A stretch of 64,000 nucleotides of DNA from Candidatus Obscuribacteraceae bacterium (GTDB lineage Bacteria > Cyanobacteriota > Vampirovibrionia > Obscuribacterales > Obscuribacteraceae), in contig JBGAHS010000004.1 in assembly GCA_044226015.1 (NCBI GenBank), positions 704,001-768,000 of the forward strand. Direction: 5' to 3'. A program made the translations under genes and the position numbers. Below, piece by piece: positions 1 to 64,000 of this stretch (the stretch's first letter is position 1; each line of letters begins with the position of its first letter). The notes beneath the pieces were generated by a model, which saw nothing but the letters and a program-made list of their open reading frames with translations, searched no databases and was not told the DNA's origin.

Positions 1-9
1 CTTGAAACC

Positions 10-378
10 TTGCAGACAATGGTGAAAGCAATAAACAATCATGATTGGAAGACCTACGAAAATTATTTAGACGACCATTGCACCACTTTCGACGAAAACA
101 CCAAGAAGTTAATTGCCGGAAAAGAAAATGTCGTCGCAGACATGCGCGACAAAGTTGAAAAATATGCCAAAGCCGGAGCCCCGTTCCTGCACGTCACTAT
201 CGATCACCCCTATGCCAAGGTAATCAGTGCAGATACAGCTATCGTCAATTTGGTCGCAATTCGTGAGTATGGTGGCAAGCATCCATTCAAAGAAGAGTGC
301 AAAGTCACGGATATCTTTGTGAAGCATGGTGATACCTGGAAGAAATGCCATTTCAGAGGTACCTGGAAGCGGGTTTAA
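10..378 (+). CDS. NTF2-like/SnoaL (DUF4440-type) protein, probably 5'-truncated by the window edge
   Basis: Pattern AINNHDW...LDD...G(K)ENV...DTAIV...TDIFVKHGDTWK is typical of NTF2-like folds; the frame is open to the window start. Confidence 0.65.
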   Translation: MQTMVKAINNHDWKTYENYLDDHCTTFDENTKKLIAGKENVVADMRDKVEKYAKAGAPFLHVTIDHPYAKVISADTAIVNLVAIREYGGKHPFKEECKVTDIFVKHGDTWKKCHFRGTWKRV

Positions 379-583
379 TTGAATGCCCGAAGGCAAAAAG
401 TCCAAGTTCGATAAAGAAGAGCGAAAGCTGCAAATTTATTTCGGCTTGGGTATTGCCTTCGTTGTTTTGGGATTACTGACCTTTGTGATTTTAGTAATTA
501 AAGACTTGCATCACTAGTTGCACGGCTTCGATGCTCTGCTTTTCTTTTCTGGTCTCGGCTCTTTGGACCGGCCTCTTCTGACT

Positions 584-1010
584 AGCAGCGCAAGCGGTAC
601 CGTTTCGGTCAGCAACGCAAGCGGTACCGTTTCAGCTTAGCAGCGCAAGCGGTACCGTTTCGGTCAGCAACGCAAGCGGTACCGTTTCGGCTAACAACGC
701 AAGCGGTACCGTTTCGGTCAGCAACGCAAGCGGTACCGTTTCGGCTTAGCAACTCAAGCGGTACCGTTTCGGCTTAGCAACTCAAGCGGTACCGTTTCGG
801 TCAGCAACGCAAGCGGTACCGTTTCGGCTTAGCAACTCAAGCGGTACCGTTTCAGCTTAGCAACTCAAGCGGTACCGTTTCGGCTTAGCAACTCAAGCGG
901 TACCGTTTCGGTTTAGCAACTCAAGCGGTACCGTTTCGGTTTAGCAACTCAAGCGGTACCGTTTCGGTTTAGCAACTCAAGCGGTACCGTTTCGGCTAAC
1001 AACTCAAGCG
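584..1010. repeat. Tandem array, 15 full copies plus a partial, of a 27/28-bp unit AGCAAC[G/T]CAAGCGGTACCGTTTC[G/A]G(TC/CTT/TTT)
   Basis: GGTACC at 596, 623, 651, 678, 705, 732, 760, 788, 815, 843, 871, 899, 927, 955, 983; no unique spacers. Confidence 0.97.
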
Positions 1011-1024
1011 CCATTACTCGCCCT

Positions 1025-1900
1025 CTAACCTTGGGCAGTTTTCGATCCTGGTGGTGGCGGTGTTGGAATATCTTCGGGAATCGTCGCAACAAACTCAGGA
1101 TGCAGCCCAACAATTTCCACTAAGATATCATCGCGTTCTTTTTTGCTTACCTGTCTTTGTTGAAGGCCTAGATGATCGACTTCTGCCCTTTGTCCAAAGC
1201 ACATTCCGATCATTCGGTCATCAAATGCTCGACGAGAGTTCAGCTCAAAATTGAATGGACTCCAGTCTCTCGTTCTTTCATGATAATCTAAGAACTCTCC
1301 TTCCTTCGCAGGAAAGTAATCAACTCTGCAATCCAATAAGTCCTGCCGATGCATAGGAATCCAGTTGATATGCCATTTATGGTCCACCAATTTTAGTTCC
1401 TTGACCCATGGTACTGTGCTTGGTGGCAATAACGCATCGTTCAAAAGTATTGGTTCGACATGCAAGATTGACGCGTCGACCAAGTAATTTTCATCTGAGA
1501 GTCTCACCACTACTGTTCCATGATTTGGTGGCAGATGTGGTGCTACTAACATAGTAGCTACTCCGCGAACGGCATCAAAGCCCAGTTCTCTTAATAGTAA
1601 TTGCAGCGCACCATTGCCAGCCCAGCAAGTTCCACCGGTTCCCCATTTCAGCCAGCTTTCGAAGAAATCAATTTCATCGCTACCGGGGAGTGGTTCAGAA
1701 CTTTTCCGGTGACGATGAATTAGTTTTCTTGAGTTATCGAATGGAACCCCTTTGCTCCAGGCTCGATATACCTGTTTCAATCCCGGAAGGTCGGTAGCAG
1801 GCACATTTGTCAATCCAAGCATTAAAAGGATTCGCTCAAGGAGGTCTCTAGTAATTTTGTTTTCGTGCGCCTGCAATGTTTCTGCCTCATTATTTTGCAA
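1025..1900 (-). CDS. Arylamine N-acetyltransferase family protein
   Basis: VPFDN, GGTCW (catalytic Cys), PNHGTVVV (His) and YLVDA (Asp) triad motifs. Confidence 0.85.
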   Translation of the reverse strand: MQNNEAETLQAHENKITRDLLERILLMLGLTNVPATDLPGLKQVYRAWSKGVPFDNSRKLIHRHRKSSEPLPGSDEIDFFESWLKWGTGGTCWAGNGALQLLLRELGFDAVRGVATMLVAPHLPPNHGTVVVRLSDENYLVDASILHVEPILLNDALLPPSTVPWVKELKLVDHKWHINWIPMHRQDLLDCRVDYFPAKEGEFLDYHERTRDWSPFNFELNSRRAFDDRMIGMCFGQRAEVDHLGLQQRQVSKKERDDILVEIVGLHPEFVATIPEDIPTPPPPGSKTAQG

Positions 1901-1946
1901 AATCTGTATCTGTTTTAAACGCTACTCTGACAAGATTTCTTACGCA

Positions 1947-2055
1947 ACCCCTGGACTGAATTGCGAAATTTGGACTGAATTTTGAACCCTGGACTGAATT
2001 GCGAAACTTGGACTGAATTGCGAACCCTGGACTGAGTTGCGAAACCTGGACAGAA
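1947..2055. repeat. 19-bp tandem repeat (CCTGGACTGAATTGCGAAA-like), about 6 copies
   Basis: GGAC[T/A]G at 1953, 1972, 1991, 2010, 2029, 2048. Confidence 0.92.
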
Positions 2056-2153
2056 TAATGCTCTAGCGAACTGCCTTTTGCGAAAACCATCTGCCTAACT
2101 GCCTTTCGCGAAATCTGTCAATTCGCTGAGAATCACTAATGGTGCTCAGTTTG

Positions 2154-2230
2154 CGCACTATTGCTGGTCATTATTTCTAGAATTCCGATTCGCACTATCG
2201 CTGGTCATTATTTCTAGAATCCTGATTCGC
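2154..2230. repeat. 37-bp direct duplication overlapping the stop codon of the TPR gene
   Basis: CGCACTAT[T/C]GCTGGTCATTATTTCTAGAAT.C.GATT at 2154 and 2191. Confidence 0.9.
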
Positions 2231-3479
2231 CCTCTTTTTGAGGCTTCTTTTCAGGTGTTGCCGTCATCTCTGGAATACTCGTTGGAGCAGTTCCAGTTAA
2301 ATCAGTGAATGTTTTTGCAATCATCTCCTGCGGGCGTTGACGTTTGAATTCACTTACAGCATAAGACGCTTCCGAAACTTTGCTCTGCATCGACAGCGCT
2401 TTCGCTAGATGCAACCAGTCGATAACACAGCTGGGGCAAGATTGAAGTACCTCGCGAAAATGAGTCGCGGCAGAGTCGTAGTCTCCCATCGCCATCTCAA
2501 TCAGACCAATTTCTCGCAAGATGTAATAGTCCTTGTTCGCATTGAATTGTGCTTGTTTGGCTGCAGAAAGTGCTGCCTCTGCTCCCTTGAGATTTCCGCT
2601 GCTGTTCTTCTTTTTGAGATCCACAGGCTTTTGATTTGCTCTGGCTTGCAAAAATTTGCCTGTGTCAAAGTTGTCGAATAAAAATGGATCCCAATTGAAA
2701 TTGTGCTGCGCCGGATACCCGATTGCAGTCATAGGTCGCAGTGATGGACGTTTATTTGATGCTGCTTTCTGCCACGCTGCTAGGTGTTTCTGCGCCGCGC
2801 TCGTGTCTCCCTGGAGATAATCGAGTTTAGAGAGAAGCAGTAAGACTGGATAATATGACTTGATTGTTTCTGCGTGCTCCGCTGCTCTGCGCGCCGAATT
2901 TAAATTACCCGCCAGGTAGTTGAGTACAGCCAAGCCATGATAAGCAAGCTGCGAGCCAGTTCTTGATTTGATAAGCAAACGAAAGTATTCGTCGGCTTTT
3001 GCAAAATCACCTTTTCGCATATAGGCAAATGCGATATCTCCATTAATTTCAGTGATTCTGCTGTCGCGCTCAAGCGCTTTTGTCCATGATGCGATCGCCG
3101 CATCGTAGTCATGCTGAAGGTAATAAGCAAAGCCTGTCGTAATCAGTATTTCAGCTGTTTTCTCTAACTGGTAGGCGCGCTTCAATACGTCCAGCGCTTC
3201 GCCGTACTTACCTTGTCGAACATAGACAAGACCCAGTGTCGCTGCCGAAGTGGCATCGGTGGGATCCGACTCAGTAGCCTCAATTAGCAAGGTGGAGGCT
3301 TTGTCGTAAAACCCTTTGTTCATGTTGGTGATTGCTGCTGATAACAATCTTTGCGACTTCTCTCGTTGATTAGTGTTCCATGATTGCAAATGACCTTGAG
3401 CAAAAACGGGAATGCCACCACTCAAAATAAGCAATGACATAGTTACAGTTAGTATTCTTGATGCTTTCTGGATGGTCAT
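2214..3479 (-). CDS. Secreted tetratricopeptide-repeat protein
   Basis: Signal peptide ending VFA-Q; multiple TPR motifs (LGLVYVRQGKYGEA, GFAYYLQHDYDAA, IGLIEMAMGDYDSA). Confidence 0.85.
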   Translation of the reverse strand: MTIQKASRILTVTMSLLILSGGIPVFAQGHLQSWNTNQREKSQRLLSAAITNMNKGFYDKASTLLIEATESDPTDATSAATLGLVYVRQGKYGEALDVLKRAYQLEKTAEILITTGFAYYLQHDYDAAIASWTKALERDSRITEINGDIAFAYMRKGDFAKADEYFRLLIKSRTGSQLAYHGLAVLNYLAGNLNSARRAAEHAETIKSYYPVLLLLSKLDYLQGDTSAAQKHLAAWQKAASNKRPSLRPMTAIGYPAQHNFNWDPFLFDNFDTGKFLQARANQKPVDLKKKNSSGNLKGAEAALSAAKQAQFNANKDYYILREIGLIEMAMGDYDSAATHFREVLQSCPSCVIDWLHLAKALSMQSKVSEASYAVSEFKRQRPQEMIAKTFTDLTGTAPTSIPEMTATPEKKPQKEGESGF

Positions 3480-3490
3480 ATCTTTCTCGG

Positions 3491-4168
3491 TTAAAACACA
3501 AAAACGGGACGATCAGGTAATTTTTCAAAATCTTGTTCTGAGAAGCTGTAGAGCCTCGCAGGGCGATACGAGCCTTCCTGGCTTGTTTCGTTTAACTCTT
3601 GCAGCACTCCTGAGCTGAGGAACTTTTTGCGAAAGTTCCTATTGTCGACGGGTTTGCCGAGAATTGCTTCGTAAACCGTTTGCAAATCGCGGAGAGTGAA
3701 CTTTTGCGGAAGCAACTTGAATGCCGCTGGTGAATACTCAACTTTGTATTTTAATCGCTGATAACCGTAACTCACAATATGTGTATGGTCGAAGGCTAGT
3801 TGCGGTAGTTCAGCGATTGGCCACCACGCAACGCCAGAAGCATCAGTGCTCGCTCTCAGTTCCAGTCCCTCCTGGCGTAGCAATGCCAGATATGCGACCG
3901 TGACTACGCGACCTCTTGGGTCTCTTCCTTGATCTCCAAAAGTGTACAACTGCTCTAAGTAGACGTTGGAAACGTTAGTCTCCTCGTACAGTTCTCTCGT
4001 AGCAGCATCATCAAGGCTTTTGTCGCTGTCGAGTACGAAGCCACCAGGTAATGCCCAAAATGACTTAAATGGCTCATATTTACGCTTTACGAGAAGCACT
4101 TCTAGATTTCCCTGGGCCACAGCAAAGGCCAGAGTATCAACAGTTATCTTTACGTTTTCAGAAGGCAT
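3491..4168 (-). CDS. nrtR: NrtR-family regulator (Nudix domain plus C-terminal winged helix)
   Basis: WALPGGF..RELYEET, YLEQLYTFG..RDPRGRVVTVAY, LAFDH, FTLRDLQTVYEAILG..DNRNFRKK, RPARLYSF. Confidence 0.85.
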   Translation of the reverse strand: MPSENVKITVDTLAFAVAQGNLEVLLVKRKYEPFKSFWALPGGFVLDSDKSLDDAATRELYEETNVSNVYLEQLYTFGDQGRDPRGRVVTVAYLALLRQEGLELRASTDASGVAWWPIAELPQLAFDHTHIVSYGYQRLKYKVEYSPAAFKLLPQKFTLRDLQTVYEAILGKPVDNRNFRKKFLSSGVLQELNETSQEGSYRPARLYSFSEQDFEKLPDRPVFVF

Positions 4169-4609
4169 TTGAAGAAATGGGCTTTCTTTTACCAGGGGGA
4201 ATTTGAATTCTGTGTATTGCTTTCGACAGACTTAGTTCAAATGTGAGAGTTATTCTAGCCAGTTTCGTATGGTTTGGAAATGATAGAAGTCCCATGATTC
4301 TCGAAATGAACGTATTGTCTACGTTATACCCGCGACTGGAACTGTAGCCGCTTTGTAGCCAGATTAAATCGCTACAGCGAAAAAGCTATTGATTATGACT
4401 TTTCTCTATCTCAAGTAATACTGGATAGGTGCTTTTGGACTCCAGTGCTTATGCGCGAATTTCACGAAATTGCCCCAATCTTCTAACTTGTCAACATGGT
4501 TTTTCGGAATTATTGTAATTGTGACGTCTTGTCGACTTACTAATGTTCAATTACAAACGAATTTCTAAATTCCAACTACAACCGACTTACTAGTTTCCAA
4601 ATACAAGCG

Positions 4610-5101
4610 GTGACTCATATGCGCCTGAAAGTGCTTCTTTTGCCTATTGCTGTGCTTTTTTCTCTCTTACCAGCGTCTGCAGATGAGAGAGTAGGTCTTC
4701 CGCCTTGTCGGACCAGTGTCTATATGGGTCAACCAGGAGATGGCATACGTTCAGACCTGGGAAACTCCATCTACGGGCAACGTGTTGTTCGTAGCGGAGC
4801 GCCTCAGATGGGTTTGCCTACTTGTAGAAACAGCGCTTACATGGGACAACCTGGCGATGGCATCAGGTCTGATCTCGGTAACAGCATCCAGGGTGGGCGA
4901 ACTCAGCAACAGGCACCGCGGGTGGGGCTACCTGCCTGTAGAAATAGCGCTTACATGGGACAACCGGGTGACAGTATCAGGAGTGATCTGGGAAGGCAGA
5001 TTTCTGGGCAGTCGGTGCAACGACGGGTCCAAGCGATGCGACCGGCGGCTCAAACGAACTCTTATTCATATGCGTACACTTACGCCGACTACAGGCGCTA
5101 G
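4610..5101 (+). CDS. Secreted small protein with three GLPxCRxSxYMGQPGDxIRSDLG repeats
   Basis: Hydrophobic signal ending ASA-D; repeats conserved at amino-acid level with synonymous nucleotide divergence. Confidence 0.8.
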   Translation: MTHMRLKVLLLPIAVLFSLLPASADERVGLPPCRTSVYMGQPGDGIRSDLGNSIYGQRVVRSGAPQMGLPTCRNSAYMGQPGDGIRSDLGNSIQGGRTQQQAPRVGLPACRNSAYMGQPGDSIRSDLGRQISGQSVQRRVQAMRPAAQTNSYSYAYTYADYRR

Positions 5102-5319
5102 TGCAGGATCACTGGGTTTACTAACCGGATGTAATAGAGCCTCTCTCTAGCTGATAGCTTGAGCGGATGCCGCACTGCTTCTCTCTATCTTATAGCTTCT
5201 CGCTGGACTCCGCGGTGCTTGTAGCTTGAGTTGCTGCTTCTTGCTAGCCAAAAGCTTGCGCAGAATTTGGTAAATCAATTATAGCTTTGAGCTGGATCCG
5301 GTAATGCGGCATATAGACC

Positions 5320-6705
5320 TTGAGCACTGCGCAAGTTATAGTAAACTTTATCTCGCGTCAATCAGGTGTTAATCACGTGTGCATTAAAGAAGCCTGCCGT
5401 TTCCCCGCTTCACTATCGTTACTCAGCATCACCTTCTTGCTAGCAGCCCTGGTATTCGATAGCTCCAGTACTTACTCTAAGGACTTGTCCCAGCAGGTTA
5501 CTTCGTACAAAGATCAGGATAAAGTGGTTGCCAAAAACGCAATCGATAAGAAGCTTTGGTTCAAGTTTAAGGGGAAGCCGAAATTTATATTGGGAACGAA
5601 CTTTCCCTGGTATAACGGTTATCGCAGCCTCGATTTTGGGACATTGAAAGGCACACGCACCATTTCGACTGTAGCCAGTATTGATGGCAAAGATCTTCAG
5701 TCTCCAGCAGAGGCGATTTTGCCCGGTGCCACCGGATTTGATGCCGAAGGAATAGAAGCTCAACTGGCAGACATGGAGAAAATGCAAATCCACGTTCTTC
5801 GCTGGTTCTTTGGCGGAGATGGGCGCAGCTTCATGAATTTCGATAACGATGGCAACTGCACGGGTATAGATGAGTCAACATTGAAGAATGTTGAAACAGC
5901 ACTCGCGGCAGCAAAACGTCATCATGTCTATGTGACTCCATGTCTGCTTGATTTTCGATTTATTTCTGGAGACAAGTTCGTTAGATTTGCCGATGGCAAG
6001 CCGGCTCCATACTTGGCTAACGTGATTCGAGATCCTGCGAAACGTCATCAGCTGATAGACAAATTTATAAAACCTCTTGCCGCTAAGTTCGCAGACGAGG
6101 ACATTATTTTGTATTGGGAAGTCATGAATGAGTGTGCAAACGTTGTTAATGGAACGGACAGTGTAACGGGCTTCTCATTGCACGGTGGTGAGAGAAGGGC
6201 TAGAGACAAAAGTGTAAGCCCTGAACAAATGCAATCATTCCTCAACGAAGCTTATGATGCTATCAAAAGTGTTGATAAGCATCATCCAGTAATGCCCTCT
6301 GGTCTCGCTCGACCAGGGCAGCTTCCCCTAATTATTGGACGAGTAAAAGCCGATCTGTACGGGGCTCATTACAATGATAATGGCTCGGAGTTCCGTGAAA
6401 TAAAATCGATTGATGAACTAAATCAGGACTTGAAGCAATACAAGATCACCATTGATAAACCGCTGATCATGACAGAGGGGTCATCGACTCTGCGAACAAA
6501 AATGGACGAATATATTCGTGCTGCGTACAACGGTGGATGGGCTGGTGTTCTTCCCTGGCAGTATTACAAAACTGTTGGACTCAACGACTTCATCCGCTAC
6601 AAAAAGCATGTAACATCTGCTGATGGAAATCCGAATTCAAAAGGCAATATCGAGTTCTACAAACAATTTGCTAAGGAGCACAAAAACGACGTCTCTCTTG
6701 ATTAA
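5320..6705 (+). CDS. Clan GH-A glycoside hydrolase (GH5-like, mannanase/cellulase type), exported
   Basis: GTNFPW, VLRWF, WEVMNE (acid/base), AHY, IMTEG (nucleophile), GVLPWQY; N-terminal hydrophobic segment; start uncertain. Confidence 0.8.
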   Translation: MSTAQVIVNFISRQSGVNHVCIKEACRFPASLSLLSITFLLAALVFDSSSTYSKDLSQQVTSYKDQDKVVAKNAIDKKLWFKFKGKPKFILGTNFPWYNGYRSLDFGTLKGTRTISTVASIDGKDLQSPAEAILPGATGFDAEGIEAQLADMEKMQIHVLRWFFGGDGRSFMNFDNDGNCTGIDESTLKNVETALAAAKRHHVYVTPCLLDFRFISGDKFVRFADGKPAPYLANVIRDPAKRHQLIDKFIKPLAAKFADEDIILYWEVMNECANVVNGTDSVTGFSLHGGERRARDKSVSPEQMQSFLNEAYDAIKSVDKHHPVMPSGLARPGQLPLIIGRVKADLYGAHYNDNGSEFREIKSIDELNQDLKQYKITIDKPLIMTEGSSTLRTKMDEYIRAAYNGGWAGVLPWQYYKTVGLNDFIRYKKHVTSADGNPNSKGNIEFYKQFAKEHKNDVSLD

Positions 6706-6713
6706 CGAGATCA

Positions 6714-7682
6714 TCACTGCGGCAGCACATCGCCCATAACAAATTTCATGCCGCGTGAATAGTATTGCGGTGGTGGCGCTTCGTGCGGACCATCAATCTC
6801 GTCTAGGTGATTGACTACGCCCTTTTCCCTTAATGCTTCAACTATACTTCGCTGAAGATTTGGCGGCACAACTCGGTCGTTCTTTGCTGATAGAACGTAG
6901 ACTCTTACTTTTGGAGCAAGGCTATCGATGTTGTACAGAAAGCTCTTCTTGTGAAACGTTGATGCGACTTGATCTGGTGTGCCACCATAAGCAATCATCA
7001 TCGCTTGCTTAACTGAATCAGCTCCCGTTTCTTTGAACAACTGCGCAAGGTCCCCAGCACCTTCAATGCATATGACACCAGTTACCTTCTCCTTAATGTC
7101 CTGCGGAGCCGTCGCTGCAAAGTTCAGTGAAACACAGGCACCCATCGATGTTCCCATCAGAACTATAGATTGAAATGGATACTTCTGTGATACTTCCCGA
7201 ATGTTCTGGCAAAGGTCCTCAATTGCTTGATCATTTCCCCATGATGCTTCTTTTCTGTAGCTAACAGAAAGTACCCCCACCTTCGGATTCTCTCTGGTAA
7301 TTGCGGACGCCATGCTCTGGCTAGCTGGGGTCACGAAAGGCTCCATTTGATTAGAGCCCATTCCGTGCAAGTAGACCACTAATGTGTAATCAAGCGCTCC
7401 TGGAGTGAATTGGGGTGCCTGGAACGCATAAGAATCTATCAATCCATCGACCTTGCTGACGAAATTCTGTTTTTGCACCGGGTCGCCTGGCGCAGATTGA
7501 TTTATTTGATTCATGACACCGGCGCTTTGCACTACAGCCAGGCTTCGCTCTAGCTGAGCCTTTTCTTTTCTTGCGCTACGATAATGCCCATGCTCACTCA
7601 GAAACAAAATGAAGAAGACTATGCCTGCAGCATTTAGCAGAAGCGAAAGAACAAGGATGATGACTAGAATTGGGTTTTTCAA
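6714..7682 (-). CDS. Membrane-anchored alpha/beta hydrolase
   Basis: N-terminal TM, YLHGMG, GTSMG nucleophile elbow, NDRVVP (Asp), GPH (His). Confidence 0.85.
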   Translation of the reverse strand: MKNPILVIILVLSLLLNAAGIVFFILFLSEHGHYRSARKEKAQLERSLAVVQSAGVMNQINQSAPGDPVQKQNFVSKVDGLIDSYAFQAPQFTPGALDYTLVVYLHGMGSNQMEPFVTPASQSMASAITRENPKVGVLSVSYRKEASWGNDQAIEDLCQNIREVSQKYPFQSIVLMGTSMGACVSLNFAATAPQDIKEKVTGVICIEGAGDLAQLFKETGADSVKQAMMIAYGGTPDQVASTFHKKSFLYNIDSLAPKVRVYVLSAKNDRVVPPNLQRSIVEALREKGVVNHLDEIDGPHEAPPPQYYSRGMKFVMGDVLPQ

Positions 7683-7745
7683 GAGGGACTCTTTTGAGCG
7701 AATCTAATATCTCACGCAGTGAGGTTCAGTGTAAGATTTTGGTGT

Positions 7746-8558
7746 ATGAGCAGGGAATTTCCTACACGACTGAATTTGCTAATTTTATCGGCTCTGTGCA
7801 CATTTGTTTGTGAGCAAAGCGAAGTAAATGCGTACGAATCTCTTGCAGAACAACGCGGGCAAGAGCTTTTGGCTAATGAAGCAGTTCCTTCACAAAAGAA
7901 GTCACAAACTCTGAGGAAAATCCCTGAAGCAAGGACTGAAGAAGCTTCAGAGTCAACGATATCCAGCGAAGCCGCACAAGAGAAAGCACGACAATTCAAT
8001 AAAGAGGGCGCTGCCCTTTTAACACAGAAGAAGCCTGCTGAGGCTGCTGAAATGTTTCGAAAAGCGATTCAAATTAGCCCTGAAGGCGCTGCCGCTCACA
8101 ATAATCTGGCACTCGTATTAAAAGATATGGGCAATTTCGTAGAGGCTGAGAAAGAAGCCAGAATTGCATGTAAATTACGTGCTGATAAAGCGAATTACCA
8201 GTTTAATTTAGGGCTGATATTGCAACATCAAACGAAGTGGAGCGAGGCAGAATCTTGTTTCCGGGCGACCCAAAAAGTTGAACCCATGGACGCTGAAAAC
8301 CTTTTTCGCTTGTCTCAAGTACTTCTTCAGGAATCTCGACCCGAAGAGGCTGAAACAGAAATTAAAATGGCAATTTTGCTGAAGCCTTCTGAGTCAGGCT
8401 ACCACAAGGTTTTAGCGGATTGCTATCTTCAAGAGAAAAAATATGACTCGGCCTTGTGCGAATATAGAAGTACGCTAGAGTTGAATCCCACTGGAGCTGA
8501 AGCCGGCGATGTCAAAAACAAAATTGAATATCTGCGGCAGGTTCTCAATTCGAAGTAA
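7746..8558 (+). CDS. Tetratricopeptide-repeat protein
   Basis: AAHNNLALVL, YQFNLGLIL and YHKVLADCY TPR motifs; ATG 7746 preferred over GTG 7719. Confidence 0.85.
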   Translation: MSREFPTRLNLLILSALCTFVCEQSEVNAYESLAEQRGQELLANEAVPSQKKSQTLRKIPEARTEEASESTISSEAAQEKARQFNKEGAALLTQKKPAEAAEMFRKAIQISPEGAAAHNNLALVLKDMGNFVEAEKEARIACKLRADKANYQFNLGLILQHQTKWSEAESCFRATQKVEPMDAENLFRLSQVLLQESRPEEAETEIKMAILLKPSESGYHKVLADCYLQEKKYDSALCEYRSTLELNPTGAEAGDVKNKIEYLRQVLNSK

Positions 8559-8593
8559 TCGTGGTTAGATTGAACTAGCATACAAGGAGCCGA

Positions 8594-9871
8594 ATGAAGG
8601 AAGCCGACCGATTATTGATATTGCAGCGACAGCTTGTAGTTACTGTGCTGTTTGTACTCTTGTTGGCGTGCTTTTGGCTCTTAGGTTTCTTCTTTGGTGA
8701 TATCTTGCGTATTCTTGGGATATCGATTGTGCTCTCGTACATGGCGATTAATATCGTCGATTGGTTGGAGAAAAGACTTAAGAATCGTGCACTGTCTGTG
8801 GTGCTTGTTTATTTGTGTATGTTGGCAATACTGAGCGTTGCGGTCTTGCTTATAGTTCCCGCAGTAGTTGTTCAGATCACTCAACTTGCCCAGACCACTT
8901 TTGAAGCAATACCTGAGCTTTTGCAAAAACTCAGCGCCATGCTTGTTCCGCTTGAGCAAAAATTCCACACCTATCAAATTGATATCAAAGCCGTTGATAT
9001 CATGAACAATGTTATAGCGAACATGCCAAAGCCCGACGCTTCGCTTCTAGTCTCGAAAGTCACCGATGTTGCTATGGGAACCGCTACGTGGTTGCTTTAT
9101 TGGGTATCCATTTCAGTCGTGACTTTTTATTTTCTCCTTGACGGTAATCGCATAACCGATGCGCTGATCAATCTTTTCCCCAACAAGCAACAACCCTTTC
9201 TTCGCGCGGTTGCAAATGACGCTGATAAGAGCTTGCAATCATTCTTCAGGGGGCAGCTCGTACTTGGGCTCGCCTTCGGTCTTTTGATGATGATTGTATA
9301 TTCTGCGTTTGGCGTTCAGTATGCCTTATTGCTGAGTCTTTTCCTCGGCGTGATGGAAATAATGCCTGTGATAGGACCTCCTATCGGATTTATTCCAGCG
9401 ATACTTTCCGTGGCTTTTCATGGCATGAATTTGCCGGGCAATAGATTAGCTCACGTAATTGTTTTGACAGTTGTTTTCTCTGTTTTACAGCAATTCAAAG
9501 ACAACCTCGTCGCTCCAAAGTACATTGGAAATGTAATTGGACTGCACCCAATAATGATCTTCATAGCCATTATGGTTGGTGCAAGACTTGATGGCACCCT
9601 TGGCATAATCTTCTCGTTGCCCGTTGCTTGCGTCCTGAACGTGTTTTTTACTCACCTGCGACGTGAGTGGATACAAGAGCACGAATCGCCCATGATGCCG
9701 GTTCCAGACGCTTTAGAATTGGCAGTCGGTGGCAAGCCGGATGGCGGACATGTTAGCTTTCACGGCGGTAATTTGCCTGCTTCTGACTCAGCTGGCATGA
9801 CTTCCGATGAAGGAGGCAGCTTGAGCCCTGAAAGGATGAGCGAATCTCAGAGGTCCGAAACACAGCGTTAG
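8594..9871 (+). CDS. AI-2E (PerM/TqsA) family transporter
   Basis: FYFLLDG, FFRGQL, IMPVIGP, PKYIGNVIGLHP, GIIFSLPVA; SD AAGGAG. Confidence 0.92.
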   Translation: MKEADRLLILQRQLVVTVLFVLLLACFWLLGFFFGDILRILGISIVLSYMAINIVDWLEKRLKNRALSVVLVYLCMLAILSVAVLLIVPAVVVQITQLAQTTFEAIPELLQKLSAMLVPLEQKFHTYQIDIKAVDIMNNVIANMPKPDASLLVSKVTDVAMGTATWLLYWVSISVVTFYFLLDGNRITDALINLFPNKQQPFLRAVANDADKSLQSFFRGQLVLGLAFGLLMMIVYSAFGVQYALLLSLFLGVMEIMPVIGPPIGFIPAILSVAFHGMNLPGNRLAHVIVLTVVFSVLQQFKDNLVAPKYIGNVIGLHPIMIFIAIMVGARLDGTLGIIFSLPVACVLNVFFTHLRREWIQEHESPMMPVPDALELAVGGKPDGGHVSFHGGNLPASDSAGMTSDEGGSLSPERMSESQRSETQR

Positions 9872-10179
9872 GCTAAATTTCGGGAAAGTCCTTCAGCGCG
9901 TACGCACCCTTATCGGGCATGGCTGAATTTGTCTTTGTGTGTTGAAGAGAGAAACAAATCTAGTAAAAAGTTCGAACAAAGTGTTCATCTGTAAGAATCT
10001 CCGCAATGCCAAATGGCTCGTGGGTAAATGCCGCTCAACCTAGCTTGAGAATGCCATGAATCGCCTGTATCAAAAATGTGTAATTGAGCAGAAATGCAGA
10101 TTCGTTTAAGTTCGCTGCAACATTTAATCAAGAATGCGAATAAAACGGTTTCAACGGGAATAAAATGCTTGCAGCGCTT

Positions 10180-10250
10180 AGGGGTGTCGCCAAGCGGTAA
10201 GGCAGCTGGTTCTGGTCCAGCCATCTGAGGTTCGAATCCTTGCACCCCTG
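10180..10250 (+). tRNA. tRNA-Gln (anticodon CTG), CCA not encoded
   Basis: Acceptor AGGGGTG/CACCCCT, D arm GCC-AAGCGGTAA-GGC, anticodon arm GCTGG-TTCTGGT-CCAGC, T loop TTCGAAT. Confidence 0.95.
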
Positions 10251-10308
10251 CTCTTTCATTAAAAACTAAACTTGTTAGGTCTGCCTTTGGCGCATTTTGA
10301 GGTGGAGT

Positions 10309-11742
10309 ATGTGGCTTAGACTGATTTTGACTATGGGCTTGCTGAGTTCCATGGGCATCTGTAACGCTCAATTGGCGCTTGGAAAGGAAGATCTATCGTT
10401 CTCCTCCTCTGCCAATGCTTCGTCTACAGGTGCCCCGACCGAAAATTCCCCGTCTGCAAATGCTTCGACTGCAAGTGCCCCGTCCGCAAATGCTTCGACT
10501 GCAAATGCCTCGGCTGCAAATGCCTCGGCTGCAAATGCTTCGACTGCAAGTGCCGCAACCTCTAGTGCTTCAACCCCCAGTGCAATGACTGCAAGTACCT
10601 CTACCGGGAGTGCTTCGACTACTGCTAGCCCGACTGTGCCGGCACCTGCTACAGGTGCTTCGACAGATGCGGTCTATCAGGATCTTCGCACCATGTGGGA
10701 CCATTGCAATAACATGAAATCAACCGCGCTTGATCTCTTGAATGAAGGACGGAATGCGCCTTCCAGGCAGAAATGGGTCGCATTCTATGTGTCGAGCGCG
10801 AAGGACGATCTAACAATTCTGAAAAACTCAGCCAAAGCACTGCTAATTCCCGATGCCTTGAAAGCTTCATTTGGCAGTGGATGGTCTGATGTGCAGGGCT
10901 CCATAGCAAAACTAGATGAGCTGATTCCTCGCTTGGATTCAGAAGCGAAGGGGCTAAAAACTCCAACAGACGACAAATATCCGCCTGTATTTTGGAAAAC
11001 ATCGAGCGAATTTTCTAAATGTGCTGACGACCTCGATAAGGCGCTCATCTCGATTTTCAATGCGTTAGACGCTTCAATTAGCAAAACAGGACCGTCTATT
11101 TCTTCGAGCAGCGTGCCGAACACAGACGGCAGTGAAAGCGACGCCACATTGCAAGGCAGCGCTAGGATGGTTGACGAGCAGGTCGGATTTAAGAAGGTTG
11201 GCGAAGCTTCTACAAAAATTAGCAAGGCTTGCTGGGGCTTGTTTGGCGAATTGGAACGGTGGAACTTGCTTTACGGCAAACCGCCAGCTGGTGGCATTCC
11301 TGATGGATTTTATGGTGGCGGTTTGTCCTCCTCAGAGATTCTTTCAGAGTATAAATACCTCCCACAGTTTACTTTCACAAACGCACCATATGTGATGCTG
11401 TATAGCTATCGCCTTCCTCCGCGCCAAAATATGTTGGCATATCATACCGGGCAAATCGGTAAGCTCTTGAATTTGATGGAATCAGAGCTAAATGACGTTC
11501 AGGTGCCGGCCGACCGACAAATGGCACTGGCTGGTCCGTGGGATCAAACTAAGAAGCTATTTTTGGATTGTCGTCAAAATTATCTCTCCCTTTTGAATCT
11601 GGTAAACAACACAACTGACGATCGTTTGTCAAAAAATATTCGTGAGGATCAGATCACCTTCGGGCAGCCTTTAATGGCTATCTATGGTGATATGGCAAAA
11701 ATGCGTGATTCGCTCAACGACATCAAGAAGATGATTCAGTGA
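10309..11742 (+). CDS. Secreted hypothetical protein: Ala/Ser-rich repeat linker followed by two related helical domains
   Basis: SD GAGGTGGAG before ATG 10309; signal ending CNA-Q; 15-bp repeats at ~10441-10560 encoding SANAS/ANAST. Confidence 0.75.
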   Translation: MWLRLILTMGLLSSMGICNAQLALGKEDLSFSSSANASSTGAPTENSPSANASTASAPSANASTANASAANASAANASTASAATSSASTPSAMTASTSTGSASTTASPTVPAPATGASTDAVYQDLRTMWDHCNNMKSTALDLLNEGRNAPSRQKWVAFYVSSAKDDLTILKNSAKALLIPDALKASFGSGWSDVQGSIAKLDELIPRLDSEAKGLKTPTDDKYPPVFWKTSSEFSKCADDLDKALISIFNALDASISKTGPSISSSSVPNTDGSESDATLQGSARMVDEQVGFKKVGEASTKISKACWGLFGELERWNLLYGKPPAGGIPDGFYGGGLSSSEILSEYKYLPQFTFTNAPYVMLYSYRLPPRQNMLAYHTGQIGKLLNLMESELNDVQVPADRQMALAGPWDQTKKLFLDCRQNYLSLLNLVNNTTDDRLSKNIREDQITFGQPLMAIYGDMAKMRDSLNDIKKMIQ

Positions 11743-12000
11743 GTTCTAATTTCTAGTTCTAATTTGCTTGTTGGGGCAAGAATCGAAAGTTGCACGCGCT
11801 AGTGAAAGCCAAATTTCTCAAATTTCGCGGAGGTTTATTGCCATCCGCGCTCACCACCTAAGGTTTTTCACTATTGCAAGCTGCATTGAGATTCCTTTGA
11901 TGGTCACCATGTTAGTGAGGAAGAGCATCATCCGTAAAATCCCCAATCTGCTGCATTAATCTTTGAGCGGAAATTTTCTTCTAGTGATAAACTGAAATTT

Positions 12001-12096
12001 CAACCCGCTTGTGGGACTTTGGAACGACTTCCGAACATACCTTGTTAAGTGTGAAATCCCGTCGTCCCGTTTACGCCCCAGGCTGGGTTGTCTTTT
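12001..12096 (+). ncRNA. Candidate structured RNA (rod with paired 5'/3' ends and a U tail) or structured leader of the vWA gene
   Basis: Manual pairing 12001-12015 with 12076-12090 (14 bp, two 1-nt bulges) and 12021-12028 with 12061-12068; followed by TCTTTT; possible promoter TTGAGC-N17-GATAAC at 11963-11991. Confidence 0.45.
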
Positions 12097-12109
12097 GGGG
12101 TGTTTTTTT

Positions 12110-13501
12110 ATGGACGTTTCACGCGAAGATTTGTGTTTGTTTTTGAATGCTTGCTCTGTAGCAACAGGACAGCGAGAGTTCTACAGCTCTGATTCAGAGC
12201 AGCAAGTTTCCCTGCGATTCTTGCATCAATACATTTGCGTGAATTATAGAATGCCCTATGCGCGCACTCTTGCTGCAGGCGTTAATCACTTCAATCAGTG
12301 CGAAATAATCTTGCAATTGCTTAAGTCTGGCAAAGACTGTAAGCCAGAAAATCGCGCTGAGGAAAGTGCCTTGATTACGGCATCCCTTGCCGCATTGCCT
12401 CCACAACGTGCTTGGAAATTGATCACTCGACTACAGAAAGAACGTGTTAACAATCGCCGCACTCGTCGTGTTATTCAAGGATTTATCGAGAATAGAAAAG
12501 ACCAATCGTTTGATGCTGTTAAATATCGCAGCAAGTTCAAAGCCGCTGTACAGCATAGTCATATGAAATTGCATGGCGAACTTCCGGTGTTCCTGTTTCA
12601 TGGAATAAAAAAGAGTTTTCAAACTCCATTGTTTGAATCATTTCGTGCTGCCCATTTCAGCAAGAAGCATGTTTATGAATTGCCGTACTCAATTGCCGAG
12701 GGCTTTGCCGCGAAGCATAAAATTGATCGCGAGGAGTTTTTGAAACTGATTGAACCAAGGCTCACCGAGCGCGAGAAATTGCGCTTGCAAGAAGCGTCTG
12801 ATGGTAAAGTCAAAATCAATCCTGTGAAATTAAGTTTGACTGAGCTGTGTGTTTATATACTTAGTCTGCCTCTTGATGAACGAAATCAAAGGCGGGAGGA
12901 ATTGAACTCATGGATCGATGCAGCAGTAGGAGTACTCTTGCAAAAGGCTGGGGAGTTTCCTCTCTCAGGAAAAGTGGCGGCAGTTCTCGATAATTCATAT
13001 TCTTCAAGCGGAAGTCGTGAGAAACAAGCCCGTCCCCTTGCAGTGGCTCTTGCGACTCATTTCGTACTTTCTAAAGTTTGTGACAAATATCGAGCCTTTT
13101 GGACCAGCAATATGGATGATGCTCTGTTGGTTTATCCACGTGGGCAGTCATATTTGACCGAGCGAATTCTCGATGCTTTGGACTGGGGCGCAGAAACTGT
13201 TATTTTAGTTTCTGACGGTTGCGAGAATGATGTTCCAAAAGCCGCTGAGATTTTATTGCGCGCTTACACCAAATCTGGTGGCAATGCGGGGCTAATACAT
13301 TTGAATCCTGTGTTCGACCCTGATTCATTTCAAGTCGCGTCCATTTTGCCGGATATGCCAGCGCTTGGACTGAGATCGGGTGAAGACTTAGCCACAACCC
13401 TAGCGTTTGGAAAATTCAGCAGTGGTAAATCAGATTTCGCTGAGCTGGAAAAATATTTGAAAAGGAGAGCAGATTCTCTTGTGAGGAATGTATATGCTTG
13501 A
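12110..13501 (+). CDS. Helical (TROVE/Ro60-like) protein with C-terminal vWA domain
   Basis: vWA MIDAS motifs VLDNSYSS and ILVSDG, HLNP; long basic helical N-region; TROVE assignment is from architecture and recall of the family; ATG 12110 preferred over GTG 12011. Confidence 0.6.
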   Translation: MDVSREDLCLFLNACSVATGQREFYSSDSEQQVSLRFLHQYICVNYRMPYARTLAAGVNHFNQCEIILQLLKSGKDCKPENRAEESALITASLAALPPQRAWKLITRLQKERVNNRRTRRVIQGFIENRKDQSFDAVKYRSKFKAAVQHSHMKLHGELPVFLFHGIKKSFQTPLFESFRAAHFSKKHVYELPYSIAEGFAAKHKIDREEFLKLIEPRLTEREKLRLQEASDGKVKINPVKLSLTELCVYILSLPLDERNQRREELNSWIDAAVGVLLQKAGEFPLSGKVAAVLDNSYSSSGSREKQARPLAVALATHFVLSKVCDKYRAFWTSNMDDALLVYPRGQSYLTERILDALDWGAETVILVSDGCENDVPKAAEILLRAYTKSGGNAGLIHLNPVFDPDSFQVASILPDMPALGLRSGEDLATTLAFGKFSSGKSDFAELEKYLKRRADSLVRNVYA

Positions 13502-14627
13502 AAAAGATTTCCTGACCCTACAAGGTTTGCGCGCTGCACCTTCGCAAGTTTGTGGCGCATTTCGCTTGGTGCCTTTGATTCGCGAAAACGTTTGTGATGA
13601 TGTACGCATCTATTCGGATAAGTATGAAGATGCGTGGTCGCGAGTTAAAGTTGATTCCAAATTCTCCTATTGGTCATTTATTCCGCATGGAATGCTTTTG
13701 TCTTGGGGTGAAGACGTTGCGAGCCCGGCTACTCTTGGCGCTCAAATGAGGAAGGCGACACCAGAGAAAACGACGACTAAATGGGGAACGGTGCAAACCT
13801 TCCACAAAATGGCTAAGAGTGTCGGTACAAATGCGCTTCGATTTTTGCCGCTGCATCTGAGTATGGAGTACTTCTTAGGGCTTTGTTTTGGCGGACCCAA
13901 AATACGCTGGCCGGAATATAGCTCTTATGTGAAACGCTATGGCTTGGGTTTCCGGATTGAATTTGTTGCTGATGGACGCAGTCTTTATAAATTTGACGAG
14001 GCGCTTAGACAATTTGAAATTCATGAAGGGCAAGTAGGTGTCTTGATTTATACCGCCGAAGAGCTTGCCAGTGCCTTTGTGGTGCCGACGCCCGGTGATT
14101 ATCGTCGTATGCATGATAGTCTCATTATGGATTTCTATGGGCAACTGATCTATCAGTACGCGATTTTGTTTTCTGCTCAAAAGCTAAACGCTGTTATTAA
14201 TGTGGACAGCGCCAAATCTGTGAATGATTTGCGCTCTGCTTTGATGGCTGCGCGTGCTGAGTGGGCAGAGTTCAGTACAAAGTGTATGGCGGAGCATCTT
14301 GTTGGTAGAGAAATTCAGGTTCAGCCAGTTTTTGAACCTCCGGGACTTCGGCTTCAAAGGTTTATGACTGAGTTAGATCTGAATAGAACCAACACTATAG
14401 GCGAGCGCTTGCTGCGTGAGGATGGTGAAGTTCTTTACCTTAAGACTTATCGGCTGGATGCTGATCAGGCTAAGCGCGCCTGGTGGCTGCAAAATCTCGC
14501 GGCTAACGATTGGCATTTGCAGCAAACTGCGACCGCGCTGCGAATGACATTGCGAGACCTTGTCTGCGGACTGGAAGCTTCGGGGTTTGCTTATCTCTTA
14601 AGTGACCCCCAACAACTAAAGAAATAA
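13488..14627 (+). CDS. ARPP-2-like domain protein with C-terminal Fis-like HTH
   Basis: L.GLRAAPSQV.G.FRLVPL, RFLPLHLSME, ALRQFEIHEGQVG, YLKTYRL, WHLQQTATAL HTH; overlaps the upstream stop codon (translational coupling); family name from recall. Confidence 0.6.
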   Translation: MYMLEKDFLTLQGLRAAPSQVCGAFRLVPLIRENVCDDVRIYSDKYEDAWSRVKVDSKFSYWSFIPHGMLLSWGEDVASPATLGAQMRKATPEKTTTKWGTVQTFHKMAKSVGTNALRFLPLHLSMEYFLGLCFGGPKIRWPEYSSYVKRYGLGFRIEFVADGRSLYKFDEALRQFEIHEGQVGVLIYTAEELASAFVVPTPGDYRRMHDSLIMDFYGQLIYQYAILFSAQKLNAVINVDSAKSVNDLRSALMAARAEWAEFSTKCMAEHLVGREIQVQPVFEPPGLRLQRFMTELDLNRTNTIGERLLREDGEVLYLKTYRLDADQAKRAWWLQNLAANDWHLQQTATALRMTLRDLVCGLEASGFAYLLSDPQQLKK

Positions 14628-14643
14628 GCGGATTTTTGCGAAG

Positions 14644-15069
14644 CGGTTGAGTTCCAAGGTTTTTCTGCGCCAGCAGGCGAGGGAAGATTTTCACGGAAAC
14701 TGAAACGGTACCGTTTGAGTTCCAAGGTTTTTCTGTGCTAGCAGGGGGAGGGAAGATTTTCACGGAAACTGAAGCGGTACCGTTTGAGTTCCAAGGTTTT
14801 TCTGCGCCAGCAGGGGGAGGGAAGATTTTCACGGAAACTGAAGCGGTACCGTTTCAGTTCCAAGGTTTTTCTGCGCCAGCAGGGGGAGGGAAGATTTTCA
14901 CGGAAACTGAAACGGTACCGTTTGAGTTCCAAGGTTTTTCTGCGCCAGCAGGGGGAGGGAAGATTTTCACGGAAACTGAAGCGGTACCGTTTGAGTTCCA
15001 AGGTTTTTCTGCGCCAGCAGGGGGAGGGAAGATTTTCACGGAAACTGAAACGGTACCGTTTGAGTTCCA
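14644..15069. repeat. Tandem array, about 6.1 copies of a 69-bp unit containing the palindrome AACTGAA[A/G]CGGTACCGTTT[G/C]AGTT
   Basis: GGTACC at 14707, 14776, 14845, 14914, 14983, 15052 (period 69); units near-identical, no spacers. Confidence 0.97.
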
Positions 15070-15258
15070 TAGCTCACGCGCTACTGAATGCACTTGTATT
15101 GAATGCAATTTTGGCTCGTCTGTTTGAGAAGCTGTCTTGTATATCCTACAGATGGCGCCTGCTGCTGCTTGGCGGATGCTTTTTATGAGTCTCTCGAAAT
15201 GCGCTCTACTAGAGCGACTCATAAAAAGATGAAGTTTAGGGATGTGGATTCAAAGGGG

Positions 15259-15288
15259 TTGACGAACCATACAGGTGTATGTATTAAT
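15259..15288 (+). promoter_or_regulatory. Putative sigma70 promoter of imuA with a palindromic operator CATACAGGTGTATG in the spacer (candidate LexA box)
   Basis: TTGACG 15259-15264, 17-bp spacer, TATTAA; perfect inverted repeat CATACA-GG-TGTATG at 15268-15281. Confidence 0.55.
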
Positions 15289-15517
15289 TACTAGTACTGA
15301 AACAACTTATACAAACCGCATCGCAAGCCGCCTGACACAAGTCTAGTTCGCTTCATTTTGATTCGCCAAGTTTGCCGAGAATGTCTGAAATTCTTCAGAC
15401 TTGTTTTGAGCTGCCTTCGAATCACCCTAATCGGAAAAGCTCTGGAGTAACACCAGGGTAGTTGACGTGCGCAAGTTATCAGTCATCAAATTCGATACCA
15501 CCAGAGAGGAAAGAGTG

Positions 15518-16429
15518 ATGAGTATGCAAGCAAGAGTTGAAGCCCTGAAGCAGCAGCTTGAGAATCTCTTTCCTGGCAAATGGTTTAGTGAACAGAAACG
15601 CAACCGTAATATAAATACGGGACTTGTTGAAATTGATAATGGTATCACTCGTGGTATCGCTCGAAAGAAGATAACGGAGTGGAACGGACCTGTTTCGTCA
15701 GGTAAGACAACTCTTCTACGCAATGCAATTATCAATTGGTGCGCTCAAGGACTGAATGTGGCTTACATTGATTGCGAGGGAAAGCTTTACCCCGCTGACT
15801 GGTCCGGTATCGGTAGCACTGCTTCAATCGGTAAAGAAAACCTTTCCTTTGTAGACGTTAACTTTCAGAAAGGCAAATTTTGGATTGTTCGTCCTTCTGA
15901 AGAAGAGGCTGCTCCCACCGACGTGATTCCTCTTGTATCGAAGAAAAATGTCCTGGTTCAAGAGGCAATCTGGAGCGCTGATCAATTTATCCGCAGTAAT
16001 GCATTCGATATTGTAATTCTTGATTTGGGGCAAAACGATCTTTCAAAGCGCAATAAGCTTGGAATGGGTTATCTCTCTGTTCCTAGTCGTATCTATGCTC
16101 GCTTTCAACGTGCGCTAGATAAGTCGAAAGCTGCTTTCATTGTTGTCGCTGACACCGAATCTGTAATTGTTGATGAGCAAGATGCTGAAGTGAATCAAAA
16201 GCAATCCCAAAACAATTGGGGCTGTCATGCTCGCTTTCTATTCAATCGTGGACTCGCTGTTCGCTGCGAAAGCAGCTTAAAGGGTGTCGCCATGATTACA
16301 CCAACCGTAAAACTGAGCGCATGGCGCGATGGACAATCACAAGAAGTGGAGGTTAACCTTGGTTCTGCCGTGCCGAATCGCTTGTTTACGCATTCCGCGG
16401 TTCCAGATCGTCGCACATCAAAAGGCTGA
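15518..16429 (+). CDS. imuA: ImuA/RecA-like mutasome protein
   Basis: NTGLVEID...GI...ITEWNGPVSSGKTT, VAYID, FDIVILD; first gene before imuB and dnaE2; start after SD GAGAGGA. Confidence 0.8.
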   Translation: MSMQARVEALKQQLENLFPGKWFSEQKRNRNINTGLVEIDNGITRGIARKKITEWNGPVSSGKTTLLRNAIINWCAQGLNVAYIDCEGKLYPADWSGIGSTASIGKENLSFVDVNFQKGKFWIVRPSEEEAAPTDVIPLVSKKNVLVQEAIWSADQFIRSNAFDIVILDLGQNDLSKRNKLGMGYLSVPSRIYARFQRALDKSKAAFIVVADTESVIVDEQDAEVNQKQSQNNWGCHARFLFNRGLAVRCESSLKGVAMITPTVKLSAWRDGQSQEVEVNLGSAVPNRLFTHSAVPDRRTSKG

Positions 16430-18101
16430 TCCGGAGCTTAAAGCAAAACCACTAGCCCTGCTATCTTCAAACAATAGTCGAGCTAAAGTCTTGCTTTGTT
16501 CAAATGAAGCTGCTTTGCAGCGTGTTTATCCAGGAATGAGACTCTCTGAAGCAAGGGCAGTTTGTGCAGATCTGCTCTGGCGTGAGTATGACAGTGATCT
16601 CTATATGAAACTGCAAACTCGACTAATACAAGAATTAGTTCATGCCTCACCACAGGTTAGCAGTATTGATACAGGGATTCTTCTGTTGGATGCAAGCGGA
16701 CTCAATCACTTAGGAGGTGAACGTAAGTTCTGTCGACAGGTACAAAGAATAGCTAATACCTTCGGCTTTTATGACATACATATTGGACTTGCTGATAGCG
16801 CATTTGCTGCTCAAATTGCCAGTAAGTTCAAACATAGCAGGCACTATATTGTTCCCCATCGCAAAGATAAGGAGTTTATTTCCGAGCTCTCAATTCAACA
16901 TTTGCCAGTATCTGATGATACAAAAGAAACTTTTATTAGATTAGGTGTGAAAACCATCGGGCAGCTTTTGCAGATTCCCGTAAATGAGGTTCAAGAACGA
17001 TTCGGCAAAGAAGGACTTTTAGCTGTTGATCTAGCAGGAGGAATTGATAAAACGCAACCGCAAGTAGTGCTGACAAAGGAGGTTTATGAGGCATCAGTTG
17101 ATCTGAATTTTCCTGTCGAATCGCTCTCACAAACACAGTTCATTCTTAAATCCATACTGGAAAGGATTTGTTCAAAACTAAAAAGCAATTATCTGTTAGC
17201 CGAAGAATTACAGATTTCGTTTTTCAATGATAATGACAAGTTTGATATTCGCCCCCTAAAGCTATTGCGACCTTCCAACAATCCCAAATTTTTGCTTGAA
17301 CTAATCAGGCTGTCTCTGGAAGCCCTTCCTCTAGCTCGTGAATATACAGGCTTGCAGATCGAAGTAAGCAAATTATGTAATGAAGACTGGCAGCAAAATA
17401 AAATAAGTATTCTGACTGATAAGCCAGAACTTTTGCCTGAGGCAGATGAATCACCGTCTGCCTCAAGGCAAATCAAAATCTTGTCTATTACAACTGTTTC
17501 TGACTCAGGGAGTAAAAAACATGCGACAACAAGCTTTGTTGCCGAAAACAAAAATAACGACGCTCAAGCGGAACCGTTCGCGCTTTTGCTTCAGCGATTC
17601 ATTACAAGAATGGGCACAAAGTCTGTTGTTCGTCCTGTCCCTAACGATCAGCATATTCCAGACATGGCTTCACGTTTTTTACCTCTTACTGAGGAAGCAG
17701 GGGCCGTTCTTCCGATCAACTTTTCCAGCAGTGCGGAAGCTGGCTGTGCAACGCTTGCGTGCGGACTTGTTCTAAAAAAAGCCCGAAGTACCGAACCTCT
17801 CCTTGTTGAGTACCAGGGGAAAGTGCCTCGTTCTATAAGCTACCTTGGGCGCTGGTTTCGAATTAAAGAGCTAACCCAGCCAGAACGTTTGTCAGGTTTA
17901 TGGTGGGAGAATCCGGTCAGGAAATCATATTATGTTGCATTGCTTGAATCTATAAGTGAGGATAAGTCGTCTGCTCGAGATAACAGGCTTAGCTCACGCT
18001 TTTTGAAGCAACGCAAGCAATTCGTTGAGCAAAATTATCTGGTTTTGCTTGTACACAATCATGAAACTAACGCATGGGAACTCGATGGATTCTTCGATTA
18101 A
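16359..18101 (+). CDS. imuB: ImuB, catalytically inactive Y-family polymerase
   Basis: AALQRVYPGMRLSEARA, LGVKTIGQL, C-terminal PERLSGLWW..RKSYY..W.L.G.FD; lacks the catalytic acidic motifs; TTG 16359 follows GGAGG. Confidence 0.85.
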   Translation: MVLPCRIACLRIPRFQIVAHQKADPELKAKPLALLSSNNSRAKVLLCSNEAALQRVYPGMRLSEARAVCADLLWREYDSDLYMKLQTRLIQELVHASPQVSSIDTGILLLDASGLNHLGGERKFCRQVQRIANTFGFYDIHIGLADSAFAAQIASKFKHSRHYIVPHRKDKEFISELSIQHLPVSDDTKETFIRLGVKTIGQLLQIPVNEVQERFGKEGLLAVDLAGGIDKTQPQVVLTKEVYEASVDLNFPVESLSQTQFILKSILERICSKLKSNYLLAEELQISFFNDNDKFDIRPLKLLRPSNNPKFLLELIRLSLEALPLAREYTGLQIEVSKLCNEDWQQNKISILTDKPELLPEADESPSASRQIKILSITTVSDSGSKKHATTSFVAENKNNDAQAEPFALLLQRFITRMGTKSVVRPVPNDQHIPDMASRFLPLTEEAGAVLPINFSSSAEAGCATLACGLVLKKARSTEPLLVEYQGKVPRSISYLGRWFRIKELTQPERLSGLWWENPVRKSYYVALLESISEDKSSARDNRLSSRFLKQRKQFVEQNYLVLLVHNHETNAWELDGFFD

Positions 18102-21100
18102 GTGGATTATGCAGAACTACATTGTCACTCAGCTTTTTCTCTTCTCGATGGTGCCTCAAACCCGGAAGAGTTAGTTGAACGCGCAAAAAATATCGGACTA
18201 TCTGCTCTCGCTCTAACTGACCACGATGATTTAGGAGGTGCTATACGCTTTGCTCAAGCGGCTAAGGAATTAGATCTTCCCGGTATTATAGGTGCGGAAC
18301 TCACTCTCACTGGAGATGAGCACGTCATCACTCTTGCCAAATCGCTTGAGGGCTACAAAAACATTTGTCGCCTGATCACTTTCGCACGAATGAATTGTGA
18401 AAGAGGACTTCCCCGTATAAACCTGGAGCTTTTAGCAGAGCATTCAAAAGGCATGATTGTGCTATCAGGATGCCCTCATGGAAAGATCCCAAAGCTAATA
18501 GCTCAAGGAGCAGTTGAAGAAGCCTTTTCTACGTGCAAGTACTTTCTCGAAATTTTCAAGGAGGATTTTTATTTAGAACTCTGGGACCACGATATAGCTC
18601 AGGAAGCCATAATTTGCAGGCATCTGTATGAGTTTGCTCAGAAATTAAAGATACCGTGGGTGGTGACAAATAATGTTCATTATGCTTATCCGGAGAAAAG
18701 GATTATTCATGATGTGCTTACTTGCCTTCGTCATGAAGTTACATTGAGTACTGCTGGACGGCGCTTGCGTCCTAACGGTAGCTGGTACTTGAAGTCACCG
18801 AAGGAAATGCTGGCTCAATGGCAGCATCATCCCGAAGGTCTATACAACACCCTCGTTGTGGCAGAGCGATGTGAGTTCAGGCTGGGGCTTCTAAAGCCCG
18901 AACTCCCTCAAATTGATTTGAGTAGAGCACAGGCATTTTTGGATAATCATAGTTTTTTCCGCCGAACCGGGGTCCCTTCCACCAGGGGACCCCACCCCGT
19001 TTTGTCAGTGACTGAATCAGATTTATGTAGCATTGCAGATCCTACTGAAACAGAGCTTGCTGGCAATATTGCTAAGCCTGCTAATCCTGCTAAGCGAGAA
19101 TACGCTGTCTCGAGAAGTGATGGTGATGCCGTTGCAAGAGAGATAGCTGTATCAAGCTATGAGTCCCCCTCTACAGAGGAGTCGGCTGGCGCCAGCAAAA
19201 ATGCGAATACAGCGTCAATCTCACTCACTATATATGAGGAAACTGCCGCTGAAGATTCAAATGTAGCGGCTGCGATAACTTCAGAGTGTCTACTGCAAAC
19301 GGATCCCCCTGTGAATCCTCTCTCCACCTTTTCCCAACACGTTTTTTCCTCACAGCGTTCCCAACAAATGTATGAACTGTTAGAGAATCTTACCTGGCTG
19401 GGAGCTGTTGAACGCTACAACAAGAATTTTGGCGAAAAGCAAATCAATCAACTGAAACATGAACTTGATTTGATTCGGCGATTGGAGCTTGCTCCCTATT
19501 TCTTGATTATGTGGGATATTATTTGTTTTGCAAATTCACAGGGCATCGCTGTTCAAGGACGCGGCTCTGCTGCTAATTCTGCTGTTTGTTATTGTTTGAA
19601 AATAACAGCTGTTGATCCTATTGCAATGGATCTCTTGTTTGAGCGATTCATTTCGGAAGATCGAAACGAGCCTCCGGATATTGATCTTGATATTGCCCAT
19701 CAAGAGCGCGAGAAGGTCCTGCAATATGTTTACGCGAAATATGGGCGCAACCATGCGGCAATGGTTTGTGAGCACATCACATATCGTGGCGCATCTGCCG
19801 TGCGTGACGCTGCTCGCATTTTTGACTTCTCTCCTGAGCAAGCCGATAAATTGTCTACTCAGGCGCAGCATATGGAAGCAAAGTCTGCTGCAGAGGCTCT
19901 GGCAACAGGCGGCGCCGCGCGTGCCGGACTCGACCCACGAGATCGTCGCGTGCAACTTTTGATTCAAGTTGTCGCAGGTTTGCATCAGCTGCCTCGTCAT
20001 CGTGGTATCCATGTCGGCGGCTTTGTTTTGGCTGGAGAAAATATTGGTTCTGTGGTTCCAGTAGAACCTGCTTCGATGCCAGGACGAACCGTCATTCAGT
20101 GGGATAAGGATGATCTTGATTATGCAGGATTGATCAAAATTGATTTGCTCGGTTTGGGCATGCTTATGATGATTCAAGAGAGTGTCAAGCTAATAAAGAA
20201 ACATCGTAATTTTGATTTGGATTTGTCTCAGCTTGATATGACTGATCAAAACATTTATCAAATGATGCAAAAGGCTGACACCATCGGTGTCTTTCAGGTA
20301 GAGTCGCGTGCGCAGATGAGTATTCTTCCTAAGATTCGGCCGAAGTGCTTTTACGATATTGTTGTATCAATTGCTATCGTGCGACCGGGTCCAATTCAGG
20401 GCAATATTGTGCATCCCTATCTGCGGCGAAGGCGTGGCATTGAACCGGTGACATATCTGCACCACACAATCGAACCCATTCTTAGAAGAACATACGGTGT
20501 ACCACTCTTTCAAGAACAAGGTATGAAACTAGCCGTGGTGGCAGCGGGATTTACTCCTTCACAGGCTGATCAGCTTAGACGGGTGATGAGCCATAAACGC
20601 TCGCTTGAGCGAATGATGGCAATTTGTGTGGATCTTGCTTCTGGAATGCGAAAGAATGGTCTATCTGAAGAAGCAATCGAAACGATAACTTTTCAATTGC
20701 GCGCATTTGCAAACTATGGATTTCCGGAGAGCCATGCTGCTTCTTTTGCATTGTTGGTTTTTGCATCTGCCTACATCAAATATTATTATGCTTCAGAGTT
20801 TTATTGCGCCATTTTGAACGCTCAACCCATGGGGTTCTATAGTCCTGCAACATTGATAAGAGATGCCATTCGGCATGGTGTTGAGGTGCGTCCTATTGAT
20901 CTTGCACACAGCGTTTGGGACTGTACATTAGAGGAAGCTAGCGCGGACTTCGCTTCACAGGCTGAGCCGTATGATGTGAATGTAGATGAGGCGGGTAATA
21001 TCACTTTTGTCAAAGGTTCTGCGAAGTCTAAAGCTTCGAAAAGCCGCCAGGATGGCGGCGTTCCCACGTGTGATAGGGTTGGCGAATCTGGGGTTGCCGA

Positions 21101-21923
21101 ATCTGGGAGCGCCAAATCTGGTAGCGCCGAATCTGGTAGTACCGACTTCCAGCCGGCTTCGTCACCGCCGGCTTTGCGCATTGGCTTACGGTATGTTTCC
21201 GGTTTGGGACCAGGTGCCAAGCAATTGCTTGAAAATGCGTGGGCAACAGGCGGTCCATTTACAAGCATAGAAGATGTTTGTAAGCGCAGCGGTTTGCGTG
21301 TTAAAGACCTAGAGCGTTTGGCAATGGCTGGTGCATTTGATAGCTTTTGTAACGGTAGACGGCAGGCACTTTGGCGAGTTCTCAAACAGGCTCGTACACG
21401 TCGTGAAATGCCTTTGCTCAAATTACTTCAAGAACGAACAAGAGCTAAGAATATGCAGAACGATTCGTTGGAAAAAGAGCCCTTCTTGCCTGCTATGACA
21501 GATTTGGAAACGACAATCGCTGATTACAATATTATGGGGCTCTCGACGGGCCATCATCCCATGGTCTTTTTCCGTAAATGGGCAGATAGCAACCATTACT
21601 TCACTTGCGCAGGATTAAGCTCCAGAAAAAATGGCGAGATGCTGACTGTTGCTGGTAGTGTGATTTGCCGTCAGCGTCCGCACACCGCCAAGGGATTCGT
21701 TTTTATCACTTTGGAAGACGAAACTGGTACCAGCAATGTGATTATTCGTCCTCAAGTTTTCGATGAGTTCAAAGACGTAATTTTGACGCAAAATTTTATA
21801 GCTGTATCAGGTCGTTTGCAATTAGAAGAAGGAGTGGTTAATTTGATTTGCACTTCCGTCAAAGCACTGCCCCGTCTTGCTGCTGCTGACGAAATTCCGA
21901 TTGAATCTCGTGACTTTCACTGA
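18102..21923 (+). CDS. dnaE2: Error-prone DNA polymerase III alpha subunit DnaE2 (ImuC)
   Basis: PHP YAELHCHSAFSLLDG, GRGSAANS, PDIDLD, YGFPESHA, NAQPMGFY, OB fold, C-terminal SRDFH signature. Confidence 0.95.
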   Translation: MDYAELHCHSAFSLLDGASNPEELVERAKNIGLSALALTDHDDLGGAIRFAQAAKELDLPGIIGAELTLTGDEHVITLAKSLEGYKNICRLITFARMNCERGLPRINLELLAEHSKGMIVLSGCPHGKIPKLIAQGAVEEAFSTCKYFLEIFKEDFYLELWDHDIAQEAIICRHLYEFAQKLKIPWVVTNNVHYAYPEKRIIHDVLTCLRHEVTLSTAGRRLRPNGSWYLKSPKEMLAQWQHHPEGLYNTLVVAERCEFRLGLLKPELPQIDLSRAQAFLDNHSFFRRTGVPSTRGPHPVLSVTESDLCSIADPTETELAGNIAKPANPAKREYAVSRSDGDAVAREIAVSSYESPSTEESAGASKNANTASISLTIYEETAAEDSNVAAAITSECLLQTDPPVNPLSTFSQHVFSSQRSQQMYELLENLTWLGAVERYNKNFGEKQINQLKHELDLIRRLELAPYFLIMWDIICFANSQGIAVQGRGSAANSAVCYCLKITAVDPIAMDLLFERFISEDRNEPPDIDLDIAHQEREKVLQYVYAKYGRNHAAMVCEHITYRGASAVRDAARIFDFSPEQADKLSTQAQHMEAKSAAEALATGGAARAGLDPRDRRVQLLIQVVAGLHQLPRHRGIHVGGFVLAGENIGSVVPVEPASMPGRTVIQWDKDDLDYAGLIKIDLLGLGMLMMIQESVKLIKKHRNFDLDLSQLDMTDQNIYQMMQKADTIGVFQVESRAQMSILPKIRPKCFYDIVVSIAIVRPGPIQGNIVHPYLRRRRGIEPVTYLHHTIEPILRRTYGVPLFQEQGMKLAVVAAGFTPSQADQLRRVMSHKRSLERMMAICVDLASGMRKNGLSEEAIETITFQLRAFANYGFPESHAASFALLVFASAYIKYYYASEFYCAILNAQPMGFYSPATLIRDAIRHGVEVRPIDLAHSVWDCTLEEASADFASQAEPYDVNVDEAGNITFVKGSAKSKASKSRQDGGVPTCDRVGESGVAESGSAKSGSAESGSTDFQPASSPPALRIGLRYVSGLGPGAKQLLENAWATGGPFTSIEDVCKRSGLRVKDLERLAMAGAFDSFCNGRRQALWRVLKQARTRREMPLLKLLQERTRAKNMQNDSLEKEPFLPAMTDLETTIADYNIMGLSTGHHPMVFFRKWADSNHYFTCAGLSSRKNGEMLTVAGSVICRQRPHTAKGFVFITLEDETGTSNVIIRPQVFDEFKDVILTQNFIAVSGRLQLEEGVVNLICTSVKALPRLAAADEIPIESRDFH

Positions 21924-21948
21924 TTCTCACAAGCAGCTGACCCTACAG

Positions 21949-22908
21949 TCACTTGGAGCAATCATCTCTAAAACTCAAAACGTAGCACTGCACTCTAGTG
22001 TCCGCTCCTTCAGCAAATCTTGGTTCAAGTTTAATCATTCGCGGTCGTTTTGAAATAAGGAATTCCCAATATTGTTTTTTCTCCTTTTCACTACCTTTCC
22101 AGCATCGATTCAATATTCTGTCTGCTTGGGGCTCTTGCCTATAGCAAATCAGTTGTAACAAGAAATCGGCTAATTCAGGGGGCGCAAGCTCTGCTGCTGT
22201 TGTTGCCTTTTCGTTAGGCTTGAATCCATCCATTGCGCCAGACCTCAGGAAGTCTTTTAACTTAGTCCCGCTAATAGCAAATCGCATTATTTCGTAGTTT
22301 CCATTATCAAAAGTCAGCTGTATGTTCGCTGTTACACCAAACTGACCCCAGTCCTCAAAAATTTTCTCTCCTGTCAACGAAGTGAAAGTCTGCCTTTTGG
22401 CTGACGATTTACTTTTACCTTTTAGTTCTGCGAATTTGATTTCTTGAGTATTCAGTTCCTCTAATTCAATAAATTCATTTCCGATGAGTCTATAAATGTG
22501 CAATGTGTGCTCACCGTTTCCCGATTCAGCATCAATTACAAGACCCTGCTCCTCAGCGGCCGGGTTGTTCTCTCTGCTGACTATGCTGAGTTCTTTGCAC
22601 TCTGGAAAGCTCTCGCTGAATAACTCTGTGCTACCATCTCGAATCTTCAGTTGGTCAGACAACAACACGACTTGTTTATTACCTAGCTTCAGCTCTGTTT
22701 TGTCCTCGGTGTTGGCTTTATCAATTGCTGCCAAATGTCCTGACTCGTCGTCGTTATGCGCGGGAGCCTTTGTTCTTTCAATAATTGAGGCTCTCTCATA
22801 ATTGCTCCCACTGAGTTGTGCTTTTCCTTTCAGGAAAAACGCAAACAGCAAAACGATCGCAATAAGTGCAATCACTGACCCGATTACTTTTGTCTGGGAT
22901 TTAGACAT
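21949..22908 (-). CDS. Hypothetical single-pass membrane protein
   Basis: Long ORF; N-terminal TM after MSKSQTK; no motif recognised. Confidence 0.6.
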   Translation of the reverse strand: MSKSQTKVIGSVIALIAIVLLFAFFLKGKAQLSGSNYERASIIERTKAPAHNDDESGHLAAIDKANTEDKTELKLGNKQVVLLSDQLKIRDGSTELFSESFPECKELSIVSRENNPAAEEQGLVIDAESGNGEHTLHIYRLIGNEFIELEELNTQEIKFAELKGKSKSSAKRQTFTSLTGEKIFEDWGQFGVTANIQLTFDNGNYEIMRFAISGTKLKDFLRSGAMDGFKPNEKATTAAELAPPELADFLLQLICYRQEPQADRILNRCWKGSEKEKKQYWEFLISKRPRMIKLEPRFAEGADTRVQCYVLSFRDDCSK

Positions 22909-23306
22909 GAATTTGATTTCACAAGAAGAGAATTCATTCTGCAATTTTGCATCCAAAAAAAGCAAATTGCTTCTAATTACTACAAATAGCACCCAATATT
23001 AGAGCAATGTCAAGCGCTGTGAATCATTGTTTGGCGCCTTATTCGAGATGTACTTTGAGTCGCGGACCTCTGCAGTGGGATTGCTCCCATTGCCCTTGTC
23101 TGCGCCAGCGATTTCAATGCATATGTGACTGGGGTATAGCAGTCCCGGTTATGGGGCTCGGTGGAAAAATAGAATCAGGTCGGGTTATGCGCCACAAGCG
23201 CAAATTATTTTCCAGGTCAGGCAACTGACTATCGCCGAGAAAGTGATCAGAAGGTTGCGGAAACGATTGTTTTCGCTATTCGTATCGCGGCAATTGGGGA
23301 TAGTTT

Positions 23307-24353
23307 ATGGCTGTAGAAACCGTTGATGTTCAAACTAAATCTGACGCAAAAGATTTGCCATCAGATCTTGAAGCAAAGTCCAATCTGACTCTTGATGCTC
23401 AGGCTCTAGCTGAGTCCAAGGCTGAAAATAAGTCTGAATCGCCAGCCGAACTGCCGAAACTTGGAATCACAGATAGCAAAGACCTAGAAGGTTTGCGCAG
23501 CCCGCTCTTGCCGTGGACCGACAAGCACCCAGATGGGCGCTTGCGCATGCACATGAGCTATGGACAAGTTAAAGATGCAATCGTAAAGTTGGGCGAAGGT
23601 CCGTCCCATGTGGCTAGAAGATTGCTTGGACCGGACGCCTCGGAACCTGATGTTAAGACTCTTACGAAAGCGATGGTCGGACAATACATCGATGAAACTC
23701 ATGACGAAAAGGTTCAGCATCTGCGAAATGGCCATGTAATGCTCAATGAGCGCAATGTCACGCAGATTCTTTCGCGCATCGGAGACGAAGAGACTCGAAA
23801 CAGAATTATCGATAAACTCAAAGTAGGTTGGACCGAACGTGAGCCGCCAGTAGCAGTGCCTTTTGAGGCACATGGTCGTCCCGGCGAAACCCATCCCAGT
23901 CGCATAGACGACCCTGCTCAATTCTTGAAAGATATCACTGCAGCTGCCGTAGATGTTAAAGCCGACCAGTACCGTGCAAGAGGATATTGTGCCGCCGGAT
24001 TTCGCCTGGCTATAAATGAATTACCCAATTGGAGAATCGATGGTGGCACCGTTGATACTAGCATCAACAAAGATATAAACGGATGGAGAAGTGGTCTGCA
24101 GATGGCACTCGACCTCTATGAAACTGGTTTGTTTGATAAGGTTCCACTTAAAGAACTCGGTTACAAGAATCTGAAACATGGCTATATCGTAGGACGCTAT
24201 CACTATCCCGACTATATAAAAGACCACAAGAGCTGGGATGGCGAAGACATGGGCGACATCGATGTTTACACGCCCAGGCACAAGCCACCAAATGACGATG
24301 ATGAGATGTATCACGATAGCTTTGTGCTGATTCCGAAAGGACTCAAGCGCTAA
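23307..24353 (+). CDS. Hypothetical protein with LysM-like segment and degenerate CHAP/amidase-like C-terminus
   Basis: IVKLGEGPSHVARRLLG; GYCAAGFRLAI...GYIVG...GDIDVY; domain calls tentative. Confidence 0.5.
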   Translation: MAVETVDVQTKSDAKDLPSDLEAKSNLTLDAQALAESKAENKSESPAELPKLGITDSKDLEGLRSPLLPWTDKHPDGRLRMHMSYGQVKDAIVKLGEGPSHVARRLLGPDASEPDVKTLTKAMVGQYIDETHDEKVQHLRNGHVMLNERNVTQILSRIGDEETRNRIIDKLKVGWTEREPPVAVPFEAHGRPGETHPSRIDDPAQFLKDITAAAVDVKADQYRARGYCAAGFRLAINELPNWRIDGGTVDTSINKDINGWRSGLQMALDLYETGLFDKVPLKELGYKNLKHGYIVGRYHYPDYIKDHKSWDGEDMGDIDVYTPRHKPPNDDDEMYHDSFVLIPKGLKR

Positions 24354-24454
24354 CTTCACCGCTGTAAAATTGTGCCAGCTTCTGACCACATCGATATGAG
24401 CTAAGCTCAATCGGCTGAGGTCTTCATGCGCGCCCTGCTCAAACTTATGCGAGT

Positions 24455-24668
24455 CTCTCGGATCCGAGTTCATCGGATGCCGTATCAATCGGATCCGTTT
24501 ATCGAATCCGTTTATCGAATCCGTATGTATCGAATCCGTATGTATCGAATCCGTATGTATCGAATCCGTATCTATCCGATCCGTATCTACCGGATCCGTA
24601 TCTATCGGATGCCTTATCTCTCGGATCCGTATTCATCGGATGCCGGATCCGAATCCATCGAAACCCGC
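24455..24668. repeat. Degenerate ~13-16-bp tandem repeats (TATCGAATCCGTATG core, CGGATCCG variants) between convergent genes
   Basis: Near-perfect 15-bp copies around 24513-24600 flanked by degenerate copies. Confidence 0.88.
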
Positions 24669-24678
24669 GTACTCAGAG

Positions 24679-27252
24679 CTAATAAACGATTCTACGAGTG
24701 GAAAGTTCCGCTAAATTTGCACCAGAAGTTTCAATGGTTAGATTTTTGAACAGCGCATCGGTGGCTCGTCGAGAAACGCCGTATTGTCCTTCCATCCAGG
24801 GGCAGGGGTAGAGCGCCAACTCCATGGCTTCTGCAGCACCTCCAACCGAGTTGAGTGGAACAATGTCGTTGATTTCAAACTTGCGCCAGTTTGTACTCGC
24901 GATTAAAGCACGAGGCGTCTTCCCTAGTATCTGAACACTACCATTGCGTCCTTTCAATGCGCATAGAAGCCCTACATCTCCGGGATTTCTAATCGCCTTT
25001 ATCTCACCTGTAATACGCAATTTGATATGCGTCGCATTCGACGGGGTCTGTATTGGTATGTCAGCTCCCACCGTCCGAGCCGCATAGAGCGCCACCTTGT
25101 TGATATGTAGTTGGTCCTTGGACTCGTTATCCCAGAGCATCTGGTCAAAAGACTTTCTTTCTACCTTCGTAATTACTTTTGATGAAGCCCTCGAGCCTGT
25201 AAAGCTCGGGCCAACCGGACTTGAGTTTGTTGAAGTGTTCGCTGCAAATCTTGCTTCACTCTCGTTATTAACGGTAAGCGCTAGTCTTATTCTTAACGAG
25301 TCCTTGAGCTGTGAGATTGGCTCGGACTTGCTCACTATGTAGCTGCGTTCTTTTGTCTCGCCTGTCAAAACAGGGTCCGTAAATCGGGACTCTGCCCCTG
25401 CGGCTACTGGAGCTGCTGCCAGAAGACCGTAGTTACAATAATCTGGACTCAGTATGAAGCGGGTCTTCTTGCGGTCACCATATATGATGGCTTCCTTTGT
25501 GGTGTTTTTGATGACAATCTTATTTTCGCCATTCCAGTTCAAAATTGAGGGGTCGAGCTGCAGGGCTCTCCACTGGCGGAAATCGCTCACTGAAATTCGC
25601 ATAGAGGGACCAAACTCGCGTAATTGGTCGTACAGCGAATAATGTCGCGCATCCAAATCCATTGTTGGTATCAGATGCGATTGTAGTTCTACTCCATTTA
25701 CTTCTATTTGCGCTTTCTCTAGATTCTTATCGCCGTCAACCATCACGAACACAGCACTGGGCGATTTCGGTTTCGCCACTCCCTTAAGGTCGACAATCTT
25801 TTCCACTCGTTCATTTCGAGCGAGTAAATGAGACTTCTCCTTAAACGAGTGAGAGTCAAACAAATGACAAATTGTCTCTGCATGCAACAGAAATGCTGAA
25901 GCTGCAAGTGCGGAAGCCACAGACGCTATCATAGCGAGTCGCCTGAGAGGGTCCTGGAACGAAAGCTGTGATGCCTGCCAGATACCATAAATTGCTAGAA
26001 TCACTACAAATGGCATTGCCGTGAAGGTATAACGTGGCTGACACTCCACCATCAAATAGCTGAGGTGGGTCACTATAATCAAAGCCGAGATCTTGATTAT
26101 GTTTCGCTGCTGGTTCGTCAAATAGCGCTTATGGCAGAACGCATAGATGCTAACTCCAAACAAAGCACATGCCAAAATCATCCGATGAATCAGCAACTGT
26201 GCATTCTCGTCGAGTCCCAAAGCTCGTCCCTTAAAGTCGTTCCAGGGGCAGGCACTCAGTCTGCTTACTTTGCTTATCATCAGCCGCATCGATTCGACAG
26301 GATGTGTCATGAAGACAGATGCTGCAGTGGGTAGTGGACCATCTGCTTCAGTGTACATGTCCACATTGGGCGTGTGCGGGTTGTAAGCCCAACCATCACC
26401 TTCGAGGTTCCAACCAGTTACAACATTGTACATAGGTTGTCTCTGGGCTGTTGGAAAGACACTTCCGGTAGTGGCAAAGCAGAACGAAGACCAGAGGGCA
26501 AGAATTACGGAAACGCCTACAGTGATTGCTCCGCCGGCAAGCAATTTTTGTTTTCGACCTTGCTGGCATAGTGCTGCAAATAAGCAACTAAGCAAAACAG
26601 CAGGAATCAATGCCGGCTTGCACAAGATTATGAGCCCTGCTGCAGCACCGCCGATGGTGAGTGCTAATTTGCGTTGCGAGGTCAGCGTGTATGTCATCAG
26701 CAAGAGCGCTGTAGTGACTGGCAGTTCCGACATGAAATGCCCACTTTGCAGTACAGCTGGTGGATAGAGCCCATACACGAGTGCTGCCATACAAGCAAAC
26801 AACGGATTTTTGGAAAGGCGCCAAACAAATAGTGTGACCAGTGCGGTCGAAAGTGCATGGAATGTGGATTGACCATTGGCAAGAATCATCCAATCACGCG
26901 GTGTCGGTATCTTGTTCAAAACAAAGAAGAGCGGCGCATAGAACAGCGACATGATTGGACCGTCGAAAAGCAAGTGACCAGCTAAATCCGCCTGCCCCGC
27001 GAACTTTTCGGCCAATTCCGAACTCGAATTGAGTTGTTTTAGATATTCCGTAAGTAATGAGACTGTGTGCAGGAAATGCTTCCCGTCGGTCGCGAGCATT
27101 ATTCGCGATTCGCAGAAGATCATGTTGTGCAGAAGGCAAGGAATCAGCCCTGTAATAAAGGCAAAGCCCGCTAGTAGCGGCGCGATTTTTCCTTTGCCGA
27201 CTGAGCTCTTGGTCTGGGTTGTTTCGGATTTCTCGGAAAGCAGTGCAGTCAC
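24679..27252 (-). CDS. GT-C (ArnT/PMT-like) membrane glycosyltransferase with large C-terminal extracytoplasmic domain
   Basis: Many TM helices; DG..F, LYPPAV...FMSELP, GLIILCKP, QPRY patterns. Confidence 0.7.
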   Translation of the reverse strand: MTALLSEKSETTQTKSSVGKGKIAPLLAGFAFITGLIPCLLHNMIFCESRIMLATDGKHFLHTVSLLTEYLKQLNSSSELAEKFAGQADLAGHLLFDGPIMSLFYAPLFFVLNKIPTPRDWMILANGQSTFHALSTALVTLFVWRLSKNPLFACMAALVYGLYPPAVLQSGHFMSELPVTTALLLMTYTLTSQRKLALTIGGAAAGLIILCKPALIPAVLLSCLFAALCQQGRKQKLLAGGAITVGVSVILALWSSFCFATTGSVFPTAQRQPMYNVVTGWNLEGDGWAYNPHTPNVDMYTEADGPLPTAASVFMTHPVESMRLMISKVSRLSACPWNDFKGRALGLDENAQLLIHRMILACALFGVSIYAFCHKRYLTNQQRNIIKISALIIVTHLSYLMVECQPRYTFTAMPFVVILAIYGIWQASQLSFQDPLRRLAMIASVASALAASAFLLHAETICHLFDSHSFKEKSHLLARNERVEKIVDLKGVAKPKSPSAVFVMVDGDKNLEKAQIEVNGVELQSHLIPTMDLDARHYSLYDQLREFGPSMRISVSDFRQWRALQLDPSILNWNGENKIVIKNTTKEAIIYGDRKKTRFILSPDYCNYGLLAAAPVAAGAESRFTDPVLTGETKERSYIVSKSEPISQLKDSLRIRLALTVNNESEARFAANTSTNSSPVGPSFTGSRASSKVITKVERKSFDQMLWDNESKDQLHINKVALYAARTVGADIPIQTPSNATHIKLRITGEIKAIRNPGDVGLLCALKGRNGSVQILGKTPRALIASTNWRKFEINDIVPLNSVGGAAEAMELALYPCPWMEGQYGVSRRATDALFKNLTIETSGANLAELSTRRIVY

Positions 27253-27444
27253 AGATTTTGCTCTAAATACTGGGTTATCAATAGTAAAGCAATAGGACGA
27301 AAGTTCCTTTAAGCAAATCCCATGTTCTGTCTCGATAAGCCTCTAATTGCTGCTTCTTCAGCAATAAACGGTTAGAATAGCTAAATTGCGCTTAAAATAT
27401 GAATCAGAGATCATCATAGAGTGATCTGATAACGAGGGGGCGAA

Positions 27445-27906
27445 ATGGTTTATCAGCTATGTCCAGTCTGTAAACGCCCATACGATGGCATGAATTGTTT
27501 GCGATGCACGCAAGCTTCTATTTTCTTGCAGGGCTTTGGACAGGAAACTCTCGGACAGACGCAGTCCTCGAGCCCGGGAATTGTAGCTCGCTTGCCGGTT
27601 TCAGATGACAACGCAAAATTGAAACTTCCTGATGGACAAATGTACTGTGTCCCGAAACCCACCTGCAGAATTGGGCAGGACTCCACTAACGATATTGTTA
27701 TTAATGACGACAACTTTACTGCAAAATTCCATGCGCAAATTTCTTTTGATGATAAAGAGAACGAATATGTAATTCGCGATCTCGGCACCAAGGAAGGAAC
27801 CTTCTTGAACGGTGCCCCTGTGCATTTAGATCAGGTTGTCTTTAATGGCGATCAAATCAAAATCGGTAAAAACAAGTTTTACTTCATCAGCGATCTCGAT
27901 ATGTAG
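27445..27906 (+). CDS. Zinc-ribbon plus FHA-domain protein
   Basis: CPVC..CLRC; RIGQ...NDIVI...HAQI...IRDLG..GTFLNG...GDQIKIG. Confidence 0.85.
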   Translation: MVYQLCPVCKRPYDGMNCLRCTQASIFLQGFGQETLGQTQSSSPGIVARLPVSDDNAKLKLPDGQMYCVPKPTCRIGQDSTNDIVINDDNFTAKFHAQISFDDKENEYVIRDLGTKEGTFLNGAPVHLDQVVFNGDQIKIGKNKFYFISDLDM

Positions 27907-27957
27907 TTCGCGTTAAGGACCCGGTTTAGTCATCCACACAACTAAAAGATTTGGTCG

Positions 27958-29667
<1,710 letters not shown>

Positions 29668-29778
29668 CTAAGCCAACTCCAATAGATTACCAAGTTGCTG
29701 GAATGCTAACCCGGTGAGTTTTGAAATATGTCAGAGCTTCTGAAACATTTAATCGCTTTTCGTCCACTTCGGAACTTT

Positions 29779-30072
29779 CTAATCGCCTATTCGTGGCACA
29801 TGGAAGAATCCGTTTTCTGCTTCCGGTGCATTGGCTAGAAGCTTATCGTGACCTAATGATTCGATGACTTCGTCTTCTCTCAAGACATTGACTATAGGCA
29901 GTGCATGCGACATTGGCTCAACGCCAGTCGTATCTATCGAACTCAGCTCATTGAAACTGTCGATTATGCGTCCGAGCTGCTCTGCGTAAAGCTTCTTCTC
30001 GTCTTCTGTTAATGAAAGCCGCGCGAGTTTTGCGACGTGTTCGACATCCTTAATGCTTATCGACATGACCAC
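29779..30072 (-). CDS. gatC: Asp/Glu-tRNA amidotransferase subunit C
   Basis: VEHVAKLARL, IDTTGVEP, NVLRED, LANAP..GFFHVPRI. Confidence 0.95.
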   Translation of the reverse strand: MVMSISIKDVEHVAKLARLSLTEDEKKLYAEQLGRIIDSFNELSSIDTTGVEPMSHALPIVNVLREDEVIESLGHDKLLANAPEAENGFFHVPRIGD

Positions 30073-30151
30073 CCCAGTAACTGTTATAGTGAGCCAATAT
30101 TAGCATGCCGATTGTCAACACGGACAATAGGCGAAGAGAAGGAATGCCGAA

Positions 30152-31162
30152 GTGCCGCCAATCTTAGCCGATGTGGGTGTCCTAATTTTTGCTTTATTGA
30201 TCATTTTGGGAGCTGCCGAGCTCTTTACGAATGGTGTAGAGTGGCTTGGCCAGAAATTTCAGCTGAGCGAAGGCGTTGTTGGAAGCGTTTTAGCTGCTGT
30301 GGGAACTGCATTGCCAGAGACCCTGATTCCCATCGTCGCCGTAACTGGGCATAGTCAGGAATTTCATGATGTTGGCGTAGGTGCTATAGCCGGTGCGCCA
30401 TTCATGCTTTGCACACTCACGATGTGCGTCTGCGGCACTGCAATCTGGCTTTTCAGTAAATCTGGCATCAGAACTGCTGAGTTAAAAATCAACAAAGTAG
30501 TGCTCTCTCGTGATTTGACTTTCTTTCTCCTAGCCTATTCGTTAGGTTTGATTTCGACTCTGGCGGCAGATTTGCCGCAAATCAGGCAAGCTGTTGCATT
30601 TTGTCTCTTGCTCACCTACGTGGTCTACCTGCGCATGACTTTTGCCCATGAGGGCGAAGTTGGAGAAGAGCCAGAGTCCTTGCATTTTGAAGTACTTAAG
30701 ATGGGAAAAAGCATTGCAGTTATAGTCCTGCAGGTTCTAGTCGGGCTTGCTGGAATTTTGTGGGGCGCCAATGCTTTTGTGGATCGGATTCACTCTATTG
30801 CATCAATTATCGATGTGCCGTCAGTGATTTTGGCGATGATTATTGCGCCTGTAGCGACTGAACTTCCCGAAAAGTTCAACAGCGTTATCTGGGTTCGCTC
30901 GCAGAAAGACACTTTAGCAATGGGTAACATAACCGGTGCATTGGTCTTTCAGAGCTGCTTTCCCGTAGCTTTTGGAGTTGCATTTACTCAGTGGCATCTT
31001 GGCGTTGGTACTATACTCAGTGGCATAGTGGCGCTGAGCTCTGCCTTTGTAATTTTGTTATTGATCAGGAAGGATGCATTGAAGTTTCATCATATGATGC
31101 TGGCAGGCTTGCTTTATGCTGCAACTGTAGGCTATTTGCTTTACACCCATTTGACTGATTGA
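30152..31162 (+). CDS. Calcium/cation antiporter (CaCA family)
   Basis: Alpha-repeat motifs AVGTALPET and PVATELPEK...AMGNITG. Confidence 0.9.
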   Translation: MPPILADVGVLIFALLIILGAAELFTNGVEWLGQKFQLSEGVVGSVLAAVGTALPETLIPIVAVTGHSQEFHDVGVGAIAGAPFMLCTLTMCVCGTAIWLFSKSGIRTAELKINKVVLSRDLTFFLLAYSLGLISTLAADLPQIRQAVAFCLLLTYVVYLRMTFAHEGEVGEEPESLHFEVLKMGKSIAVIVLQVLVGLAGILWGANAFVDRIHSIASIIDVPSVILAMIIAPVATELPEKFNSVIWVRSQKDTLAMGNITGALVFQSCFPVAFGVAFTQWHLGVGTILSGIVALSSAFVILLLIRKDALKFHHMMLAGLLYAATVGYLLYTHLTD

Positions 31163-31168
31163 TGGAAT

Positions 31169-32497
31169 TTGATGATCGGAAGCCGCAAGAAGTTCGTATT
31201 TGGTTCTGCCGACAGTTTCTTTGTCGCTGGGACTTTTTCGCTTGTTTTGCTTCAGCCCACGTCCTCCGAAGCGAAGCCTGCGCTTGCCCCTCGTGCCAAT
31301 TTTGCAGTGAATGAAATTGGCACAAACAATGATGAAGACATGCTTGCGAATGTCTTCGCTTTCAGTCAAGTATCGATGCTTTCCGAGAGCAGCGGAGCTG
31401 TAGCCCACGCAGCAGGCACTGGAGAGCCTGCTGAGCAATCTGAATTGGGTACCGATTCAATCGAGACTATTGACCCAAACTCAATGATGGGAAATTCTGA
31501 CGCAGGCTCATCTTCTTCGAATGATGCCGAAGAGTTCGCTGTTACCCTTGACGATTTGTCTTATGCTACAAAACAAGCAAGCATAAAGCTCAAGCGACGC
31601 GAGTTCAAAGCTTGCATACAAGTCTGTGATCGGATTTTGAAGGTAGACGAAGACAATTACACTGCGATGGGGCTTAAGGGACGCGCCCTGGTGGCACTAA
31701 AGAAATACGAAGAAGCGGCAGAGATTCTGAACAAGGTTATTTCTGCCGATCTGGCAAAACATGCAGTGTATGGCGCTCATGCTATTGCGATGCTTCAACT
31801 AGAAAAATACCAGAATGCCATCGATGACTGCAGCAAAGCAATCGCTTTAAGTCCGAAGAATCAAGAGTATTTCATCGTTCGAGCGGTGGCGGAACACCGG
31901 CTCAAAGACATCAAGCATGCCATGGATGATATCAATAAAGGTATGAGTTTGGACCCGGAGGGTCCAAATTTACCGCTTTTCTTGCTTGCAAGGTCTGAGA
32001 TTTTACTAGAGTTGAACAGGGACGATGATTGCTTGAAAGACCTGAACAAGCTGGTCAAGCTTCGACCTCAGGATCCACAAAGTTATATGAGTCGGGCAAG
32101 TTTTTATGCAAAGAAAGCCGACTGGACAAAAGCAATTCACGACCTCGACAGTGTTATTGATTATGCTTTGATGGGACCGCTCAGCAATCAAGCCTTGATT
32201 TTGCGAGCTCAAGCACAGCGAAAGATTGATAATTTTGTCGAGGTCGAAACAGACTATTCGAGCCTTTTGGCTGGCTATCCTCGAGATGTTGATTACTTGT
32301 ATGGAAGAGCGGAAGCTCGATATAGGTTGCAGAAGTTTGAGAGGGCGTTGAAAGACATCAATGCCGCAATTGATGTAAATCAACTGCAGCCCCGCTTGTA
32401 CGAATTACGCGCATTGATTTATGAAGCACTGAATATGAAAGACAAGGCTGCTCAAGACCGGGAGAAAGCTAGTGCATTATCCACAAAGAATAGCTAA
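31169..32497 (+). CDS. Tetratricopeptide-repeat protein
   Basis: Repeated AIDDCSKAIALSP / ALKDINAAI-type TPR helices; start uncertain. Confidence 0.85.
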   Translation: MMIGSRKKFVFGSADSFFVAGTFSLVLLQPTSSEAKPALAPRANFAVNEIGTNNDEDMLANVFAFSQVSMLSESSGAVAHAAGTGEPAEQSELGTDSIETIDPNSMMGNSDAGSSSSNDAEEFAVTLDDLSYATKQASIKLKRREFKACIQVCDRILKVDEDNYTAMGLKGRALVALKKYEEAAEILNKVISADLAKHAVYGAHAIAMLQLEKYQNAIDDCSKAIALSPKNQEYFIVRAVAEHRLKDIKHAMDDINKGMSLDPEGPNLPLFLLARSEILLELNRDDDCLKDLNKLVKLRPQDPQSYMSRASFYAKKADWTKAIHDLDSVIDYALMGPLSNQALILRAQAQRKIDNFVEVETDYSSLLAGYPRDVDYLYGRAEARYRLQKFERALKDINAAIDVNQLQPRLYELRALIYEALNMKDKAAQDREKASALSTKNS

Positions 32498-32612
32498 GTT
32501 ATCCCCGTTTCAGTATTTAATCTTTTTCCTCGAATTTTAATCTGTTTTGATTGAACTTTTTGGGTCGATTTAGCGTTACTAGTTTAGTCAGGAATGATCG
32601 TAAGGAGCCCTT

Positions 32613-33872
32613 TTGTCTGGTTTAGAGAAAAACTGTTTCTCTCGGGGCTCCTGCTTGAGGCGGCTCCTTTTCCTGGCTGTCGGATTATCGGCAGCTTCTG
32701 TCGTTGTAATTCCTACTTTGGCTGATGAACGAATGCCCTTAGCCGCGCCAGATTTCCGCAATCAAGCTAAGTCAGACGCTGTTGATTCAACGCAAGTGTC
32801 GAGTCTTCCACCGCTTCAGGGTCGTGTCGGTTCCTTTGAAATCCTCATAGACGAGCTACAGCGGCGATTTGGATTCAGATGCAGAGAAGATCAAAGAGGT
32901 GGGCTACATGTTGAGTCGGCTTCCGTTGATTCCGTCGCCTATCAGAGTGGTTTGCGTGACGGCGACTCCATAACTGATGCAACTCGTAAAGGCAATTCGT
33001 TTGAACTAACAATTGAGCGTAATGGACAGAGATCCATGATCATGCTCACTCCTAAGGCCGATGCCCAATCAGACAAATTCCAAATGCGAATTCAAAGACC
33101 TTCATTTCCGTTACAAGCAGAGAAGCAGCAGCACAACTACTCAAAGCCGCAGATGCCCAACTTTGATTTTGCAAAGAACCTAACCTTTAGTGCTTCAGTC
33201 ACAAAAAACGCAAAGGTACTGGCAAATTACAATCTTGAATTGATAGTGGATCGCTCAATGTCGATGCGTAAGCGAGACTGTCCTGGTGGAAGCTCTCGTT
33301 GGGGTTGGTGTGGCGAGCAAGCAGAAGAACTGGGCAAGCAACTTGCGGCTATCAACCATCAAGCTATTTCCATTACGACTTTTGCTGGTGATTATCTTGT
33401 GTATGAAAATCAATCACCACTGCAAATTTCAAATGTTTTTAGTAACAGTCAGCTGCAGTATGGAACACGCCTCGGTGAGCCTCTTGAGGAACGCATCGAC
33501 CGAGCTCTCCAAAAGAGCCGGCAGACGGGCAAGCCAGCTTTAATTGCAATTATCACTGATGGTGTTCCGGCTCCTCGATATGAACCACAACTTGTGGTTG
33601 ACGTATTGGTCGAAGCTACAAAGAAGTTGCGCAATCCACAGGAACTTAAAGTACTCTTCCTGCAAGTCGGGTCACAAGATCCGCGAGGGCAGTTCTTTCT
33701 CCATAATTTGGATCATCGACTGATTGAGGTTGGAGCCCGTTATGATATCGTGCAAACAGTCACATTTGATTACCTCGAACAAGTCGGACTCGGACAAGCT
33801 CTGGCTAATAGCGTTTCGTCCATTACTACAAAGACAGTACGGCAGAGTTCGACGTCGGGTTCTTTCAACTGA
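32613..33872 (+). CDS. Secreted PDZ plus vWA domain protein
   Basis: Signal ending TLA-D; PDZ SVAYQSGLRDGDSI; MIDAS DRSMS, YGTRL, IITDG. Confidence 0.8.
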   Translation: MSGLEKNCFSRGSCLRRLLFLAVGLSAASVVVIPTLADERMPLAAPDFRNQAKSDAVDSTQVSSLPPLQGRVGSFEILIDELQRRFGFRCREDQRGGLHVESASVDSVAYQSGLRDGDSITDATRKGNSFELTIERNGQRSMIMLTPKADAQSDKFQMRIQRPSFPLQAEKQQHNYSKPQMPNFDFAKNLTFSASVTKNAKVLANYNLELIVDRSMSMRKRDCPGGSSRWGWCGEQAEELGKQLAAINHQAISITTFAGDYLVYENQSPLQISNVFSNSQLQYGTRLGEPLEERIDRALQKSRQTGKPALIAIITDGVPAPRYEPQLVVDVLVEATKKLRNPQELKVLFLQVGSQDPRGQFFLHNLDHRLIEVGARYDIVQTVTFDYLEQVGLGQALANSVSSITTKTVRQSSTSGSFN

Positions 33873-33877
33873 AAAAA

Positions 33878-36448
33878 CTAATCGACCCCGCGCAATAGTT
33901 GGCTTAAGCTTATGTCCATGGTTTCAACTACGCCCCGTAAGTCGTACAACATGCTTACTCTATCAGAAACAAGATTTCGACTCTCTGGTAGCATAAGCCG
34001 TTTCGCTCCCAGAGCGCAGACTCGGTCTATCTGTCTCTTGTTTTCATAGTTTCCTGCCAGCAGTTTCGTTTCACCCCAGTAGTTGTGGAGTTCCTCTTTC
34101 CATGATTTTGCGTTGCTCTCATCGCTTACCCGAGTATTGAGATATTGCAAGACTTGGGGAGAAAATCCATTCAACGCTGGACTATTACGATTAAAACAAG
34201 CTGATAGCATGCTTGGCCGAGGAACTGAATCAAGTCGAGAAGCTAGCTTGTGTTCTAGCAAGCTCAAGGTTCCTAGTCCAATAGAATTGAACCCAGCAAT
34301 TATTTTGAGTCTATCTGAAGCCCGATGTGATGCATCGGAGGAAGATAGTCCAAGCGGTCCGTAAAGGATAGTTCCCAGAATATAGCCCTGAAAGAAGTTG
34401 AGATTATTTGTCAAAAGTATTGCTCGGTCTCTAGCTCTGCTAATGCGATTCAAGCACTGGTTTTCTCTTGCTATTTCAGTCTCTATATTTGCGGCGGTGC
34501 TTTTAACGTTTAGCGTTGATACCATCACTTTACGCAATAGCGATAGTTTGGTTTCAAGAGACTCAGAGCCCTTACTGTTCGAAACCATTCGACTGTCCTT
34601 CAAGTTGAGAAGGTCATTCTTAGCACCAATCAGGCTTGCAGTTCTGTCGACAGAGTTTCCTTCAGTTGTGCTTGTGGATGTGGACGACTCTGATTTGCGT
34701 TGCGTTGTTTCAGTCAGGAGTTCGGCCAGGTAGTTATTAAAGGACGAAATCTTCACTCGTAAGGACTGCAGCAATGCGATCCGATCGGTCACAATCTTTA
34801 TCGTATCGAATCTTGAACTAGCAAAGCCCGCTAGCCTTTTCTGGTTCGCAGCATTCTCTGGATTTAGCGATGAAACATGATTTCGTTTCCAAATCTCTAA
34901 CAATTGTTCTTTGTTCGTTTTGCCGCTGCTCTCACCTTTGGCATTCAAAAACTGCCTAACAAGAGAAGGCAATTTTTGTGTTGTATCGGTTTGGAGTCCA
35001 AAAAATTCTGCCAGCGAATTCTCTGGTATATCAATAGTTCTTTTCTCTCCCCTGCTGGCGTGGAGGGCGAATGTTGATATCGCCATTCCTGTTCCATTCG
35101 CACAGATAAAGACTTCATCTGCTGCTTTTGTATAAGTTTTTAGATCAAGAAAACCGCCGATTGCGTTGAGCGTACCTTTGTTGATAAAGTTAGCTTGAGT
35201 GACTCTTTGCGAGACTTTGTTGCGACGGCTATTCAATTCAGCCAGAACTACGTCAAATGAATAGTTTAGTTCGCTATTGATTTTGCCAACCGCAGATTGA
35301 ACGCTGAGCATTGCGCGTAACGTTTCTTCGAGTATTTCTAGCTCATCTTCTAGTGCAGTCATATTGTTTTTGCCTGAAAATTTTTCGACTCGTCCCACTT
35401 GGGCCTCAATGCCGAGCAAGCTACTTGCAAGTCGAGTGTTTGAGCTCGCCATTGGCAAGTTTGAGGCTTGCGCTTGGTCTTCAGGTAGTCGCCTTCGCTG
35501 GTCTTTCAAAACGTCGAGCAAGGCGAGGAGTTCTCGATCAAATGTGTTGAGAAACGTGTGCAGAGACCAGAGCAATACTATTCGCTTCTTGATCAATGAA
35601 GGCGTTCTTGCCTTAGCACTCTTCAATCCACAAAGGCTGTTCTCGTCTTCAAGGCTGGCTGCATAACGCTTTTTCCAGAGCCCATTCATTTCTTGCTTGC
35701 GGGAAATGGTACTGGCATTCCATGCCGGTTTGTCCATGTAGCACTTTGGTATTTCCGACAAGTGACGCAAGCTCACCGGCTCACCATCGAGGGTGTCATG
35801 AAAGACTTTGGGAACGCTAAATTTCCCGACCCTGCTATGTTTGTTGTAAAGCAAATTTGCTGCGGGCAAAGCAGCCGAGAGACCTGCTCCTATGGTCGTT
35901 AGTATGTATGATTGCTTGTCCTGGTGGTGTAGCTTTGAGCGCCCTTCAATCCCATAAAGAGTTCCGCTCTGTAGAAAATTGACAAAGTTGAATAGTTGAT
36001 TGGCCTCATCTACCTTGTCTTGCTGTCTCTGCCCGAGTTCATATGCATAAGCAAGTTCGAGGTCGATCTTGCTGCAGTCCGCACGATTTTCCAAATAACC
36101 CAACAAGACCTTCTCTAATACTCTCGTCCTGCATCGTAAAAGCTCGGTCCTTTGAATGTCATTGGATACATCTCTTTGCGCCAAAATGCTCTGAAATTCC
36201 TGCTCTACCCCCAAGATTTCTGCCGCTTGTGCTGCTTCGAAATACTTTTGTGCGTTTGCTTCTTCCGCCTTCGCTGCCTGAATACAGAGCATTGATATGA
36301 GCGAAGCTAGCAGAAATCGAACTGTCTGTCTTTGCCGTTTTTCTGGGAGCCAAAAAGACTCTGGACTCATTTCTTGTAATCCTGCATTAGCGCATGGTTG
36401 CCATGCAGAGAAGCTCTCACCTGGCGTATGAATGCGATAGCCTATCAT
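33878..36448 (-). CDS. Large exported hypothetical protein built of three ~260-aa helical repeats
   Basis: Recurring A.LLG, NF...G.L, W and R(I/V).(L/M)L..L...L..LL motifs three times; signal-like segment ending AKA-E; start uncertain. Confidence 0.75.
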   Translation of the reverse strand: MIGYRIHTPGESFSAWQPCANAGLQEMSPESFWLPEKRQRQTVRFLLASLISMLCIQAAKAEEANAQKYFEAAQAAEILGVEQEFQSILAQRDVSNDIQRTELLRCRTRVLEKVLLGYLENRADCSKIDLELAYAYELGQRQQDKVDEANQLFNFVNFLQSGTLYGIEGRSKLHHQDKQSYILTTIGAGLSAALPAANLLYNKHSRVGKFSVPKVFHDTLDGEPVSLRHLSEIPKCYMDKPAWNASTISRKQEMNGLWKKRYAASLEDENSLCGLKSAKARTPSLIKKRIVLLWSLHTFLNTFDRELLALLDVLKDQRRRLPEDQAQASNLPMASSNTRLASSLLGIEAQVGRVEKFSGKNNMTALEDELEILEETLRAMLSVQSAVGKINSELNYSFDVVLAELNSRRNKVSQRVTQANFINKGTLNAIGGFLDLKTYTKAADEVFICANGTGMAISTFALHASRGEKRTIDIPENSLAEFFGLQTDTTQKLPSLVRQFLNAKGESSGKTNKEQLLEIWKRNHVSSLNPENAANQKRLAGFASSRFDTIKIVTDRIALLQSLRVKISSFNNYLAELLTETTQRKSESSTSTSTTEGNSVDRTASLIGAKNDLLNLKDSRMVSNSKGSESLETKLSLLRKVMVSTLNVKSTAANIETEIARENQCLNRISRARDRAILLTNNLNFFQGYILGTILYGPLGLSSSDASHRASDRLKIIAGFNSIGLGTLSLLEHKLASRLDSVPRPSMLSACFNRNSPALNGFSPQVLQYLNTRVSDESNAKSWKEELHNYWGETKLLAGNYENKRQIDRVCALGAKRLMLPESRNLVSDRVSMLYDLRGVVETMDISLSQLLRGVD

Positions 36449-36613
36449 GAAATCATCGACGTTATCAATGTATACGTCTTTAGCAACCGCGCGCAGTTGT
36501 TTCGAGATCCTAAATCACTCGACTAAATCAATGTCGCTTTCTTGCTGTGAAAAATGCGCCACTGCTGGCGGTGACACAAAGGATCGGAACAAACGTTCGA
36601 AATCAAGTCACAA

Positions 36614-37012
36614 TTACTTCATGCAAGCGAAATGCTTCATCTCGCCTTCAATCCAGGCGAGGTCTTTATCGACATTTTGCAATTGGACTACCTGATAATC
36701 AAAATTTTTCTGGTGCTTGATTTTCAAATCCATAAGATAGGAACGCGAGGACAGCAGCTTCTGTCTATCTACCATGGAATAGTTTGCAGTTAGTGCTCTG
36801 TCTACCTGTTTCAGCCAGGAGTCTACTTGATTCAAATTGCGAATAGAGTCGGCTCTGTCGTCCATCAATCGCTGCTTTTTGCCAAGCAGATTGTGGTACG
36901 CCGCTTCGTAACTCAAAGGGATATTGTTATCAGCTAAAGCTGACAAAGGACAAACGAATGTCAAAACGACAAACAGTTTTATCACTGTGTTTTTATGCAT
37001 GTGCTCTTTCAC
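36614..37012 (-). CDS. Small secreted coiled-coil protein
   Basis: Signal ending ALA-D; heptad-rich mature region. Confidence 0.65.
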   Translation of the reverse strand: MKEHMHKNTVIKLFVVLTFVCPLSALADNNIPLSYEAAYHNLLGKKQRLMDDRADSIRNLNQVDSWLKQVDRALTANYSMVDRQKLLSSRSYLMDLKIKHQKNFDYQVVQLQNVDKDLAWIEGEMKHFACMK

Positions 37013-37142
37013 CAGGCGCGAAAAATCAATCGTGGCTCAAACGACTACAAATCCCCTGCTGCATGTCATAATGACTAAATAGATTTAAGATGTCAAGTGA
37101 GTGTAAATGAAGAATCTATCAAGCCTGGTAGAAATACGAACT

Positions 37143-37730
37143 CTAGTTTTTCATTTCACATATTTCTGGAATCAGCTCTAATAATTCGTTCGCTTGCAAT
37201 GCCGTTGCAAATTCTTTGTGCAGGCTTGCAAGAGCAGATGAATGAATGTCGTCCGCTGACCAGAGACGCCCATCCGGACCGGTTTTTTCGAAAGTGGCCG
37301 TAGCATCGGTGACTATGAATGCTCTAAATCCAAGGTTTCCTGCCATGCGTGTAGAGGTAGAAACACAGTGATCGGTTGTTAATCCACACAGTACCAAATC
37401 TGTAATATTGGCGGCGCGCAGCTTCTTTTCTAAATCAGTTCCAATGAAAGCACTGTTTACATTTTTCGTGATTATTTCTTCACCAGCAGTAGGCGCAACA
37501 ATGGCTTTTATCGCAGAACCAGGGCGGTCTGGGCGCAGAGGTGATTGCTCTTCAGTCGATAAATGCTGAACGTGAAACACAGGCATTTTTTGCTCGCGCC
37601 ACTTGTTGAGAATTTTTGATGCAACCTGTTCCGCATCCTTATTGTTTCGCTTTCCCCAATATGCGTCATCGAATCCATCTTGAATGTCTATCAGAATGAG
37701 AGCAGCATTTTTACTTAGTTTGGCTGACAT
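37143..37730 (-). CDS. Isochorismatase-like cysteine hydrolase
   Basis: ALILIDIQ, KNVNSAF.GTDL, GLTTDHCVSTSTR, DATATF; SD AAGGAG before ATG 37730. Confidence 0.92.
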   Translation of the reverse strand: MSAKLSKNAALILIDIQDGFDDAYWGKRNNKDAEQVASKILNKWREQKMPVFHVQHLSTEEQSPLRPDRPGSAIKAIVAPTAGEEIITKNVNSAFIGTDLEKKLRAANITDLVLCGLTTDHCVSTSTRMAGNLGFRAFIVTDATATFEKTGPDGRLWSADDIHSSALASLHKEFATALQANELLELIPEICEMKN

Positions 37731-39267
37731 TTGTGGTTTTGTCTCCTTGGAAGAATTCAGGGTACTTCGAAAGCAAATCTTTCTCACGCTCGTTTACATC
37801 TTCCATAAAAGGATGTTTTGGATAGAACGAGCGTGCAATGTCATAACAGTTCCATGCGAAAACGTGCTTGTATTCTTTCTCGAGGTAATCACCGAGATCA
37901 TGATAAACACCAGCGATAAAAGGATTGTGCTCAAGGACACTCACAAACGCTTTGATAGGGCTTTTCTCAAGCGATGTGCTTACTTCTCCTGAACCATTCT
38001 TGTACATGTTGATAATCAAATTCGCTCTGAAAATATCAATTAGATATGATTTGTCTGACTTGCTGCGGTCTACCATATCCAAAGAACCAAGGGCGAGAGT
38101 CGCTTCTTGCTCATTTTGTGGCTCACCAAGTCCTGCCAGCATTTTTCTGCACTCGGGATCTTCTGAGAGTTGGTCTTTGATTCCAGCCATTTGCGCGCCC
38201 AGATTCTCTCCAGTTTGCAAACCGTATTCTGTAATCGTGAGCATAGCATCGAAGTAATTCTTTTCTTCGACTGACTTCTTGTATCTCATTATGGTCAGTT
38301 CTTTCAAGTTTTCTGGAGGCTTCTTCAACTCAGCGATCTTGGAGTAAACTGGCAGCAACGGATCATCAGGCAAATAGATTTTTGTATACCCAACTGGCAT
38401 TTTTACAACGCTATTGCCAGGCGTGTATTTCTTTAGGGAGTATGTAGCGCGTTCTCTTGATACGGGGTCGTTTATCAGGTAATAAGTCAGCTTCTGTGGA
38501 GCTTTAGCAAGTTTCTCTATATCTAGTCTGATTGCAGGGTGAATCTTCATTTCGGCGATTAGCCAGCGACTCAATTGCCTGTAAGTCTCGGGAGAGAGTG
38601 GTGTCGCAGACGGTGTCAGGCTCGTGACTATATCCTTATTGTACAAGTATTGGATTTCCGAGCCCACTTTAGTTTTCACCGGAACATATCCCGACGTTAT
38701 GGCTTCCTTCCCACTGCTTTTTAGTACCAGCGAAAACATTGCTTCATTGAAGAATTTATCGAAAGTCGACGATTTTTGTGCTTTGAATGCTGAGCCGAGT
38801 AATTTGCCAAGAAACATTCTGTTAGCTGTTTCAGCCACGCGGAATGCGAGCTGACCCATGATAGGCGTTTCAGAGTAAGTCTTCTTCTCATGATTTATTT
38901 CAATGCACTTCCTGCTTTTGAAATTGAAAATTGTGCTGCCATTCTTATCATCAACTTGAACTGTGTCTGCACCAGTCGAGACGGTGATGGTGTCCCTCAG
39001 TGGTGGCTGCCAAACTGGTTGAGCATTCTTCGAAATGATATTGCCCATTTCACCTGGGTTAAATCCACTTTCAGAAAGAATACCCTTTGGTGCTGCCATT
39101 CCTTTTGACGGACTTTTGGCTATTTCGATTACTCTCTCGAAAACGTAGGTGTCAGCCTCTGCACTTGCCTGTGTCCACAGCCAGGCGGACAAGAGGCAGA
39201 GGACTGGCAAGCAAGCTCGGCCCGCTGAAAGCCTGAGCCGATATCCGCGCCATGATATAGGAAGCAC
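37711..39267 (-). CDS. Exported hypothetical protein with C-terminal TPR-like helices
   Basis: Signal ending ASAEA; NPFIAGVYHDLG..AWNCYDIAR. Confidence 0.65.
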   Translation of the reverse strand: MLPISWRGYRLRLSAGRACLPVLCLLSAWLWTQASAEADTYVFERVIEIAKSPSKGMAAPKGILSESGFNPGEMGNIISKNAQPVWQPPLRDTITVSTGADTVQVDDKNGSTIFNFKSRKCIEINHEKKTYSETPIMGQLAFRVAETANRMFLGKLLGSAFKAQKSSTFDKFFNEAMFSLVLKSSGKEAITSGYVPVKTKVGSEIQYLYNKDIVTSLTPSATPLSPETYRQLSRWLIAEMKIHPAIRLDIEKLAKAPQKLTYYLINDPVSRERATYSLKKYTPGNSVVKMPVGYTKIYLPDDPLLPVYSKIAELKKPPENLKELTIMRYKKSVEEKNYFDAMLTITEYGLQTGENLGAQMAGIKDQLSEDPECRKMLAGLGEPQNEQEATLALGSLDMVDRSKSDKSYLIDIFRANLIINMYKNGSGEVSTSLEKSPIKAFVSVLEHNPFIAGVYHDLGDYLEKEYKHVFAWNCYDIARSFYPKHPFMEDVNEREKDLLSKYPEFFQGDKTTNVSQTK

Positions 39268-39269
39268 TA

Positions 39270-40523
39270 CTAACGCAGCCCATCTTTGGGGCTATTTTCG
39301 GGTTCGTTTTCGCTGCTTGGTGTGTATGATGGGTCGACGGGATGCAGTGCTTGTTCGATTTCGTGTGCTGGCACTTCGTGTTCTAAGGCAGACTTTGTTT
39401 CTTCCGCTTTCGTCGCATCAAACCGTTTCTGCTCGGATGTGTTTTTTAATTCTGCTCGTTTTCGTTCTACAACTTTATGTTCTGAACTTCGGTTGATATG
39501 CAGCTTGCTCTTATTCTTGTGAGCACGCTCTTCCGGTAGTTCGCCGGTGTAGTAATAGTCCAAAACAAGTTTGATGCAAGCCGCTACAGGAATGGCTATG
39601 AGCATTCCTAGACCGCCTGCCAGCGTTTCGCCGCAGAGTACGGCGAAGATTACTGCAAGTGGATGCAGTTCGACTGCGTGTCCGATTACCTTAGGCACCA
39701 CAACATAGTCCTCGATCCATCTTGCAAGAGTGTAAAAGATTATGATTTCCAGAGCAGCATGTGGTCCGAATTGGGCGATACCAACTATAGTGGCAGTGGA
39801 TGTTGCAAGAATAGGACCTAAGACAGGTATGATTTCGAGGAAACCACTGAACACAGCTACCGGCAATGCGTACTTCATATGCAGGAAGAAATGTAGGAAG
39901 AGCCAGGCAACCGACGCCATGATGACGATCAACAAGATTTGCCCCTGCACATATTTGCTCAGCATCTTGTTCATTTGACCAAAGAGTTCAATAACACCCT
40001 CTCGTCTGGTCTCTGGCACATAGCGCAAGAAGAATCGACCAACCGATGCCGAATCGAGAGTAAAGTATATCGAGGAAACAACGCATACAAGAATTGAAAG
40101 TGCCAGGTGCGAAATTTCTCCAACGCCTTTCTGTAGTTCTTCTGGTCTTGTGACTGAATGAACGATGCCAGAAAGAGCTTGTTCTGTCAGTTGGTCTATG
40201 TCTCCTTGATATTTGACCATTCCAACCAACTGTTCTATGGCTTTGTGCACTAGCTCGCGCTGATTATCAGGGTTGCTCAATTCTTTCAGTTCGCTCATTG
40301 CTGAGGGACCCATTAAATAGATTGAGCCAGCCATTGCAGCCAAAAGTGAGAAGTACACAATAGCGGTCGCTATTCCAACTGGAATTCGAATGCGTTGCGC
40401 GAGGGCGTGCACCACAGGCAGTATCAAGTAGGCGAAAATGCCGCCGACAATTATCGGAGGAAACACATGTCTTACCTGGTAAATAAACCAGAGAATTACA
40501 AAAATCGCTATCCAACGGAACAT
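39270..40523 (-). CDS. AI-2E family transporter
   Basis: YVQGQ, LEIIPVLGP, PKVIGHAVELHP, GMLIAIPVAA. Confidence 0.92.
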   Translation of the reverse strand: MFRWIAIFVILWFIYQVRHVFPPIIVGGIFAYLILPVVHALAQRIRIPVGIATAIVYFSLLAAMAGSIYLMGPSAMSELKELSNPDNQRELVHKAIEQLVGMVKYQGDIDQLTEQALSGIVHSVTRPEELQKGVGEISHLALSILVCVVSSIYFTLDSASVGRFFLRYVPETRREGVIELFGQMNKMLSKYVQGQILLIVIMASVAWLFLHFFLHMKYALPVAVFSGFLEIIPVLGPILATSTATIVGIAQFGPHAALEIIIFYTLARWIEDYVVVPKVIGHAVELHPLAVIFAVLCGETLAGGLGMLIAIPVAACIKLVLDYYYTGELPEERAHKNKSKLHINRSSEHKVVERKRAELKNTSEQKRFDATKAEETKSALEHEVPAHEIEQALHPVDPSYTPSSENEPENSPKDGLR

Positions 40524-40648
40524 GCTAAATCTCCGCTTTCTGGAACATACTTAACTCCGCTCTTCTGAAAGAATTTAAAGCAGGAATGAACCAATGCCAC
40601 AACGGCACAGAGTCAAAATCCTGCTCAAATAATTCCATAGTTGTCTTT

Positions 40649-41893
40649 CTAGCGAGCTGCAACCAGATCCTGGCTCATTGCCTTAAAATCGTGAATGCCA
40701 CCACGAACGAGTTTGCGTAGCATCCAGGCTGCGCGGAAGCGTTCTCCATGAACAGCTTGTTCTGCTTCTAATTCGCTGAGGCACCATCCGAAGCCTTTCT
40801 TTTCTGCCAGGGTCAACAAGCCATTGCCCATGCCGCAACCGTATTGCATAGCTGTGTCAACGTCTTGCGGAGTGGCAACGCCCTCTTGTACAGCGTACAA
40901 GGCTTCATTGAACATCGGCAGAATTATGCGATGGACATCGAACGCTCGTGGCTTTGTGCTGCCTGGTTTTTCTTTGCGCGCTTGCTCAAGTAAAGCAGCA
41001 AGCTCAGGGTTGATCTTGCGTGGCTCGCCTTTCTTCGGAATCTGACCGGCTTCATGCATGTAGAAACCTGCGCCTGACTTTTGTCCGAGGAATTTCTTTT
41101 GCACCATCAAATGAAGCAAAGGTGCTGGTTCAAATCTCAAGCCGTATTCCTTATAAAGGAACTCAGTGACATGAGCACATACATCGATGCCTGTCATGTC
41201 GAACAAAGTGAAGGGACCCATAGGCAGACCGAATTCAACGGCAACTCTGTCTATCTCATTTGCGTCAACGTTACCTTCTTGAAGGAGATATAGCGCCTCA
41301 TTGAGGTAGGGGAAAAGAAGGCGATTCACCAGGAAGCCCGGGCACTCTTCTACTTTCACAGGGATTTTGCCAAGTTCTTTGCAGAGAACCATGATCTCAT
41401 CGATGATTTGCTTTGATGTTTTGACACCTGGAATAACTTCAACAAGTTTCATGCTCTGCGCCGGATTGAAGAAGTGCATGCCAAGCACTTTCTCTGGGCG
41501 CTTCGTGCACGCTCCGATTTCCGAAATGGAAAGTGCCGAAGTATTGCTAGCAAGCACAGCATGCGGCGGACAAATCTTATCCAATTGCTGGAATATATCT
41601 TTCTTGACTTCGATTGTTTCAAGCGCAGCTTCAATTACAAGATCAACATCATCAAAGCCCTTGTATTCCGTTGAGCCCTTGACGTTTGCCATCAGGTAGT
41701 CTGCTTCAGCCTGAGTTAACGTGCCCTTCTTTACGCGCGAATCATACATTCTCTTAATGTTGGAAACACCGCGCTCAACAAATTCTGCGCTGACATCTTT
41801 GAGAATTACCTCTATGCCAGCCGCACTGAGCACCTGTGCAATTCCTGCACCCATCGTTCCCGCACCTACAACCGCAGCTTTCTGCACCTTCAT
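40649..41893 (-). CDS. 3-hydroxyacyl-CoA dehydrogenase with duplicated C-terminal domain
   Basis: VVGAGTMGAGIA, VIEA..E, ASNTS, GMHFFNP, PGFLVNR, second NEA..DVD.AM..G.G. Confidence 0.93.
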   Translation of the reverse strand: MKVQKAAVVGAGTMGAGIAQVLSAAGIEVILKDVSAEFVERGVSNIKRMYDSRVKKGTLTQAEADYLMANVKGSTEYKGFDDVDLVIEAALETIEVKKDIFQQLDKICPPHAVLASNTSALSISEIGACTKRPEKVLGMHFFNPAQSMKLVEVIPGVKTSKQIIDEIMVLCKELGKIPVKVEECPGFLVNRLLFPYLNEALYLLQEGNVDANEIDRVAVEFGLPMGPFTLFDMTGIDVCAHVTEFLYKEYGLRFEPAPLLHLMVQKKFLGQKSGAGFYMHEAGQIPKKGEPRKINPELAALLEQARKEKPGSTKPRAFDVHRIILPMFNEALYAVQEGVATPQDVDTAMQYGCGMGNGLLTLAEKKGFGWCLSELEAEQAVHGERFRAAWMLRKLVRGGIHDFKAMSQDLVAAR

Positions 41894-41983
41894 GGAAGCA
41901 CCTCAGAAACTCATTCTAACTCTCAAAACCACACGTTATGCTAGCATAGCCAGGTTACTAATAATCCCCTACTCTGGTGCAGG

Positions 41984-43420
41984 TTGAAACCCGTGGCCGA
42001 TTTCATGTCAACGCTTTTAAGACGAATGCCCGCTGTCTCGTCAGACGGAGGGGGCGATCAAAAAAATAAGCATTTAGGTTGGTTGATGCTAACCGCTCTC
42101 GGTATTGGTGCCACTATAGGTGCTGGCATCTTCGTGATGCCCGGGCGCATCGCTCTCATGGCTGGTCCTGCCGGGATATTGTCATTTCTGATAACTGGAT
42201 TTGTTTTCTTGTTCGTCGGAATCTGTTACGAGAAATTCGCCAGCGTCGTGCCTGAAGGCGTGTCTGCCTACAGTTATGTTTATTATTCCGTCGGTGAAAT
42301 ATTCGCCTGGATTGTGGCTTTTGGACTCTTCCTTGAATACAGTTTCGGTGCCTCCGCCGTTGCCATTGGTTGGGGTGAGTACCTTAAAAAGGTTTTGAAA
42401 GACACGCCGTGGAATCTTGATGCATTGCCATCGATTTTGCGGGGCAGCACGCTCGAAAATGGAAACTTCCACTTTGGCATTAACATTGTTGCTTTGCTGG
42501 TTGTTGGAGTTGTCACCCTTATCCTCATATATGGCGGTGTGCAAAAGTCAGCCAAGCTCAATTTCATCCTTGTATGTTTGAAATCCCTTTTGCTATGCGT
42601 CTTTATGATAGGAGGCATCAAACACGTAAACCCAGCAAACTGGCAGCCGTTTATGCCTAACGGTTGGGATGGTGTGATTAAAGCCGCTGCTATCGCAGTT
42701 TTTCCTTACGTCGGTTTTGACGCGCTCTATACTTTTGCAAGAGAATCTAAGAGTCTGAAAGACACCCAGCGTTCTACTTATTTATGTATAGGGTTGGTTG
42801 CTTTCCTCTACGTGGCAGTGATGGCTATTGCCACAGGAATGGCACCGGTTTTCATGCCTGGACCTGATGGAACAGTCGTGGGCAACCCCCTGTTCAAAGG
42901 AACGGAAGCCTCCGCACCTCTAGCAACTTTGATGATTAATGCTGGCGAAGACTGGGCGGGCAAGCTAATTGCCGCTGGTGCCGTAATCGGTATCTTTAAT
43001 GTATTGCTTGTTCTATCAATGGGCGGACCGAGAATATTCCGCAACATGGCTGAAGACGGACTTTTGCCTCCTATCTTTGCTAAGGTCAAAAACGGAAACC
43101 CTGTAATTGGCTTAGTTCTCAACGGAATCATTGTGGGAGCAGTTGCTGGTTTCGTCCCCTTTGAGAGCGTCACCGACATCATGGTTCTGGGAACTCTCGT
43201 AGCTTTCACTTTCGTTTGTATTGGAGCCTTGCGCCTTAAGCTGGTTAATCCACTCGTCGCTATAATGGGCGCCGTTGGCTGTATCGCCCTGGCGGCAAAG
43301 CTCGACGCACTCGTCTGGCAAGTTTATGCAATTACCTGTCCAGTAGGGTTACTTTTTTATTTCAGCTACGGACGCCATCATTCCCGTTTGTCAAAGCCGG
43401 CCAGTGATTCAGGCACTTAG
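41984..43420 (+). CDS. APC-family amino acid permease
   Basis: LGIGATIGAGIFV, AGPA, SAYSY, PFMPNG, YVGFD, PRIF.MA.DGLLP. Confidence 0.93.
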   Translation: MKPVADFMSTLLRRMPAVSSDGGGDQKNKHLGWLMLTALGIGATIGAGIFVMPGRIALMAGPAGILSFLITGFVFLFVGICYEKFASVVPEGVSAYSYVYYSVGEIFAWIVAFGLFLEYSFGASAVAIGWGEYLKKVLKDTPWNLDALPSILRGSTLENGNFHFGINIVALLVVGVVTLILIYGGVQKSAKLNFILVCLKSLLLCVFMIGGIKHVNPANWQPFMPNGWDGVIKAAAIAVFPYVGFDALYTFARESKSLKDTQRSTYLCIGLVAFLYVAVMAIATGMAPVFMPGPDGTVVGNPLFKGTEASAPLATLMINAGEDWAGKLIAAGAVIGIFNVLLVLSMGGPRIFRNMAEDGLLPPIFAKVKNGNPVIGLVLNGIIVGAVAGFVPFESVTDIMVLGTLVAFTFVCIGALRLKLVNPLVAIMGAVGCIALAAKLDALVWQVYAITCPVGLLFYFSYGRHHSRLSKPASDSGT

Positions 43421-43438
43421 AGCCTTTTTCTGTCACTA

Positions 43439-43467
43439 TTGACACCCTGAAGTAGATGAATGATAAT
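43439..43467 (+). promoter_or_regulatory. Putative sigma70 promoter for the TadG-like gene
   Basis: TTGACA-N17-GATAAT. Confidence 0.6.
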
Positions 43468-43571
43468 TAATTAAAGGGAACTAATCTTTGCCCTTTTGGG
43501 TTGAGCATACGACTTTGTTCGTGTGCACAGAGGCTGAACCTCTGATCGACGTTACTAGTGGGAGGCTTTTT

Positions 43572-45728
43572 ATGAAGCTCAGGCAAAAACGGGGTGGCAC
43601 ACTAGCACTTGTTGCAGCGGCTACTATCACTCTCATCCTGTTGGGAATCTGCTTTTATTTCCTTGCAACACTCTTTGGTGGCGAGCGGGAAATTCAGCAT
43701 GCAACCGACTCCGGTAACCTGAATGTTGCGAAAAACGCTCTTCGCCACCCGACAATTACTTTGAAGCCCGGAGCTGAGCAAGAGACCTTTGGGCAATTAG
43801 GCGACCGCTCACTCATAAACGAAGCGCCTCCACCGGCTGTCCCACCGGTCAACTTGTTGACTTATGATCGACTATTCGGGCATACCTTACTCTCTGCAAT
43901 CAACGTACAGAATGACGAAACTGCTGACGGGAAAGCTCACGTTGCAGCTATGGTTAAGATGCTTCAAGAGGGAGCCGATTCAATCGGTGGTCGCTTGAGC
44001 GAGAAGCTATCCGCAAAGCAAAACAATGAGTTGTTCACTAACTTTGGTGAAACAGCTAATCAAAATTCATTGAGAATGCTGGGAAATCAATCGACCCTTA
44101 CTCACAATGACAGTGATTTCGCCGTTGCTTATCTTGAGCAAACCAATCAGGATATCGGCGCAACTAACATAGAAGTTCCGTCTTCGCTTCGTAGCCTTTT
44201 TGACACTGGACTTCAGTCCTCCTTATTTACGTCCAAAGGTGGGAAAACCTACATCAGAGGCTATGTGAAACCTGGTATCACTGCTGGTGCTCCGGTTGGG
44301 GTTCCTTTGCAGCCGGGAGATCAGCCTCACCTTGTTTCGAACAGAGTTTTCTCTACTCAGACTTCGCGCGGTAACACCTTTGCTGGTACTGAAGTTCCTC
44401 CAAACGGATTTAGATCTCATACAGCTGCAGCAGCTGAGAAAGCAGGACAAAATGCCACCACGCTGTCATGCGCTGAGGTCGGTTCTTTGAACATGTCCTT
44501 CCCATTGTCGATTCCATACGGATATATCAAAATTCAAAATGGTCCTGACGGCGGTGGCTCGGCAAGTGTAAACGGTCCATTCGTGGGTCTAAATCACGTT
44601 TTGAACAATGAACTTATCACAGGTATATCTGTTGCCGGTCCAGTCTTCGCTGATACTGACGACAAAAAGACAATGGAAGAGTGGGCTAAATACAATTACA
44701 ACCAATCAAAAGGTATTACTCCAAATCCAGAGCCTTCAGCTGGTACTCAGGGACTCTTCAATCTTCAGGGTCAACCTGCTTCAAATGCTGATGCAAAGAA
44801 CATTCCGTTTGACCCCAACACTGGCGCTCTTGTCAGCACTACCTGTACTGATTTGAACTCCACAGGCTGGTCGAGAAGCGATCATGATGTAGTGGGACAA
44901 TGTTGGGACCTTCTCGGCGATGGTCATGGACCAGGTCCGTTCGATGCGGCTTTCCATCCTGATGCTTCGTACACAGACAGCAGTGATAATGTGGCAGGCG
45001 ACCTCACTTCGGTAGAGTGTGCAAAGTGCCAACTTCAGCATAAATTCAATGCTTGCGGTGGACTTACCGTCAACAGCAGCAACTGTGCAGTTACTGGTCT
45101 TAGAACCTTTGGAACAAAGACAGCTTCAGGCTTTGACAAGACTGGCGCGTATCCATCCGCACCTCCGATGGGTAGATGCAAAATCAGTCATGAATCTTCG
45201 ATCAAAGAGCTTGGAAATTTCGTCCATGATAGTTTCGGTTCCAGATTGATTGACCTGATTGCTGAAAGAGCCAGACAAATTCGACCAGAAGATGGTGAGG
45301 CACAGGTTCGAGCATTGATTGACGGCAGTCCTGCTAAGACCTGGACGCTCGGCGAAGTTGCTTACATTTACGTAGAAGAGCCAGACAATAAGACTGACCA
45401 ACACAAGAGAGAAACTCTGGTCATGAAGTCAAGCGCTCCTCCCTGGGCTGATGCAAACACTCAACCAGATGGAAATCCTGTCACCCAATCTTCGGGAAGC
45501 TACAACATTACTGGTGGTGGTGGTGCCAACGAACCTTGGATTGTTAACCCACACGGTGATGGTGGAATTCACGATATAATGTATCGCGAACATCCAAGCT
45601 CAGGTATCAATGCGGTAGATACAGCAACCTGGACTCCTTCATCTGGCTTCCAAAATCTGCTCGGTAAACTCCAATTCACAAACAGTGCAACGGGTACAGC
45701 AGCAGGATCATTCTGTAAGCCGGACTAA
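43572..45728 (+). CDS. TadG-like large pilin/adhesin
   Basis: SD GGAGG; MKLRQKRG|GTLALV prepilin-type leader plus hydrophobic helix and EREIQHATDSG.L motif; Gly/Cys-rich C-terminus. Confidence 0.7.
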   Translation: MKLRQKRGGTLALVAAATITLILLGICFYFLATLFGGEREIQHATDSGNLNVAKNALRHPTITLKPGAEQETFGQLGDRSLINEAPPPAVPPVNLLTYDRLFGHTLLSAINVQNDETADGKAHVAAMVKMLQEGADSIGGRLSEKLSAKQNNELFTNFGETANQNSLRMLGNQSTLTHNDSDFAVAYLEQTNQDIGATNIEVPSSLRSLFDTGLQSSLFTSKGGKTYIRGYVKPGITAGAPVGVPLQPGDQPHLVSNRVFSTQTSRGNTFAGTEVPPNGFRSHTAAAAEKAGQNATTLSCAEVGSLNMSFPLSIPYGYIKIQNGPDGGGSASVNGPFVGLNHVLNNELITGISVAGPVFADTDDKKTMEEWAKYNYNQSKGITPNPEPSAGTQGLFNLQGQPASNADAKNIPFDPNTGALVSTTCTDLNSTGWSRSDHDVVGQCWDLLGDGHGPGPFDAAFHPDASYTDSSDNVAGDLTSVECAKCQLQHKFNACGGLTVNSSNCAVTGLRTFGTKTASGFDKTGAYPSAPPMGRCKISHESSIKELGNFVHDSFGSRLIDLIAERARQIRPEDGEAQVRALIDGSPAKTWTLGEVAYIYVEEPDNKTDQHKRETLVMKSSAPPWADANTQPDGNPVTQSSGSYNITGGGGANEPWIVNPHGDGGIHDIMYREHPSSGINAVDTATWTPSSGFQNLLGKLQFTNSATGTAAGSFCKPD

Positions 45729-45758
45729 ACAAGAACTCTTCCCTGAAAGGATGAGAAG

Positions 45759-46265
45759 ATGACCGGTAAACAAACAAAATTCGAACATGGTTGGCTTACA
45801 ACGTCAACCATTTTCGCTTTGGTCTCACTTTTGACGTTTTTGCCAATAGCAAATGCTCAGCCGAAATTTCAGTTTATTCGGCAGGCACCAAAGAAAAAAT
45901 ACGTCAATGATAACGAGTTTGTTCCGGATACATTGAAGCAGCCTCCTGATTTGCCGTTTCTACCTCCTTATAGCGGTCAATCGCAGCCCAAATTTGATAA
46001 TCTTCTCGTTTTTAAGAAAAAGCGGAATGGACCTGGATACACTGAAACATTTCACGTAAAGGAAACTCCTCAACAGGTGATGGACTTTTACAAGAATGCC
46101 TTCAGGGACAATCGCTGGGTTTTGGACAAAAATGCCGAGACAAGCAATATGGTCGGAGCTACAAGGAAAGGCGCCGTTTGTACGGTGACCGTGATGAAGC
46201 CTATTTACAAGGGCTACAATGCCCAAGTGTATTTGATTTATAAGATTTCCGGAAACGTTCAATAA
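45759..46265 (+). CDS. Secreted hypothetical protein
   Basis: Signal ending ANA-Q; ETPQQVMDFYK..F....W pattern. Confidence 0.65.
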   Translation: MTGKQTKFEHGWLTTSTIFALVSLLTFLPIANAQPKFQFIRQAPKKKYVNDNEFVPDTLKQPPDLPFLPPYSGQSQPKFDNLLVFKKKRNGPGYTETFHVKETPQQVMDFYKNAFRDNRWVLDKNAETSNMVGATRKGAVCTVTVMKPIYKGYNAQVYLIYKISGNVQ

Positions 46266-46280
46266 CCTGGTGAGACAAGG

Positions 46281-47720
46281 GTGAATTTGAAATCGGCTCT
46301 GATTTGGACTTCTCTGCTCTTGTTGCCGATTGCTATTTATCTTGGAATTTGTGTCTATTACAAATCCACTGGTTTGAGTCAGGTAGCAGTCGACGCCAGC
46401 AGTTCGTCGACAAGCGTAGTGCCAACGAAGGATTTTGGCGCAGCAAGTGAAGTGAGCGCAGCTGCAAATGCCGAACCCGAGGCGAGCGCGCCCGAATCAA
46501 ATACAGCTGAATCTACCACGCTTTCATCGAAAGGTGGTTCTATAACGCTGAAGACCACGCATCAACCGGCTGATCCTGAAGTTGAGAAAGCGCTCGCGTC
46601 CGTAGAAGAGCACATTGCTATGTTTACGGTTACGCAGGCAGATTTTGAAGCTCTGCAAAAGATACTTGAGAAAGACCCCAACAATTATTTTGCTCACTTT
46701 CTACTCGCTCGTTGTTATCAGAGATTTGGCTTAGATGGAATGGCGGTCCAGCAGATACAAATCGCAGAGAAGCTGGCTGTGCATCCTGAAGACTTGCTTC
46801 GGCGTTTGAAGCACCATATAGAAGCTGGTGAGTTTTCCGAAGCCTTTAGCATGAAACAGTTTGTTTTCGAGAAAGCTCCGAAAGATCCATCTCTGCTTTT
46901 TTTACATGGGCTTTTTTATCTTGAGCACGGAGCGATTCCTGGAGCAGAAGACGTCTTTAAGAAGCTCTTGAAGCGTCCAGATTGTCCCCTTGGGACGGCC
47001 ACCGCCCTTGGTACCATTCGGATGGATCAGCATAAGTATCAAGAGGCAAGCGATCTTGCAGATTTCGACTTGAAGATAAACCCAAAATATGTGTCTGCTT
47101 TACTGTTGAAAGCTCAATCTCGACTAGCTGTTGGTGATGCCCGAAGCGTAATCTCTTTGTTAAAGACGCCGGTAGCTCAGCATCCATTCAATCGACGACT
47201 GAATGTCCTTTTATTTGAGGCTTACAAGCATGAAGGCATGAATGAGCAAGCGCTGGCGAGTGCCCTCTATGTAATGGCTGGCTCTGATTACGTCTCATTC
47301 TTTGAGCCAGCCATGAATAATGTTAAAGAGCTTTTGCAAGTTTTGCCTCACTCAGTGTCTAGCAAAATCGTTAGTGAAGTGTCAAAAGAAGTTGATCGCA
47401 CAGACTACGCTATGAAATTTCACTTTTACTTGGGCTGGTGCTATTACGACTTGCGCATGAGTTCCGATGCGATTCGCGAGACCCAGCACGCGCTTAATCT
47501 GGACAATGAGTTTGAGCCTAATTGGTACCAGATGGGATTGATCAAAGAGAAACTGTTGGGAGACTTGCCTGGGGCGCTCGAATTTTATGAAAAGGCGCAT
47601 CAGCTTGAGCGCTCGGACAGTAAGACGGTGCGAGGCATCAAGCGGGTTAAATACCGGCTGCGCAATGCGAATATTGATATTGCTCGTAAGATAAAGAATG
47701 CCTTGAGAGCGCGCCACTAG
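46281..47720 (+). CDS. Membrane-anchored TPR protein
   Basis: N-terminal TM; DPNNYFAHFLLARCY and further TPR motifs. Confidence 0.8.
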   Translation: MNLKSALIWTSLLLLPIAIYLGICVYYKSTGLSQVAVDASSSSTSVVPTKDFGAASEVSAAANAEPEASAPESNTAESTTLSSKGGSITLKTTHQPADPEVEKALASVEEHIAMFTVTQADFEALQKILEKDPNNYFAHFLLARCYQRFGLDGMAVQQIQIAEKLAVHPEDLLRRLKHHIEAGEFSEAFSMKQFVFEKAPKDPSLLFLHGLFYLEHGAIPGAEDVFKKLLKRPDCPLGTATALGTIRMDQHKYQEASDLADFDLKINPKYVSALLLKAQSRLAVGDARSVISLLKTPVAQHPFNRRLNVLLFEAYKHEGMNEQALASALYVMAGSDYVSFFEPAMNNVKELLQVLPHSVSSKIVSEVSKEVDRTDYAMKFHFYLGWCYYDLRMSSDAIRETQHALNLDNEFEPNWYQMGLIKEKLLGDLPGALEFYEKAHQLERSDSKTVRGIKRVKYRLRNANIDIARKIKNALRARH

Positions 47721-47746
47721 ACAAAGATGAGTTCGCATATCCGAAC

Positions 47747-50731
47747 TTATTTTGCATCCATCCAGTTTTTACCAACTCCAACGTCGACACGAAGCGGCAC
47801 TTTCAATGGGTCTCCCATGCGCATTGCCCCGACTAAGACTTCCTTTGCAAGCTCAATCTCTTCTTCTGGTACATCTAGAAGAAGTTCGTCATGAACCTGC
47901 AAAATGAGCTTCGACTTCATATCTCGTTTTCTCAGTTCATCATCCAGTCGAATCATGGCGAGTTTCATCAAATCCGCTGCACTTCCTTGCAGGGGGGCGT
48001 TGAACGCAGCTCTCTCATCAGCTTTGCGAATTCCTTCGTTGCGATCATTCAAATGACTGAAGTACCTGCGTCTTCCCCAAAGGGTCTGAACGTAGCCATT
48101 CTGTCTTGCATCTTGAATCACCCTATCCATAAATGCACGAACTTTCGGGAAGCTGGTGAAGTACTTTTCAATGAATGCTTGAGCTTCACGAGTGCTTATG
48201 CCTAACGACTGACCTGTGGCAAATGCCCCTTGTTGATATATCAGCGCGAAATTTAGTGTCTTACCAACACCGCGCTTATCTGGGTCAAGCCTGTCTATTG
48301 GCACATCAAAAATGAGTGCAGCCGTTCTAGAGTGAATGTCTTCGTCTTTCTGGAAAGCTTCGATGAGATTCTCATCGCCAGACATATGAGCTAAGAGGCG
48401 AAGTTCGATTTGAGAATAGTCAGCCGAAATCACCTGACTCGTATCATTTGCTGCAATGAATCCGCGTCTTATTCTTCTGCCCCAATCTGTCCTGATAGGT
48501 ATATTTTGGAGGTTGGGGTTGGTGCTCGATAGCCGACCTGTCGATGTAGTTGTCTGATTGAATTCACCGTGCAGGCGATGGTCAAGCTCGGAGATTTGCT
48601 TAGGTAGAGCTTCAACGTAAGTTGAATTCAACTTTGTCAGATGCCTATAGTCAAGAATTTTAGGAATGATGGCATGTGAATCTATCAGTCCTTCCAGCAC
48701 TGCTGCATCAGTCGAGTAACCGGTTTTTGTCTTCACTTTTGCTGGCAGCTTCAACTCGTCAAAAAGGACCTTTTGCAGCTGAAGTGGCGAGCCGATATTG
48801 AACGGATGCCCTGCAAGTTCATAAACTTCGCTTTCCAGGCGGCTTATCTCGCCACGCAGTTCCTTGTTTAAGTCCTTGAAATAAGGAATGTCCAGGCGCA
48901 CGCCATTCTGTTCCATGCGTGCTAAAACCTGACTAACAGGCAAGTCCATTCCGTAAAGCAACTCTCGTTGATCATCATCCATAGATTTCGAGAACTTTGT
49001 GCTTAGTTCATCAACTGCACGAGCCTCTTCTGCCGTTAATTCAGCCACTTGTCTGATTGGCAGCATGTCCAACTCAACAGCCTTTTTGGAGCCAGAGCCA
49101 GGAAGTTCTGATAACCGGCGTTGTAGAATTTCGGCTATTTGTTGCTGCAATCCATGATTTGCATCGGGATTCAAGATGTAGCTCGACAGCATAGGGTCGA
49201 AGACAACGCCTTCAAGTCTTACATCAAATAGAGAGAAGATGTTTGAGGCATATTTTGCATCGAATATCATCTTTCCGATGCTAGCGTCTTCTAATAATGG
49301 TTTGAAAAGTTGAACTACTTCTTCCCTGGAAAGAGGCGCTTCACCAGCCGCCTCAAGTGGAACGTAAACTGCGCGTTCAATTGTTTTTTCTTCCTGGAAG
49401 CTAAGGCGCTTCAAGTCTTCATCGAACTCCAACGAGTGTGAGTAGGCGAAGGAGAGACCATGAATTTGGCTGTCAAAAGCATGAGTGTGACTGGCTCGTA
49501 GCGACATTGCAAAATACTTTGCTTTTCGCAAGTCTTCAATAAGTGCTTCTAGATCTTGCCTTGTTTTTAGTATTTCTAGCTTCAGGCTATCTTGGGTTAA
49601 CACTGCTACTGCTGCTCCAGATTCATCTGTCTTCGGAGCAAGTGCATCTAGCAAACTTAACTGGCGACCGCCTCCAACAACAGGTTTGGGTGCAGGCGCA
49701 GATGCTGATGAACTGGAACGTGATGAGCTGAAGCTCAGCTGTCGGTCACCACCAGCAGTGGCTCCACCAACTGTTGCGCCGCTCTTCATTCGAGAGCGAG
49801 CTGGAACCTGAAGCAAGTCGGCGGGGATGTCTGGTTCGACTCCGTTATTGAAATAACTTAGGACTTTCGGCAATCTGCGCAGAAGGTTCCGCAATTCCAG
49901 ATAGCGGAATATTTCGCAAATTTTTGCCGGGTCTGGACAGCTAAGTTTACAATGATCGAAGTCGAATTCCAGTGGTACATCAAGTCTGATGGTTGCAAGA
50001 TCTTTGCTCTTAATAGCGCTGTCTTGTCCCTCTATCAGCTTGTTTTTCTGTGAACCCGCTTTGAGATCATTGATGTGTTCGTAGATGCCTTCGATAGTTT
50101 TGTATTGACTCAAGAGTGTTACAGCTGACTTCGGACCGATGCCTTTTACCCCAGGTATATTGTCCGATGCGTCTCCGCAGAGTCCTTTGTAATCAATGAC
50201 TTGTTCTGGCCATACTCCTAGCTTCTCAAATACTTCATCTCTTCCGTAAGTCTTTAAGCCTTCTTTTGTCGGCATCAGGACTTGTATGTGATCATCTAGC
50301 AGCTGAAAAGCATCCTGATCGCCCGTGAGAATAACTGTGGATAAGTTTCTTTCCTTTGCTTTCTTCGCAACCGTTCCTATAACATCATCAGCTTCCCAGC
50401 CTGATAATTCGTATACCGGAATAGCCAGAGCTTCCACCGCTTGTTTGATTATTGGCCACTGCTCTGCAAGGTCGTCAGGCATCTCTTCACGGTTTGCTTT
50501 GTATTCTTCAAACTGTTCATGACGAAAGGTTGGCTCCGAAAGGTCGAAGCAGACAGCCATTGAATGCGGCGCACGTTTTTCAATAAGGTCAAATAAGGAG
50601 GCAAAGAAACCGTAAACTGCCTGGGTCGGTTTCCCCTCGGCATTTCGCATTCCTGTCGTCAACAAAGCGTAGTAAGACCGAAACGCCAGTGAACTTCCAT
50701 CGACAAGAAAAAGTGTGTTGTTTTCCGGCAT
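47747..50731 (-). CDS. polA: DNA polymerase I
   Basis: LVDGSSLAFRSYYA, EADDVIGT, GDASDNIPGV, TGRLSS.NPNLQNIP, ADYSQIELR, QVHDEL. Confidence 0.98.
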   Translation of the reverse strand: MPENNTLFLVDGSSLAFRSYYALLTTGMRNAEGKPTQAVYGFFASLFDLIEKRAPHSMAVCFDLSEPTFRHEQFEEYKANREEMPDDLAEQWPIIKQAVEALAIPVYELSGWEADDVIGTVAKKAKERNLSTVILTGDQDAFQLLDDHIQVLMPTKEGLKTYGRDEVFEKLGVWPEQVIDYKGLCGDASDNIPGVKGIGPKSAVTLLSQYKTIEGIYEHINDLKAGSQKNKLIEGQDSAIKSKDLATIRLDVPLEFDFDHCKLSCPDPAKICEIFRYLELRNLLRRLPKVLSYFNNGVEPDIPADLLQVPARSRMKSGATVGGATAGGDRQLSFSSSRSSSSASAPAPKPVVGGGRQLSLLDALAPKTDESGAAVAVLTQDSLKLEILKTRQDLEALIEDLRKAKYFAMSLRASHTHAFDSQIHGLSFAYSHSLEFDEDLKRLSFQEEKTIERAVYVPLEAAGEAPLSREEVVQLFKPLLEDASIGKMIFDAKYASNIFSLFDVRLEGVVFDPMLSSYILNPDANHGLQQQIAEILQRRLSELPGSGSKKAVELDMLPIRQVAELTAEEARAVDELSTKFSKSMDDDQRELLYGMDLPVSQVLARMEQNGVRLDIPYFKDLNKELRGEISRLESEVYELAGHPFNIGSPLQLQKVLFDELKLPAKVKTKTGYSTDAAVLEGLIDSHAIIPKILDYRHLTKLNSTYVEALPKQISELDHRLHGEFNQTTTSTGRLSSTNPNLQNIPIRTDWGRRIRRGFIAANDTSQVISADYSQIELRLLAHMSGDENLIEAFQKDEDIHSRTAALIFDVPIDRLDPDKRGVGKTLNFALIYQQGAFATGQSLGISTREAQAFIEKYFTSFPKVRAFMDRVIQDARQNGYVQTLWGRRRYFSHLNDRNEGIRKADERAAFNAPLQGSAADLMKLAMIRLDDELRKRDMKSKLILQVHDELLLDVPEEEIELAKEVLVGAMRMGDPLKVPLRVDVGVGKNWMDAK

Positions 50732-50820
50732 GCTTTCAGCCCCTCGTCATTTGCTTCCGCGCAATATAAGCAAGGTATTTTAGCAAATATGCTTCGCTCC
50801 TACATTCAATCTCCTTATGC

Positions 50821-50856
50821 AAAAAGACCGGGAAGGCGCATTCTATCGCCTTCCCG
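50821..50856 (-). terminator. Intrinsic terminator downstream of the phosphatase gene
   Basis: CGGGAAGGCG/CGCCTTCCCG 10-bp stem followed by GTCTTTTT on the minus strand. Confidence 0.75.
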
Positions 50857-50883
50857 CAAAAATCTAATTTAGAATCTAAGAAC

Positions 50884-52656
50884 TTAAGGTTGGGCTACTA
50901 GCCCCAGAGGTCTGGCTGGACCGTAGAACGGCGCTATCGCTTCGCTGAGTGCACGCCCCTCGCAGAGAGATGGTGCGTTGATGTGCAAGAGTGACGCCAG
51001 TGTCGGAGCGATGTCTGCTGGGCTGCAGTCTTGTGCGTAGCGTCCTGACCTGATGCCCACACCCATCATGATGAGAGGCACTTGCGAGTCGTAACGATAA
51101 GGGCTGCCATGGCTGGTGCCGTTGGGTTCTCCGCTGTATATATATCCCGGTTTCGGTGTGATATATACGTCTCCGCTTCTGCTTGTGAAATAGTTCTTCT
51201 TCACAGCGTCGATGCTGGGCGAAGGTGGCATCTGTCCCATGTAAAACTGATATGCAGTGTAGACATCTCCGACGCCAGGCACTGATTCAGCGGCTTGTGC
51301 TGCGATGTCTTCAACGTCTTGCTTTCTGACTTTTTGTTTTGCAATGGTGTTTCGGTTGAAATAGAGGTTTGGTGGCTGGAATGATGCAATCCAATCATCA
51401 GGACCAAGCTTTTGATCTAGCTGTGATTCCAGAAGGGCTGTCATCGCTTTAGGGTCGATTCTGCCGGCGTCAAGTCCCTTATCTCTGAGAAATTCGGGAA
51501 TCGGCGCAACTCCGTGGTCACTGCTCATGACCACAAGGCACTTGTCCATTCCAACTTTTTGGTCCACATACTGAAATAGATTTGCGAGGGTTTGATCTAG
51601 CCTCAGCATCATGTCTTCGCTTTCTTGACTGTTTGGGCCGAAAGCATGACCAACAAAGTCGTTGGCAGAGAATGAAATTCCGAGCAAATCAGGGCTCTCG
51701 TGAGCTCCTAGATTCTCTTTCTCGATTGCGTCTTTTGCAAAATCTGCAAGCATTTGATTTGCAAATGGTGTCATCTGAAAGTTGGTGTAATAGGCTTCAT
51801 TTGGTGTCGATGCCCCACCTGTTATCTGGTGTGGGAATGAACGCCCGTCGGCTGGCATTGGGCGTTCGTAAGTGTAGTCATCTTTCGTTGACGCGTTATA
51901 CAAATTCTCTGGAAGAAGTCTTTGCCAGGGTTTGCCAAAATAGGCATCTGCATAACGCTTGTCGTTGAATGCAGCTACCCATCCCGGAAGTGTTCCACCG
52001 AATTGCGATGAGCTGACAAAATGTCCGTTTCTTTGATCGTACCAATAGGCTCCGTTAGCCATTCTTCCTGCAAGGAAAAGCGAGCCGCGATCTTTCAGCG
52101 AGCAGGCAATTACCTTGCTTCTTCCGTTTGTAGCAAGTCGCATTTCGTCGCCGATGCTGCTTCCTGCCATGCTGCGGCAGCTGGCGCCTGGTCCATTACC
52201 ACCGACCAACTGAACGGTATCATCTTCGGTGGCTTCAATTGCTTTCTCTTTTCTTTTGCTGTACCAGGTGTTTGAGATCACACCTGTTGCCCAGGGATAT
52301 GCGCCCGATGAAATGACTGAATGCCCAACTGCAGTAACCGTATTCGCCTGCTTGTACTTGCAATTTACGAAATTTGCTCCATTCTCCATCAAGTATCTGA
52401 AGCCACCATTGCCGAATCTATCGTTGAATCGGCTTAAATAGTCAAAGTTGAACTGATCAATAACAATCATCAGCACCAGTTTCGGTTGAACATTGATTGC
52501 TGATTGAGCAGTTGCTACCTGAGCGAAAGCTGTTGAGAGAGAGATGCTCGCAAGTAAAATTGAACTTGTTAGTTTTCGGAGAAACTTAGACGCGCTCAAA
52601 GCTGGCCTCCAATTTGGTCGGGAACGGACATACATATAATGATTTATGATTGACAA
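50884..52656 (-). CDS. Alkaline phosphatase superfamily protein (PafA/PhoK type)
   Basis: IVIDQF, TVTAVGH (Thr nucleophile), SLKDR, D.VGH.FGP, SSDHG, HGSPY.YD. Confidence 0.9.
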   Translation of the reverse strand: MSIINHYMYVRSRPNWRPALSASKFLRKLTSSILLASISLSTAFAQVATAQSAINVQPKLVLMIVIDQFNFDYLSRFNDRFGNGGFRYLMENGANFVNCKYKQANTVTAVGHSVISSGAYPWATGVISNTWYSKRKEKAIEATEDDTVQLVGGNGPGASCRSMAGSSIGDEMRLATNGRSKVIACSLKDRGSLFLAGRMANGAYWYDQRNGHFVSSSQFGGTLPGWVAAFNDKRYADAYFGKPWQRLLPENLYNASTKDDYTYERPMPADGRSFPHQITGGASTPNEAYYTNFQMTPFANQMLADFAKDAIEKENLGAHESPDLLGISFSANDFVGHAFGPNSQESEDMMLRLDQTLANLFQYVDQKVGMDKCLVVMSSDHGVAPIPEFLRDKGLDAGRIDPKAMTALLESQLDQKLGPDDWIASFQPPNLYFNRNTIAKQKVRKQDVEDIAAQAAESVPGVGDVYTAYQFYMGQMPPSPSIDAVKKNYFTSRSGDVYITPKPGYIYSGEPNGTSHGSPYRYDSQVPLIMMGVGIRSGRYAQDCSPADIAPTLASLLHINAPSLCEGRALSEAIAPFYGPARPLGLVAQP

Positions 52657-52790
52657 CTTCTCTGAGATTACTGATCCTTAATAAGCGCGCGTTTGTTGGT
52701 TTCTTGCTGATTCTGCATTGGTAATATGACAGAGTGCATTCTTAACATGCCAATAGTTGCGATTTATTTGAGCGGAAACCAAGACAGATA

Positions 52791-54089
52791 ATGGCCTTTT
52801 CAAGAAAAGTTCTAACAAGTTTATTGCTTGTGCACCTGGCGACTTTCTCGGTTGCAGTCCTTGCTGATGAAGAGAAAGACAATCATCAGGCTATGAACTC
52901 GGTGACAGAAATTTCGGCTCTTTCAACAGATCAATCTGTTATAAGGGCTGCAATTCCTCCTGTTATGGAGAAGTTAGCTGAAATTTTGCAAAAGAATCCC
53001 AAGAACTTCAGAGCTCATTTCTTGCTGGCTCGTTGTTATGAAAAGATGGGAATGGAAGAGCTTGCTAATGCTGAAGACGCGCTTGCAGAGCAAGGCGGAG
53101 AAGAGTACAAGCGCTTTATACTTTCTTGCTTGAAAGATCAGGTGCAGTTCAATCACTTCGATGCTGCCGTCGCCTACAACGTTTTTGCCGAGAAGTACTA
53201 TCCGAAAGACCCAACAGTTCTCATTACTAAAGCCTTTCAATTGCACAAAGAAGGCAAGCTTGATGAGGAAGAAAAAATTCTCAGTGGCGTTTTGTCAAAC
53301 CAAAAGCCCGAGCCCGGTGTTTACAGCGCCATTGCCTCGCTAAAAGTGAGAAAAGGCGATTACAAAACGGCAATTTCACTCTTCGACAAAGAGTTAGCTC
53401 TTTACCCAGAGTACGAACCTGCTTCACTCGGAAAAGCCAAAACTCTTGAGCTTATGCATCACTATAAGGAAGCTCTTGTTATAGCTACTCCCCTCTATTT
53501 GGAAGCCATTTTCCATTATGACCTTGCCACCCTAATGGCAGACTCATTCTTGCATCTCTCGATGTACTCCAATGCACTTGACCCGACTTTGGTGGCACTG
53601 GCGGTGGCACAAACTCCTGAGCAAATGAAACTTGCCAAAGAGCGAATTCGTTTCTTGTGGCCAAGATTGACGCCACAAGAGCGAACTGTGCAGTTAGATT
53701 CTGCAACTAAAATCATCGACAAAACCGCATTCGGTCCACGCCTTCATTTCGCCATTGGTGATGCTCTGGAGAAAGCTGGTTTGTACCACGAAGCGGAATT
53801 TCAATTCCGAAGCGGCTTGAAGCTAGAGCCAACGCATGCAAGTGCGTACCAGCATTTAGGCGAAATATATCAGCAGCAGTTTCACGATGATCGAACCGCT
53901 TTTGTTCTCTACACAAAGTATCTAGCCATTACGGATAGCCCTGCAATTCGAATGAAATGGCGCAGACTTTTGCAAATGAACAGCAAGCCGCCCGATCTTT
54001 CTCAGCTCATTAAGCGGCGATTCTTTTCAGCAAGCTCAGCACGGGTTGCCAGCCAATCTAAATCTGATTCGCCATCCGAACAAAAATAG
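52791..54089 (+). CDS. Secreted TPR protein, apparent paralog of 46281-47720
   Basis: Signal ending VLA-D; NPKNFRAHFLLARCY; D(K/R)T.(F/Y)...HF..G shared with the paralog. Confidence 0.8.
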   Translation: MAFSRKVLTSLLLVHLATFSVAVLADEEKDNHQAMNSVTEISALSTDQSVIRAAIPPVMEKLAEILQKNPKNFRAHFLLARCYEKMGMEELANAEDALAEQGGEEYKRFILSCLKDQVQFNHFDAAVAYNVFAEKYYPKDPTVLITKAFQLHKEGKLDEEEKILSGVLSNQKPEPGVYSAIASLKVRKGDYKTAISLFDKELALYPEYEPASLGKAKTLELMHHYKEALVIATPLYLEAIFHYDLATLMADSFLHLSMYSNALDPTLVALAVAQTPEQMKLAKERIRFLWPRLTPQERTVQLDSATKIIDKTAFGPRLHFAIGDALEKAGLYHEAEFQFRSGLKLEPTHASAYQHLGEIYQQQFHDDRTAFVLYTKYLAITDSPAIRMKWRRLLQMNSKPPDLSQLIKRRFFSASSARVASQSKSDSPSEQK

Positions 54090-54119
54090 CGCGTGCATGC
54101 CAGATTCATGCACTCAGGC

Positions 54120-54153
54120 AAAAAGAAAGGGACCACTTACGGTCCCTTTTCTT
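54120..54153. terminator. Bidirectional intrinsic terminator between convergent genes
   Basis: AAAGGGACC-ACTTAC-GGTCCCTTT flanked by A and T tracts. Confidence 0.8.
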
Positions 54154-54174
54154 AAACTCTATGATTGCCTGTTT

Positions 54175-54675
54175 CTACGGAGCAATCGACACAATCGGCT
54201 CAACATCTTTCGATTGGAAGTCCCATTTCGACGGAAGGAAGGGGAATGGTACTGGCAGTGTTACACGCATAGAGGTTATGCATGCCACCTGTCCGCTAGC
54301 TGGTGCGGGTGGGTTCTGGTTTCCTGTGATGGGTCCTGGCCACGTTCCGCCGCCAGAATCAGCTGTTCCAGTTGCGTTATAGCTGAACCCGGTAAGGAAG
54401 GAATCGCCCGATTTTCCTATGATAGAAGAGGAATTGAAGCTATCTGCCACTTGCTTAGCTGATTGGAAAGCCGATGGTGCATCTCCAGTGCCCGAACCAT
54501 TTACAGCACTTGCCGCGGCGCGGCATGAACTCTTGGCGAGATTATCGTTTGCCGTGTTGCACAACACAAGAACCGCGATGTCGAAAAGGAAAAGAACAAT
54601 CGGTACCAGAAACATGATGCCAACTACGGTTTCAATAATACTCTGTCCACGTTTGCGGTTTGACCTGGCAGTCAT
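54175..54675 (-). CDS. TadE-like pseudopilin
   Basis: RKRG|QSIIET followed by a hydrophobic helix; SD GGAG. Confidence 0.75.
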   Translation of the reverse strand: MTARSNRKRGQSIIETVVGIMFLVPIVLFLFDIAVLVLCNTANDNLAKSSCRAAASAVNGSGTGDAPSAFQSAKQVADSFNSSSIIGKSGDSFLTGFSYNATGTADSGGGTWPGPITGNQNPPAPASGQVACITSMRVTLPVPFPFLPSKWDFQSKDVEPIVSIAP

Positions 54676-54742
54676 GTTTGGAATCTCCAAAAAATTAGGG
54701 TTTACGTTTGTGACACCTTTGCTCGTCGCTGCGATGGCGGAC

Positions 54743-55198
54743 TTATTGGGTTACTTCGCGCGGGCGAGTGCTCTGAATAATGAATTTCATCGGAGCATTC
54801 ATGCCAGGGACAGTTCCCCACCAGGGGATGCTGATGAACGGAGTGGCGTTAATGTTCGAGGTGCAAGTCACCATCGGCTGCATACCGCCTGATGCTGGAG
54901 TATATTGAGCTGAGTGAACCATATCACTTTTGCTCTTAACCCCAATGAATGGGACGATGCCGCTAGAGAAGAGCGCATCATTGACCTCGTCGTAGACTTG
55001 GGATTCGTCGGCTTGTTTGCGGACCGAAAGTTCTCTACAAGCCATAAAATTGCAATACCAGCCTGCGCCGTAGGCGGCAGCAAGTCCCAGTACGTCCAGC
55101 ATTGGGAAGAAGATGATCACGATGAAAAGGAACATAGCCGGACCAAATTCGGTTATGGCACTTCCCTTCTTCCGGCGCATATTTGTCCGAGCATCCAT
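54743..55198 (-). CDS. TadE-like pseudopilin
   Basis: RRKKG|SAITEFGPA followed by a hydrophobic helix (Glu at +5). Confidence 0.75.
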   Translation of the reverse strand: MDARTNMRRKKGSAITEFGPAMFLFIVIIFFPMLDVLGLAAAYGAGWYCNFMACRELSVRKQADESQVYDEVNDALFSSGIVPFIGVKSKSDMVHSAQYTPASGGMQPMVTCTSNINATPFISIPWWGTVPGMNAPMKFIIQSTRPREVTQ

Positions 55199-55394
55199 CT
55201 TGGTTCCTCGCTGATTAGTAAAAGCGCGTTCCCCCGAACTAGCGCTATGGTTCTATTATACCCACGCAGCTCTACCTGCCAACAGGTAGGCTGCCGATGA
55301 TGCCTTTCGCATCATATTTGCTTCAAGTCTCTAAATCTTTATCTCACGGGGGCTTAGAGCTGGCATACCCAATGGATGTCGGATAAATATAGGG

Positions 55395-55868
55395 CTAGTT
55401 GCGCCCTTTCTCTTCCTGAGGTCTCTGAGAGCTGATGATGAAAGGGAAAGCGGCGTTAATACCGGGCACAGAACCCCACCAGGGAATACTGATGAAAGGT
55501 TTCACGATGCAGGTTGTGGTGCATTGAACGATATTTGGATTTGATTGGTTCGGAAAATACTGAATGTTTGAAACCTGTAAATCTCCAGGTTCCATCTTGA
55601 GGAATTTGAAGAAAGATGAGTCTTTGAACTGATTGTTTACTTTAGTAATTGCAGCAGCTTGAGTCTGAATCGCAGGGTCCGGCGTCACACCAGGCGGCGC
55701 TGACATTGCTATTTCTCGAATCATGTAATCATGGTAAATGCCGGACATAATGTAGCCAACGGCCATCTCCAGCAGGTCTAACATTGGAAAAAAGATGATA
55801 ACGAAAAGAAGGAACAGGGCTGGACCCGTTTCCGTAATTGCGCTTCCTCTAGAACGGCGTTGTAACAT
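55395..55868 (-). CDS. TadE-like pseudopilin, paralog of the neighbour
   Basis: RRSRG|SAITETGPA; shared PFISIPWWG.VPG.NA and RP.E. Confidence 0.75.
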   Translation of the reverse strand: MLQRRSRGSAITETGPALFLLFVIIFFPMLDLLEMAVGYIMSGIYHDYMIREIAMSAPPGVTPDPAIQTQAAAITKVNNQFKDSSFFKFLKMEPGDLQVSNIQYFPNQSNPNIVQCTTTCIVKPFISIPWWGSVPGINAAFPFIISSQRPQEEKGRN

Positions 55869-56061
55869 AGTTTCTTGACCTTTGTAACGGAACAAGCACT
55901 GATAGGATTATATCATTCAGGATTTTACTTGAATCTGTGTGAATTACCAGTGATTTCTTTTGCCTGGATGCGGACAAGATGACAGCAGCGGTAAATGATT
56001 GGTAAATAGTTTAAGATGTACTTGCGAAGTCCTGGTGTCGTTTTGCAAAGGAGTCAGTGTG

Positions 56062-56577
56062 ATGAAGTCGCTCAAACTAAGCCTTGTAGGTCTTCTTTTC
56101 TTTTCATTGCTGAATGTGAGTGCCATGGATGCGATGTCCGCGCCTGTTAAGGTGTCTAGTGAAACAAAGGCAGTGAGCAGTGCTCCTGTTGCAGAAGATA
56201 AAGACACCAAAACGAATTCAAATCAGAAACTTCACCGAGCCGATTTTCGTGTGACAGGTGCTAGCTGTGTAGCTTGTTTGCGAAGAATTGGCAAAACTCT
56301 CAGAGAACAGCATGGTGTTCTGAAAGCTGACATATCTATTTTCAAGCCTTACTGGGCAATTGTCGTTTATGATGCCAATGCCACCAACATGGACAAACTC
56401 TACGAGGTTGTTAAAGCTGAGAAAGTGAAGTTTGAGGAGATGGAAGACAAAGCGATTTCATCGCTTCCCTTGATTATCATTCCCAAAGGTATGGCACCAG
56501 CTCCGGGCGCCACGAGTAGCGCGCCGTCCAGCAGTGGAAATTCTGGCGCTACTAGCGGTGGCAGCTCAGTTCACTAG
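56062..56577 (+). CDS. Exported heavy-metal-associated (HMA) domain protein
   Basis: Signal peptide; FRVTGASCVAC...GVLKADI; SD AAGGAG. Confidence 0.8.
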   Translation: MKSLKLSLVGLLFFSLLNVSAMDAMSAPVKVSSETKAVSSAPVAEDKDTKTNSNQKLHRADFRVTGASCVACLRRIGKTLREQHGVLKADISIFKPYWAIVVYDANATNMDKLYEVVKAEKVKFEEMEDKAISSLPLIIIPKGMAPAPGATSSAPSSSGNSGATSGGSSVH

Positions 56578-56629
56578 CTTCTTTTGCCAGCTTGAAAATA
56601 AAGATTTCTATCAGAGCGGAAAGTCAGGT

Positions 56630-57487
56630 TCAGGCTTTGCTTGCCAGGCTCTGGCTGCTTCCTGCCTCAACCATGCTCTGCACATACGCTTGAAGTTCGT
56701 CCAGTGTCGATTTTTCCATCCTTATAGAGTTAATCCACTCAATTATTTTGCTGCCGGTAATCACAGCTGAAGCATTTATGGCGTACATTTTCTTTGCTTG
56801 CTCTGGAGTTGAGACCCCAAAGCCAACAGCTACAGGCAGCTTAATCTTCTCGCTGGCTTTCCTTATCAATTCTGAGAGCTGACTGTCGTATCGCTCTTCC
56901 ACTCCCGTTGTGCCGAGTCGTGAGACAGCATAGAGAAAACCACCAGCTCGTTTAGCTATGAGGTTCAGTCTCTCTTCAGTTGTTAAAGGCGAAATTATAA
57001 AGATCAATTGCAGTCCATTATTCTTCGCTTGAATCAAAAGGTTGTTTTTTTCGTCGTTGGGCTGCGCGTCCATTAATAATTCATCTGGAGGCAAATCAAC
57101 TATTAAAAGCCCATCTACTCCAGCCTCTGCAGCGTTCTTGCAAAATTCTTCCGCACCATGAGCGAGAACTGAATTGTAGTAACACATGAGAGTGATGGGA
57201 ATGGTTTCGCTTATTTTGCGAACTCGACTTATTAACTCGAATGCTGTCTGGGTTTTGAATCCAGATTCAATGGTTTCTGCTGAAGCCTGCTGTATCACAG
57301 GTCCATCCGCCAGCGGATCTGAGAAAGCCAGGCCAAGTTCGAGTGCTGCAGCCCCGCCTTTTATCATTCGTTCCATAGCCTGAAATGACAATTCAACGTT
57401 TGGGTAGCCCAACAATGTATAAGGAATGAACGCCTTCTTCGCGGACAACTTTAGCTCGGCGAACAGTTTGTCATATCTATTTTCCAT
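56630..57487 (-). CDS. trpA: Tryptophan synthase alpha chain
   Basis: [40 protein letters not shown]. Confidence 0.97.
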
Positions 57488-58646
57488 AATTCATCACCTG
57501 TTCTAAATCTTTGTCTCCACGACCAGATACGTTGATCAAAATGTCTTTATTTGCGCCCTCTGCAGCTGCTAATTTTTTTGCATAAGCAATCGCATGCGAG
57601 CTTTCCAGTGCTGGAATGATGCCTTCCTTGCATGAAAGCTCGTGGTAAGCGGCTATAGCTTCGTCGTCAGTTACAGAAGAGTAAAACGCTCGACCGCTTT
57701 GTTGAAGGTAAGCGTGTTCAGGACCAACAGAGGGATAGTCCAGACCAGCTGCAATGCTGTAGGTCTCATGGATTTGACCATCTTCGTCTTGCAATACTTT
57801 ACTAATCATTCCGTGGAGGCACCCGTCAGTACCTTTGGACAAAACAGCGCCGTGATGGCTCGAGTCCAGTCCTCGTCCGGCTGGCTCGACCCCAATGAGT
57901 TTTACTTCGAGGTCATCGATGAATCCATTGAATATACCGATTGCATTAGAACCTCCTCCAACACAAGCCACTACATAATTGGGGAGGAGTTGGTAATCAT
58001 TCAGCATCTGAGTTCTTGCTTCTTCTCCGACAATCGATTGGAAAAATTTGACGATTGTGGGAAACGGGTGAGGACCCGCAGCCGTTCCAAGCAAATAATG
58101 TGTGTCTCGCACTGAAGCAATCCAGTCTCTCATCGCTGCGTTGATCGCATCCTTCAGTGTCTTGCCGCCTGTGCTGACAGGATGAACCGTAGCACCGAGA
58201 AGTTTCATGCGCATCACATTGGCATGTTGACGCTGCATATCTACTTCCCCCATATAGACCTCGGTTTTCATGCCCAGCAGGGCTCCAGCCATTGCAGTAG
58301 CGACGCCATGCTGTCCTGCACCGGTCTCAGCTATGATGCGAGTCTTGCCAATTTCGCGGGCAAGGAGAGCCTGTCCGATGGCATTGTTTGTTTTGTGAGC
58401 GCCACCATGCAGCAGGTCTTCTCTCTTAAGGTAGATATTTGCACCCCAGCTGCGAGATAGGTTGCTGGCGAAAGAAACCGGGGTGGGGCGCCCAGCATAA
58501 TCGCGCATGACCGATTTGAATTTCTCGTTGAATAGATTGTCCATCTGCAGTTTCACAAATGCAGATTCAAGTTCTTCCAGGGCTGGCATGAGAGTTTCGG
58601 GGGCGTAAATGCCGCCATATTTGCCGAACCTTCCTGTTTTGAGCAT
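57477..58646 (-). CDS. trpB: Tryptophan synthase beta chain
   Basis: [42 protein letters not shown]. Confidence 0.99.
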
Positions 58647-58648
58647 TT

Positions 58649-59254
58649 CTAATTTCCTCTTGCTGCTGCCAAAAAATTTTCGAGTTTAACGTGGTCCTTA
58701 ACGCCGGGGCTCGACTCAACACCAGATGCGGTATCAACACCATAAGGGTCTATGCTCAAGGCTAAGTTCAGATTCTCTGAATTAAGCCCACCGGCTAGAA
58801 AAAAAGGTCGCCATCGTTCTAAATATTCTTTGTGCTCTTTGACAGTTTTTTCGAGCCATAGCTTATCGTCGGATTTTGATTTGGGGCGGTCAAATAAGAA
58901 CGCGTGTACAAGGTACTCCGAAAGATCTGGCGTTGAGTTCTGATCGAGTTCAACAGCCTTGATTATTGGAGCGGTTATAGCTTTGCAATAATCAGGCGAT
59001 TCGGAGCCATGTAACTGGACGAAATCGAGTCTCAACGCGTCGGCGATATCATTTACGACTTGCAAGTCCTGGTCTTTAAACACTCCCACAATTCTGGCGC
59101 TGCTTCCGATACGCTTGCGAATTTGGCGTGCATCAGCCTGATCGATTTTTCTTGGGCTTTCAGCAAAGATAAATCCCAGATACTCAGCACCAAGCTCTAC
59201 AGCCCTTTCCGCATCTGCTAAGGAGCGAATTCCACATATTTTTACGACAGGCAT
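58649..59254 (-). CDS. trpF: Phosphoribosylanthranilate isomerase
   Basis: [30 protein letters not shown]. Confidence 0.96.
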
Positions 59255-60057
59255 TTCGATTCCTTCTTACTGCTCAAAAATCTTCTCTCTGCTTCCATAA
59301 ATTCTTCAAACTTTGTCTCGGGATTTTTTGTTTTCATTAAGGCCGAACCAATCAGAAAGCGAGAAGCATAAGGTCTCAGGTGCAGGAAATCAGATGCGTT
59401 TTCTACGCCACTGGCGGCGATAACAATCGCATCCGAATTTATGTATTTCACCAGCTGGCTCACAGTGTTTAAATCGATTTTGAGATCATCCAGGTTTCTG
59501 TTATTGATCAGGATGACCTTGGGAGAGACAGCAGATTGTACGAATTCAATTTCTTCTTTTGTTTGAACTTCCACTACAGGAGTCATTCTTAATTCCTGGC
59601 AGGTAGAGTAGAGTCTTTTCAGCTTTTGCTCATCGAGAATCTTGGCGATGAGCAAAGCTGCCTGTGCTCCTGCTGCACGCCCTTCGAAAATCTGGTATTC
59701 ATCGATGACAAAGTCCTTCAAAAGCGTTGGAGCTTTGGTTTTTCTGGACACATCTTTCAACAAATCGATGCTGCCTCCGAAATATTTTTCGTCGCAAAGC
59801 ACTGAAATAGCTTGAGCGTGTTTTTCATAGCAAAGCAGCCTGCTATCGAAATCATTGCTTCTGTCCAAATCGCCCAGCGCTGGCGAGCGTGGCTTCAATT
59901 CTGCTATCAATTTGAGCCCATTGCCTTCCAGAACTTTTGCAAATGATTCTTCACCCACTTGCAAACTGCCTTTGAGCGCAGAGATAGAGAGCTGATTTTT
60001 CTTAGCTTCTATTTCGGAAGTCTTGTGTGCCACCACTTCAGCTAGAAAGCTGACCAT
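59242..60057 (-). CDS. trpC: Indole-3-glycerol phosphate synthase
   Basis: IAELKPRSP, ISVL.D..YFGG, KDFVID.YQ, INNRNL, LIGSALM; SD GGAGG before ATG 60057. Confidence 0.95.
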   Translation of the reverse strand: MVSFLAEVVAHKTSEIEAKKNQLSISALKGSLQVGEESFAKVLEGNGLKLIAELKPRSPALGDLDRSNDFDSRLLCYEKHAQAISVLCDEKYFGGSIDLLKDVSRKTKAPTLLKDFVIDEYQIFEGRAAGAQAALLIAKILDEQKLKRLYSTCQELRMTPVVEVQTKEEIEFVQSAVSPKVILINNRNLDDLKIDLNTVSQLVKYINSDAIVIAASGVENASDFLHLRPYASRFLIGSALMKTKNPETKFEEFMEAERRFLSSKKESKCLS

Positions 60058-61048
60058 AAAACCTCCTGCAAGTTTGAAATTGCTCGTAGACGGCTCTTGA
60101 TGCAATTAACTCTGCTGCCAGAGCGATGCCTTCGTCGATTGAGTTCGCTGCTTTCAAAAGATGCAGCGCGGCCCCAGAGTTGAGAACTATCATTTTGTAA
60201 GCGTGAGAACTGCTGTCTTCACCCTTGATGATTCGCATGAAACTCTCGGCGTTTGATTTGGCATCGAAACAGGCTGTGACTTGCTTCTGAGAAGGTTTTG
60301 AGAAAAGTGCTAAGGACAGTTTCTCAGGATGAATTTGATATTCAGATAAGACAGCGTTATCAATGAAGCTAACGTCGCTTGCTGTGTCTATGCAAATTTC
60401 GTCGAGTTTTCCTCCGCCTGTCACGAGCATTGCTCGATTGATGCGTGGATTACTCTGCAGATGCGTAGCGATGCATTTTCTCATGAAGTCTGAAGAGACA
60501 CCCATCATTCGATTGCCTGGGTGCACCGGGTTCAGCAATGGTCCGATGAAATTCAATACGGTTGGAACTCCATGCTTTTTGCGCAGTGGTGCCAGTCGCC
60601 GCAAATGAGGATAGACCGATGGCGCAAATATCAACGCGAGCCCACAAACCGAAATAGCATCAGCCACTCTCTGCAAAGGCAGGTCTGCTGGAAAACCGAG
60701 GCAATCAAGGAAATCAAAGCTGCCCGATTTACCGCTTGCTGCTCTCGAGCCAAATTTTGCTACCTTGAAGTCTGCTGCTGAAAGAACGAAAGCGACGCTT
60801 GTTGAGGTGTTGAAGTGTTCAATTCCACTGCCACCGGTGCCAGAGCAGTCTATCGAAAAGCGCCCCAACTCGTACAGCTCAAGCGCGAGGTCAGGGTGAA
60901 TGTCAGCCGTTAGCGAGATACGATTGACCGCTGTGTCCAGAACATCTTGCTTTAAGCTCTCAATGCCCAGATTTGAGAGAGCTGCCAGTATTTCGCTTTC
61001 TGATGCATCAGGGTTGAGTATTTTGTCTATTTCACTGGTTCCTAGCAT
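60038..61048 (-). CDS. trpD: Anthranilate phosphoribosyltransferase (divergent)
   Basis: DCSGTGG, FNTST, SGSFD.L, R...G.PTV.N..GPL.NP, LDE; operon position. Confidence 0.9.
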   Translation of the reverse strand: MLGTSEIDKILNPDASESEILAALSNLGIESLKQDVLDTAVNRISLTADIHPDLALELYELGRFSIDCSGTGGSGIEHFNTSTSVAFVLSAADFKVAKFGSRAASGKSGSFDFLDCLGFPADLPLQRVADAISVCGLALIFAPSVYPHLRRLAPLRKKHGVPTVLNFIGPLLNPVHPGNRMMGVSSDFMRKCIATHLQSNPRINRAMLVTGGGKLDEICIDTASDVSFIDNAVLSEYQIHPEKLSLALFSKPSQKQVTACFDAKSNAESFMRIIKGEDSSSHAYKMIVLNSGAALHLLKAANSIDEGIALAAELIASRAVYEQFQTCRRFYGQLSS

Positions 61049-61635
61049 AACGAAACGTAATTCTCCAGTATTTTGATGCCGACGCCGGTTCCAACAGACT
61101 CAGGGTGGAACTGCACCCCGAAGAGCTTGCGACTTTTGTTTTGCACCGCCATTATGGTTTTGTCCGGAGTTTCAAGCTCTGCAACAACCTCAAGTTTGGC
61201 GGGAAGCGAACTTCTCTCTGCGATGAGAGAATGGTAGCGCATAACTTTTATACCCGAATCCAATCCCTTAAACAGTGGGCATTCGCTGACAAGATTAATA
61301 GCGCTCATTTTTCCATGAACTGGTTCTTGAGCCCTGATAACATTGCCGCCACTATGTTGAACAATGCCCTGGTGACCCAAGCAAACTCCGAGTATCACAC
61401 TATCCATTTCTTCAGCTGACTCTATAACCTGTTTGCATATACCAAAATCACGCGCGTTAGCAGGATGACCAGGTCCAGGCGATAGGACGATACCGTCGGG
61501 TTTGAGTTGCTTGATTTCTTTTAGACCTAATTCGTTGTTTCGCTTTACGATAACTTTGGCTGCCAGCATCGATAGCATTTGATACAGGTTGAATGTAAAC
61601 GAGTCAAAATTGTCTATTATCAAAATACTGCTCAT
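61042..61635 (-). CDS. trpG: Anthranilate synthase component II
   Basis: IDNFDSFTFNL, SPGPG, GVCLGHQ, RYHSL, QFHPES. Confidence 0.96.
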   Translation of the reverse strand: MSSILIIDNFDSFTFNLYQMLSMLAAKVIVKRNNELGLKEIKQLKPDGIVLSPGPGHPANARDFGICKQVIESAEEMDSVILGVCLGHQGIVQHSGGNVIRAQEPVHGKMSAINLVSECPLFKGLDSGIKVMRYHSLIAERSSLPAKLEVVAELETPDKTIMAVQNKSRKLFGVQFHPESVGTGVGIKILENYVSLC

Positions 61636-63126
61636 TTACATACCCTCCGCGATGTGAATAGCTTTGAGAACGCTAAGAGCTTTGTTTCTCGTCTCTTCAT
61701 ACTCTGCTTCTGGCTCACTGTCTTGCACTATTCCAGCACCGGCACTGATGTGTGCAATACCATCTTTCACCAGGGCCGAACGAATCGCTATTGCAGAATC
61801 ACTATTACCCTTCAGGTCAAAATAACCTACCATTCCTGAATAGATACCCCTCTTTTCAGGCTCTAGTTCCGAAAGTAATTCCATTGCTCTTATCTTAGGT
61901 GCACCAGAGACGGTGCCAGCCGGAAAACAACTTTTGATGGCATCGAAGCAATTCAGTCCATCTGCCAGCGATGCGCTAATGTCTGTTGAAAGATGCATAA
62001 CCTGTCCGTAGCGTGTAACTCGGGCTATTTCGCCCCAGGCTACCGAACCGATTTTAGCGACTCTGCCGAGGTCGTTTCTGCCTAAGTCGACAAGCATATA
62101 ATGCTCAGCCAACTCCTTTTCCGACGAGCGCAGATCGGCTTCAAGAATCTGCTCTTCTTCCTCCGTCTTTCCTCTTGGTCTAGTGCCGGCAAGCGCCGTC
62201 AACGATAGTTCAGCATTTCTGCAAGCTAGCAATCGCTCTGGCGATGCGCCTAGATATGCGAAGTTTGGAAATTGCAGATAGTAACCGTAAGGTGATGGGT
62301 TGATGGACTGCAAAGCTCGATAGATGCTGAATGCATCACCTGCAAATGGATGAGCAAATCTCTGAGCAAGAACTATCTGGAAGACCTGACCTTCAGCTAT
62401 GAAATCCTTGCAGCGCAGTACCTTGCTTATGAAGTCTTGCTTGCTCATTGCGGGCTCTACTTTTGCGTGAAAGTCAGTGTTCGAGGACGGATGTTTGAAG
62501 ATGCTTATCTGATTTCTAATCTGATTTTTTTCGAGCTTTTCCACTATTTCTCGGCAGTGCGTTTCGCCTCGGAAAGAGAGAACTTTCATTTGTCTCTCTT
62601 TGTGGTCGAAAATTATTGCAGAGTCATAGAGGGCAAAGATGCCGTCGGGAACTTGCATAGCGTCGCTTTCTTGTGCTGCTATTTTGTCAAAGAACTGCGT
62701 GGCGCCGTAGCCTAAATAGCCGACGTATCCGCCTTCAAATGGTAGCTCGTTGGCACGATGGCTGGCTGAGTCAGGGACTTTACGCTTTAGCAGGGCAGAT
62801 CTTCTTGCCATGAAATCGAAAGGCGTAGTTGCTTCCTCGACCTTGACTGCTTCATATAGCCCGTTGTCCTGGCGCTTTTGAAGTGTAAGCCTGTCGCCTT
62901 CTATACTAATAACTTCGCATGGATCAAAGCCCAAAATGGAGTATCTCGCAAGCCTGCTATCGGATTCAGAGCTTTCAAATAAAAATGAATACGGAGACTC
63001 GTTGCGCAATTTTTCATACGCCAACACTGGCGTGATATGGTCAGCAAGGACGGCGATTTGGCTCATGCTCTTTATTGCTGGCAATGCGTCGTCGCTAAGG
63101 AAACTGTCAGTTGAGATAGCGGACAT
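61636..63126 (-). CDS. trpE: Anthranilate synthase component I
   Basis: FLFES, FQIVLAQR, NPSPY, GASPE, LAGTRPRG, EHYMLVDLGRND, PAGTVSGAPK; SD GGAG before ATG 63126. Confidence 0.96.
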   Translation of the reverse strand: MSAISTDSFLSDDALPAIKSMSQIAVLADHITPVLAYEKLRNESPYSFLFESSESDSRLARYSILGFDPCEVISIEGDRLTLQKRQDNGLYEAVKVEEATTPFDFMARRSALLKRKVPDSASHRANELPFEGGYVGYLGYGATQFFDKIAAQESDAMQVPDGIFALYDSAIIFDHKERQMKVLSFRGETHCREIVEKLEKNQIRNQISIFKHPSSNTDFHAKVEPAMSKQDFISKVLRCKDFIAEGQVFQIVLAQRFAHPFAGDAFSIYRALQSINPSPYGYYLQFPNFAYLGASPERLLACRNAELSLTALAGTRPRGKTEEEEQILEADLRSSEKELAEHYMLVDLGRNDLGRVAKIGSVAWGEIARVTRYGQVMHLSTDISASLADGLNCFDAIKSCFPAGTVSGAPKIRAMELLSELEPEKRGIYSGMVGYFDLKGNSDSAIAIRSALVKDGIAHISAGAGIVQDSEPEAEYEETRNKALSVLKAIHIAEGM

Positions 63127-63143
63127 GGTTATTTTCTCCAGAA

Positions 63144-63182
63144 CAAACAAAAAGACCGCAGATTCTGGCAAGCCCGCGGTCT
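63144..63182 (-). terminator. trp attenuator terminator (3:4 hairpin)
   Basis: Minus strand AGACCGC...GCGGTCT followed by TTTTGTTTGTT, just upstream of trpE. Confidence 0.8.
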
Positions 63183-63230
63183 AACTACCTTTTATTTGTC
63201 TGAGCGATTCGCTCAACACGGCTTACCTGA

Positions 63231-63278
63231 TCAGTTTGACCAGCTCCACCAGTTGAATTGTAGGCTCTGACAGTTCAT
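63231..63278 (-). CDS. trpL: trp operon leader peptide MNCQSLQFNWWSWSN
   Basis: Translated by hand; SD GAGGA at 63288-63292; three Trp codons (TGG TGG AGC TGG); lies upstream of the attenuator. Confidence 0.85.
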   Translation of the reverse strand: MNCQSLQFNWWSWSN

Positions 63279-63474
63279 TTGATTCAATCCTCAGTCGCTC
63301 GCAAGAGCGCCGTTCGTTTTTGAGATCTCGAATACTAACAACTGAGTAATCTAAAAGCAAGTTATCGTGTCAAAAAGTTTCACAAGGTTTTCAAAAAGTG
63401 AATTTAGTATCAAATCAACCTGAAATCACACCTGAATGAGATGCAACGCCCTGTGCATCTCTTTCTGGTTTGTT

Positions 63475-63984
63475 TCAAAGTAATTCTGCCGGTAATGGTG
63501 GGTAGAGTGTGGCTGGGGGTCCGCCGTCAGGATCTTGCAATTGCAGAGAATCGAACTTCTTATTCAGTCTGGGAACTGGAGTGCGAATCTGAATTTCCGC
63601 CGCCAAGCCTGGGCAAGAACTGTCTTTCATACCAAGGTCTGTGCACCAGTGAGGGCGATTAGACTGAATCGGCTGCCCGCTTTTTTCTTGGGTGGAATAG
63701 ACTAAGTTGCGAATCAGCATAGTCCAATCTGCTTTGCTTTCAACGCAATGAGGCGCAAAGAAAAGCAATTCGAACTTGCTTATGACACCTTCTTCAAATG
63801 GCGTGTGACGTGAAAGAAAAAGGCTGGCACCTTTTGCTTTCTGTATTTCAGCCGAGTTGAGAAGAACGTAGAGCGATCTGTTCAATGAGCTTATTGGGAT
63901 AGCCTGGAAGAATTCTACAAACGATTTTCCGTCAACTGTAATTGTGGGGTCGGGAATTCTGTTCACTTCAAACTGCTCAGACAT
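63475..63984 (-). CDS. Hypothetical protein
   Basis: 169-aa ORF with SD-like AGAGGA upstream; no motif recognised. Confidence 0.5.
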   Translation of the reverse strand: MSEQFEVNRIPDPTITVDGKSFVEFFQAIPISSLNRSLYVLLNSAEIQKAKGASLFLSRHTPFEEGVISKFELLFFAPHCVESKADWTMLIRNLVYSTQEKSGQPIQSNRPHWCTDLGMKDSSCPGLAAEIQIRTPVPRLNKKFDSLQLQDPDGGPPATLYPPLPAELL

Positions 63985-64000
63985 CCATGATTCCTCTGCA

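Follow-up and report, generated by a model that had tools for sequence, protein, structure and literature searches.

The 64,000-nucleotide stretch of Candidatus Obscuribacteraceae DNA analysed here (the window) carries on its forward strand a structured RNA of about 90 nt (12001..12090), followed by genes for a 463-aa vWA protein (12110..13501) and a 379-aa ARPP-2 protein (13488..14627). The question that this locus raises is whether the three elements work together as a ribonucleoprotein of the Ro60/Y RNA type. No description of an RNA/Ro-like/ARPP-2-HTH module was found in the literature. In the reading that we favour, which we hold to be somewhat short of probable, the RNA, the predicted Ro60-ring protein and the ARPP-2-HTH protein, which make up a conserved module, would form one Ro60/Y-type particle, in which an anticodon-like loop would act as bait, signalling damage to tRNA anticodons to the HTH regulator.

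The RNA had been drawn by hand as a rod in the original prediction, and the computed fold gives the same 14-bp terminal stem, bulged by one nucleotide each at 12012 and 12084, the same inner stem and apical hairpin, and the TCTTTT tail. Its parts are the terminal 5’/3’ stem with a bulged pyrimidine (12012), a 3-bp G-C helix, an internal loop, an 8-bp upper stem, a UUCCGAA bulge and the apical hairpin; the inner stem, from 12021-12028, contains one A-C mismatch. The folding z-score is -2.9, with 1 of 200 shuffles equally stable. The RNA is present as a single copy in the genome of the window (E 2e-12 with model R1, which has the window copy among its training members). It had been proposed to be undescribed, and a search at both gathering and E-value thresholds gave zero Rfam matches; the family is absent from Rfam 15. 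An extended -10-like element (TG-A-TAAACT, 11985..11993, forward strand) lies where a promoter had been suggested immediately 5’ of the RNA and is, from its sequence, the predicted promoter of both the RNA and the operon, although a consensus promoter scanner that also requires a -35 box did not list it. Among the distinct first copies of the RNA in other loci, 50 of 75 have a TAnnnT hexamer ending 12-17 nt 5’ of the invariant G of the RNA, against 2-12 of 75 in five control windows farther upstream.

The RNA was found upstream of the homologous gene in 77 of the 80 genome loci that served as the training set and in 77 of 80 metagenome loci (one of these 77 being clipped by the contig end), and the three metagenome loci without it each have less than 100 nt of upstream sequence. 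It is always upstream and on the sense strand, with a median gap to the gene of 59 nt (77 loci), and lies within a few kb of a Ro60-like gene on the same strand, which is the placement used as a criterion for Y RNAs. Among 32 genomes of one genus, 28 have the protein and 28 the RNA, the same four lacking both, while in the family of the window (61 genomes) the RNA occurs in 3, always directly 5’ of the gene. No RNA copy remote from the gene was found in the whole genomes searched. Two copies are present in 15 of 77 loci, mostly with unlike loop triplets, and three copies in two metagenome loci. A 407-aa WD40 gene separates the RNA from the Ro-like gene in one locus (L004) and a 122-aa gene does so in two others (L027 and L044); the latter gene is present in 23 loci, in most of them 5’ of the RNA.

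A conserved, covarying structure upstream of the homologues had been set beforehand as a test of the proposal, and it was found in both sets. Kin among the loci are not independent. In the genome set, where many loci are from Nostocales, 19 of 25 pairs changed on both sides, with a score of 0.50 versus 0.23 for shuffled and at most 0.16 for slid alignments; the corresponding values for the metagenome set are 21 of 25 pairs and 0.54. The covariation covers all three helices of the RNA, and in helix 1, the terminal 5’/3’ stem, 94-95% of cells are paired and 8-9 of the 12 pairs show compensatory changes.

The 463-aa protein encoded downstream comprises a helical repeat region and a vWA domain, and is predicted to adopt a divergent Ro60 fold. 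Its AlphaFold2 model (pLDDT 86) gave Ro60/Rsr structures as all of the best 11 Foldseek matches (E 1e-5 to 2e-4), and the best VIA-align match (Z 16.9, rmsd 5.1) aligned 398 residues over the model range 2-458. The structures 9l5y, 1yvp and 2nvo matched with Z-scores of 16.9, 15.9 and 12.9, respectively, with about 400 residues aligned and an rmsd of 5-6 Å; across the Ro60 structural matches, identity is 11-15% and rmsd 5-11 Å. The N-terminal region, for which a TROVE-like fold had been set beforehand as a check, lies within the full-length Ro60 match of this predicted model. At the sequence level, the protein has no Pfam match at all, including TROVE (PF05731). TROVE is also absent from the genome of the window, by a search whose control gives a signal in D. 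radiodurans, and from 41 distant homologues, and two profiles gave no sequence link to solved Ro60 chains. The language-model neighbours of the protein include TROVE clusters at 0.93. The intact MIDAS reported earlier was found as D294-x-S296-x-S298...S347...D369, of which D294, S296, S298 and D369 are invariant in 121 sequences, while position 347 holds T in 90 of them and S in the other 31. A basic patch formed by R100, NNRR114-117, R119, KYR138-140 and H149 is invariant or nearly so in the same 121 sequences, and residues 96-190 contain 21 K/R against 7 D/E. The model thus points to a predicted helical-repeat ring of the Ro60 type closed by the vWA domain. Of the original proposal of a divergent Ro-like protein with its own uncatalogued RNA, the covarying upstream RNA and the full-length Ro60 fold match support the core, while the tie to an SOS mutasome that it implied is not supported, as discussed below.

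The listed reading frame of this protein begins at a GTG at 12011 and would be translated across the RNA. This longer frame was rejected, and the ATG at 12110 is the likely start because the closest homologue, also of 463 aa, covers the query from that position. Homologues include those of the laboratory strains Myxococcus xanthus DK1622 and Nostoc sp. PCC 7120, identity across phyla is 41-55%, and about 1100 stretches of a species-level genome collection are estimated to have a pattern match. The Ro-like gene is also present on four Nostoc plasmids. In viral contigs, no relative was confirmed among 19 pattern matches, and 50,697 phage records gave one distant match.

The two genes had been described as coupled, and their reading frames overlap at 13488-13501. 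The second one encodes an ARPP-2-like protein with a Fis-type HTH, as had been recognised from its sequence: it matches Pfam PF22549 (ARPP-2) with an E-value of 1.3e-96 (323 bits, cut-off 27), and the C-terminus of its model (pLDDT 91) has NtrC/Fis HTH domains as best matches (Z 4.6-5.2). The consensus of 120 homologues retains the HTH region. The ARPP-2 core gave no clear match in the PDB, which is not proof of a new fold. ARPP-2 follows the Ro-like gene in 77 of 80 genome and 71 of 80 metagenome loci, and eight of the nine metagenome loci without it end within 434 nt. A complex of the two proteins was predicted with a score of 0.63, versus 0.00 for the best of three controls; the mark applied to this score is reached by 116 of 157 solved complexes and by 2 of 215 mismatched pairs. 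The runs share at least 98% of contacts, with a partner pLDDT of at least 85, and the predicted interface includes MIDAS residues 296-298 and ARPP-2 residues 18, 20 and 177, making ARPP-2 the predicted partner of the vWA metal site. These three ARPP-2 residues are invariant in 120 sequences, in which many polar residues are invariant; Q20 and Q182 are invariant, and the best cysteine column reaches 57 of 120. One natural fusion of the two proteins was found (P0283, 828 aa), a single sequence that could be a frameshift between the overlapping genes. A word-index search for longer fused forms found none among 7993 candidates, which is weak evidence.

With regard to the RNA, the UUCCGAA motif (12029..12035, forward strand) is the likely counterpart of the GNCGAA/CGAA Ro-binding motif, as defined in PMC4201824 and PMC12135203. 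It occupies approximately nt 29-35 in the RNA family, where TCCG is present in 90 of 92 training and 67 of 68 held-out copies and CCGAA in 54 of 92 and 49 of 68; a CGAA in a bulge, the weaker definition used for phiLo, applies to those 54 and 49 copies. GNCGAA is absent from all copies (0/92, 0/68 and 0/18, or 0/178 distinct copies in all, counted per alignment). The canonical GGUCCGA had been noted as missing, and the window RNA indeed lacks it; GGTCCGA occurs in 2 of 68 held-out copies, there inside the upper stem. The motif that the general definition of Y RNAs places near the 5’ end, GGUCCGA or GNCGAA(N)G, is not a feature of the family. The architecture of the RNA is Y-like, with a closed 5’/3’ stem, a bulged pyrimidine and UUCCGAA putatively replacing GNCGAA. 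Both this variant of the Ro motif and the family-wide anticodon-like loop had been overlooked in the original prediction.

The apical hairpin (12036..12053, forward strand) carries this anticodon-like loop, with a GUU triplet at 12044-12046, and the loop profile of the family was compared with the 72 tRNA loops of the genome. The loop of the window copy has 8 nt (12041-12048) in the minimum-energy fold, one base more than the usual 7 nt of the family, the alternative being 7 nt and a bulged C. The family profile is a 7-nt loop with Y32, U33, R37 and A38, a favoured U35 and a variable triplet. Loops were counted with a position-restricted hairpin search (offsets 7-11 or 6-12), because a free best-hairpin search chose other hairpins in many copies, and the loop register was set by stem pairing, independently of the loop sequence; rows with fewer than three closing pairs or without an anchor were dropped (4 of 92, 1 of 68 and 4 of 62). 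Y32-U33-R37 was found in 62 of 88 training and 51 of 67 held-out loops. Among 62 copies less than 75% alike, it is present in 37 of 58 loops, compared with a mean of 5.8 and a maximum of 16 in 2000 shuffles, and missing from the other 21. Five loop positions are kept while the stem of the loop, of 4-5 bp, varies freely, with covariation at four of five positions and the outer pair mostly unpaired. The RNA contains no D or T stem-loops and this is its only apical hairpin. The anticodon-loop profile at the tip of a Ro60-linked RNA is a new feature.

Two other interpretations of the loop were considered. Since the triplet varies and includes triplets not found in tRNAs (the observed set contains AUG, AUA, UUA, CUA and UCA, and bacteria do not ordinarily use most of these as anticodons), a decoding or amino-acid-specific mimic was rejected as a general rule. 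Antisense-type loops carry a YUNR motif, which does not fit here because it calls for a purine at position 35, where U prevails in this family.

The closest known relatives of such a module are Ro60/Rsr proteins and their Y RNAs, such as D. radiodurans Rsr-Yrn1, Salmonella rsr-yrlBA-rtcBA and the Ro60 of Thermus phage phiLo with Yrl1/Yrl2. These systems share with it a helical ring with a vWA domain and MIDAS (here predicted), and one to three copies, beside the gene and on the same strand, of an RNA of 80-130 nt that is closed by a 5’/3’ stem and has a CGAA-type motif in a bulge. In contrast to them, the module has a protein with 11-15% identity and no Pfam TROVE match, UUCCGAA instead of GGUCCGA/GNCGAA, and an ARPP-2-HTH protein as its dedicated partner, docked on the vWA metal site in the prediction, and no rtcB, rtcA or rtcR is linked to it among the recurrent neighbours. 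YrlA (Chen et al. 2014; Wang et al. 2018 preprint) similarly combines a Ro-binding stem, a role that is putative for the module RNA, with a distal part resembling tRNA. However, the tRNA features imitated by YrlA are the elbow, with D arm and T arm, and the acceptor stem, and YrlA is not cut by the anticodon nuclease, whereas the module RNA has a single anticodon-like stem-loop with a variable triplet, mimicking the part of tRNA that YrlA omits. In the RNA repair operon controlled by RtcR (Hughes et al. 2020, PMC7790460), a Fis-type HTH regulator likewise adjoins a Ro60 gene and Y RNAs, but RtcR is a CARF-AAA+ sigma-54 activator, while the HTH of the module is fused to ARPP-2 and no AAA+ or CARF domain was found. 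ARPP-family domains, and vWA genes in ARG neighbourhoods, also appear in the available part of Iyer et al. 2022 (PMC9503650); the neighbours given there are ARG, HIRAN, WYL and a deacetylase, with neither TROVE nor an RNA in that part, and ARPP is described with an absolutely conserved cysteine and glutamine, the former not being kept in the ARPP-2 of the module.

How could such a particle work? The RNA and the two genes occur together, covariation supports the RNA structure, and the anticodon-loop profile is preserved at the tip of the RNA; the models additionally predict a Ro60 fold and an ARPP-2 docked on the face of the vWA metal site. The co-travelling RNA, the predicted ring and its predicted docking partner, found together in many bacterial groups, and the anticodon-like tip therefore make the trio a likely candidate for a new kind of Ro60 particle that would watch for tRNA attack. 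The ring would probably bind the RNA at the bulged stem and the UUCCGAA bulge via the conserved basic patch (residues ~100-151). It is an evenly balanced matter whether the loop would then be presented to proteins that recognise tRNA anticodon loops carrying U at position 35. More doubtfully, cleavage or binding of the loop might alter the contact between the ring, the vWA domain and ARPP-2 and thereby the action of the HTH on DNA, by analogy with RtcR, for which the signal of the operon is anticodon-cleaved tRNA (Hughes et al. 2020, PMC7790460). Speaking against the whole scheme are the triplets that are not ordinary anticodons, the 21 of 58 loops outside the Y32-U33-R37 pattern, the absence of GNCGAA, the low identity of the Ro60 match and the recurrent neighbours scanned, among which no RtcB or nuclease gene was found. 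In its fullest form, which we regard as rather unlikely, the module would be a separate branch of Ro60 particles whose RNA stands sentinel with its anticodon-like loop: the triplet would be swappable, with two unlike copies often lying in tandem, and the loop would be cut or bound where tRNA otherwise would be, the event being relayed via the vWA metal site to the ARPP-2-HTH transcription factor. If this were true, the Ro60 MIDAS would gain its first dedicated protein ligand and an RNA-gated one-component regulator would be defined. The effector of YrlA is unknown and the role of the Ro60 metal site has been stated to be unclear (PMC12135203); since the module offers a Ro60-like ring whose RNA is genetically fixed and whose partner, likewise fixed, is predicted to sit at the metal site, both questions become testable.

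The sentinel reading has to be weighed against the possibility that the RNA instead acts in cis, in the leader of the operon: as an operator or attenuator it would regulate both genes, and its ligand would be the Ro-like protein or a host protein able to recognise anticodon loops, as at the E. coli thrS operator. The constant sense and upstream placement of the RNA, its median gap to the gene, its beginning where the -10 box predicts a start in 50 of 75 first copies and the lack of remote copies would all suit a leader. In the one locus with RNA-seq data (L095; three runs of one study, standard paired libraries), copy 1 lies at the 3’ part of a longer sense transcript; read depth there is about 150-250 and drops to about 10-20 over copy 2, with 6-110 over most of the Ro-like gene. 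In the reads, which derive from long transcripts, ends do not accumulate at either copy, and no mismatched bases occur within the copies at a 2% share. A discrete transcript had been set beforehand as a further test of the proposal, but because standard libraries lose 90-nt RNAs, these data neither show nor exclude a small RNA. Nevertheless, the position of the RNA is not fixed, as seen in the three loci with intervening genes, the copies are doubled or tripled in some loci and mostly differ in their triplets, the closed rod stops 5’ of the ribosome-binding region, and proven or tested Y-like RNAs are likewise found 5’ of their Ro60 gene. We deem a leader improbable. An RNA decay or repair machine resembling RYPER, in which the RNA would tether the ring to PNPase or another ribonuclease, ARPP-2 would act enzymatically on RNA ends or ribose adducts, and the presence of the HTH and the resemblance to an anticodon would be incidental, also seems unlikely. 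PNPase tethering has been shown for Yrn1 and reported for YrlA and phage Yrl RNAs, ARPP-2 is rich in invariant polar residues, and action of ARPP on ribose moieties is proposed in PMC9503650. However, ARPP-2 lacks the invariant cysteine underlying the ribose proposal, three of its invariant residues fall in the predicted vWA interface, its HTH is conserved, and the loop positions are kept where the stem is free to vary; moreover, no ribonuclease gene was found among the recurrent neighbours scanned.

A tie to the SOS response or to phage defence, either alongside the imuABC mutasome next to it or as a decoy that phage nucleases would take for tRNA, is the reading to which we attach the least weight, as very unlikely. 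The original prediction had placed the module upstream of an SOS mutasome, and imuA-, imuB- and dnaE2-like genes indeed follow it 3’ at 15467-21923, but the functional tie that this implied was rejected: the same genes gave no match in loci L001-L198 or within 17 kb around the copy in a genome of the same genus, and the link is local to this window. The DNA damage response of canonical Rsr operons, the four plasmid copies in Nostoc and a NACHT/EAD4 gene found head-to-head in 16 cyanobacterial loci speak for such a role; against it, the PADLOC defence library gave no match, and the steady occurrence of the module within one genus (28 of 32 genomes), together with the identity kept across phyla, is unlike fast-turnover defence genes. 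In the window, a 69-bp tandem array lies between the module and the mutasome-like genes.

The fold proposed for 12001-12090 was confirmed in all its elements: a terminal stem of 14 bp interrupted by two single bulges, then an inner stem, then the apical hairpin. The rod has a folding z of -2.9. The rod finds nothing meaningful in Rfam, relaxed thresholds included, and the sole Rfam match in the whole window (10180-10250) is to a tRNA-Gln(CUG) gene at 10180-10251, 1.8 kb upstream of the module formed by the RNA and the two genes that follow it. The 481-aa gene preceding the module contains a 15-bp tandem repeat (10409-10554) coding for an Ala/Ser/Asn-rich linker.

The RNA belongs to a widespread family, as the same upstream motif occurs at 80 genome loci from cyanobacteria, myxobacteria, actinobacteria, Armatimonadota, planctomycetes and Bdellovibrionales. 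In an alignment of 89 RNA copies three helices are supported, with 89.9% of the cells paired versus 75.7% after shuffling, both-side changes at 19 of 25 pairs, and a covariation of 0.50 versus 0.23 in shuffled and at most 0.16 in slid controls, both of which leave relatedness in. The search model of the family, R1, recovers the RNA in 77 of the 80 genome loci, the misses being a locus with 307 nt upstream, another whose gene match begins at residue 42, and L040. Outside the training set, the RNA was found in 77 of 80 metagenome loci (one match truncated), and all three misses have less than 100 nt of upstream sequence; some metagenome copies match a training copy exactly, while 68 are distinct and new. 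Covariation is also present in the metagenome set, in an alignment fitted to the model. RNA and gene coincide in 3 of 61 whole genomes of the window's family, and in a myxobacterial genus each is found in 28 of 32 genomes, the same four lacking both. A phylum sample has the gene in 18 of 151 genomes, with the RNA in 16 of the 18 new loci searched. Of 75 distinct first copies of the RNA, 50 have a -10-like hexamer on their 5' side, versus 2-12 of 75 in control windows, and the ARPP-2 gene comes next in 77 of the 80 genome and 71 of the 80 metagenome loci.

With regard to the two coupled genes predicted 3' of the RNA, the overlapping reading frames (12110-13501 and 13488-14627) were verified. 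For the first, the ATG at 12110 is the most likely start, giving 463 aa, because its closest homologue has 463 aa and covers that frame fully. This protein has no Pfam match and a single sub-threshold row in NCBIfam, and no solved structure could be linked to it by sequence. Its homologues number at least 1216, and its profile picks up 721 clusters at 50% identity. Its AlphaFold2 model (pLDDT 86) presents a helical region up to about residue 280, followed by a vWA domain. The best 11 Foldseek rows are all Ro60 or its bacterial form Rsr, and the top three of an independent aligner are phage phiLo Ro60 (Z 16.9), Xenopus Ro60 (Z 15.9) and Deinococcus Rsr (Z 12.9), in alignments of about 400 residues that start at residue 2-5, with an rmsd of 5-6 Å. 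Structures consisting only of a vWA domain rank lower (Z up to 10.4). The vWA metal site (MIDAS) hardly varies among the homologues, and neither does a basic patch within residues 100-151. These full-length model matches and conserved sites therefore argue for a predicted Ro60 fold outside the Pfam TROVE family, in line with the divergent Ro-like protein of the original prediction. No canonical TROVE gene was found in the window's genome, the assembly of which is 92% complete.

The second protein, which had been called ARPP-2-like with a Fis-type HTH, is indeed ARPP-2. Its model is confident (pLDDT 91), and structural matches are limited to the C-terminal 45-60 residues, which resemble the DNA-binding domains of NtrC and Fis (Z of about 5). 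The invariant cysteine described for ARPP (PMC9503650) is missing from it and is not kept in the ARPP-2 homologues analysed here. Complex prediction of the Ro60-like protein with ARPP-2 scored 0.63, versus 0.00 for the best of three controls. Of solved complexes, 116 of 157 reach the mark applied, as do 2 of 215 mismatched pairs; these counts are only approximate for the alignments used here. Contacts agree between runs by at least 98%, with a partner pLDDT of at least 85. The predicted interface lies on the vWA domain, including MIDAS residues 296-298, and on the ARPP-2 side it includes residues 18, 20 and 177, all invariant. The modelling thus supports binding of ARPP-2 by the Ro60-like protein. 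In integrins, acidic ligand residues complete the metal site, and by analogy E177 of ARPP-2 may complete that of the vWA domain; E177 is not among the best contact pairs listed. Additionally, a protein of 828 aa (P0283) is a natural fusion of the Ro60-like and ARPP-2-HTH parts, known from a single sequence that is possibly a frameshift.

Y RNAs combine a long 5'/3' stem with a large internal loop in 80-130 nt, and the bacterial ones are described with GNCGAA near the 5' end (PMC4201824), while the RNAs of phage phiLo, chosen by a CGAA motif in an internal bulge, lie in tandem upstream of the gene (PMC12135203). The module RNA likewise has a closed stem and an internal bulge, which holds UUCCG(AA), but GNCGAA is found in no copy. 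A bulged pyrimidine is present in 59 of 62 non-redundant copies. The module RNA resembles a Y RNA by architecture and location, and it was assigned neither to the Y RNAs nor to YrlA, their tRNA-like bacterial form, because the motif and YrlA tests were both negative.

The apical loop of 7 nt, in a register set by stem pairing alone, has a pyrimidine at 32, U at 33 and a purine at 37, with 38 mostly A (tRNA-style numbering), the same profile as in the 72 tRNAs of the window's genome. Among training loops 62 of 88 have the Y32-U33-R37 combination, among held-out loops 51 of 67, and among non-redundant loops 37 of 58; for this last set, shuffling gives 5.8 on average and 16 at most. The combination is less marked in the phylum set (10 of 16). 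In contrast to those tRNAs, of which 17 of 72 have U35, the module loops carry it in 72 of 88 (training), 51 of 67 (held-out) and 37 of 58 (non-redundant). The most frequent triplets are GUU, UUG, CUG, GUG, GUA and AUG, and tandem copies mostly have unlike triplets. Decoding as the general purpose of the loop is ruled out by triplets such as AUG, AUA, UUA and CUA. The tRNA parts copied by YrlA are the D arm, T arm and acceptor stem (10.1101/312249), and YrlA is reported not to be cleaved by the Salmonella anticodon nuclease (PMC7790460); judged by sequence, the module RNA would therefore seem to imitate the complementary portion of a tRNA. Among the 72 predicted tRNA genes are many second, divergent isoacceptors, possibly a sign of a tRNA array.

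The reading with the best support is a single particle made up of a Ro60-like ring, the RNA and ARPP-2-HTH. The ring would probably bind the module RNA, the apical loop would most simply serve as a handle or bait for proteins reading anticodon loops, and the HTH suggests that the output is transcriptional; a sentinel step, by analogy with RtcR, the regulator of the RNA repair operon, is possible but less likely. RtcB genes are present in five of five genomes tested, all away from the module's position. The main rivals of the particle are that the RNA acts in cis as a leader and that the module is a PNPase-tethering machine.

The RNA sequence is transcribed at L095, a cyanobacterial locus with two RNA copies to which the raw reads of three runs of one study were mapped. 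Nearly all reads have one orientation, consistent with the + strand, and the transcript starts near 680 and covers, at a depth of about 130-360, copy 1 together with a 122-aa gene upstream of it. Depth drops to about 10-20 over copy 2 and is mostly 6-110 over the Ro60-like gene, and dispersed repeats confound it just 3' of each RNA copy. No read-end pile-up and no mismatches were seen inside the copies in these standard paired libraries, which are poor for 90-nt RNAs.

In an Alkaliphilus plasmid (L200, NZ_CP058558.1), a distant Ro60-like gene (25% identity) has an ARPP-1-like gene after it and, before it, an RNA-like element of about 180 nt (L200:2295-2473; folding z -4.6) with no match to R1 or Rfam. 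This element shares the scaffold of the module RNA, with a terminal stem, a 3-bp helix, an upper stem ending in GAU and then UUCCGA, but differs by its long, unlike distal part, a single case that suggests a modular RNA family with exchangeable distal domains. In a sister clade (L087:730-3231; L201:2929-5540, a 462-kb phage record), neither locus matching R1, a distant Ro60-like vWA protein precedes a gene of about 350 aa, which is ARPP-1 by Pfam in L087 and similar to it by eye in L201.

The module is not described in the literature searched, although the clade may be mentioned in Burroughs and Aravind 2016 or the Sim et al. 2020 review. A small-RNA survey of Nostoc (PMC4734099) lacks the RNA motifs in six supplementary files, and a screen of cyanobacterial RNA structures from 2026 (PMC12873609) gave no hit for terms of the module in its main text, while its supplement may list the RNA. 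PADLOC gave no match for the module.

The proposed placement upstream of the SOS mutasome holds in the window, where a cassette (15467-21923) with RecA-like, IMS and polymerase III alpha matches, which we read as imuA, imuB and dnaE2, follows a tandem array, but imuABC has no match in loci L001-L198, with flanks of up to 6 kb. The array (14647-15069; six 69-bp copies, 96% matches) lies between the ARPP-2 and imuA-like genes, and the genome has related units, in arrays or as single copies, on four or more contigs, so the array belongs to a dispersed repeat family rather than to the module. The dnaE2-like gene (1273 aa) carries two low-complexity insertions. A same-genus copy of the module, 49% identical, is surrounded by other genes. 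Besides ARPP-2, the recurrent neighbours, both cyanobacterial, are the 122-aa gene (23 loci) and a divergently transcribed NACHT gene (16 loci). The former (e.g. L043:3166-3534; L095:690-1058) has no Pfam match, lies upstream of the RNA or between it and the Ro60-like gene, and is co-transcribed with RNA copy 1 at L095. The latter encodes an EAD4-NACHT-HEAT-NCC-H protein (e.g. L044:2310-5234) and stands head-to-head with the module.
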